Source of the DNA: Yuukianura sp. NJ FZ-2021
Lineage: Eukaryota
Reading direction: 5' to 3'
Assembly: GCA_046563655.1 (NCBI GenBank)
Contig: CM102286.1
Location: forward strand, 10,230,001 to 10,294,000
DNA length: 64,000 nt
The stretch's first letter is position 1, and the number at the start of each line of letters is the position of its first letter. Made by a program: the position numbers and the translations under genes. Shown here piece after piece: positions 1 through 64,000 of the stretch. The notes beneath the pieces were generated by a model. It was not told where the DNA came from, made no database searches, and saw only the letters and a list, made by a program, of their open reading frames with translations.

Positions 1-219
1 TTAAATTTGTCAATTGCGTTTAGAAGTGCCTTTCATCTAAGTCAAACCCTTCAAAGTGTCGTCGACTTTTTCGAGTCTAAAAATATTTACCTAATTGTAA
101 CTTTATCCTACTAATATATTAAAACAGCTGATTTAATTGTAGTAACCCAGAAATTTTGTGTATCTTTATAGATGGGATTGTAGATCGAAGTCATCAAATA
201 TGGTAAAATGGTTTGCATA

Positions 220-1829
220 TTAATTTGAATCATGTTTCAATAAATAGGTCGCCATGTACATGACGGTGAAAAGCAAAAACAGAGCGGGATAAGCAATTCT
301 AGCAGCCACGTCCACTTTTTTGGGCCAGGTCATTTGGGCGTACCTTTTCAATGGATTGGCCTTTGGGTCAAGCAGAGTTACCTCAGATTCAGCAGGAGAT
401 TGGTTTCCACCGCCCCAGTAGTTGACCAACACACAAATGACCAAAGCAGAAAAAACAAATGTTAGGGAGAACCCGGTCCACACGTCAATGGCCTTCGTGT
501 ACGACACAGGAGGCGTTGCTGCATTTATAAACCACGTTGCAGAAGACATTATGAGCAAGGTTACCAAGGTCAATGTTATTCTTGCGCTTGTCTCCTTTTG
601 ATCAACCCAGAATGCCATATACGCCACAATCACGAACATCGTCGTGGGAATGTAGACTTGAATCAAGTAGTAAGAGAACTCACGTCGAAATAGAAAATCA
701 ACACGAAGACAACTGTAAACTCCTAGCGTTAAAAACGAGATTTAAAAATCTAAAGTTAACTTGTTGCTTTGCGGCTGGATTTGAAGCTGCTGCTAACCTG
801 TGTTAGTATGAGAATCACAGTAGTCTGTCGTAAACTGCTCCAACGCAAATCGAGGCAAATGAAGAGCCGGGGTCACTTGTACTGGGTCATCAATCTTCCA
901 TTTAAAAATTAAGTCGTCAGTTGTAAATCCGTCTAAGACCAAAAAAGAATATCAAAAAACCAAACTGGAATGCTGTGCTTTGGGTTTCTTACAACTGGCC
1001 ATGCGGAGGCTGCAAGTTTGCTTGTCCAGTGGGTACAGTTTTAGAATCATTGGGCAACTTAAAGTAAGGCTCACTCTGAAATAAGTATGAACCTAATCAG
1101 TGTCATGCAATATAAAGGTTTTTAATAAAATATTTTTAATTACACAAGAAACTTTACCTAACGCTGTACAGGACCTGCCCATCCGGGAATATCCGAACGT
1201 AAACGTTTGGTTTGAGAAGATCATGCAGATGACCTTCCTTTTCATTGGAAAAGAACAAATCTGGGATCCAGACCTTAGAAGACGTGCTCAAGGTCAAGTA
1301 CTGTTTTTGTCCTGCCAATTCTGGAGAGGATTTGCCCCAGGCCAACCTTTCGTCGAGCCACAACATTCGAAATGTCAACTGCGTTTTGTAGATCTTTCGA
1401 AAAAAAATTAAAGTTGAAAATTTTTTCTTTTGGACCTAAAATTCATTTTAACAATTACCATTTTCACGTCATCGATATCATCAACTGACCTCACGTACAT
1501 GTTGACATTCACAACAGTTGCTCCTGAAATATTTTTTGTTACATTTTGCACGTAATTTTCTGTTGAATACTCTTAGTACTATATAAATATTAAACCTGTG
1601 CCATTAGCTCCTTGTGGACGAATGTGAGTATCGTAGTTCTTCGGATCCAAAATTGAATTCAAAGTTTGCCGCTCCATTTCTTGAATTGATACTCCGCCTC
1701 TAATATTTTAGAAAAGAATATTTTAGTAAAAAAAATATTTCAAATGAATATGAATAATTCTTACACTCGGTTTTGGAAGAGTAACGCCGTCACAAAGCAA
1801 AGCAAAAATTCGACGCGGTCCGTTTTCAT
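220..1829 (-). CDS. Cys-loop ligand-gated chloride channel subunit, divergent GluCl-like (multi-exon)
   Basis: Spliced reading gives a signal peptide (MKTDRVEFLLCFVTALLF), YDTHIRPQGANGT, WLDERL, VWIPDLFFSNEKEG, the Cys-loop CPMILKLYPLDKQTC, loop C DYCDSHTNTGVYSC, REFSYYLIQVYIP and YTKAIDVWTG, then four TM helices; stop at 220. Confidence 0.9.
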
Positions 1830-4606
1830 TTCTTTCTTTTTTGTTTGACTTATCGATGTTAAGAAGTTTCTGAATTCGTGAAGTTTTTAGAATTTTTTTT
1901 CAAATGTGAGCTTTGATGATGAACTTCGAGAGCCGCTGCTTTGTTCAATGTCCAAACAATTATGTTCATAAAGTGTTGCAGTCTTTACTTTAAATTGACC
2001 ATAGTGACCTTCCAAATCATCTTTCCAAACATTATCCTAAACAGTCAGTTCATGTTAAATTCACGTCATTGCCACTTAGTTTAAATTAAGTCTGGTTAAG
2101 ACGCAATGTATGATTAATGCTTTATTAAAATTTTCCACTGTCAGCGTCGCATGTTTTTACAGGAAAATATTGTTGACGCAATAAACATGAAAAACATGGT
2201 TATACTATATCATTGCGAGCGCTTTATTTAATTTCGCTGGACTTTGGATTTTCAACATTATTGGCTTGACCTTGATAGATGAGCGAATTTATATTCACTG
2301 AGGTGAGACCAAGTTTTGATGTATTTAATTGCGTACACTCCTTTGAGCTATCGCATATGTCGATTTTGTGATTTTGATGCAACCGTCTAGTGCTAACTTA
2401 TAGTAAGACACCTTCGGAAGTGCAAAAATAATTTCTCTTTCAAATTTTTTAAATCTGTGGAATAGCGCAAGAGGCGATCGGACTTATAAAACTTAAGTGA
2501 ACTTATATAATCACTTTGAAAAATGTCGCTTTACTTTCTGCGACCTTTTGGACAACATCCTGTTTTGTTTTTTGATCTAAGATGGTTTGATTTTTTCTTT
2601 GGGTTGTGTCGGCTCTAAAGATGTGTCGTAAACATAACTTCAAAACAAGCAGTCACCAGGACATGGATACTCGACACTGTTATAGTGTTTATTTTGAAAG
2701 CCACAATATTTGTTTTACCAAAACACCTCCGTCTGACGTTTGAAACTTTTAAATACAAGTTCTAAAGCACTTCAAAATTTTGTGTCCTATATTTTGGCAA
2801 TTAGCGGAATCCCGTCATATGCCACGAATTTAATTCATAATCCACCCAACGCAATTTGTTAAACTGCAACGAGTTCGGGGTTTTGTACGGTTTTTGGATT
2901 GTCGGGCGTTGACCTGCCGCGCTAAATTGCACGGAAAGATGAACTGTTTGATCCCTCACCGTTCTCTTTCTGTTAATAAAGGTACTTGAATCATTTATCT
3001 CCTGGACTTTCACATTCCGGTTAACTTGATTGATTTTGTCACGGGCATGGTGCTGGCTGATAAGTGGAGCAAAAAATTAAAGTTTATAAGTGTAAAAAAT
3101 ATGTATTATGAAACGTAATGGAGTTTCCAGGTTGTTCAACTCGTTTTCAAATTAATTTATGACACTTATGTCTTTTGGTCGACTCTCTTCATTAGTTTTA
3201 CCATTATTGCCATCAGAACCTCTACGGGAAGCGTTGCTTTCTTTAGTAAAGAAGTAAACGTCGAAAACGAACCGATCATGTAGACGCCGCGCATACGAGA
3301 CACTTCAGCCATTTATTAAAGCGTCTATACGCATACGAACATTTTTCAGCATCATCTCAAATTGAATTTTTCATAATATGCTTCCCTATTTGGAATGAAT
3401 TAAACTTAAGTGACTGCTTGCCAATCAATTCTGAAATTGATTTGCTTTATGTACGACTTAAAGGCTTGGGAATACCCTGCGGACGGGGTCGAAGTGCGCT
3501 TGATGATGAATTTTAAAATGGTTTAGCTCAGCACAGGAAGGTCGCACAGTACAGTGACCAAATAATAATATACAAAGCTTGAGGAACAGACTGGATCTTG
3601 TACTTTCAAATAAAAAATTGCAAAAAGTTTTGTGAAACAAATTGTCCCAAGTTATTCCACATACGGTTCAAACACACAAAAATATTTTTCTACCCCATGT
3701 TGTCCAATTCTTCAATGTTTGAGAATGATTTTCAACGAGCCAGAGTAAAGGGGTTATTCGGTTTCGGTAATTAATCAAATTAGGTGATGCTGGGTTGCAT
3801 GCAACCAGTTCTAAAAATGGGAGACAAAATCGTAGCACAATCTTCTTCATATGCTACGATGAAATATAGAGAGCTAATCAATTAAACTTTAATACAATGG
3901 ACATTACACGTGTGGATATTATTTTAGACTAATGTTACTAATCAAGGGCTGAATAAAAAAGTGTGTCTATTTTCCGAAAGAATGATAGTTTTATGCATGA
4001 AGTAGTAAAGCAATAAAGTAATATATTACAGTATATATATTTATTCATACTTTGAAATTGATTATTTAATCTGTAAGCGATTATTAGAAGTACTTTTTTA
4101 ATGCTGAAGGTATAATTAAATTAGAATTTATCAACTAAAATTTAGCCATAAAATGAGCTAAATAAATACTTCTAATGTCATATCTGTCAATCTGCCCGAA
4201 GTTTTTGTTCACGATTTAATCAGTTTGCCTGATTTCCTTCTTGTTCTAATTTTAGTTTTAATAACTTTTCTAAGAAATTTTTACGGAAAAGTACAGGTTA
4301 GGAGGAGGTGACAATGAACTTAGTGAATCACCAGCGTCTTATTAGTAAGAACAATTAAAAAAAAACTTAACAAAGTGTTTTTCTTGGACAAAAGACAATG
4401 CCAGGGTGTAGTCAAGTTAACATTGTCCACCCATGCCAAATGACTTTAAAGCCAGAGGAAAAAGTACTACATTGGGCTGACGACATGTTTTTCGGACAGT
4501 CCAGATTTGGAAATCGCTTCTGCTCAAACTTCTTCCAAGCCTATCGAATCCAACTTACTAACTAATCTAAAGTAAAGCTAACTTAAAGTTACTTAATTGA
4601 GCAATT

Positions 4607-4976
4607 ATGAGCAAGGTGCCAACTGTCATCGTCTGGGTCATTTTTGCACTGGGGTATTTCGTATTACGGAATCAGGCAGAAAAATTCGATAAAGAGAAAA
4701 ATGTCACCGCACCGGTTGCTAAACCTATTTATTTGGAATTTTGGACGAAGCCAAATTCCCAAGGGTTTAGATACGGTAAGCGTGCCAACTACATTAAATG
4801 TTATTAGCTTATTTAATTAAAGTGACCTAATCATAAAATAAAGTTAGATATAATGATACAATCATATTAAAATTGGATCTTAAAACCAAACTTATTTTTT
4901 AGCTTTAGACGTGTTCTTGCCTCATAACACCAAGAAGTGCTACGCAATGCCAAGGCAAAGACGAAGAACGGAATGA
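4607..4976 (+). CDS. Small putatively secreted protein, two exons, possibly truncated or frameshifted
   Basis: ATG with a hydrophobic N-terminus, GTAAG donor near 4776 and TTTTTAG acceptor near 4902. Exon 2 reads ALDVFLPHNTKKCYAMP, with NDMLMGVKTQICITIYSH in another frame. Repeat DNA follows. Confidence 0.35.
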
Positions 4977-5433
4977 CATGCTGATGGGTGTAAAAACACA
5001 AATTTGTATCACAATCTACTCACATGGTAAATCCGAAACTGCTTAAGAGTTATGTAGCTTTGAGAATGGATCCGAATAGTCCTTGTACCAAGGAAGGACT
5101 TCGACGTACCGTATGCTCACCTGCCAACTTTTAAAACTACCCCCCCCCCCCCGCCCCGTTTTCCTCCCACCACAATTTCTGAGTTTGGCGAAGCGGTAGC
5201 TACGCTCCGCGAGACTTCTGCCATTTTGGAACTCAATCGGCAAATTCGACTTTTTCCAACCTAACCTTAAGTAATTCACTACAAACCACTACAAATTAAT
5301 ACAATCTAATTAATTGATATAATTACTTATTTTAAACTAAATTTAACTAAAAATTAGTAGAAATTCACCTAAAATTAGAACAAATTAACCTAACCTAACA
5401 TTAACTTAATAAAGTGTGGTTGAGGTAAGCTTT

Positions 5434-6051
5434 AACGACCTTCATTGTAGCCGCACAGTGTAGCCGCCGGTATCATCTCGGGTGGCAACATTTGTATCCG
5501 CTCGTGGAAAATTTTGCCTTAGCCACAACTATGTTACCGCACATGCTAAATAATACTGGCAACACTGTTTAACAATGTACACGCAATCAGCACTGCGATA
5601 TTTAAATAATCCAACCTATAGACGTAATCAGTGTTGCAAACCTTAAAAAACCTAACTCGCCTTCGACGTGGGAAAATACAACTGAATTTAGGATTTGTTG
5701 AATCAGAAAGTAAAGGTTGCCAATCTAATTAATGTTGTTTCGTTGCTGTTTTAGAGAATTCGATTTTATTTTTCCGCTCCGAAGGCGCGGTGTTAGGGTA
5801 GGTTAGTTCCGAACAATAGTGGCTAGATTAGGTTTGAAGTTTTCGCTTAAATTATTGTAATGTCAAGACCAAATTCTAAAACATAGTTGCCAGCATTATT
5901 TAGCAAATGTGGCTACAATTGGGTGGCGACAGGGGAAATTTTCTCACAAGCGGCTACAAATGTTGCACACAGTGTAGCCACCCATTGTAGCCACCCAAGA
6001 AGGCGTCACCCAAGCCGGCGGCTACAGTGTGCGGTGACAACGACGGTCGTT
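5434..6051. mobile_element. Foldback-type MITE with TGTAGCCGC-motif arms
   Basis: Left arm aacgaccttcattgtagccgcacagtgtagccgccgg is inverted to ccggcggctacagtgtgcggtgacaacgacggtcgtt. Two degenerate copies of the shared core lie at ~5614-5670 and ~5772-5800. No clear TSD. Confidence 0.65.
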
Positions 6052-6579
6052 CTTGGTTCAGTGCATATATATTTTGGGCTTGCAAACTGGAGCATGATTT
6101 TGGTCCAATCAAATCGTAAAATTGCCAACACAATTTTGGCGAATCAATTCTCTATTCCTCCAAAAGATCTATGCTCAACCCGTGAGCATCGCCCTACCGT
6201 GTTTCATTTCGTGGTACACGAGGGAGATTCAGTTTCATATACTACATGGGTTGACACAGGGGTCAACTTTACATCTGACGAACTGTATTTCCTCACCAAC
6301 CCCAATGTACAATGAGTTAGATTAAGTGTAGAACAAAGATGAGGCTGTACTTGTGACGTCATTTTTGTTGCGCTAATTAGTAGATGCTTGAACTTTTCCA
6401 TCATCGCCATCAGCCCGCCTTGTGACCTCCTTACCAAATGAAAGCTCAACTGCATTACGTTAAACAGTTCATAACCCATTATAATAGTTATTATAGTAGA
6501 AATAGGGTCCCTCCCTATTTCAGTGTTTCTTCGTGAACAATTCGGCACATACAGGAATGGTAAACAGCGTTAGCCCCAT

Positions 6580-7110
6580 TCATTTGTTAAATAAGTTTAT
6601 GCACAGCACAACCATTGAAATAGATGCCTCATAGGAATCTGAAGCGGTATTTTGGATGTCATCGACTACTTTGTGCAAGTGGGAATCGACAGTTATTGTG
6701 TCATTGCTTGCTAAAATATCAAACTCGAGTAAACCTGTCATATGTGTTTTGATGTAGACAACCGCTTGCCGAATTTTTAGTACCAGTTCTATCGGCAAAG
6801 CGGAACCTATTCCTACATTGCTCATTCCACGGCGAATAATGTTATCAGCATCGACAGCATTGCAAATAGTTTGCATTCCAACTTTTCCCAATGCTCCTGT
6901 GCACTTTTGTTTCAAACTTGTGACTTCCATTTCGCATATGGAATATGCTGCACCGACATAGTTTTCGCAATACAACTTCCAGGAACAGAGGGATCCCTCC
7001 ATCTCCGTCAAAACATGCATCATAACAACTAGGTGTGAATGCATGGGATCAGTAATTTCATTCTTGATTTGCATTCCAGTCTCACCCAAGGCTTGGAAGC
7101 TTTCCAGCAC
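6580..7110 (-). CDS. Hypothetical intronless ORF (176 aa), duplicated at 9018-9473; probably a fragment of mobile-element or viral cargo
   Basis: The two copies encode nearly identical proteins. No family recognised. Lies among Maverick fragments. Confidence 0.35.
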   Translation of the reverse strand: MLESFQALGETGMQIKNEITDPMHSHLVVMMHVLTEMEGSLCSWKLYCENYVGAAYSICEMEVTSLKQKCTGALGKVGMQTICNAVDADNIIRRGMSNVGIGSALPIELVLKIRQAVVYIKTHMTGLLEFDILASNDTITVDSHLHKVVDDIQNTASDSYEASISMVVLCINLFNK

Positions 7111-7699
7111 TCAGCCTTAAGTTTAAGTTTAGCGCAAGTGTACTGGAGAACTACACGACCCTACAAATTTTATTAAAAGAACCCATAATGATATGCGCAT
7201 ATGTGATGGAAATTCACTTAGCCAAACATGGAAAATTTTGTATAGTTGATAAGTTACTTGGACCGTGATCCTCGACTTGAAGCAAGTTATAGCAGAAATG
7301 GCTTATGCTTCCATTCATACGCTGCAACATCGTTCATGATTTGCAGTAACGATATGATGGCTTTCGTTTGTGTACGCGTGGCACTAAAGGTGTATTTACA
7401 ATATTGGCTTTCTACGGCATTGATCTCATTGTATATTGGGGTTCAGGTGTGAAAGCTCAACTGCATTACGTTAAACAGTTCATAACCCATTATAATAGTT
7501 GTTATAGTAGAAATAGGGTTCCTATTTCAGTGTTAGCTTGCCGAATTTTTAGTACCAGTTCTATCGGCAAAGCGGAACCTATTCCTACATTGCTCATTCC
7601 ACGGCGAATAATGTTATCAGCATCGACAGCATTGCAAAGCGGCGCTGTCTTTCTCGAAACGAAATGCTCTTGTCATTCATATCCAGTTCATGTACAGCA

Positions 7700-7984
7700 T
7701 CAGCGACCGTCTGCGCACTTGTTGCGGTGACAAAAGATGATGGTGGTGGCAACTCGACTCGTTTTTGTAAAAATTGTTCTTCCTGCTCCGACAAACGCAT
7801 TTCCATAAGTATAGCTCAGGTCGGTCAGGGCCACCTCCCATTGATCTCCAGGCAGGCTGATGGAACTTGCCAACTTATTCTGGAAATCGCAAATTAGATT
7901 GCCTGGAAAGTAGTCCATCGAAGCTTTCGATTGAAGCGTAACGTAGAAAGAGTTGGATGTACTCGAACCAGTTGCAGTCATCAT
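7700..7984 (-). mobile_element. Maverick/Polinton (adintovirus-like) minor capsid (penton) N-terminal fragment
   Basis: SFYVTLQSKASMDYFPGNLICDFQNKLASSISLPGDQWEVALTDLSY matches the recalled FYxTLPSNxSxxxFPxNxxxxFxxxLxxxIxLxGxWEVALxEISY start of Polinton pentons. Truncated after ~70 aa. Confidence 0.75.
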
Positions 7985-7999
7985 CTTGTCGTTGTCAAA

Positions 8000-8254
8000 G
8001 CACGAATCCTTTTAAATGAAAGCACGAATCCATAAAAATGTGAGGCACGAATCCTAAAAATTGGTTAGCACGAATCCTTTTAATCCAAATTAGGGTTACC
8101 TCAAATCCAAAAATACGTAGGTAGGGATGAGTAGAATTGTAAGCTCGAATCCACAAAAATGGCTGGCACGAATCCTTGAAGTCTTTTCTTAACAATTTGT
8201 GTTCATCCAAAAGAAGCGAAAGCACGAATGAACAAAATCGCTGAGCACGAATCC
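8000..8254. repeat. Array of GCACGAATCC decamers with ~23-bp period and variable spacers
   Basis: Copies start at 8000, 8022, 8045, 8068, 8143 (variant), 8166, 8222 (variant) and 8245. Confidence 0.85.
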
Positions 8255-8359
8255 TCAAAAAATGATCACGCTGGATCCTCCCCACACAACGTTCGGCTGC
8301 CCGATCAGCCCCCTCACGGGCGCGCAAGGGGGGACCTTGCCTCCGACTCCATCTCTCCT

Positions 8360-8900
8360 TCAAAACTTTTCCCAACGACAGACGTTTCCTCCTCCTCCTC
8401 TTTGATGCTTCGTCCCTCCCTTTCGGAATACATTTTTTCCAGTTGGATTAGCAGCCCTCCTAACAAGCCTCTTTGCAATAGGTGTAGCTTTAGCTCTAGT
8501 AGGTGAGGGACGATGAATTTGAAATGGTGGTGGTTGGGGGTTTTCTTCAAAAACGTCTTCTACCTCTTCCTCTTCCTCCTCTTCGTCATCGGTTCCCCTT
8601 TCATTCTGGCTGGCACTTGGTGTGTTGTAATTTGATCCCGCCAGGTTCTGTTGTTGTTGTTGTCTTTGCTCAAAAAATATGGCTGGGAAAGTGATTAGGC
8701 GTGAAATTCCAGAGTTTGGAGCAGATCCATCCACAATTTTTGGAGAAATGTACCTCTGCAATTGGTCTCGAACTTGTATGAATCCTTCGGGAGCTCTAAT
8801 ATGCTTTCGATCCTTTCTCGCATTTTTACTTCCTTTTAGCTGCTTCAAAATGTAAGGTTCAGTAACATCTAGAAGATTTCCACTCTGATGCTGGGATTGG
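8360..8900 (-). CDS. Degenerate Maverick-type hypothetical ORF upstream of the penton
   Basis: Intronless. GNLLDV...APEGFIQVRDQLQRYISPKIV resembles a recalled Maverick conserved motif (NIxDL...PxGxxxF...L...IP). Has an acidic tract and a basic C-terminus ending WEKF. Same strand as the penton. Confidence 0.4.
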
Positions 8901-10554
8901 AAATTATACTATCTCCAAGTTGAGTTCCGTAAAAAAGTTTTGATTCATTTTCGTCTTCTTGAAATCCCTCATGTTCACGGTCACCCGCAACATTTTTCAC
9001 CAAAATTGGTTTGGATTCTAAAATATGACGTTTTTGTGCAAGTTGGAATCGACAGTTATTGTGTCATTGCTTTCTAAAATATCAAACTCGAGTAAACCTG
9101 TCATATGTGTTTTGATGTAGACAACCGCTTGCCGAATTTTTAGTACCAGTTCTATCGGCAAAGCGGAACCTACTCCTACATTGCTCATTCCACGGCGAAT
9201 AATGTTATCAGCATCGACAGCATTGCAAATAGTTTGCATTCCAACTTTTCCCAATGCTCCTGTGCACTTTTGTTTCAAACTTGTGACTTCCATTTCGCAT
9301 ATGGAATATGCTGCACCGACATAGTTTTCGCAATACAACTTCCAGGAACAGAGGGATCCCTCCATCTCCGTCAAAACATGCATCATAACAACTAGGTGTG
9401 AATGCATGGGATCAGTAATTTCATTCTTGATTTGCATTCCAGTCTCACCCAAGGTTTGGAAGCTTTCCAGCACTCAGCCTTAAGTTTAAGTTTAGCGCAA
9501 GTGTCCTGGAGAACTACACGACCCTACAAATTTTATTAAAACAACCCATAATGATATGCGCATATGTGATGGAAATTCACTTAGCCAAACATGGAAAATT
9601 TTGTATAGTTGATAAGTTACTTGGACCGTGATCCTCGACTTGAAGCAAGTTATAGCAGAAATGGCTTATGCTTCCATTCATACGCTGCAACATCGTTCAT
9701 GATTTGCAGTATCGATATGATGGCTTTCGTTTGTATTCGCGTGGCACTAAAGGTGTATTTACAATATTGGCTTTCTTCGGCACTGATCTCATTGTACATT
9801 GGGGTTCTGGTATGGAAATACAGTTCGTCATTTAATGTGAGGTTAACCCTTGTGTCAACATGTAGCACCTGAAACTGAATCTCCCTCGTGTACAACGAAA
9901 TGAAACACGGTAGGGCGATGCTCACGGGTTGAGCATAGGTCTTTTGTAGGAGTAGATACGACTTAACTCATGTTCGAGCGGCCACAAAACCAATGAACAA
10001 AAATGAGAAACCGGTTTCCCGAGACTCATGCACCAGAGAGTCGTTTGTAATTTTCAGTGCCTTCACTGGTGCTTCTTTGTGCACGAGTTGCTCCAAAATT
10101 CCGTTGGCAATTTCACGATTTAATTGGACCAAAACTATTGTTCCAGTTTGCAAGCCCAAAATATATGCACTGAACCAAGCTTGTTTAACTTGCAATTTTG
10201 TTTATTTCTTTTTAGAAGGTTATGTCAAAACTCCGCGATTCTTTTTTTCAAATTTTTTGAACCGCACATCTGACGCGGCTGCGTTGCGTTAGCAATTCGG
10301 AATCAAAACTATGACTCAGCAACGTGAAATTTAAAAGATTATTGTGAAAATCAACAAAATTGGTATAAAATTGGTTCAAAAGTATTGTTTTTTCTTGTTT
10401 TTTTTAAATCGGAGTTATGAAATAACCTCTTACGCCATTTAAATAAATGTTTAAATTGTCTAAATTTGTATAAGTGGTCGCTATAGCAATCTTGCGCAGA
10501 ACTGACGTTCTTACAGATAATGTATTGTAGATATTGCTAAGGCAATATACACTA

Positions 10555-10591
10555 TTATTTACTTATTTATTTATTTATTTATTAAGCCCAT
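10555..10591 (-). mobile_element. Extreme 3' remnant of the LINE family found at 20917-23354
   Basis: (TTTA)n followed by ttaagcccatc mirrors (TTTA)n ttaggcccatc at 20917-20950. Confidence 0.5.
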
Positions 10592-11641
10592 CAAGCTCTT
10601 TGTAAAAACAGTTTAACTTTGCATCATTGCTTTTTGCGCAATGAGCGCATTTCACTATAATAAATAGACCTGCTAAAATGTTTTTTTAAATATTAAATAT
10701 TTTTGTTTAAAAAATATTTCACGATTTTTAAAAATGTAAATATTTTTTTAAATTTTTAGCGTTTTTTTGAGAAAACGAGGGTATTTTTCAAATTTTTCGT
10801 AAATTTTGATATCAACAGTTTGCACACTCTTGGTGCTCGGACCATTATGTTTGTGTGCTCTTCATTTAAAATTTAAAATTAAATTAAATTAAATTTAAAA
10901 TCGTACAAGGTTCTTGTAGTCTTCCCACTTTTAAATTTCCCGTTAACATCACCTGAGGTTGTCTAAAGTTCGACATTGCAATATTGCAAACAACACAATT
11001 TGGGTATAGGTAGATGAAACAACACATTCCAATGCACGCTGTATTAAATTCTCTAGTTGGAGCCTCCAAGTATGCTTCATGGCGATTGGTCAATTCAGAA
11101 TTCAATAGTTTTTTACATGCACTTTTAAGAAACTTTTGCAATGAAACCATACCAAATGAATCATCGAGATCATATTGTGGGTAGTAGACAAACGGACGGA
11201 CAGACACAGACAGTCAGACACGTAAAACAACACAATGTACCGAATAAATTCGCTACTTAATAATTGATACATGCTGTGATCATGTTGTTATCATATAAAA
11301 TTTAGTACATATTCCGGCAGCAAAGAATCGGTACTCTCCCACGCCGACCAATAAATAAATGCCGTAATATACGATCTGTTAATCAAATTTGGAAGCATGG
11401 TTGGTTGGTTGAATAGTCATTCCACGAACTCTGATTGAAAGCTTAGAACCGACTGTAAAAGAGGAATTAATACCTTTTAGCGAAATAAGGTCATTGGCCA
11501 CAGCAAAATTCCATAAGTGGAAATGATATTGATTTGATTTATCTCATACCTCGTGAAGCACACAGAGATTAAAGATTAGCCTTTATAAATGGAGAATTTG
11601 CTCAGAGTTAGTTTAGCGGCTAGTTTTCGAGCGAATTAGAA

Positions 11642-23304: not shown

Positions 23305-24264
23305 TGGGAACTATAGCAGAGATGTTCACTCTTCCACTTCTAAAACCAGACTCCCAATTGATACAATGACGTGCTACCATCTAAGGTTAAGCGATAGTAC
23401 GAAATGTTCCGGGTTTCAACTGTACTAATGAGGTGGTAAAGAAATTCCAGGCCATCACTGTAGGTCAACGACCATTCACGTCATCCGGGTCGACCCGGTC
23501 ACACTCGCTACTGTCGTAGTACAAGTATTCTGAGGTACAATGTCGCACTGAGGTCGAAAGAAACGTAGAGATGATTGAGTGCGACCCACTGACCCAGTCC
23601 TAACCATTATCAGACGTGATGTTGCACTTGCTTCTGCAGTTGAAGTTAATCAAATTGCGAAAAACTGCCTTAATTAGAATTAAAACCTAATTTGGAATTC
23701 TAATTAAGTAATCCTAAACACGGTACCTTTCATTTCAAAAACAGAAGAAATTATTAAAGAATAGAAAATGGGTTTGAAATTAGCGGGTCGACCCGCAAAA
23801 GAAAAAAAACCTTGGAGTGAGGCAATGTGAGACACGATGAGCCAATCGGAAGCGAGCAACTTTTTTGGAAATGAAAAGTTGAGTGATCGCTTCACTCATA
23901 CAACTTTCCTGTCCAGTGTGAACAGAAAAGTTTCGGGAACCTGAAACTTTTGTTCCCGAAACTTCGGGCACAAGTTCCTATTAACTTTTTCACCTAATAT
24001 GAACGCGAGTTCCCTCAAGTTTCCAAAACAAGTTCCTTGATGCTAGGAACTTTTGGCCTAGTGTGAATGCAACCTTAGTTTAAACTTTTCGGCTTGTCAT
24101 GATGACAGTGCAGAAACTTATCTTATCAATGGAGAAGGTGACTAATGAGAGTTCCAGTGCAAATTTGGGTAAAAGTGCAAGGTTGAATTGCACCGTGTGG
24201 ATTGACAGATTCGAGGTGAGTTTTGACGTATAATTGCATTTCGAAATCGTTTAGAAAGACAAGG

Positions 24265-27200
24265 ATGGAACCGATTGACGTTTTGGCTGCTTGCGAGCAC
24301 TACTTGCTATGTTGGAATCTTTCTTCAGACGTACCTTTTGACAACATTGAAGCAAGAATGAAGAAAGTTAATAAACTGAAGGTTTCGACTAATTCGGACG
24401 ACAGAGGAGACAATAATGGTGCTTACTATAGAGTCAAAAATCTGCAGTCCTCCTTGGTCCCATTTGTGCAACTGTTTCTGGAAATTGTTGCTGAAGAGCT
24501 GGAAAAGGCAAAACAAACGCTGGAGGACGTTCAAACTGTGATTAATGCAATGGAGTTTGACCAGAGATACTTTGGTGGATTGACGTACTTGCATGAATTG
24601 GTCAAAATACACTTTAAACTGGCTTTTCAAAATGTCCCGGGATACGAAGACATCCAGGATTACATCCAGGTGCGTGATCCACTCCCGACAGTCTTGGACT
24701 TAAATGCAGAGTACAGTGGCTTGGAAAAACAGAACAAGTGTGTCATCGTTTTAGCTCGACGGATGCTTAACTTGACGCATAAGCGCAGTAGTCGTGACAA
24801 AGGACTCCGCATGATGAGACAGGTAACGTATAAGGCATCAAAGCAACGCAAAACTTAATTTAAAGCTTAATTCCTGAGTCAGTAAAATCCGCAACGTATA
24901 GCGAGCGTTAGAGTTTTTAGTCTTCTGGAGACGCATGTCTACGACATGCTGAAGAAGACTATTGATACGACTTTGTCCGTCTGTCCGTTCGCTTTTTTAG
25001 GATCTTTTGCGCTGAAACATTAGCCCCCATCTGTTCGGGGAGTTATGTATGGCTGAAGTGTTTTCAGTATGTCTACATTGCCCTCAAAGTGCAATATTAC
25101 CAACGTAGAAATGGGCGATTGCTTTGCGCTGATGGTTCTTAACTCCTCAAAATTCTGTGTTAGGTCTGCATTACACTAAAAAAAATTTTTAACAGCAAAG
25201 CTTTGATCTGGACATTTTCTGACAGTATGTTTATTTACGTTGTTAATTTGTGACTGATGAGAGGGCTCAGAATCCGGCTTAAATTTGTAATACGTAAGCA
25301 GTGCTTGGCAGGGTTCAAATTTGTCTTTGCAAGGAATTTTTATAATTTTGATTATAAACTAGCGCTTTTCGGCTCAATAACTTATGCACTAAATTTAATA
25401 CACTGTGCATTTTCATGAACCGATTTCGAATTAAAAGAAGGGATATTCTACCCATCCTCCTCGGCGTTGAATTTTGTGCATCATGCGCAAAGCTCAACTT
25501 CGACATCATCAAGGTAACTAAACATAAATACACAAGCGCTTTCTAAGGTAGTCTCACGAGCGGTTTTTAATATTTTTTTGCGATATTTTTTGGTGGGGCG
25601 TATTGTTCGGTTTCCAAGGAAATAAACCTGTATAAAATTCGTGCTAAGGTTGGTTGACGTAACAATGATGTGTTAGTTCAATCAGCGTTCAGTATTTTAC
25701 GCAAATCAACTATTTGTCATTGAGATGCATTGAACTCGTGGTAATTATAAGCGTAAAATTTGCTTACTCGATTTTCAAATCCCAAAATCAATGTAAACCA
25801 CTAGCCCGATGATTGGGTACACTGGATGGTCACAATGGAGGAATTTGATTTTGTACTTCGACCGAAGGAAAACGTTGTCAGAGGAATGTTTAAAAAACAA
25901 ACAATCCGCCCACCAAAAATATCGCAAAAATTGCTGAAAAAACCGCTCGTGAGACTACCTTAGACAGAGCGTGTGTATTAATGTTTAGTTACCTTGGATA
26001 TCATTATTTTGACGCCGTTTGGTTTACGCGTTTTTCGCTAATACTACAATGCCATGGCAACACCGACAATACATTATGTGCATCTTGCTCAACAAATTAA
26101 GAACATAAATTTAGTGCAAATGTTTTGGTGTTCAAAACTGCAATATGATTTTGGTGCAATTAAATGGTAGAATTGCCAACCCAGTTTTGGTGCAACTCAT
26201 GCACAAAATAGGACATCACACCCGCACTTTTGAGCGACATTTGAAAATTTTGAGCGACTTTTTGGTGCATCAGCTACATCAAAACGGTTTCTCAGTTCTT
26301 CTACAGTTTTGAGGCAGGCCGGTTTAAGTCGTATCAATTGTCAACTCATTCCAGAAGACCTATATCCTTGAGCATCGCCCTACCCTTGTTTTTCTGTATT
26401 TTGAATTCAGACACAATTTAAATTTTTCGCGTATGGGTATATATCGCGCATGGGTATAATTTATATATATATATCTAGGTATATATACACGATAACCAAT
26501 ACATGATGAATATATATTCGGAGTACAGTGTATCTTCTCAAATGTGCATAAAATGCTACGGGTGCCTAAAGTAATTCTTTTTTTTTAAGATTATTGAGCT
26601 GGATCCAGAAAATTGGTACTGGTATTACATTTCGTACGACAATATACATTTCATGAGAAGAAATCCCGACGCCGGTGCTGATAAGGACTACATGCCATCC
26701 ACCGAAGAAATAGAGATGGTGTCCAATGCACTGAAGTACGTCGGTAGCGACCAGGCCATTAGCAGACTCAATTGCAATGCCATTCTATGTCAGTGTTTGG
26801 CAGAAATTGTGGCATGCCAGCATAGCAAAGGACTAGACGAACCAGTAGTTTTGGACAAACCATACGACTGTGTAAATAAAATGGTGGAGCACATAAAAAA
26901 TTCTGCAAGGTACAACAAATGTAAATTTTCTTTTTCTCAAATTCAGAAATATTTGATTTCTATAGCACTTTTTTTACTTTTGAAGCGCCGCCTTACCATC
27001 ACAATATTGTGGATTTAACGACTTCATTCGTTTTGGAGAAATTTTAGGAATAACTCTTCCACATGGCATGCGTGACTACAAGACGTCTCTAGAATTTTTG
27101 AAAAAGGGCAATACAAAGCATAACAACAGTTCTAAGGGGCACCACAAAATGGGGGTCGTCATCGTCAATATTTTAAGAATGAAACAAAATTTTCTTCACA

Positions 27201-28191
27201 ATATAGATGAAACCGAACGTGCTTACTGGCGTGCATGGGTATTTTTTTAATATTTTTGTTTCTTTAGTTTCTTTACGTTAATTTCAGTTTCTATAAGTTT
27301 TTTAAGGTTAATGAAATCTTGCTTCCTAACCTAGACAATTTAACCTAGATAAAACAGCTATTACTGTGAAACCTCTCCGTTCGCAACGCGTTAAACATGA
27401 TTGACGTATGTAACGTATGAGAACATTTTGTTTACGTTGTTATTAACAATGCCTCATAAATCTATCCCTTACGGTACCCGGGTACATTGTGATGCGCAAC
27501 TTTCTGAAGAACTGGGTATACCCAGTTCTTCAGAAAGTTAGCAGTGAGGGTTTCTACAGTAGTTGCTTAACCTTTCACCACTTACATGTTACATTCAAAG
27601 TATTTCAGGAAGGGAGCATGAAGGATGCAATTTTCCATTTTGAAAAAGCGATTGAGCATGGGCCGGATAGTTTTCCAGCCAGGACGGACCTCCTTCCTGC
27701 GCTCATGCGAGATTACGAGGAAAACAAAGACAAAATAGAAAACGTTCTGGACGATGCTCTGACAAACGACCATCAATGGAGCAACAATGAGTTCGGAGCG
27801 TTTTATTTCTACAAAGCGTGCTATAAATTCCTCACAGGATCAGATGTTGAGGCAGTCAAACTATTGCGGGACGCAATGGAAAAGAAATTCGACGGCTTCA
27901 AAGTAAGAAATATAATAAACAAATTGCATTTTTAACGTACAAAGTTTGTGGAATATACGTTAAGTTGTTGTTGATATGATTTTTCAGGACCTTGGTAGAA
28001 TAAAGTCGCGCTATGGCTGGCGGAATTATCAGTTGACTTTTGACCATGTACTGGACATCCTTGACAATGTGTCTAGGCGGGAAACGGATGGGAATGTATT
28101 GGACGAAATCAGCGATGTTCGAGACTGTGTCGCTGAGGCACAGAAGAAGACAAACGAATTCTATCGGCGGAGAAATTCCAGACAAAATTAG
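24265..28191 (+). CDS. IFIT-like tetratricopeptide-repeat protein (5 coding exons, ~540 aa)
   Basis: Exons ~24265-24822, 26590-26909, 26986-27237, 27609-27901 and 27989-28191. Colinear IFIT-type motifs: CEHYLLCWNL, IELDPEN, SLEFLKKG..HHKMG, AIFHFEKAIE..P..ARTDL and SDVEAV. Confidence 0.72.
25510..25996. mobile_element. Palindromic MITE (possibly a Harbinger-like MITE inside another) in intron 1 of the TPR gene
   Basis: caaggtaactaaacataaatacac..taaggtagtctcacgagcgg is inverted to ccgctcgtgagactaccttag..gtgtattaatgtttagttaccttg. Confidence 0.7.
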
Positions 28192-28309
28192 AAGAAGAGA
28201 GAACTACAATCAGTCCAGCCTCGAAGCTATGCCTCACATTCCGTAGGGTCATCATGGAATTAAATAAAGCAAAATCAAATAATTAAGCTTTAAAAACATA
28301 TTTTTTAAG

Positions 28310-28561
28310 GTTTACGATAGCTCGCCAGTGGCCTGGTCCAAAACTAAGAAGCTGAGGCTGTGGATTTCTTTTTATTCAAAAGGAGAGATGCGGAACTTGC
28401 AAAAACATCGAGAAAGCCGGAAGATGCGCAGGCTTCGTTGGTCTTGTTGATTGGCTCATCTTGACAAAAATCGTGTCGTAAATTTGAATGAAATCTTCCG
28501 GTTCGATCATTTTAAATACAAAGTTTCTCCATTCTCCGTTCACACAATTTGACCCCGTCAT
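28310..28561 (-). pseudogene. Arylalkylamine N-acetyltransferase (insect AANAT/GNAT)-like 5' fragment
   Basis: Across frameshifts it reads FVFKMIEPEDFIQIYD / DFCQDEPINK / LSFLVLDQATGE, matching the F..DEP and LS.VA.D..GE motifs of insect AANATs. Confidence 0.5.
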
Positions 28562-28877
28562 CTTCTCACTTTGCAAAACTCAACTTCTTTTAAAAGATTA
28601 AGTACGAAGCTCATATATCCCAAAGACAACTTCAAAATTTCAAAAATTGAAATAAAATTGAACTACAGAACAGTTTCACTCCGTTCGTTTCAACTTCAAA
28701 TGCGACATGACACTATGTATACCTCATTCTGAATTCTGTTTTGTATCTACTAAACGAAATTTTTTGTCCTTGGGAAATACGACTTTCTGCTTTCCTCTCG
28801 CTTCTGCTTTCCTCGTCGTTTCACTAAAAATTTTTCATACTTTCAAGTAAATTCAACGCACTCTGACAGCTAGAAAC

Positions 28878-29281
28878 TGTTGGCGTCTGCTAGGCTTAGT
28901 AGTCATAAGATTATATCTTATTGAGATTTCATAGAGATGCGGCGAGTGGAGTCACTGGAGATTTGAGATGCGGTGTGGTGAGAGCGAGAGATATGCTTTC
29001 TGTATATTTTAGTAGTTAGTCTGGGATGGATTGGATTTAGAGTAAGTTGGTGGAGATCAGTAGCTATGATCATTAATTATTCAGTTGTTCTTTAATTTTA
29101 TTTTATCCATTCATTAAATATATATCATATATTTATTCATCGATCGGTTGAGATGCAGTGGTGATTGTTTGGTGGTCATTTGGGTCTGAGAGCCTGTGGG
29201 CTCAGAGAGATAGTCTGGTGCGGAGCGGCAGTGATTGCTCCGGTAGTGTTTTTCAGTTGTTTAGCGTCGTAGGGCGTTACA
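28878..29281 (-). mobile_element. Solo LTR (Ty3/Gypsy-like)
   Basis: TGTTGGCG...GGCGTTACA ends and 4-bp TSD AAAC (28874-28877 and 29282-29285). The reverse strand starts TGTAACGCC, like the LTR at 18609. Confidence 0.7.
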
Positions 29282-29521
29282 AAACGTACACTCAGCGTGG
29301 AATTTCAAAAAATTACAAAATCAATTTCATCATCAGAGATAATACAAACTAATGAAAACTTTGAGAAGATAAGAAGACAAGTTATTTCTGCTATGCTGTT
29401 GTCGTTGGATTCAATAGACTGCCCACCACAAAATCTACTGTGAGCTAAAGTAAACAAACGCAAGTGTATTGGGCGATTTTTACATGACATGCAACGTATA
29501 TAATAGGTAGCATGTATTATA

Positions 29522-30592
29522 CCGTGTGCGCCAGCGAAAAGAGTACACCCTCAATTCAGTTTCCAAGGAAACAAGTTTTAAAATGGGCAAACAATGGGGG
29601 CGGGGGGAAAACGAGAGAGCAAAATCTGTGAAAATCGTGTTTCCTTTTTTTTTTCAAGAAAGAGGAAATTATTAGCCTGTCGATATTTCTTTTTCGTTTA
29701 TCGTTTAATTAGGAACTGCTTCGTTCTACATAACGCCTCAGTATACGATTCAGCATCGCGCAGAAATGGTAGCTTATTACTATCAACAGTCTAGTTTTAG
29801 AAAAGCCCAGAGTGTTTTCAGTGCCGTCCATCCAAATCTTCCGATTCCTAGTATTTTTACCATTCAGAGAGCTGTGAAGAAACACGAGATACACGGCAGC
29901 CAAGAAAATCGAAAAAGAGTCGGAACCAAAAAAGCCACCAATGACATGACCGCTGCATCCATTTTACCCTACGTTTCTGCAAATCCACATGACTCAACAC
30001 GACGAATTGCACAGAGGTCAGGAATTTCAGCAACTTCTGTACGAAGAATCCTGAAACGCGAACGGTTTCATCCATATAAGATGCAATTCCATCACGCCTT
30101 AACTGACGATGACCCGAAAAGACGAATCGAATTTTGTGAGCAAATGATGGACATGTGCCTGCAGGATCCCACTTTGGTATCAAAAATTTGTTTCACTGAT
30201 GAGGCCACATTCTTTTTGAATGGACGCATGAACCATCAAAACTTTCGGTTTGTAATTTCCACTTAACCTATTCTTGTGATTCCGAATCAAATTAAGATGA
30301 AATTATAATCGCACTAGGTATTGGTCGGATTCGAATCCACACTGGATGAGGGGGTCCAAATCTCAAAATGCTCCAAAGATCAACGTTTGGGCTGGTGTAA
30401 TTGGTGACACCATTATTGGCCCTTTCTTCTTTGAGGGAAACATAAATGGTGAAAACTTCTTGGACATGCTGGAATCAGAAATAATTGGGCCCGCTGAAAA
30501 TATGTAATATGTTTCCCCTCATAGTTTCCTTGGTATCGAAAATAAATAAGGTTTTGAAATTTTGGGTGTACTCTTTTCGCTGGCGCACACGG
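29522..30592 (+). mobile_element. Tc1/mariner-superfamily transposon, internally deleted, with an intron-containing transposase
   Basis: 29-bp perfect TIR ccgtgtgcgccagcgaaaagagtacaccc and TA TSD. Reading from ~29766: HTH region, HPYKMQ, CFTDEATF..NHQNFR, intron, YWSDSNPH..INVWAG..IIGPFFF. Ends before the second catalytic Asp. Confidence 0.9.
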
Positions 30593-30637
30593 TATATGTA
30601 GAAAGTTGAAATAAGAATTCAACTCAAAATAAAAAAT

Positions 30638-32513
30638 TTACGAAGTAAGTGGGATGTCACAGAGAAGTGCTACTCCGCGAAGAACCAATTGTTTGGGCGG
30701 GGTGTCGGTCTAGAAAGCAATATATCCAATGTAGTTGGGGTCCGTCCGACGCGGGTTCCTGTAAATTGGACACTCGAACAGCCGCGGATCTTTGGCCTAA
30801 GTTGTGTTCACTGCAAAGATGAAGATGACTGGAACGGGTTCGTAAGAGCACTTTGGGCTTGCTGTCCACCAACTTCCCAGAACGTTTCTCTACGGAGGCT
30901 CCCTCCACGTTCAGGCAATGCACGTACACACCTGAAACAATCATATTTTACATTATGTAACAAAAAAGAAGAAGCCGGGTGGGATTGAACCCACGTCACT
31001 TCTCCCTCTATTCAGGAAAATAGGCCAACCAAGTGACTGATTCCATTTCTCTGCGATTAGGCCAATTTCATTCCGATACACAACTTTGTTATTATAATTA
31101 CCTTCCATCGGTGGTTGGTTGGGGGCGAGTTGGCTCATTGGTTAAGCCATTAATGCTTTTCAATTGGCCGACCTGGGTTCGCACCCAGTCAGCGGGAGAA
31201 AAAAGGAGTCGAGGCCGTGGGTCCTCCCTGTCCCGAAGCAGGGAGGCAAGTGCTGGACTTCTCTTCTTTCCGGCGGCTGGTGCGTGGACACCCCCAGATA
31301 AAGGAGTATATTCGGGGTACCGCATCTGCAAGCACTGCCTGTTGTGGTTACGGAAGGAGCTGGCCATGAGTCAGAGGTGCCGTAATCATCAGTATCGGCG
31401 GGTAAGAGCTTCGCAGATTGTGGTGGTTGCCGATTCCTACTGCTTGAACCAGTGGATTAAGCATAGATACACTTTCGATCTCATTTGTCTATCAATTACG
31501 GACGACCTCCGTAAAGGAATAGCATTGAAGATTACCGTAATGTGTATCTGCTCGTAAAAGACAAAAAATAACGCTGTTTCTAAAGGGGTTAGGCTGAAAT
31601 ATACCATAAGCGTATCCTCAGCGTGAGTCAGTCACCTAATTATAGGTGACTGCTCCCCCCAATAAAAATACATATCGCTGGTTGGTTGATGTCTTCCTTC
31701 CAGAATCGAGTGACGACGTTCTGCAGAACGACGGAGTCCAACGCCCATCCTTTGTGTGCCCGTGTGACCTCCTTTGTTCAAACAAACATTTTGAAAAAAA
31801 AACTGTTTCAGAATTCTGAACACTTTTTTGAACAATTTTTTGAAAATTTTCTCTACCTGACGCATGGCGGTAAGGAATACTTGTGGATTGAAAAACCCAG
31901 TCATCCAGAAAACTGGTGGTTTTCCAAACGACAACCAACTGCGATAACTGGTTACACCGCTCCAGCAGTTCAGTAAACCAAAAGCCAATGGAACTCGAAT
32001 CCCAGCAAATCTGAAAAGTCAAAATTTCAAAAACTAATTTCAAAACATTTTGAAAAAACGATTCCGAAATTTATGACTTACCTTCCTCCAAGTTGGTGGA
32101 ACTTGTGCATTGTACATTGCGTCGAGTGACTCCCGTAGCACACTGCTCATGATAATTGTTCCGTCAATTGCCAATTTCAAATCACTCAAAGTTTGGCGCA
32201 CTACTAACAAAACTTTGCCCATTCGATCCAACTCCTGTTTCAGAAAAATGTTCATCGGAAGCAGAGATCCTAGCTTGCTCAGCGCATCTTTCACCTAAAA
32301 CAAACCTTTCAACTTAATTAACTACACAAGTTTAACTCAACAATTAATTGCACAGTAATTAACTACTTAAGTTAACTAAAACTTGATTACCTGAAAAGAG
32401 ACGTAGGGAAGAGGCAACTTCCTGAACATTTCATCCGCCAGACGATACACAACGTCCTCTCGTGACTCTCCGCCTGCACTCCCGCTCTGTTTCGGCTGAA
32501 CTCCGAGAATCAG
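30638..32513 (-). pseudogene. Axonemal outer-arm dynein heavy chain (DNAH5/8-like) C-terminal fragment
   Basis: [86 protein letters not shown] and LRGVALLCD. Introns retained; frameshifts and stops present; unrelated DNA at ~30960-31680. Confidence 0.88.
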
Positions 32514-32515
32514 AT

Positions 32516-34200
32516 GCAGATGCATGGGGTAAATTCCCGGAAGGTCTTCTGTCTGGCCACATAGGCATGATGGGCGACTTTGAGGAGTGCATGCTCATGC
32601 GCGGAAGTATTCAAGATCAAAGCGCTTCAGTTCCATTTGGAGGTCGCTATTGTCCAATGCATCTGGTCATGTCACAAGAACTTTTGGAAAACATTAACAC
32701 AAATTTTAGTTCCGAGGTTAGAAATCAAACTACTTTTAACTTTTATTTTCATTTCATTTTCAAAAAAAAAAAAGTCTTTTTTTAAATCAGTGCATGAAAA
32801 TCAGAAATACTTTTTTTCAAATATGTTTCTTTAGACGGATAAACTCCAGGTTTGTAAACAAGAAAATAGTTTTTTCTTCAACAGGTTAGGCAATAACTCA
32901 AGCGTTTTAAATGTTGTTTAAAAATTAACAAAACTTGGTTCACCGTGCCTTCCTATGGTAATGATTTATATGGAATCAAATGGGATTAGAGTAAAATCAG
33001 AGCAAAAAATTGTTTGGAGCGAATTTTTTCCTAAACAGCACTTATTGCCAAACCTCTTAAAGCATTTCGTTGCTATAGAAACCTTGGATAAACTAATTTA
33101 CTCGATTGGCGAAGAATTTAATTTTTTAATGACGCAACCAACTCTGGCAGTTTGTCTTCCGACAGCATGCACTCGAAACGATTTCAACATCTTGTTCAGT
33201 TCATTGACCTCGGTAACTCAAGGTTTGATGACCCCTATCACCTCTTACTGTCAAACAGATGATACACCAACACTTGACGGAGCAGTTATTGCAATGATGT
33301 ATGAACTTCAAAATTACAAAAGCCCGATAGGTGTATTGATATTTAAAAATTCGATTTTTCAGGGTATTGGTAGTAGCACTGATCTTGTGCATCACTTTAG
33401 TTGCAAGTGGTTTAGATCTTCTGCTGGATCAGAGTTCAAGGTCATCGTCAAAACTCTGGAAGGCGTTGATGTCATTTTCAGTGCCAAGAAATGTTCAAAG
33501 GTTGACTTCGATTAATACGTCGGAAGACTTGGGATGTCTCCATGGCCTGCGGTTTGGAAGTATGTCCTGGGTAGTGCTGATCCATACTTCGAGCATTATT
33601 TCTTACTGTGCAATCGGGAATTCTTTCAGAATGAATATAGTAAGTATTTTTAACTTTGAAAAAAATATTAGCATTTTAATTTGATGTTGACTTTTTTTTG
33701 GATTGGTTACATGGATAGGATGGTCTTGCGCCACAGCAACTGCTCTGGCTGCAGTCTACGGACCTGTGCGGTTCTTTGACCATGACATTCCGCTAGGAAA
33801 AGTCGAATCCGTACTCTACGGAGGACTGGCTCGATTTGCATGGGGAGCTGTAGTTGGGTGGATAATTTTTGCATGCTTATCCGATAATGGCGGACCGATA
33901 AATGGGTTCCTGTCGGCGAAACCTTTCGTACCGCTCGGTAGAATAACGTTTTGTATGTATCTGGTTTCTTATGAACTTCAACAAATGTTTCATGCTCGCT
34001 ACCCGCATCCACTGTCTTATGATGTCTATTTTTTGGTAAGTGATACATAAAGTATTTAAACATATTATAAAACTAAGGTTCTGACTATTTTTTTATAGGT
34101 TAACTTGTTTTTGACGCTATCGATTCTCATCGGATTTTGGATAACAATTTTAATTGAAGCTTCATTCACCAGCTTAACTAAAACTATTTTAGGAAACTAA
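32516..34200 (+). pseudogene. Truncated duplicate of the NRF-6-like acyltransferase
   Basis: High similarity to 11983-14339 including introns. Lacks the 5' exon and the block equivalent to ~12912-13835 (junction at ~33705); frameshift near 33365. Confidence 0.9.
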
Positions 34201-34249
34201 AACTAACTAAAAATTAATTTTAACATAGATATGAATTTAGAAAGTTAAA

Positions 34250-35645
34250 TTAAAATGTGAGAAGGAGATTGATGAGTGTTCCAATTACTATGTCTTGCAT
34301 CACAATGGGATAGCTATTTTTGGCAACAGTTATATTTCCGATTTTCAAACGAATAACCGGAGCTGATCTGAGAACTGCTTTGTTCAGGCGAGAGTTTGCA
34401 AACTCCGCGAAAATTTCCCTGAACTTTATAGAATTTTCTGTGATATTGACATAGAATTGAAGGCAAAAATAGAGCGCCACTGAAGAATTAATAACACATA
34501 ACCCCATGAAGGAAATGGCGGCAATGCTCAACTGTCCCCAGAATCTAATGATGCAGAACAGAGCGGTTGAGACAACGTTAGCAATAACGCATACGTTGAG
34601 CGGTCCAACCGTTTTCACAAAATTATCCATCAGTCTTGCAACAACTCGAAACGTTCTATCCAGCATTATTTCTTTACCACGCAATTGCTTTGAGGCCAAC
34701 CTAGTATAAGAACAAGTTATTTAAAGTAAAAGCGTAAATAATATAAAATATACATAACTTACTTTTTGTTTACGAATGTTTGCCATTTCCCAAAGTTGTA
34801 TAGGTTAAAAAGGAAGACGTTGGCCATGCAAAACATCGTTTGTGCAAAATCAATTGCGATGACGCATGATGCGAAAAGAGAAACTAAGAATCTACCGCCA
34901 TAAATCAAATCACAAACTTCCTGGAACGGTTTCAAAAAATATAATTTCGGTTGACCAGAAAGTCGAACATGGCAATCACGGTGAAAAAACCAAACGCATG
35001 GACTCCGCATGCACAGTAAAAATAGATGAACTCACTCAACCGGTTACGGAGGACTGGGCCACTTCCTAATTCGGCAGCTATGGATCAAAAAGTGTTTTAA
35101 AAAAGTGTTAAGCTTTTAAGAAAAAAAAAACTCGTAATGGCGGCGAATTAGGAAATACAGGGAATCGAATTACCGAAATTCCAAATTACCCCTAGCCTAT
35201 CATTGAGGAAGACACTTCGGTAAATGAACCATACTGTCTGACCGTTCCAAATTTGTCAACCTACACTACGTTTCCTTCTTACCAAATGTTTTATCCATTA
35301 AGTTCATGCCATTGATGTAATTAACAATAGTAGGTTGTGGAAACGCTAAGATGTATGGAGAAAAATATATGCCAGAGAGAAGTATCCCTTGGAGGTATAG
35401 AAATATTTCTTTCCCAGTCGTGATTGGATCAAAAATTTTGTAGGCGCAAAAAACAATTACAAGAATCTTGATGCCAACTAAAATTGCATACAATGGTCTC
35501 CACAATTCGAATTGTCGTTTACAGATTCTACTTGAAGCAATTTTATAACAATTTCCACTTGAGTCCCATTCAGCCACGGATAAATGAAAAAAGTTCCAGA
35601 ATTCAAAAAGAATCGCTGGATTTTTAAAATTGATGGAGTGATCAT
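34250..35645 (-). CDS. Gustatory/odorant-receptor-like 7TM chemoreceptor (3 exons; one frameshift in a T6 run near 35590)
   Basis: Multiple hydrophobic helices; C-terminal S.P.IRLKIG…IGTLINLLLTF resembles the arthropod GR/OR TM7 end. ATG at 35645 is one base out of frame with exon 1. Confidence 0.6.
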
Positions 35646-37272
35646 TGTTTCGCTTACTGATGAAGAGAAATCTCCAAATAAAGAATAGGAGTGATGAAAT
35701 ACTTTACAAAGTTCTAAAGGTTATATTTCTTTCTGAGGCAATTTCACATTCATATACCTATTGATTTTTGCGCAATTTGTGTTTCTTTTTTGAATTTCGT
35801 TGTTCTTTTTAGAATAAATTCGATGATACTGCTTTATGTCACAATTTAAAGTCTAAATTATTCCAAACCGGATACTTATGGTACGTGACTCGCGATATGC
35901 ATCCTTTTTTTTTTCAAATTCAGTCTTTAATTTAAGAGTGCCATTTCATAATATGTCGGTTTGACTATATTTATGACAACCCATTTTAAGTGGTATTCAA
36001 TTTGGGGTAAAGTAAAGAATACGAACATTCTATGTACACTACCAAATAATGCTTATGATTGTTGGGATATTGTGTTGTTATGCGTATTGCCTACAAAAAC
36101 ACAATTACGCTACCAAATAATGCTTCGTAATTCTCTTTGCTCTATTCTACGAAACTGAACTGGCCAAAATTAGACCTTTGCAGAATTTGCTGTAACTTTT
36201 ACATAAAATTGAAAATAAATAAATTTTCTACTTACTTTACAAAATTGAACACATTACCGTAAGGGAAATCCTTATTTTGGAAAATTTTCTTTAGGTACGC
36301 AAGTAGTCAAACATGTAGTAGAAAAGATAAATTATGAGCATTTTGATTGGTCACTGTATGGTGTTTGCTCGTCATGTCCTTTTTCTTCAATCCAGAAGGT
36401 TATACGGAGGTTAGTGGTGAAGGTTAGCCACAGCAGAACGTTTTTACATCCACATTAGTGCAATCAGCGGGAGTTTTTAAAATACTTTTCATAGCAGTTG
36501 GACACTGCGGAGAATCAGTAGCACACCCAGTGTGGCAGCAGTAAGCAATACGATCTACAAAATAAATCAACCTACAAAGTTACGACGAACTCTTTAATAT
36601 ATTACAAAAAACACCATAATCTATACTAGCATAATGAATAATAAGGTGCAATATAATAACCTACAGTTTATTAGTATTGAAAGGTGCAAAGGCAGAAGTC
36701 AATGCAATGATGTGATGACAATCAAAATGATGACGAGGCAGAGCAGATTTTGAATCCCGTCTTCTTCTATTTCGTTAGAAAAGTTGAAACAATGAATTTG
36801 TAACAATTCAAACCAGTTTGTTTTTTCTAAACAGAATTATTTGAAGTTTGAAAAAAAATTGAAACACGTTAATTCTTCGTGAAAGTCGAAAACAAAGTAG
36901 GGTGTGTAGACAAGCAAACCTCATTCTTGTCTATTCACTTATTCTCGTACTTCCTGAAAGCTTCAGTGTGTTGGGCGACTCGAAAAAAAAAACACTTTTG
37001 GATAAGAATTTTTCGAACAAAATTTTCACATTCCAAAGACTCTTGTTGAGCAGTGGTTTCCATATATTAACGATCTTCACTAGTTTCAACAAAGTTTGAG
37101 AATTTATCCTAACTTTTTGGAGTAGAATTTAGAATCACAAAAATTACAGTAGGTACGCAAGCTTTTGTTGTGTTTGAGGAAAAAATTGTTGTAACAAAGC
37201 TTTCTATTTTTATACGCCTCTTTTCCGCGAGGGTGACGTTTAGTTATATACGTTTCTCAGTGCAAAAAACGG

Positions 37273-37960
37273 TCAAAGGTCAACAGTATGAGATTGCATG
37301 GCCGTTGGACCACAAGGTAGCAACTCCTTATCACTGCCGCAGTCCGAGTCACTGCGCATGACAGGTGGTGGGAGTCCTTGAAAAAATGTTAAGGTGACCA
37401 AACCGCGGCGTTTTCTTCGTTTCATTTTGATCAAAATGAAGATTCCCGCCAAAATACTCAGCAATACTACCACGCCAATGACCAACAGCAACCACGGCGT
37501 TGGAAGTGTTTCGAAGTCGCGAGCAACATTTACCACCTCTTTCACTAAGTCACTCTTTGGTTTAAACTGATCTAGAATTGATGCGGAGGAATTCGGCGAA
37601 ATGATGGAATCATTCAAGGCAGTCACTGAAGTTGCGTTCAGAACTGTGCCGGCAACAGAGTCCGTGGAATCATCTTTCCATATCATTTTTCGCGTCAAAT
37701 CTCCGTTTTTCCAGTAGTAGTTTTCCAAGTCATAGGGTTTGTCTTTAAGTATTGTTCGATTGACGTGGCGTACCCTGCTCAAACAAACCCAGCTTTGTTC
37801 AGATTTTTGGATATACTAAATCGTTAACTGAAAAATGGAGAATTTCAATAAATTTTGATTTTGCATGTTGAGCTTACATTTCTGACCACAACATGGTGTT
37901 TTCTCCAAAGTCGAACCAACTCCACAGGTTTGCAGAACTTTTCAACGTGTTGCGCAACTT
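37273..37960 (-). CDS. Hypothetical single-pass membrane protein; 5' end not resolved
   Basis: Ser/Thr-rich stalk with N-glycosylation sequons, TM WLLLVIGVVVLLSILAGIFILI and stop-transfer KMKRRKRR. Cys-rich upstream exon with a GTAAG donor near 37877. Confidence 0.5.
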
Positions 37961-39196
37961 GAAAACCACTTTTCAAAGATGCTGTTCGTCAATTAAATGA
38001 GAGGAAACGGTTTTACGAAACGCAGAACTTGAAATGGTTAGGTATAAATTAATGGTTAGCATACATTATGCCACTTCTAATTATAATTTTTGTTTACAAT
38101 CGCAAAATTATAAAGTCGTCGAACTTTAAATTTGCGTTGATTTTATATCTGCAATCATTTAAATTGGTGACTAATTATGCGATTTTTTTCCCTCGTTTTT
38201 TTTTTTTTTTTTGGTTACAAGTTGAAAATACACATTCTAAAATCTATTTTTCTGGTAGGGAAATCGTTAAATCTAAATCTGTGCTGTTAGCCAATATCGA
38301 AACCAAGATGATGGCAGGAGTCCTGGTCCGTACTGGCCAATAATTACTTTGAACTAAAATGTGTCTCAAATAAAACTAATTTACAAAAGCGACAGCATTG
38401 ACTAACGATTAATCATGACACTGCGGAGGCGATCATTTTAAGAATTTGAGCTTTTATTGTTGGTTATGACTGCGACACATGCGGACTGAAGTGGATCAGT
38501 TAAGGTAGTATACAAAATCTATTTAGATAATAATTTTAATTTACTCTAAATTGCGGTTATCTAGCAGGAATTCTGTTGCGTCAATAGCCGAAATTTAAGT
38601 GTCTGTTGTTATTATGAATTTGTGTTTTTTTGTGAGGCTAGGCTCACCATACCGTTATGGGTAGAGTTCAAATAGAAGCATAACAACGTACGTTTTTCTT
38701 TGAACTGATAGAGTTTTGCGCCATATCACATATACTACTATAATCACTCACATATTCAAAAATATAATTCACGACCAAATTGTTAAACCGTAACGAAGAA
38801 TGGGATAAGGTCTCTAAATGGAAAGTCTGAAATCAAAATATAAAAGCAATTCTTAAGTGCTTTTTTTGCTTTCAAACACTTGAGGTTTTATGTTGACTTA
38901 CTAAAAAAACTGACTAAAATTCAATAAATCATAAAATTCAATAAAAACGATCCTTCAAAAATTGCAAATAAATTAAATTATCTTGTTAAACTAATGAATA
39001 CATCTTTCGTAGAGTAAATTTTGTAAAAACACTTATAATTGAAAGGATAATTTTGATTTTTTTTTAATTCGATTACTATTCGACGAATGGTTAGTTTATG
39101 TTTCGGCAATTATTCTAATTAACTCTAATGTCAATCCAACTTCCGCTACTTAAGTATATCCACCATACCACCCGTTGATGAAACCTAATTCATATT

Positions 39197-42100
39197 TCAC
39201 ATCCCATTCCGTTTAACATTGAAATCTAGCTTAAATTTGATTTTCACTTTAAAGCCCGTTATTGACTTCAATTTACGCTTATTCAATAAATTCCTTCCAA
39301 AAACTTCAATCAAAGCTGAAATATTTGAAACGACATGAAACACAATTAGAATGCAACACATCTTTCGCATGAAAGCATTAACACCGAATGGTCGCTTGAT
39401 GCCTTGCGGCTTCTTTTCTTCGCGAATCAAAATATTTCCTGGTTCGGATGGATGAAACTTAGACATCCATTTTGCCCAAATGTGGTAGATGTCATGCGCC
39501 ATCAAGTCCAATATCCCCCTGTAAATGATCTCCTTCCCGGGATCACGCTGCTCTATAACGAAACCGTCCCATTTCTTCAATATTTTTTTACTTCCTTTTA
39601 CAAGTTTCGGCCTATTATTCATGTGTTTGCTAACAGAAATAACAGCTTCCAATGCTTCTTCTGTATCAATGTACCCAATTCCACTACAGTTCTGTATTTC
39701 TGTCACCACTTTCTTATAGAACTCTTCCAGTGGCTCAAATTTCTGAAACGGTAAATGTGTAAATATTGCCCTCGAAAACGGTAGTGGTGAAGATACATAA
39801 CTTTTCGTTTCTAAACTTTTGTTGTGACCAACGGCACCTATATAATCGCATTGAAAGAATCCGACATTTTTCGGCAGCACACCAAAATTTTTGTAGTAGC
39901 TGATTGCATTTTCAACATTATTTCTCCCTGGTCTTATGTTGCAAACTGGAGGTTTTAACGACACGTGAATTTGTAAATTCAAGGACTTAACTATTTCAAC
40001 TACCTTGTCACAATTTGCCGCCAATGAATTATCAATTTGATGGCTTTTTGCAAGTCTGGAGCATAACCGAGGAACTATTTCAGTGACATCCGGGTAACAA
40101 AGACAGGGTTTGATAAGGCTAATATCTAAATAGGTGAACGCGAAATTTTCTTCATTCTGTGTTTCTGATTTCAAGTTCAGAATGTTATCCTCCCAACCGT
40201 CCGAAATGAAAAACTTCAGCTCTTCAGTTTCAGAAGCTTCATCTATACGTGTTTTAGTCATGAAATTTTCCATACATGTAGTCCCGGACGTAGCACGTCA
40301 TTACATCAGATCAATTACGTAAGTGACAATTATATAAGTGACAAAGACATCAGTGTCAATTACATCAGTACTACAAACACATCAGTAGTACAATTACATC
40401 CAAAGCATTTACATCAGTGACAATTACATCAGTGAGGCAATTACATCCAAAGCATTTACATCAGTTATCAAGTTACAACACAAGTGGTTCTAGTTTTCCG
40501 CGCCGAAGGCGCGGTGTTAGGTTTTCTAAAGTTCGCAATACGGATTACGTCTCGCAGGTTTAGAATTTTTCAGAATTTTACTTTAATTACTCATGTTAGG
40601 TTAGTAGTAGCCAAAATTTTAAAAGTAATTAATTTTAGAAGCTTTATTATTTAAATGAAATTGTCTAATACCAATATGATATAATTGCTCTTGATGTAAT
40701 TGTAGCATTGATGTAATTGTCACTGATGTAAATGCTTTGGATGTAATTGCACTACTGATGTGTTTGTAGTACTGATGTAATTGACACTGATGTCTTTGTC
40801 ACTTATGTAATTGTCACTTACGTAATTGAACTGATGTAATGACGTGGAAGCGTCCCGGATGTCACCGCAGCTTTGTAGATACTTAATAGAATTGTTATTA
40901 TTAAGGTCCAAAGTGTCAGAATTCGTAGCGCTGTACTGAAGTTGTTAAGGACTTTTTTGAATGAGTGCGATGGGTGAGCATTTGCTTCAAAAATCAGCGC
41001 AAAGTTGTAAAAAGCTGAAATGAAGATGGAATTGAAGGATGCACGCCAGTCGCCTTCGAAATGCTTGTAAGATACGATTAATACTGTGATAGGTACCAAA
41101 ATAAAAGCAAAACTGATAATGATTGACCATGCGACGGCACTGAAAGGCTTTAAATAAATTTTGATGGTTAAATTCTGCTCCAGGTCGTTACATGTTATAA
41201 AATTAAAATAATTTTCCCGCGTCGGAATGAATCTGTAAAAGTCCGGGTTTGGAGTATCGATGTTTCTAAAGTCTTGTATTTTGCCTGTAAACTCCTGTTG
41301 ACTTAGCATAAATTCTAGTACAGATGTGGCGTTTGAAAAGTCAATGCAGGGGGTAATTGAAGTGGTACAATCGAAAGGATCTGGGAGTACTCTAATATCA
41401 AATAAAGTGAGAGACAAGTAAGTCATTACGAGCTCTGGAGTCCATCTAACTGCGTTTTTATACCCGAAAGGTGGCAACGGTTTGAAGGGATTGTTTAACA
41501 AATCATTTAGTAACTCGCCGATATTTATAAAACTGGAGTTAATGAGTGTCCTCCAATTGTAAAAATGCGAGAGATGAGTCTCGGCATTTGTGCAACCCAA
41601 CGCAAATTTTCCGCCATACAAAATATTGTCCAAACTACTTTCTGCCGTTTTACGACAATTTTCATAACCACTATGGACACAGCTTGTAATACTTTCTAAA
41701 TACAATACGTGTGGTATATCCTGTTTTCCAGTTGTAGTTAATGCCTCCAAACTCCAAAACCATTGGCGCCAATCAGGAACGACATAAAATACAACAACAG
41801 ATAAAATTTCCGACATGTAGTACTCAATCCCTAAGCTGTCGCTATCAAGTTTCATTTGATTTCCGTAAACTATTAAGTACTCATGAATATCTTGTTTATA
41901 CATACGGATCAACTGCGTGCTTTCCATCATATTTTCATCTTGATGTTCAAAAATATTGATATATATTTTTGCACTTCGATGTACGAATTTTATTGCGACT
42001 TCAGTTACACTGTCAGAGAAGTCACTGAAGCTTTGAAATTTAAGTGCAGGAAACAAAAAGAAATAACAAAAACAAAAATTTCTTTTACGCAACTTCGGAG

Positions 42101-42326
42101 AAGTGATAAGGGATACGTTGTCGTTAATTAGTTTGACTGGTACCGCCAAACGGTCCTGTAAATCTAGCGGTCTGTAAAAATTAACAATTGATACTTCAGA
42201 ATCGGAATACTCATTCACCAAATGGTCCAACATTTCTATTCGATACGACACAAGAGATTCTGAACTAACAACCCTCAGAACACACGGCAGACACGCAATT
42301 GCGAAGACGCAGTTGAGGCAACACAT
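39197..42326 (-). pseudogene. Divergent ionotropic-receptor-like gene disrupted by a MITE
   Basis: Colinear paralog of 45700-48195 (NFITC..YLKPFS..W; YKAAVTS). Removing 40289-40851 and one TSD joins AAVTSGT to TCMENF in frame. Confidence 0.8.
40289..40851. mobile_element. Foldback MITE with ATTACATCAG-motif arms and 8-bp TSD
   Basis: TSD GTCCCGGA at 40281-40288 and 40852-40859, ~150-bp inverted arms, and the shared core ccgcgccgaaggcgcggtgttagg at ~40498. Confidence 0.92.
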
Positions 42327-43511
42327 TTCGGTAGTAGTTTCAGTATTTATCAGAACTCGTGTCTTACAGCGGTATAGAATGAACAATGTTAAATAGCTCT
42401 GAGAATTTTTGTGTTAGAAGGTCTAACTTATAGGTAGTTATAGTATGTTAGAATTCGTACTGGACATTGGACTGTAGTAGACGAAAAACCACATTCAACT
42501 TCGTGTCGAGCTGCTTCATAACTAAATTTATGATTTTAGAAATATTAAACATCAAGTATCGTCACGGACTCAAATATTTTGTACCTTGCTCCGCCCCGAC
42601 CTTGACCCCATATCAACCACACGAAAGGCAAAACTTATATTTTTTATCCTTCACTCCTTCTCAAAAACGTTCGAGAATTATAAATCATTCATTATATTCT
42701 TACATTAGTAATTATTCGTATTTGTGCCGTAAGACTCTTGGATGATCATCTCAATATTGTTCAATAACCTAAGCCGAAAAACGTATGCTTTACCTTGATG
42801 TGCTTGAATTTTTTGATATGATGTGACGTACGTGAAACAGCTCGTCCTGGCTTACCTTCTTCGGTGTTGTACGATCAACTTTCAAACGGGTCAACGTCAT
42901 GTTATCTGTTACAACTTGCTATTAAAAAACTTAACGTTTTGCGGGAAACAGATTGAACGCATTGACGACTACGAATTACTAATCGAATCTAATAGTTGCA
43001 TAAATATTGTACAATGACTTAAAACATTAGGTTGTATCAATTTGAAACATCAGCTTCATCATGCTTGATAGTACCAAGAAGCAGTTTATGTCAAATTCAC
43101 CTAACTTTGCACCGAAAATTTAGGTTAGGTTAGGTTATGGTTTTTGTACGTGAGTGGTAAAAGTGGTTCCGTTTCAAACTCATCCTTACTTATACACTGT
43201 AAACAAGAAAAATAGCGCAAATCGTATGCAGCACTACATACAGCTTTTAGGAACCACTTTGGTTCGCCAAACGTATTAAAAAGTGAGAGATAGAATAAAA
43301 ATGGAAGTTTGACCTTTGTACCTTCCTGTTGCATCTGTTTGGATAATGAGCACAACCGCATCAAATCAATTTTTGAGTTCAGCAGTATCAGAATCTAATC
43401 ACATCACACAACAAATCTCATCAGAATTTACACGGCAGCATGCGCATTCTCCTGGGACTTATTTTTAGTTTTAGTTTCGCAATTTAAGTTAACTAGTGGA
43501 TCCGTTTGATA

Positions 43512-45154
43512 ATGAGTCCATGGTCTTTCCTTTTCTTCTGCAGTTTGGCTGCGAGCAGTTCCACTTGGGACACATCCATACCTGAATTCGGTAATTTTTA
43601 TCTTGTACCAAGCTCTTGACTTCTGTCCTTCTGTCCTATGTTCTCAAATTCTAAAAAACAACTTCTGACAAATCTTTGAAAAGGTTCCTCGAAAAGAAAC
43701 TTACAAAATTTCTACTTTTTATAGAAGTCGAAGGACAATGGTGGGTATTCGAAAGTCAATTGGACAAAGAGGAGCGTGAAAACGATTTCAAAGAATTGGT
43801 TGAAAATTTGCGAATCGTTCTTCTTATTCCGTCTGGCGCCCTTGATGTTGAACACTCTCGACTCATTGAGTGGAGGAGCTTAATGCTCGCCAGAGAGGTC
43901 AGTGGATCTGAACTAAATAACAGAATCAGTATTAAATACGAAACCAATTTAAGTAATTACAAAAAGAATTAAAGTGTCGTGAATTGCAGTATCTTCACCG
44001 TAGTACAGACGTCCAAGTAATCAGTTATAAGATTCAACGCTTCGAACAATTCCTCTCTTCCGGAATAAATATGATTGCCATTTTAGAAAGCTATGAAGAT
44101 GATGTCATTTTCAAATCTTTCCTAACTATTATGATGAAGACGCGAGAAATTATGCTGGAAATTGAAAAGGTTGGTCATGAACACATTTAGTTTACAATTG
44201 AAGGAAGATACTTTGATTAAAAGCCAGGATTTTTTGAACTACTAGTATCACGTGCAGTATCAGACAGCAGAGTCACGACAAACAATGCTGTCCCAAGAAT
44301 GCTACGAGATTTTAGATTCGCTAAACAACAGCCAAAGGCACAAAGATAACACGGGTTTTCAAGAGCTCGTTCGGGAAGTTCTACTATGGAAAGCCAACGT
44401 AAGCAATGCCTAAGATTTTGTGAAATTAATATTTTTCATTGTAAATGATTTTAAAACACGCCATTAGACCAAAAAAATAGTCAAACGAAAATAGGGTAAG
44501 CACAAAATAACTAATGAAAGCTAGGTAAGAAAGAAGGAAGTCGTATTAATCACGAAAATTTGGGACCCGAGATTTTTTATTTATATGTAGGTAGTATTTA
44601 ACTTATTTAAATACCTGTTTCAAGGTAGGGTAGACTAAAACAGACAAACTTGTTTTACCCGATTGCATTAGCTAAACAGGTGTATCCTAAATATACTGAT
44701 TTCCTCTGTCTGGCTTACCTTTTTATTCTTACTAAATTCTGGTTACCGTATTTTTTTTAGTCTAAACAGCATGGACTGAATTAGGTTTTTCAACTAATGT
44801 TTGCTATTTTTCAAAATTTTAGTTTGAAGAGAGACATGACGCACTAATCGAATCCATAAAGGCTTATAGTGACGCATCATCGGCTTGGTTTTATGAAGCG
44901 TTATTAATGGGATATTACTCTGTAAGGCAGTCTATTTGAATTCATAATGTTAGTTCACATAGTGGTTGAAGAATTATATTTGTTTGCTAAAACTTAAATT
45001 ACAGAATGAAGATACTCAAAATGAAATGGGGCAAGTCATGACCGAAGATGAAGGCGCCGTTGAACTTTTAGAGGCAGCGAGAACACTAATTCGCACGTAT
45101 CAGGAAATATTAACGGAAAACGAGACGTTAGAAATTGTACATACAGAGCTATGA
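43512..45154 (+). CDS. Hypothetical secreted alpha-helical protein (6 exons)
   Basis: Signal-like MSPWSFLFFCSLAASSS and successive acidic helical exons with canonical GT-AG introns, ending IVHTEL*. Confidence 0.6.
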
Positions 45155-45699
45155 TGACCTAGAAAAACGATGGCTGGTTGAAACAGCAATTAAAATCGAT
45201 ATAGGTAATAGGTTTAATGGAGTATATTTTTTAAGGATTCTTTATTACAGTAACATTATTAATTATTATTTCTATATTTAAGTCTCGTGTAACCTCGGAA
45301 AACTAAAGAAATATTTTAGATGGATTTTAACTTTTATACGTCGAACTCAAGGTAAATAGAATACTACTAGGTAGTGCGGATAGAAAGTTTGTTTGGTTGC
45401 CATGTGGAAAAAAAAATGACGTCACCCGCTGAAAAATACCGGAATTCTGCGTATTAATGATGGTGTCCTATAGAAACCCGCAAACCGCATCTTGTTTACA
45501 TAGATGCCAGCGGGTTAAAATATCACGATTACGGTATTTTTTCAGCTGGTGACGTCACAAACAAAAAATTGCGTTGGTTGCTAATGGTGCTGATTGCAGG
45601 GGGCTGCGTCGAACTAAGCCAAAACAAAATTTTTCTTAAAAGATTGTCTAGACGTTTTCTCAAAAGAAAATTTTATAGACTTTACTTTGCAAACTCGAC

Positions 45700-48195
45700 T
45701 CAATTGAATTCAAATTCAACAATGATTTCAATACATGATAATTTTATGCTTCGAATTCGATTCAAAATCAACTTGTACGGGACAACTTCGAGGACGAATG
45801 TGAAACTGGACACGGTAAGTAGGAGTACCAACACATAAAATATTGTGATAATATTCGACGTCATGGTCAGCGCCCGTTGTTTCGGTTGTGCATATTTTTT
45901 CGCATTTTTCAACAATATTTGTGCACTTGTAGGGTTAGTTATTGGAATCCATTTTGCCCAGACGTGGTAAATGCCATGAGCCATTAAATCCAAAACCCTT
46001 TTGTAAATAAACTTTTGTCCTGGAGTCCTATCTGCGAACATAGTTCCTCTCCAGAGTTTTAGTATTGTTTCATCGGCCTTACGAAATTTTGGACCAGGCA
46101 TATTTTCCGCCACAGAAATAATTGCGTCCAGCTCATCTTCGTAGTCTAGATGCCCTACTCTTGTACAATTGGACAATTCTTGTACAATGTTCTTGTAATA
46201 TGCTTCAGGCGACATGAACGGTGTTACAGACGTCATTGTAATTGTAGCCTTTGCAAATGGTAGTGGTGAATATTCCTGTACTTGAGAGTTAGCAGTAATA
46301 GTTGTGCTGTGTACGATTCCAGTGTAGTCGCAAAACCACGTTCTAACGTTGTCAGGTAAAGTATTATTTTTTCTATAGTAGTCAATTACGCCAGTTAGAT
46401 ATTTTTGCCGATAGCGATACTTACAAAACGATGGAGTGACGAATTTGTTGGGTTTAAAACCCATTAGGTGCATGACTTCGAATATTTCATCGCACGTTCT
46501 ATTACTTCGCTCGATTCCGTGCCTCACACAAAGCTTGGGAATAATTTCTCTTACATCGGGGTAGCAAAGGCACAATTTTAAATTTGATATGTCGGTGTAG
46601 TTAAAGGAATGCAACCGTTGAAGTTTTGGATTGCCACGAATGTATTCTATCTCATTTGAGAATTGATCAGTAGTAGTAAATGTGAAGTCATTCGCTTGAG
46701 AAGCGCGGGTAATTTGCTGTCTCAATGCCCTGGACCCTGATGTAAGGTCAGATGTAACTAAGCCCTTGTAAGCATTTACTAAAACTAAAATCATCATTCC
46801 CCAAATTGCAAAAAACTTCCTTGAAGTTTTCAACATATTTACAATTTTGTTAAAAAATTGAGGCATCTGAGGGCTAATTTCGAATATGAATGCAATGTTG
46901 TAAAAAATTGTGTTGAAAACGTAGTTCAGTAGAACGGGCCACTTTGGAATCTTACTAAAATTTATCGTTAAAAACAGCATTAGAATTGGTATCCAGATGA
47001 ACATAAAACTGAGGAGAAGAATCCAAGACCACTTATCGTACGGTTTAAGATAAACCTCAAACGGTAAATGCTGAGATACGCCGTCGCAGGTTTCAAAATT
47101 AAAAAATTCTTCCCCAGTTGGAATAAATTTGAAGTCATAATAAATAATATCTTTCCAATCAGCGTCATTCCCCCCAATACGCTGCAATGAACTCATTTTT
47201 CCATGCAATCTTTGATTCCGCAAATAGCGTCCTAAATTCGCAGACATGGTAGATTGTATCATAGCCATTTTTATTTCAAACTGCGCCAGTGCTAAGTAGG
47301 TCATAATGTCTTCGGCAGTCGTTTCATATTTATCAAACTCAAACTCATATACTTTCTTGAACGGATTGTTAAAGAGTCGGTTGAGTAAAGCACCAACGTC
47401 AGTAAAGTCATGATTAATCAGTGATTTATTGAAATAGTAAGCATAGTTATTAATCCTGTAACGACCTGTCCAACATCCCACCGCTAATTTTCCACCGTAC
47501 AAGGTATTGCCCAACATCTGCTCCGCCGCATTACGACAATTTTTTCCTTCCTTTTTCATATCACATCTTGAAATGCCGCGAGTGTAGATCCGCAGAGTCC
47601 TGTAGTATTTTGTAGCCCATCTTGGTTTAGTCTCCCTCCAAAACCATTCGTATCGATGTGGAACGTCATATATTACCGTCACCCTATAGATCTCACAGAA
47701 AGAATGCGGTCTAAATCCACCGAACTTCTTTCGTAAGCGGTAAACTATGACGTACTCGTGCATTAATACCTCATCGCTATCAATGAAGTGGGATTTAATT
47801 CTGAACTTTTGGTTTTCAAATTTAATAACATTTGTATATATAATTGCAGTAGTATGAATGAAATCAGTCGTAACCACAGAAAACTTGCGCGACATTTCTC
47901 TATGGTCGTAAAATTTCTTCTCAAGAAATACAAAAAAGAAACTAAAGCAGAAGTTAGATTTCCGAAAAATTGTAGAGTTGAGAAATTGAACAGAGTTGCT
48001 GATTTGAAATGGTACTGCAACACTTGGCTGTAAGTGTAAAAGTGAGTCAAAAAGAACTAAAAATACCTCACAGTCGGGATATTCGTTCAACAAGTTGTCG
48101 AAATTTTCGACCTCATAAGTGTTGCCAGTGATAGCTGAGATGGCGAAATGACTTAAAAATAAGCACAAAACAGCAAAAAACTTCACACAACACAT
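45700..48195 (-). CDS. Divergent ionotropic-receptor (iGluR/IR)-like membrane protein, intronless, 831 aa
   Basis: Signal peptide, pre-M1 YLKPYDKWSW, M3-like RKFFAIWGMMILVLVNAYKGLVTSDLT, and a C-terminal M4 preceded by ALTM.SNI. Confidence 0.7.
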   Translation of the reverse strand: MCCVKFFAVLCLFLSHFAISAITGNTYEVENFDNLLNEYPDCEVFLVLFDSLLHLQPSVAVPFQISNSVQFLNSTIFRKSNFCFSFFFVFLEKKFYDHREMSRKFSVVTTDFIHTTAIIYTNVIKFENQKFRIKSHFIDSDEVLMHEYVIVYRLRKKFGGFRPHSFCEIYRVTVIYDVPHRYEWFWRETKPRWATKYYRTLRIYTRGISRCDMKKEGKNCRNAAEQMLGNTLYGGKLAVGCWTGRYRINNYAYYFNKSLINHDFTDVGALLNRLFNNPFKKVYEFEFDKYETTAEDIMTYLALAQFEIKMAMIQSTMSANLGRYLRNQRLHGKMSSLQRIGGNDADWKDIIYYDFKFIPTGEEFFNFETCDGVSQHLPFEVYLKPYDKWSWILLLSFMFIWIPILMLFLTINFSKIPKWPVLLNYVFNTIFYNIAFIFEISPQMPQFFNKIVNMLKTSRKFFAIWGMMILVLVNAYKGLVTSDLTSGSRALRQQITRASQANDFTFTTTDQFSNEIEYIRGNPKLQRLHSFNYTDISNLKLCLCYPDVREIIPKLCVRHGIERSNRTCDEIFEVMHLMGFKPNKFVTPSFCKYRYRQKYLTGVIDYYRKNNTLPDNVRTWFCDYTGIVHSTTITANSQVQEYSPLPFAKATITMTSVTPFMSPEAYYKNIVQELSNCTRVGHLDYEDELDAIISVAENMPGPKFRKADETILKLWRGTMFADRTPGQKFIYKRVLDLMAHGIYHVWAKWIPITNPTSAQILLKNAKKYAQPKQRALTMTSNIITIFYVLVLLLTVSSFTFVLEVVPYKLILNRIRSIKLSCIEIIVEFEFN

Positions 48196-48406
48196 TTTTT
48201 TGAAAACTTCACAACTTGTTTCAATTTCCGGTGAAAATGTTGCTTTTCAATATGTTATATTGAATATTGAGAAGCTATAATAAAATACTAGGTAATTTGA
48301 ATCAAGTGAGAATAAAACAGTATCTGATTGTGTAGTCACCTTTCCTCCAGGCAAGCAAACCTCAAACTAATAATTATTTTAAGCTACAAAAGAAGCTTGA
48401 ACCATC

Positions 48407-48914
48407 GGTTCATTGCCATTGTTTTAAATCGAAATACTTATAGAGGCAACTTGCTTCAAAAGGTCAATTGTTTCAAATGAAATTGTTTCGAAAAACACTG
48501 CTTCTAAAGGCCAATTGCTTTGAACAACACTGCATCTAAAAGAATTTGTTTCGAAAGGTTTTGTATCTAAAGCCAAATTGTCTCTAAAGCAAAATTGCTT
48601 GCAAAAATTCTTTGAAACTGATGTACAAAAGATAAGTATAATATATTTCTAGTATCATATTCTTTTTTTCAACAAAATCCCATTGTTCAGAACCTTAACA
48701 AACCTAACCTAAAAGTCATAAAAACATTGTGCTCAACCCTTTTGGAAACAAAAACTTTTCGAAACAGCTAGGCTTTCGAAAAAAATTACAAGCAATTTCT
48801 TTCGCAATTGCTTGTCATCTGAAACAATTAACTTTTAGCAGCAATTCGATCTGAAACAATTCCTTAGAAGCAAATTACTCAGAAGTAATTCATTTGAAAC
48901 AATGGCGGGATCCC
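48407..48914. mobile_element. Foldback MITE with TTGTTTC/GAAACAA-motif arms and 8-bp TSD
   Basis: TSD GAACCATC at 48399-48406 and 48915-48922, GG..CC ends and an aacctaacct centre. Confidence 0.8.
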
Positions 48915-49120
48915 GAACCATCCACGTTTGGAGGTTTTAAGTTTCAAATATTTATAGCTACACATGCTAAGCTAAGCTATTCACACATGCTAAACTATTT
49001 GAACAAGACAAGGCGAAAATTAAAAATTCATCAATAAATAAATGAACACATAAGTTGACCTCAAAACGTCATTGTAAAAATGTTTAATAATATATGTTTT
49101 CTCGTCGAGGTGAATTTTTT

Positions 49121-49689
49121 GGTTCCAGGTCATAAGCGCCTAACCAAAAAGCGCCTCTCCAATAAGCGCCTCTCAATAAGAGCCTAAAAAATAAGTGCCT
49201 CCATCCAAAAAGCGCCTCCACCCAAAAAGCGCCCATATCCAAAAGCGCCTAACCAAAAAGCGCCTCGAGGCAAAAAGCGCCTCCAATCAAAAAGCGCCTC
49301 CAGCTCCAATTTAAAAAAGTGACAAAGAGAAACACTTGAGACGTAATTAACATTGCGAATTTTAAAAAACCTAACCTAACACAACCTAAAACCGCGAGAC
49401 GTAATCAGTATTGCGAGCTTTAACCAAACCTAACACCGCGCCTTCGGCGCGGGAACCTACAGACACTTAATTGAATGAAACCAGATAAAGGCGGTTTTAA
49501 TTGGAACTGGAGGCGCTTTTTGATTGGAGGCGCTTTTTGCCTGGAGGCGGTTTTTGGTTAGGCGCTTTTGGGTATGGGCTCTTTTTGGGTGGAGGCGCTT
49601 TTTGGATGGAGGCGCTTATTTTTTAGGCTCTTATTGAGAGGCGCTTATTGGAGAGGCGCTTTTTGGTTAGGCGCTTATGGGTTGCTACG
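49121..49689. mobile_element. Foldback MITE with AAAAGCGCCT-motif arms and 9-bp TSD
   Basis: TSD GAATTTTTT at 49112-49120 and 49690-49698, ~180-bp near-perfect inverted arms, and core gacgtaatcagtattgcg..aacctaacaccgcgccttcggcgcgg at ~49398-49452. Confidence 0.9.
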
Positions 49690-49900
49690 GAATTTTTTGA
49701 CGGTTCAAAAAAATCTATAGTAGTATAAAACACACATGTCATGAGCAACTTTTAAAAAACTCTTTCATAATTCTTACAGGAATATTCGTATTCATGTTGC
49801 CTGTAGTAAACAATTACCAGTTAACAGCAAGCTTAAAAGTAACGGTGCGTCAAAGTTTTATAACGTTAGACATATTTGAGTATATTTGAGAAAATGTTAC

Positions 49901-52900
49901 CTAGTTGGGCTCCATTAGCTCGATATCCGATGTAGGCTTCTCTTCAACAAGTATCATGGTATCCATTTGTTCTGGAGAAATTTTTATCCACATTTTGAGT
50001 ATAATTGGTATGAATAGGCGCTTGCTTTTGGGCGTAGGCTTGAGTTTGAATAACCAAATTCCCAGAAGGCTGAAAATCAGTCCAACGACTACTGTTAGCA
50101 AACAACTGATGGCGGGATACCAAATCTCTGACATGGAAAAGAAGTCGACAAGGGCGCTGTTGTCAACATCTTTCCAATGTGTGGGTTCCTCCGTAGAGGA
50201 AAATGTATGGAGCGCTTGGTTTGGACAACCGGAGATGTCCAATTCCTTATACTGAACTGGAATGTACTCGTCGTAATAACGAGCTCCAAAGGCAAGGAAA
50301 CCCATGAAGGAATATGTGAATCCCAGTCCTACAATTGCTCCCTACACAATATACAAAAAGTCCAATTCAAAAAACATAAGTCAGGCCAAATGAGTTTAAC
50401 TTAACTTACCCAAGTAATGGTCCATGGAAAAAACGTTCCTGTAAATTAGAAAAAAATGTACTAAAATTACATGCGTTACTTCAACATAACAATAATATCA
50501 TATTCATGTATTTCAGGAATATGTAAATAGTACTCAAGGAACTGTAATATTTTGCAAAAACTCACCTAAAACAAACACACCCAACATTGGTCCTGCTAGA
50601 ATTCCAAGGATTATTGTTGCAGCCTATGATAAAGAAAATACCACTTTTGAATTTGAAAATACGTATTATAAATGGTATGAAAAAGTGAACTAACTGAGAA
50701 GAGGCTGCCCATTTGTTGAGCTATAAAAACGAAACCGAATGCAAGCAGACCGCTAACCGCAGAAATCACTTTTGAAATTAATGTCAGTTTTGATTCTGTC
50801 AGATCGGACTTCCATGGTCTTACGTAATCTTCAACTACAATTGCTGATATGGCATTCACGACGCTTGACACCGTACTGGAAAACAGAAAATTATAATATT
50901 TTTTACATTATTCAATAATTTTAAAGCACAATTGTGGCTCTTAAAATTGGGTTCAGCATGCTCTTGTACACCTGAAACACGTTCCTGCCATCACAAATTA
51001 GCCAGAAACCGTTAAAGATGAATATAGAGCGAGAAATAAATAAGTTCTTAAAAAAATTATAACTCACCAAACTATTTATTTTCAGCCTAAAAATACTTTT
51101 AACGCTAAAACCAATGCTTCATTTTTGAATAAACTAACCAGCCTTACCTTAGTCCTGCGCAAGTGATTCCAGCGACGAATAATCCTAAATTGAAGGATTT
51201 ACTAGTAGTAAGAGTAATTCAAGAACTACAATAAATAAATTCAAACGTATAAACAGTAAACTCCTGAAATTAAGTATACCTGGAAGTCCTGGAATATTTT
51301 CGAACAAATCTATCACAAAGTACGGTAAAAGTTGGTCCATAGCAGTTACGTCCTAAGGCAAATATTGACTGTGAACATGGCTCAATTACTAATAATATTT
51401 CAGTTTAAAGCGTTGGTTGACCTTGTTTGTTAAAGGGTCGCATTTATAATAGTTCGCATACATGACCAGTCCACCAAGATGACAAAGTCCCATGAGTAGC
51501 GTGAGACCAATCAAGTTAATGATAAGGGCACTAACAACAAATTGTACAATAATTGCGGCTTTTCCAATTCCGAATCATTCAATTGCTTAAAATGCTTTAG
51601 AAAAAACTTTGGTTTTACGTGTTTGCCGCTGAAATTGATGGGAGGGAAATGTAACGTTGAACTTGTGCTTGGTTTACATACATTGGAAGCCATGTAAAAT
51701 ATCCACCAATAAGAGCCGTCCAAATTGTGTGCCTCGTGCGCAAATCAAAGTCAGTGCTATTTGAAAACAGTCGTAAGTTAGGATTGAGATTTTTAATATG
51801 ATGGCAGCAAGACTTTGAAAAGTAATTTTGAGCGCTGTTGTTTAAAATTTTTACTCGAAAAACACAAGCCTTCCTGACGCTTCGGCTCTTGCAAACACAA
51901 CGGGAAGTCCGCCAACATTTGAAATTCCCAAAATTACAACTGCTGCCATTGACGAAATCATGATGAGAGCTTGTAAGCTGTCGGTCCACAGAACCTAAGG
52001 GGAAGACTTCATTATGTTGCCAGTATTTAAGATTTCTGCCAAAACTGGCCCATGTTATATATTTTATTCCGCTTGTAGAAACAGGTCGACAGGTAAAATC
52101 TAATAGCATCAGCCATCGGAATGAAACTTACCGCTTTTAAACCACCAATTGTTGAATAAAAGATACACACAGAAAACAAGACTGCGACAAGCGTAATAGG
52201 ATCAAGTTGAGTTGCTACATAGAAAATAAAAATTTTCGAAAATCAATTAAACTGCGAGAATGTATTAATCGATGAATACTGTTCTTTCGCACCTTGACTT
52301 AATGCCAACGCTGGTCCATAGATTACTAACGCCATGAAGAAAATCTGTTAAGATTTCAAATTTTAATCGTCAATCCGAAACAATTTTGAAAGAAAAAATT
52401 CCTTCAACTTACATAATAGATAATATTGACTCCGGTAAAGAAGTGGCGTATCGCCCTATTAAATCTCAATTCCATGTACTGTGAAAACAATTTCACATTC
52501 AGGAGAGGTTAGGTCTTTTATATCATTTTAAAGAAATTGTTTGTCATTTGGTACAATAAAGCTACCCCCATTGCTGAAACCAGTTGCAAATTACGGAAAA
52601 ACGGTACGTAGAAGTACATAAGGCTCAAGGTCAACGGGAGAAAACACAGGAGAGACATTGTAAACTAGCAGAAGAACAACAGAATGAGTTTCAAAATTAA
52701 CCTTTGAAAATCAAAAAATTGACTCGGACAAAAATCAGAATCAGTTTACCTGAGTTCCATATAAATAAACTTCCACAGGATGCCCTAGGACCGTAATGGA
52801 AGAAACGTAGCTGTAAAAGAGGCAACACATAATATTTCGATTTCAATATTTTCCCGACAGTTAAAAGCGTGCTTCATTTTCTTCGGGTTCTTTAATGCGT

Positions 52901-53096
52901 TCTCTCACCTGCAGATTAGTGAAAGAGCCACTGGAAAGGGGTGCATTTTTCTGTTTCCAAGCAAATATTCTGCATTGGTAGAATTTTTAGATCCAAAACA
53001 ACCGAAAAATATTCCGATTCCAGTAGAAAGTGCCAAAACTGTTCCAAAAACTAAGTATTCCGGCCAATCAAATACAACCTCGGTGTTGGATTCCAT
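49901..53096 (-). CDS. Sodium:solute symporter, SLC5A8/12 (sodium-coupled monocarboxylate transporter)-like, multi-exon
   Basis: EYLLGNRKM..FPVALSL, LGHPVEVYLYGTQ, YSTIGGFKAV, NQAQVQRY, DQLLPYFV and SSVVNAISAIVVEDY. Confidence 0.93.
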
Positions 53097-53673
53097 GATC
53101 GGCTAATGATACTGATACAACGAAGAAACTAAATTGAGAATGGCCGATTGGTATCAGCAACGCGTACAATTTAAAGAATCGTAAGAACTAACGCAAGTGC
53201 ATGTTTCAAATCAAAATGGCAAATGCCGCTGAGCTAAGCCGAACATGTTGTGTATCCAGTTAATCCATAATGTTGCACTTGAAAAACGTGGACGTTCTGG
53301 GATTTTAACAGCGAATCCACTTGAACCAAACACTAATCGGTAGATTAGGTATTACCATTTCTATGCTCTATTCAAAGTATCAGGAAAATCATCCGCGTCA
53401 TTTTCTCCGAACAATTACCTTCATTATCATTGACCTACTGTAAAAATAACAGTACAAATTACCCAGGTTAAAATTTTAGTTCTTTACTTTAGTCGATTTG
53501 ATATTTCTGATTTATCAATCGAATAAAAAAATGCCTTCTCATTGGAAAAAATTGACTTAAAATGTATGAAAAACTTATGTTTACGGAAATTACCCATTCG
53601 TGCATAATCGCGCAATTTACTATTTTACTCGAAGCACGCCATTACATAAAAAAAAATTATGTAAGCAGAATTA

Positions 53674-54494
53674 CAGTGTTGGAAAAACCCCGGGGAATTC
53701 AAACGAGAATTAGTTTTCCCCGCGAAAAATTAAAAACCCCGGGGTTTATGGGGTTTAGTGGGGAAATTGGGGATTTCCTTTAAGGAGTACTTATTACGTA
53801 AGCTTGAACACAAATACTACTCTTTTCGTTATGTTTACTGTTCAGCGTTCAGTGTCAACCGTAAGGTCACGCTTTGCGTGTGATAACTTTTGAACGAAAG
53901 TTCAGAAAGAGCCACATATATTATATTTTTTGAATCAGGAGGTGAAGAGCTTTCCAACGCTGTATCACTTGCCGGGGATGACAATAGGTCAATGTTGTGA
54001 CCTTTGACTCGAAATTCCTAGCAGCTTAGTGGTTGTACGAAGTTGAAAATTTGATGAAATGACCTTCACTTCACACCAACCCTAATAAATGGTAAAAATT
54101 TCAGCCAGATCGCCCCGACTATACCTTCTTACAGGGTTTGTCACATACCGTTTCATCGTGGATTAATTCGCAATGAGATCTATGTAACCTCCTCAAACAA
54201 AGTTTCAAAATATTTAAAAAAAAATTCAAAGTGAATTAATTTTGCTGTGTATGGATTGCGGATTGTCAAAAATGGTCAGGAAATGGCATTTAGAAAGTCG
54301 CTAACAATTTTTTAACTTATCCCAAGTTAGTTTTGAGAAAAATTTGTCTCATTTACACTTAATTGTATGCATTCTGTGCATATAAAATTAAAAACCCCAA
54401 TTTCCCCACCCCAGTTGGACCATTTTATACCCCATTTTCCCCATTTTTCGCGGGGTGGGGAAAATGGGGTGGGGTGGGGTGATTGCCAACACTG
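53674..54494. mobile_element. Non-autonomous DNA transposon (P- or hAT-like)
   Basis: CAGTGTTGG / CCAACACTG ends, 7-bp AGAATTA flanks, and CCCC/GGGG subterminal motifs. Confidence 0.65.
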
Positions 54495-54944
54495 AGAATT
54501 AACATCAGCAGAAATACGTAAGTCGAAACTAGGTAAACAATGCATTTAGGTAAGCAATAGATTTAGGCAAGCAGAAAAGAGGTAAGCGGGAATTAGGTTT
54601 TTACTAACTTCTAAATACCCAAGGATTTGTTGATTCTTCAACCCCTTCATGCTGGTTTAGCAATTACTTTCAATACCCACCCTGCACTCAATTTCCTTCT
54701 TAAGAAAAAAAATGAGCAACAGGGGTAACATAAAGTGAAAATAAGTGAAAATAATATCCAACCTCCAAATTAACATATTAATGTCAACGTCCTTCTCATG
54801 GTTAACACACGAAGATTGGAGTTGAATACGTTTCATTCAACAGTGTATTGCTAACTTTTATCATGAAAAGTTAACCTATATGTGCGTGTCCTCAATAACT
54901 TTGACATTAATAAGGAGGGAACTATATTGCAACAAGTTGCAAGG

Positions 54945-55355
54945 TAGTGCTTCAAGTTCGAACTTTAGAGTTCGAACTTCCGAACTCGAACCTAGCTGTT
55001 TTCCTAGGTTCGAAGTTCGAACCTCAGCCAAAAGAGTTCGAACTTACACGTCAATATTGGCAAATATTCAACAATGCATGTACTTCAACAAAAACCGAGG
55101 CATATTGGCACAGAAAGTAGTTTTAGTTCACTTTAAACCTATTGTTTTAAGGTGGTTTTTGAAAAAGAATTTAAATACAGGGGGAAATACACTTCGGATG
55201 TGAATTGCGAAATTTATCACCCTCACCATTGTTTTCACCACCCCTTGCTTTTTACATGTAAAAAAATGTTCGAAAGTTCGAACTTGCTCTTCAGAAAGTT
55301 CGAACTTGGGTTCGAAGTTCGAACTTTTCATTTCGGGCCCGAACTTGAAGCACTA
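54945..55355 (+). mobile_element. hAT MITE rich in GTTCGAAC
   Basis: TIR tagtgcttcaagttcg / cgaacttgaagcacta and 8-bp TSD TTGCAAGG. Confidence 0.92.
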
Positions 55356-55565
55356 TTGCAAGGTGACCAACTGGAAATCTCAAAGGTCATTTCTGTCAGA
55401 GCTGTGTCTTCTAACATACAATTCAAAACTGGTTTTCGCTGATCATCTTAACATCGCACAATTTTCAAGAACGAATAACGGATAGGTGAAGGTGCTTTGT
55501 CTGTAGTTTTAATTTAATCAATTTCTGTGTGTAGTTCTTTACTTAATAGCTGTGTTTTGTATAGA

Positions 55566-56302
55566 ATGAGTGGAGCCGGCACCATACCAGCAGGCTGGTT
55601 AGATTGTGCGAACGCTGGAACTGTTATTGACGATACATTCTTAGCGTTCAAAACACCCCTGAAATCTGCCTTTGATAATCGCGTACCGGTAGACCGTCGC
55701 TGGAATCCTGACAATGTTGTTCAGTACGTAAAGGAAAAGGAGGTGAACAAAATTATTTGCAAAAGTTAAAAAAGTACCTCAGTATTGAAAACAATAACAT
55801 ATTTCTGACATATCCAGATACCAATGGGTCTTTGGATTGATTTGACGAATACAGACAGGTACTTTGACAAATCCGAAGTCGAAAAACATGGAATCAAATA
55901 CCTAAAACTAAAAATGGGAGGAGGCGGTGCGGTACCATCATTTTCTGCCGTCACAACTTTTGCGACACATTGCCAATCGTTTCTTGACGAGCACCCGGGG
56001 TCTGTAATCGGTGTACATTGTAAGATACAAAATGTTTTCGGTAGTTTGAGAACGTTAACTATTAATTTTGGTTTATGTTCTGAACTGAAGGTACTCATGG
56101 GTTCAACCGGACTGGATACCTCATCTGCTCATTTATAGCTCAAGCAAAAAGAAAATCGATTGATGATGTGTTTACCGAATTTTCGGTTGCTCGTCCGCCT
56201 GGAATTTTTCGACAAAATTATGTCTCTGCCCTCTGGAAATTCTATTCAACTCCAAAATCGGTAGCACCATCAGCTCATGCGCCTTCGTGGGACTCAAAGT
56301 AG
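55566..56302 (+). CDS. Stand-alone cysteine-type RNA 5'-triphosphatase (capping-enzyme N-terminal/DUSP11 family), 3 exons
   Basis: IPAGWLDC, FLAFKTPL, GLWIDLTNTDRY, spliced P-loop IGVHCTHGFNRTGYLIC and ARPPGI..NY. Stop right after APSWDSK; no guanylyltransferase exons follow. Confidence 0.88.
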
Positions 56303-56764
56303 AAACAAAAGAAAAGTCATAAAAAAGCTTTTAATTTTTTTTTTTGTTTTGTTTTGTTTTGTTTTTTTTTTTTTGCAAAATAAAATATGGATTTGGAATT
56401 CTCGATATTCTCAGAAATTTTTTAAGTTGAATTACCACATTGTTTTATTTTTATTTTTTATTTTATTTTTTACAAATTATTGAAAAAACAGTATTATTAC
56501 TGAAAGTGTTTCCGAGTTTGGAAATACAATTCCCAACCGCTAATCATTAAATTTCCAGCGTCACGTTTTTAAGATTAACAAGATTTAAGTGTTCAATCAG
56601 TGCTTATGTACCAAAATTTTGCAACTGCAAATTAACGTAACAAAGTAACGGTAGTTCCAATTGTATGACGGACATTTGCTAAAAATTAAATATTTGCTTC
56701 CAGATTTATTTGATGCGTTAATCGTGCATGAAGCTCCATAGAACTTCTAGCTCCTTACTTGATT

Positions 56765-64000: not shown

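Follow-up and report, generated by a model that had tools for sequence, protein, structure and literature searches.

Could a springtail encode a relative of IFIT, a gene family that the available portion of Liu et al. 2013 (PMC3688568) describes as arising with jawed vertebrates and absent from invertebrates? This question is raised by a locus in the window analysed here, a 64-kb stretch of Yuukianura sp. DNA, in which the preliminary description had reported an intact, IFIT-like gene. The best explanation of the data, to which we assign a probability of roughly 0.6, is that an intact gene with five exons lies here as a single copy and belongs to a springtail family of TPR proteins that is remote kin to IFIT and TTC22, and that its 542-aa product is an all-helical, cytosolic protein with a TPR solenoid in the C-terminal two thirds. 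In a literature search, where the term 'ifit' also matches IFITM, no IFIT-like gene was found reported for arthropods or springtails; the available portions of PMC10917227, PMC9334734, PMC6723221, PMC4887208 and PMC8636641 make no mention of invertebrate IFIT homologues.

Gene structure and organization of the locus

The splice sites, as read from the sequence, are intact in all 4 of the 4 pairs, with GT..AG borders and compatible phases, and the joined frame of 1629 nt consists of 542 codons and TAG, with 0 internal stops. The five-exon gene for a protein of about 540 aa that had been proposed for this locus is thus borne out. Exon 1 (24265..24822, + strand) starts at the first ATG of the frame, spans 186 codons, ends in phase 0 (donor CAG/gtaacg) and encodes an N-terminal helical region that contains no recognised domain. 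Exon 2 (26590..26909, +; 320 nt) begins with IIELDPENWYW and ends in phase 2 (AG/gtacaa); the split codon is finished by the first base of exon 3 (26986..27238, +; 253 nt), which ends in TGG/gtattt and encodes, after HHKMGVVIV, a 22-aa extension that is absent from the relatives L001 and P0049 described below. The best conserved part of the protein is encoded by exon 4 (27609..27902, +; 98 codons, acceptor tatttcag/G, donor AAA/gtaaga) and includes the TPR helix B (AIFHFEKAIEHGP) followed by the family motif FPA..DL .. W .. F.KAC. Exon 5 (27988..28191, +; 67 codons and TAG) begins with DLGRIKSRYGW and, at the C-terminal end, encodes a short basic stretch, RRRNSRQN, without an RG-rich tail. An AATAAA (28263..28268, +) located 72 nt 3' of the stop codon is the likely polyadenylation signal.

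Transposon remains are present around and within the locus. Intron 1 contains a MITE-like insertion (25510..25996) whose terminal inverted repeats (59 nt) show 93% complementarity, and intron 3 contains a perfect 42-nt palindrome (27498..27539) which overlaps a rejected acceptor of exon 4. The latter, with an exon start at 27534 (+25 aa), was considered since the tblastn alignment ran into intron 3, and was ruled out because in L001 and in a further relative, L003, the acceptor precedes helix B by exactly 6 codons, identically to the model with the exon start at 27609. The 'FQ' that is common to the sequences is nothing more than the tttcag acceptor translated in frame.

A small, fast-diverging springtail family

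Judging from sequence comparison, the gene belongs to a small, fast-diverging family whose members are 25-33% identical and for which the springtail Allacma fusca and a number of short contigs are so far the only sources. Among 1.84 billion representative proteins, 43 were retrieved at E <= 0.001. Eleven of these were examined individually, and 8 of the 11 proved to be single-stretch relatives, all of them short fragments; the other 32 of the 43 were judged from the table to be generic TPR proteins that match in multiple stretches, each on query residues 1-44. The only relative with a taxon label is P0049, an uncharacterised 606-aa protein of Allacma fusca (Collembola), in agreement with the hexapod setting suggested previously. 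In a tblastn search, P0049 matches exons 2, 3 and 4 of the window gene in order (E 1e-5, 2e-5 and 3e-12, respectively, with exon 2 corresponding to residues 173-274) and detects a single copy within the 64-kb window; the global identity of the two proteins is 25% (z 44 against shuffles).

The metagenome relative L001 is a five-exon gene in which 4 of the 4 intron positions and phases are identical to those of the window gene, and the global identity of the respective proteins reaches 33% over 510 residues (z 107 against shuffles). The first exons are homologous end to end (E 8e-15), the second exons are 37% identical and end in the same split AG codon, and exon 3 of L001 also ends in TGG/gt. 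The fifth exons show no significant similarity in BLASTP (E 41); the motif R[YCF][GK]W of exon 5 is common to P0049, P0031, P0036 and exon 5 of L001. In exon 1, Y13 and W17 of the motif EHY..CW are invariant in all 3 of the 3 family members. The gene model is more than chance: the relatives match the exons in order and the intron positions are kept. The gene is intact and bears coding introns and therefore does not come from vertebrate contamination, as had been argued.

One metagenome yields three different loci of this family, one of which (L003) contains an in-frame TAA and is a pseudogene. RG/RGG-rich tails are found in two relatives and one fragment; the number of RG or GR dipeptides in the last 110 residues is 7 in L001, 5 in P0049 and 1 in the window protein.

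The predicted TPR fold

The assignment of TPR repeats comes via P0049, which matches Pfam TPR_1 with 31.9 bits (cut-off 27.8) and for which the predicted structure consists of helical hairpins, with all top structural matches being TPR proteins (Z 12-13.7). Exon 4 of the window gene is homologous to the TPR region of P0049 (E 4e-14) and itself produces weak Pfam matches, all to generic TPR families and all under the cut-off. The pLDDT of the P0049 model is below 50 across nearly all of residues 1-193; the exon fragments were probably stacked by MAFFT in the input alignment, which may explain the poor quality of the N-terminal part. The AlphaFold model of exon 1 is all helix, with a pLDDT of 68. 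For this model, Foldseek returns nothing at E <= 0.001 (lowest E 0.46) and VIA returns no chain at Z >= 8, the best being RapI with Z 6.6, and IFIT is not among the matches listed. The protein had been described as helical, and these two all-helix models provide partial support for this claim.

Most likely the protein functions like other TPR solenoids, in which a ligand is bound by the concave side of the superhelix. RNA or a ribonucleoprotein is a possible ligand, given the RG/RGG-rich tails carried by the two relatives and the fragment; against this, the window protein itself lacks such a tail and is acidic overall (pI 5.9).

Similarity to IFIT and TTC22

The family profile A1 matches human IFIT1 in one colinear stretch of 112 residues (IFIT1 314-425, E 2.4e-6), and when the canonical TPR is removed from the profile, IFIT1 accounts for the top 4 of the 7 matches (E 0.14). 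Among the best 60 of the 104 matches of A1, IFIT1 is the sole natural protein that is matched as a long stretch past the canonical repeat, whereas generic TPR proteins match repeatedly and only at that repeat (profile positions 6-44); IFIT5, IFIT2 and IFIT3 are not among these 60. In the search with exon 4 alone, residues 4-33 (AIFHFEKA..DL) align to IFIT1 323-352 with E 0.047, and the profile without the canonical TPR aligns SDVEAV to SDVNAI of IFIT1. The similarity to IFIT is limited to IFIT1 and to the C-terminal part. P0049 alone gives only an out-of-register match to IFIT1 (E 0.17), and the profile covering all 606 positions of P0049 has no IFIT among its 46 matches. No search with exons 1, 2 or 3 identified an IFIT: the exon-2 profile had 0 matches, the exon-1 profile gave no IFIT match and exon 1 compared with longer proteins produced no scoring match. 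Five motif pairs had been proposed as colinear with IFIT1; the alignment programs recovered 2 of the 5, both in exon 4, but the remaining 3, one each in exons 1, 2 and 3, have no IFIT match. The N-terminal conserved motif of IFIT is CHFTW, and much of the IFIT RNA pocket is located in the N-terminal part. Matches of the strength observed here can be obtained from the generic TPR consensus.

A language-model feature search with the Allacma relative P0049 as the query, rather than the window protein, against 7.7 million clusters places an IFIT5-like cluster (0.97) and two TTC22 clusters (0.97 and 0.96, ranks 2 and 3) first, followed by IFIT1, IFIT1B, IFIT2 and IFIT5 clusters; with window exon 1 as the query, the Atlas feature search produced no usable match. 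The preliminary description treated grouping with TTC22 as evidence against an IFIT-like identity, and on this point its reading fared poorly, with TTC22 and IFIT tied at 0.97 each. What is supported in that reading is that two weak tests, the profile and the feature search, place IFIT with the closest families known; in the profile test, this is through IFIT1 and the C-terminal part only. Searches with the P0049 model have a similarly divided outcome. IFIT5 is rank 4 in Foldseek (454 aligned columns) and rank 2 in VIA (Z 13.1 over 256 residues), and in VIA both IFIT5 and IFIT1 align colinearly over about 250 residues with 17-18% identity; thus, IFIT is among the top matches, but it is tied with OGT, SKI3 and designed TPRs, and 688 of the 969 chains reach Z >= 8. 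The Atlas structure search of P0049 lists bacterial TPR clusters only. Altogether, the resemblance of the springtail protein to IFIT and TTC22 is weak, and the vertebrate IFIT/TTC22 group would be its nearest known one, with the protein probably a remote relative and an orthologue of neither.

Alternative interpretations

An appreciable, albeit lower, probability attaches to the possibility that the gene encodes a TPR adaptor that binds protein partners, is specific to this lineage and has no kinship to IFIT or TTC22, such that the likeness to IFIT and TTC22 reflects a shared TPR consensus in an animal-type sequence. Consistent with this possibility, the top-scoring PDB matches are designed consensus TPRs and OGT, hundreds of TPR chains tie in the structure searches, and both the DPEN and the A..F..A...P motifs are generic TPR features. 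Furthermore, in the available portion of Liu et al. 2013 (PMC3688568), the invertebrate proteins that BLAST retrieved with IFIT at E < 1e-6 clustered with FKBP4 rather than with IFIT. A shared consensus does not easily account for the observation that IFIT1 alone, among the best 60 of the 104 matches, extends past the canonical repeat and stays on top without it, or for the nearest of the 7.7 million clusters being those of IFIT and TTC22 and not the far commoner bacterial TPRs. These two observations favor the interpretation of the family as remote IFIT/TTC22 kin.

It seems unlikely that the protein is a true IFIT-like effector that, with a closed TPR clamp and a basic tunnel, would bind 5'-ppp or cap-0 RNA and act against viruses without interferon. 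The colinear profile match to IFIT1, the proximity of IFIT clusters by the features of P0049 and the colinear alignment with the IFIT5 and IFIT1 structures are all compatible with such an effector, as are the RG/RGG tails of the relatives and the multi-copy, fast-diverging character of the family, with its pseudogene, which is a common pattern for immune genes. However, TTC22 scores as high as IFIT in the feature search, the N-terminal 290 residues carry no IFIT signal, and the gene has five exons in place of the usual two. The protein is also acidic overall (pI 5.9, net charge -11), which is not decisive for a local pocket, and a motif scan of the 954 bp that precede the start codon detected no ISRE (GAAANNGAAA(CT)), STAT or kB motifs. 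The role of an antiviral 5'-end sensor is unsupported.

Orthology to TTC22, which would make this a housekeeping, non-immune TPR protein of little-known function, is rather improbable. The TTC22 clusters at ranks 2 and 3 of the feature search point in this direction, and the multi-exon structure suits a non-IFIT gene better, but the family is patchy, with Allacma the only taxon label among relatives in the 1.84 billion representatives, and it is multi-copy with a pseudogene and therefore unlike a conserved single-copy housekeeping gene. Finally, an unexpressed or decaying copy with a frame that is open by chance, as might be suggested by the pseudogene L003 and by the transposon remains that flank and invade the locus, is highly improbable given the 542 open codons carried by five exons, the 4 of 4 intact splice pairs, the conserved intron positions and the amino-acid conservation of up to 33% over 510 residues.

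Implications

A real hexapod relative of IFIT would push back the origin of this type of effector and uncouple it from interferon. It is doubtful that the springtail family represents a multi-copy, fast-evolving IFIT/TTC22 branch, with some members fused to RG/RGG tails, that functions as an interferon-independent restriction factor binding RNA ends; if true, IFIT-type defence would be older than both vertebrates and interferon. On the present evidence, the TPR family is uncharacterised and resembles IFIT1 only weakly and in part, and the practical value of the locus lies in its clean gene model and in the few relatives now available for decisive tests.

Comparison with known TPR proteins

The best raw scores in both the sequence and the fold searches belong to the TPR domain of OGT, designed CTPR proteins, SKI3/TTC37 and APC subunits. 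These generic TPR superhelices match the canonical repeat only and not the family-specific stretch that follows it. TTC22 has feature scores equal to those of IFIT and is of a size (496-514 aa) similar to that of the springtail protein; the springtail family, compared with TTC22 by feature score alone, differs in being patchy and multi-copy. The IFIT genes are ISRE-driven and induced by virus or interferon, whereas the springtail gene has no ISRE in the 954 bp upstream. According to the available portion of PMC3688568, IFIT genes usually consist of two exons, the first of which contains only the ATG and two bases in 46 of 60 vertebrate genes; in contrast, the springtail gene has five coding exons, with 186 codons in exon 1 alone. 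IFIT1 and IFIT5 further differ in showing no detectable similarity to the N-terminal 290 residues of the springtail protein, and the springtail relatives differ from them in carrying RG/RGG tails. In overall design, nevertheless, IFIT1, IFIT5 and the springtail protein are alike: each is a TPR protein built entirely of helices, in a size range of about 480-540 aa.

Gene structure and surroundings

The TPR gene spans positions 24265-28191 of the forward strand and has five exons with canonical splice sites, in agreement with the preliminary description. All borders are GT..AG (AGACAG^gtaacg ... tttttaag^ATT for intron 1, TGCAAG^gtacaa ... ttttgaag^C for intron 2, GCATGG^gtattt ... tatttcag^G for intron 3 and TTCAAA^gtaaga ... 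ttttcag^G for intron 4, ^ being the splice border), and the phases 0, 2, 0 and 0 are compatible. The spliced frame of 1629 nt (542 codons) begins with its earliest ATG, at 24265, and ends with TAG, 72 nt upstream of an AATAAA. In tblastn searches with family proteins, the gene is single-copy in the 64-kb window. An alternative in-frame acceptor of exon 4 (exon start 27534, 25 additional residues), prompted by tblastn alignments running from exon 4 into intron 3, was rejected on the splice position in two related metagenomic loci, L001 and L003. In both, the acceptor is located six codons upstream of the helix-B motif, as in the original model, and the shared 'FQ' is the acceptor tttcag translated in frame; the original exon-4 start was therefore kept. 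Judged from sequence comparisons, the gene is real and its predicted model is correct. Exon 3 contains 22 extra residues following HHKMGVVIV that are absent from L001 and from the springtail relative P0049. Intron 1 carries a MITE-like element (25510-25996; 59-nt arms, 93% complementary, 369 nt between) and intron 3 a perfect 42-nt palindrome (27498-27539).

Immediately upstream, on the opposite strand, is a 237-aa open frame with no Pfam family above cut-off (22597-23310). The 954 bp preceding the ATG of the TPR gene contain five GAAACT half-sites, with 1.0 expected, and no full ISRE; some of the half-sites lie within a small inverted repeat at 23920-24120 (GTTTCGGGAAC / GTTCCCGAAAC). A fragment of a Tc1/mariner-type transposase N-terminus is encoded 1.5 kb downstream on the same strand (29709-30266; Pfam HTH_Tnp_Tc3_2, E 6e-8; DUF4817, E 2e-7). 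Long identical peptides (e.g., WGKFP.GLLSGHIGMMGDFEECMLMRG and GPINRFLSAKPFVPLGRITFCMYLVSYELQQMFHARYPHPLSYDVYFLVSD) recur in two regions with open frames in both orientations, 11891-14860 and 32426-34720. Lying about 20 kb apart on either side of the TPR gene, the two regions suggest a segmental duplication. Two reverse-strand open frames, 6580-7110 and 9018-9473, are nearly identical and thus represent either a recent duplication or a repeated element. Three longer frames on the same strand (39197-40297, 40818-42413 and 45700-48246; 366, 531 and 848 aa) have similar stretches in their translations, which suggests that they are paralogues.

Relatives of the TPR gene

A search of exon 4 against 1.84 billion representative proteins gave 43 matches at E <= 0.001, 11 of which were examined in full. 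Eight of these (P0006, P0008, P0021, P0031, P0036, P0041, P0042 and P0045) match exon 4 in a single stretch and have NFPA..DL ... W ... F.(K/E)GC in common; the other three are ordinary multi-TPR proteins of bacterial type. The remaining 32, as seen in the search table, match only exon-4 residues 1-44, several times apiece. P0031 led to P0049 (606 aa, annotated as 'unnamed protein product') from the springtail Allacma fusca (Collembola). P0049 aligns in order with exons 2, 3 and 4 of the window gene (tblastn, E 1e-5, 2e-5 and 3e-12). It is the sole family member with a taxon, the others coming from short contigs of JGI, ENA or Logan.

Scanning of metagenome contigs added three related loci, all from one metagenome. 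L001 is a complete gene for a 616-aa protein (exons 397-948, 1040-1362, 1455-1641, 1737-2036 and 2120-2608), and all four of its introns agree with those of the window gene in codon position and phase. The first exons are of similar length (184 codons in L001, 186 in the window) and align over residues 1-169 (E 8e-15); in both genes, exon 2 ends in a split AG codon, exon 3 in TGG followed by gt, and exon 4 in ..GF(G/K) followed by gtaag. Aligned globally, the window protein is 33% identical with L001 (z 107) and 25% identical with P0049 (z 44). Exon 5 is the least conserved (no significant BLASTP match to its L001 counterpart, E 41); R[YCF][GK]W at its start is common to the window protein, P0049, P0031, P0036 and L001. 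L003 is probably a pseudogene because, in the region 1380-1470, which also holds a 66-nt in-frame intron, an in-frame TAA interrupts the conserved TPR helix B. As a whole, the family is patchy in its occurrence and uncharacterised.

TPR fold

Pfam detects TPR below threshold in window exon 4, nothing in exons 2, 3 and 5, and nothing at E <= 0.01 in the L001 exons; P0049 clears TPR_1 (31.9 bits, cut-off 27.8). The helical protein of the preliminary description is borne out in part: exon 1, folded with two relatives, is all helix (AlphaFold, pLDDT 68.3, pTM 0.69), and residues about 220-510 of the P0049 model (pLDDT 62.6) form confident helical hairpins, but nearly all of residues 1-193 are poorly modelled (below 50). 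The input alignment for P0049 probably misplaced N-terminal fragments, as did later alignments. For the exon-1 model, Foldseek retrieves nothing at E <= 0.001 (best 0.46) and VIA no chain at Z >= 8 (best RapI, 6.6). The predicted structure shows a TPR fold for the C-terminal two thirds of one relative, and homology suggests the same fold for the window protein.

Possible relationship to IFIT proteins

The family might truly be related, if remotely, to the IFIT/TTC22 group, a reading to which we assign a probability of roughly 0.45. In a phmmer search of PDB sequences with exon 4, IFIT1 accounts for 4 of the 18 matches at E <= 10, the best one (E 0.047, residues 4-33 against 323-352) behind a designed TPR and OGT (0.006). 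With a family profile of the exon 3-5 region (11 sequences), IFIT1 occupies four rows among the best 60 of 104 matches (E 2.4e-6 to 1.2e-4), each a single stretch of equal length on both sides (profile positions 14-125, chain 314-425); among these best 60, designed TPRs and OGT outscore IFIT1 only through repeated matches to positions 6-44. When the canonical repeat is removed from the profile, the top four of seven matches are IFIT1 (E 0.14, positions 15-81 against 349-416), in the register of SDVEAV/SDVNAI. This is among the five motif pairs with human IFIT1 listed in the preliminary description, of which two, both in one exon, were reproduced and three, including the pair with the CHFTW motif of IFIT1, were not. 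In the feature search of the ESM Atlas (query P0049, residues 1-500), an IFIT5-like cluster (0.97) and TTC22 (0.97 and 0.96) are followed by IFIT1-like, IFIT1B, IFIT2 and IFIT5 clusters (0.96). With the P0049 model, IFIT5 (3zgq) is fourth in Foldseek (E 7.4e-7, 454 columns, TM 0.26/0.32) and second in VIA on Foldseek's best chains (Z 13.1, rmsd 6.8, 256 residues, model 166-500 against chain 88-452).

It is quite possible, if on the unlikely side, that the likeness to IFIT is TPR consensus alone. IFIT5, IFIT2 and IFIT3 are not among the best 60 of the 104 profile matches, P0049 by itself matches IFIT1 out of register (E 0.17, 335-356 against 445-466), and none of the 46 matches of a P0049-wide profile is IFIT. 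Neither exons 1 (two unrelated matches), 2 and 3 (none) nor the exon-1 (two unrelated matches) and exon-2 (none) profiles retrieve IFIT, and window exon 1 has no usable match in the ESM Atlas, where the structure search with P0049 gives bacterial TPR clusters only. On Foldseek's best chains, 688 of 969 reach Z >= 8 in VIA, with IFIT within about one Z unit of SKI3, OGT, PEX5 and APC subunits; a wide fold search gives 190 chains at Z >= 8, IFIT2 ranking eighth (Z 12.3). On the present evidence, the family is not separated from TTC22, which is level with IFIT in the feature search, or from generic TPR proteins, a separation on which the preliminary description made its IFIT reading depend.

Should the family act like other TPR solenoids, a ligand would be held on the concave face. 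L001 (exon 2120-2608), P0049 (about 510-606) and P0031 have glycine/arginine-rich, RG/RGG-rich C-terminal tails; the C-terminal 110 residues include seven RG/GR dipeptides in L001 and five in P0049. In the window protein, which terminates with RRRNSRQN, there is a single RG/GR dipeptide and no RG-rich tail. RNA binding is a common property of RGG boxes, so that RNA or an RNP is a fair guess for the ligand. The further step to an IFIT-like binder of RNA ends with an antiviral role is improbable. The window protein is acidic overall (pI 5.9; K+R 71, D+E 82), and no ISRE, STAT or kB motif occurs within 954 bp before the start codon.

The IFIT reading is a lead, not a finding, and a literature search found no paper on IFIT-like genes of arthropods or springtails. 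In the passages of Liu et al. that treat them, invertebrate BLAST matches to IFIT at E < 1e-6 fell outside IFIT by tree (PMC3688568), hence caution is due over matches of the present kind. The gene architecture also differs: two exons are the rule in vertebrate IFIT genes (46 of 60; PMC3688568), against five coding exons in the TPR gene.
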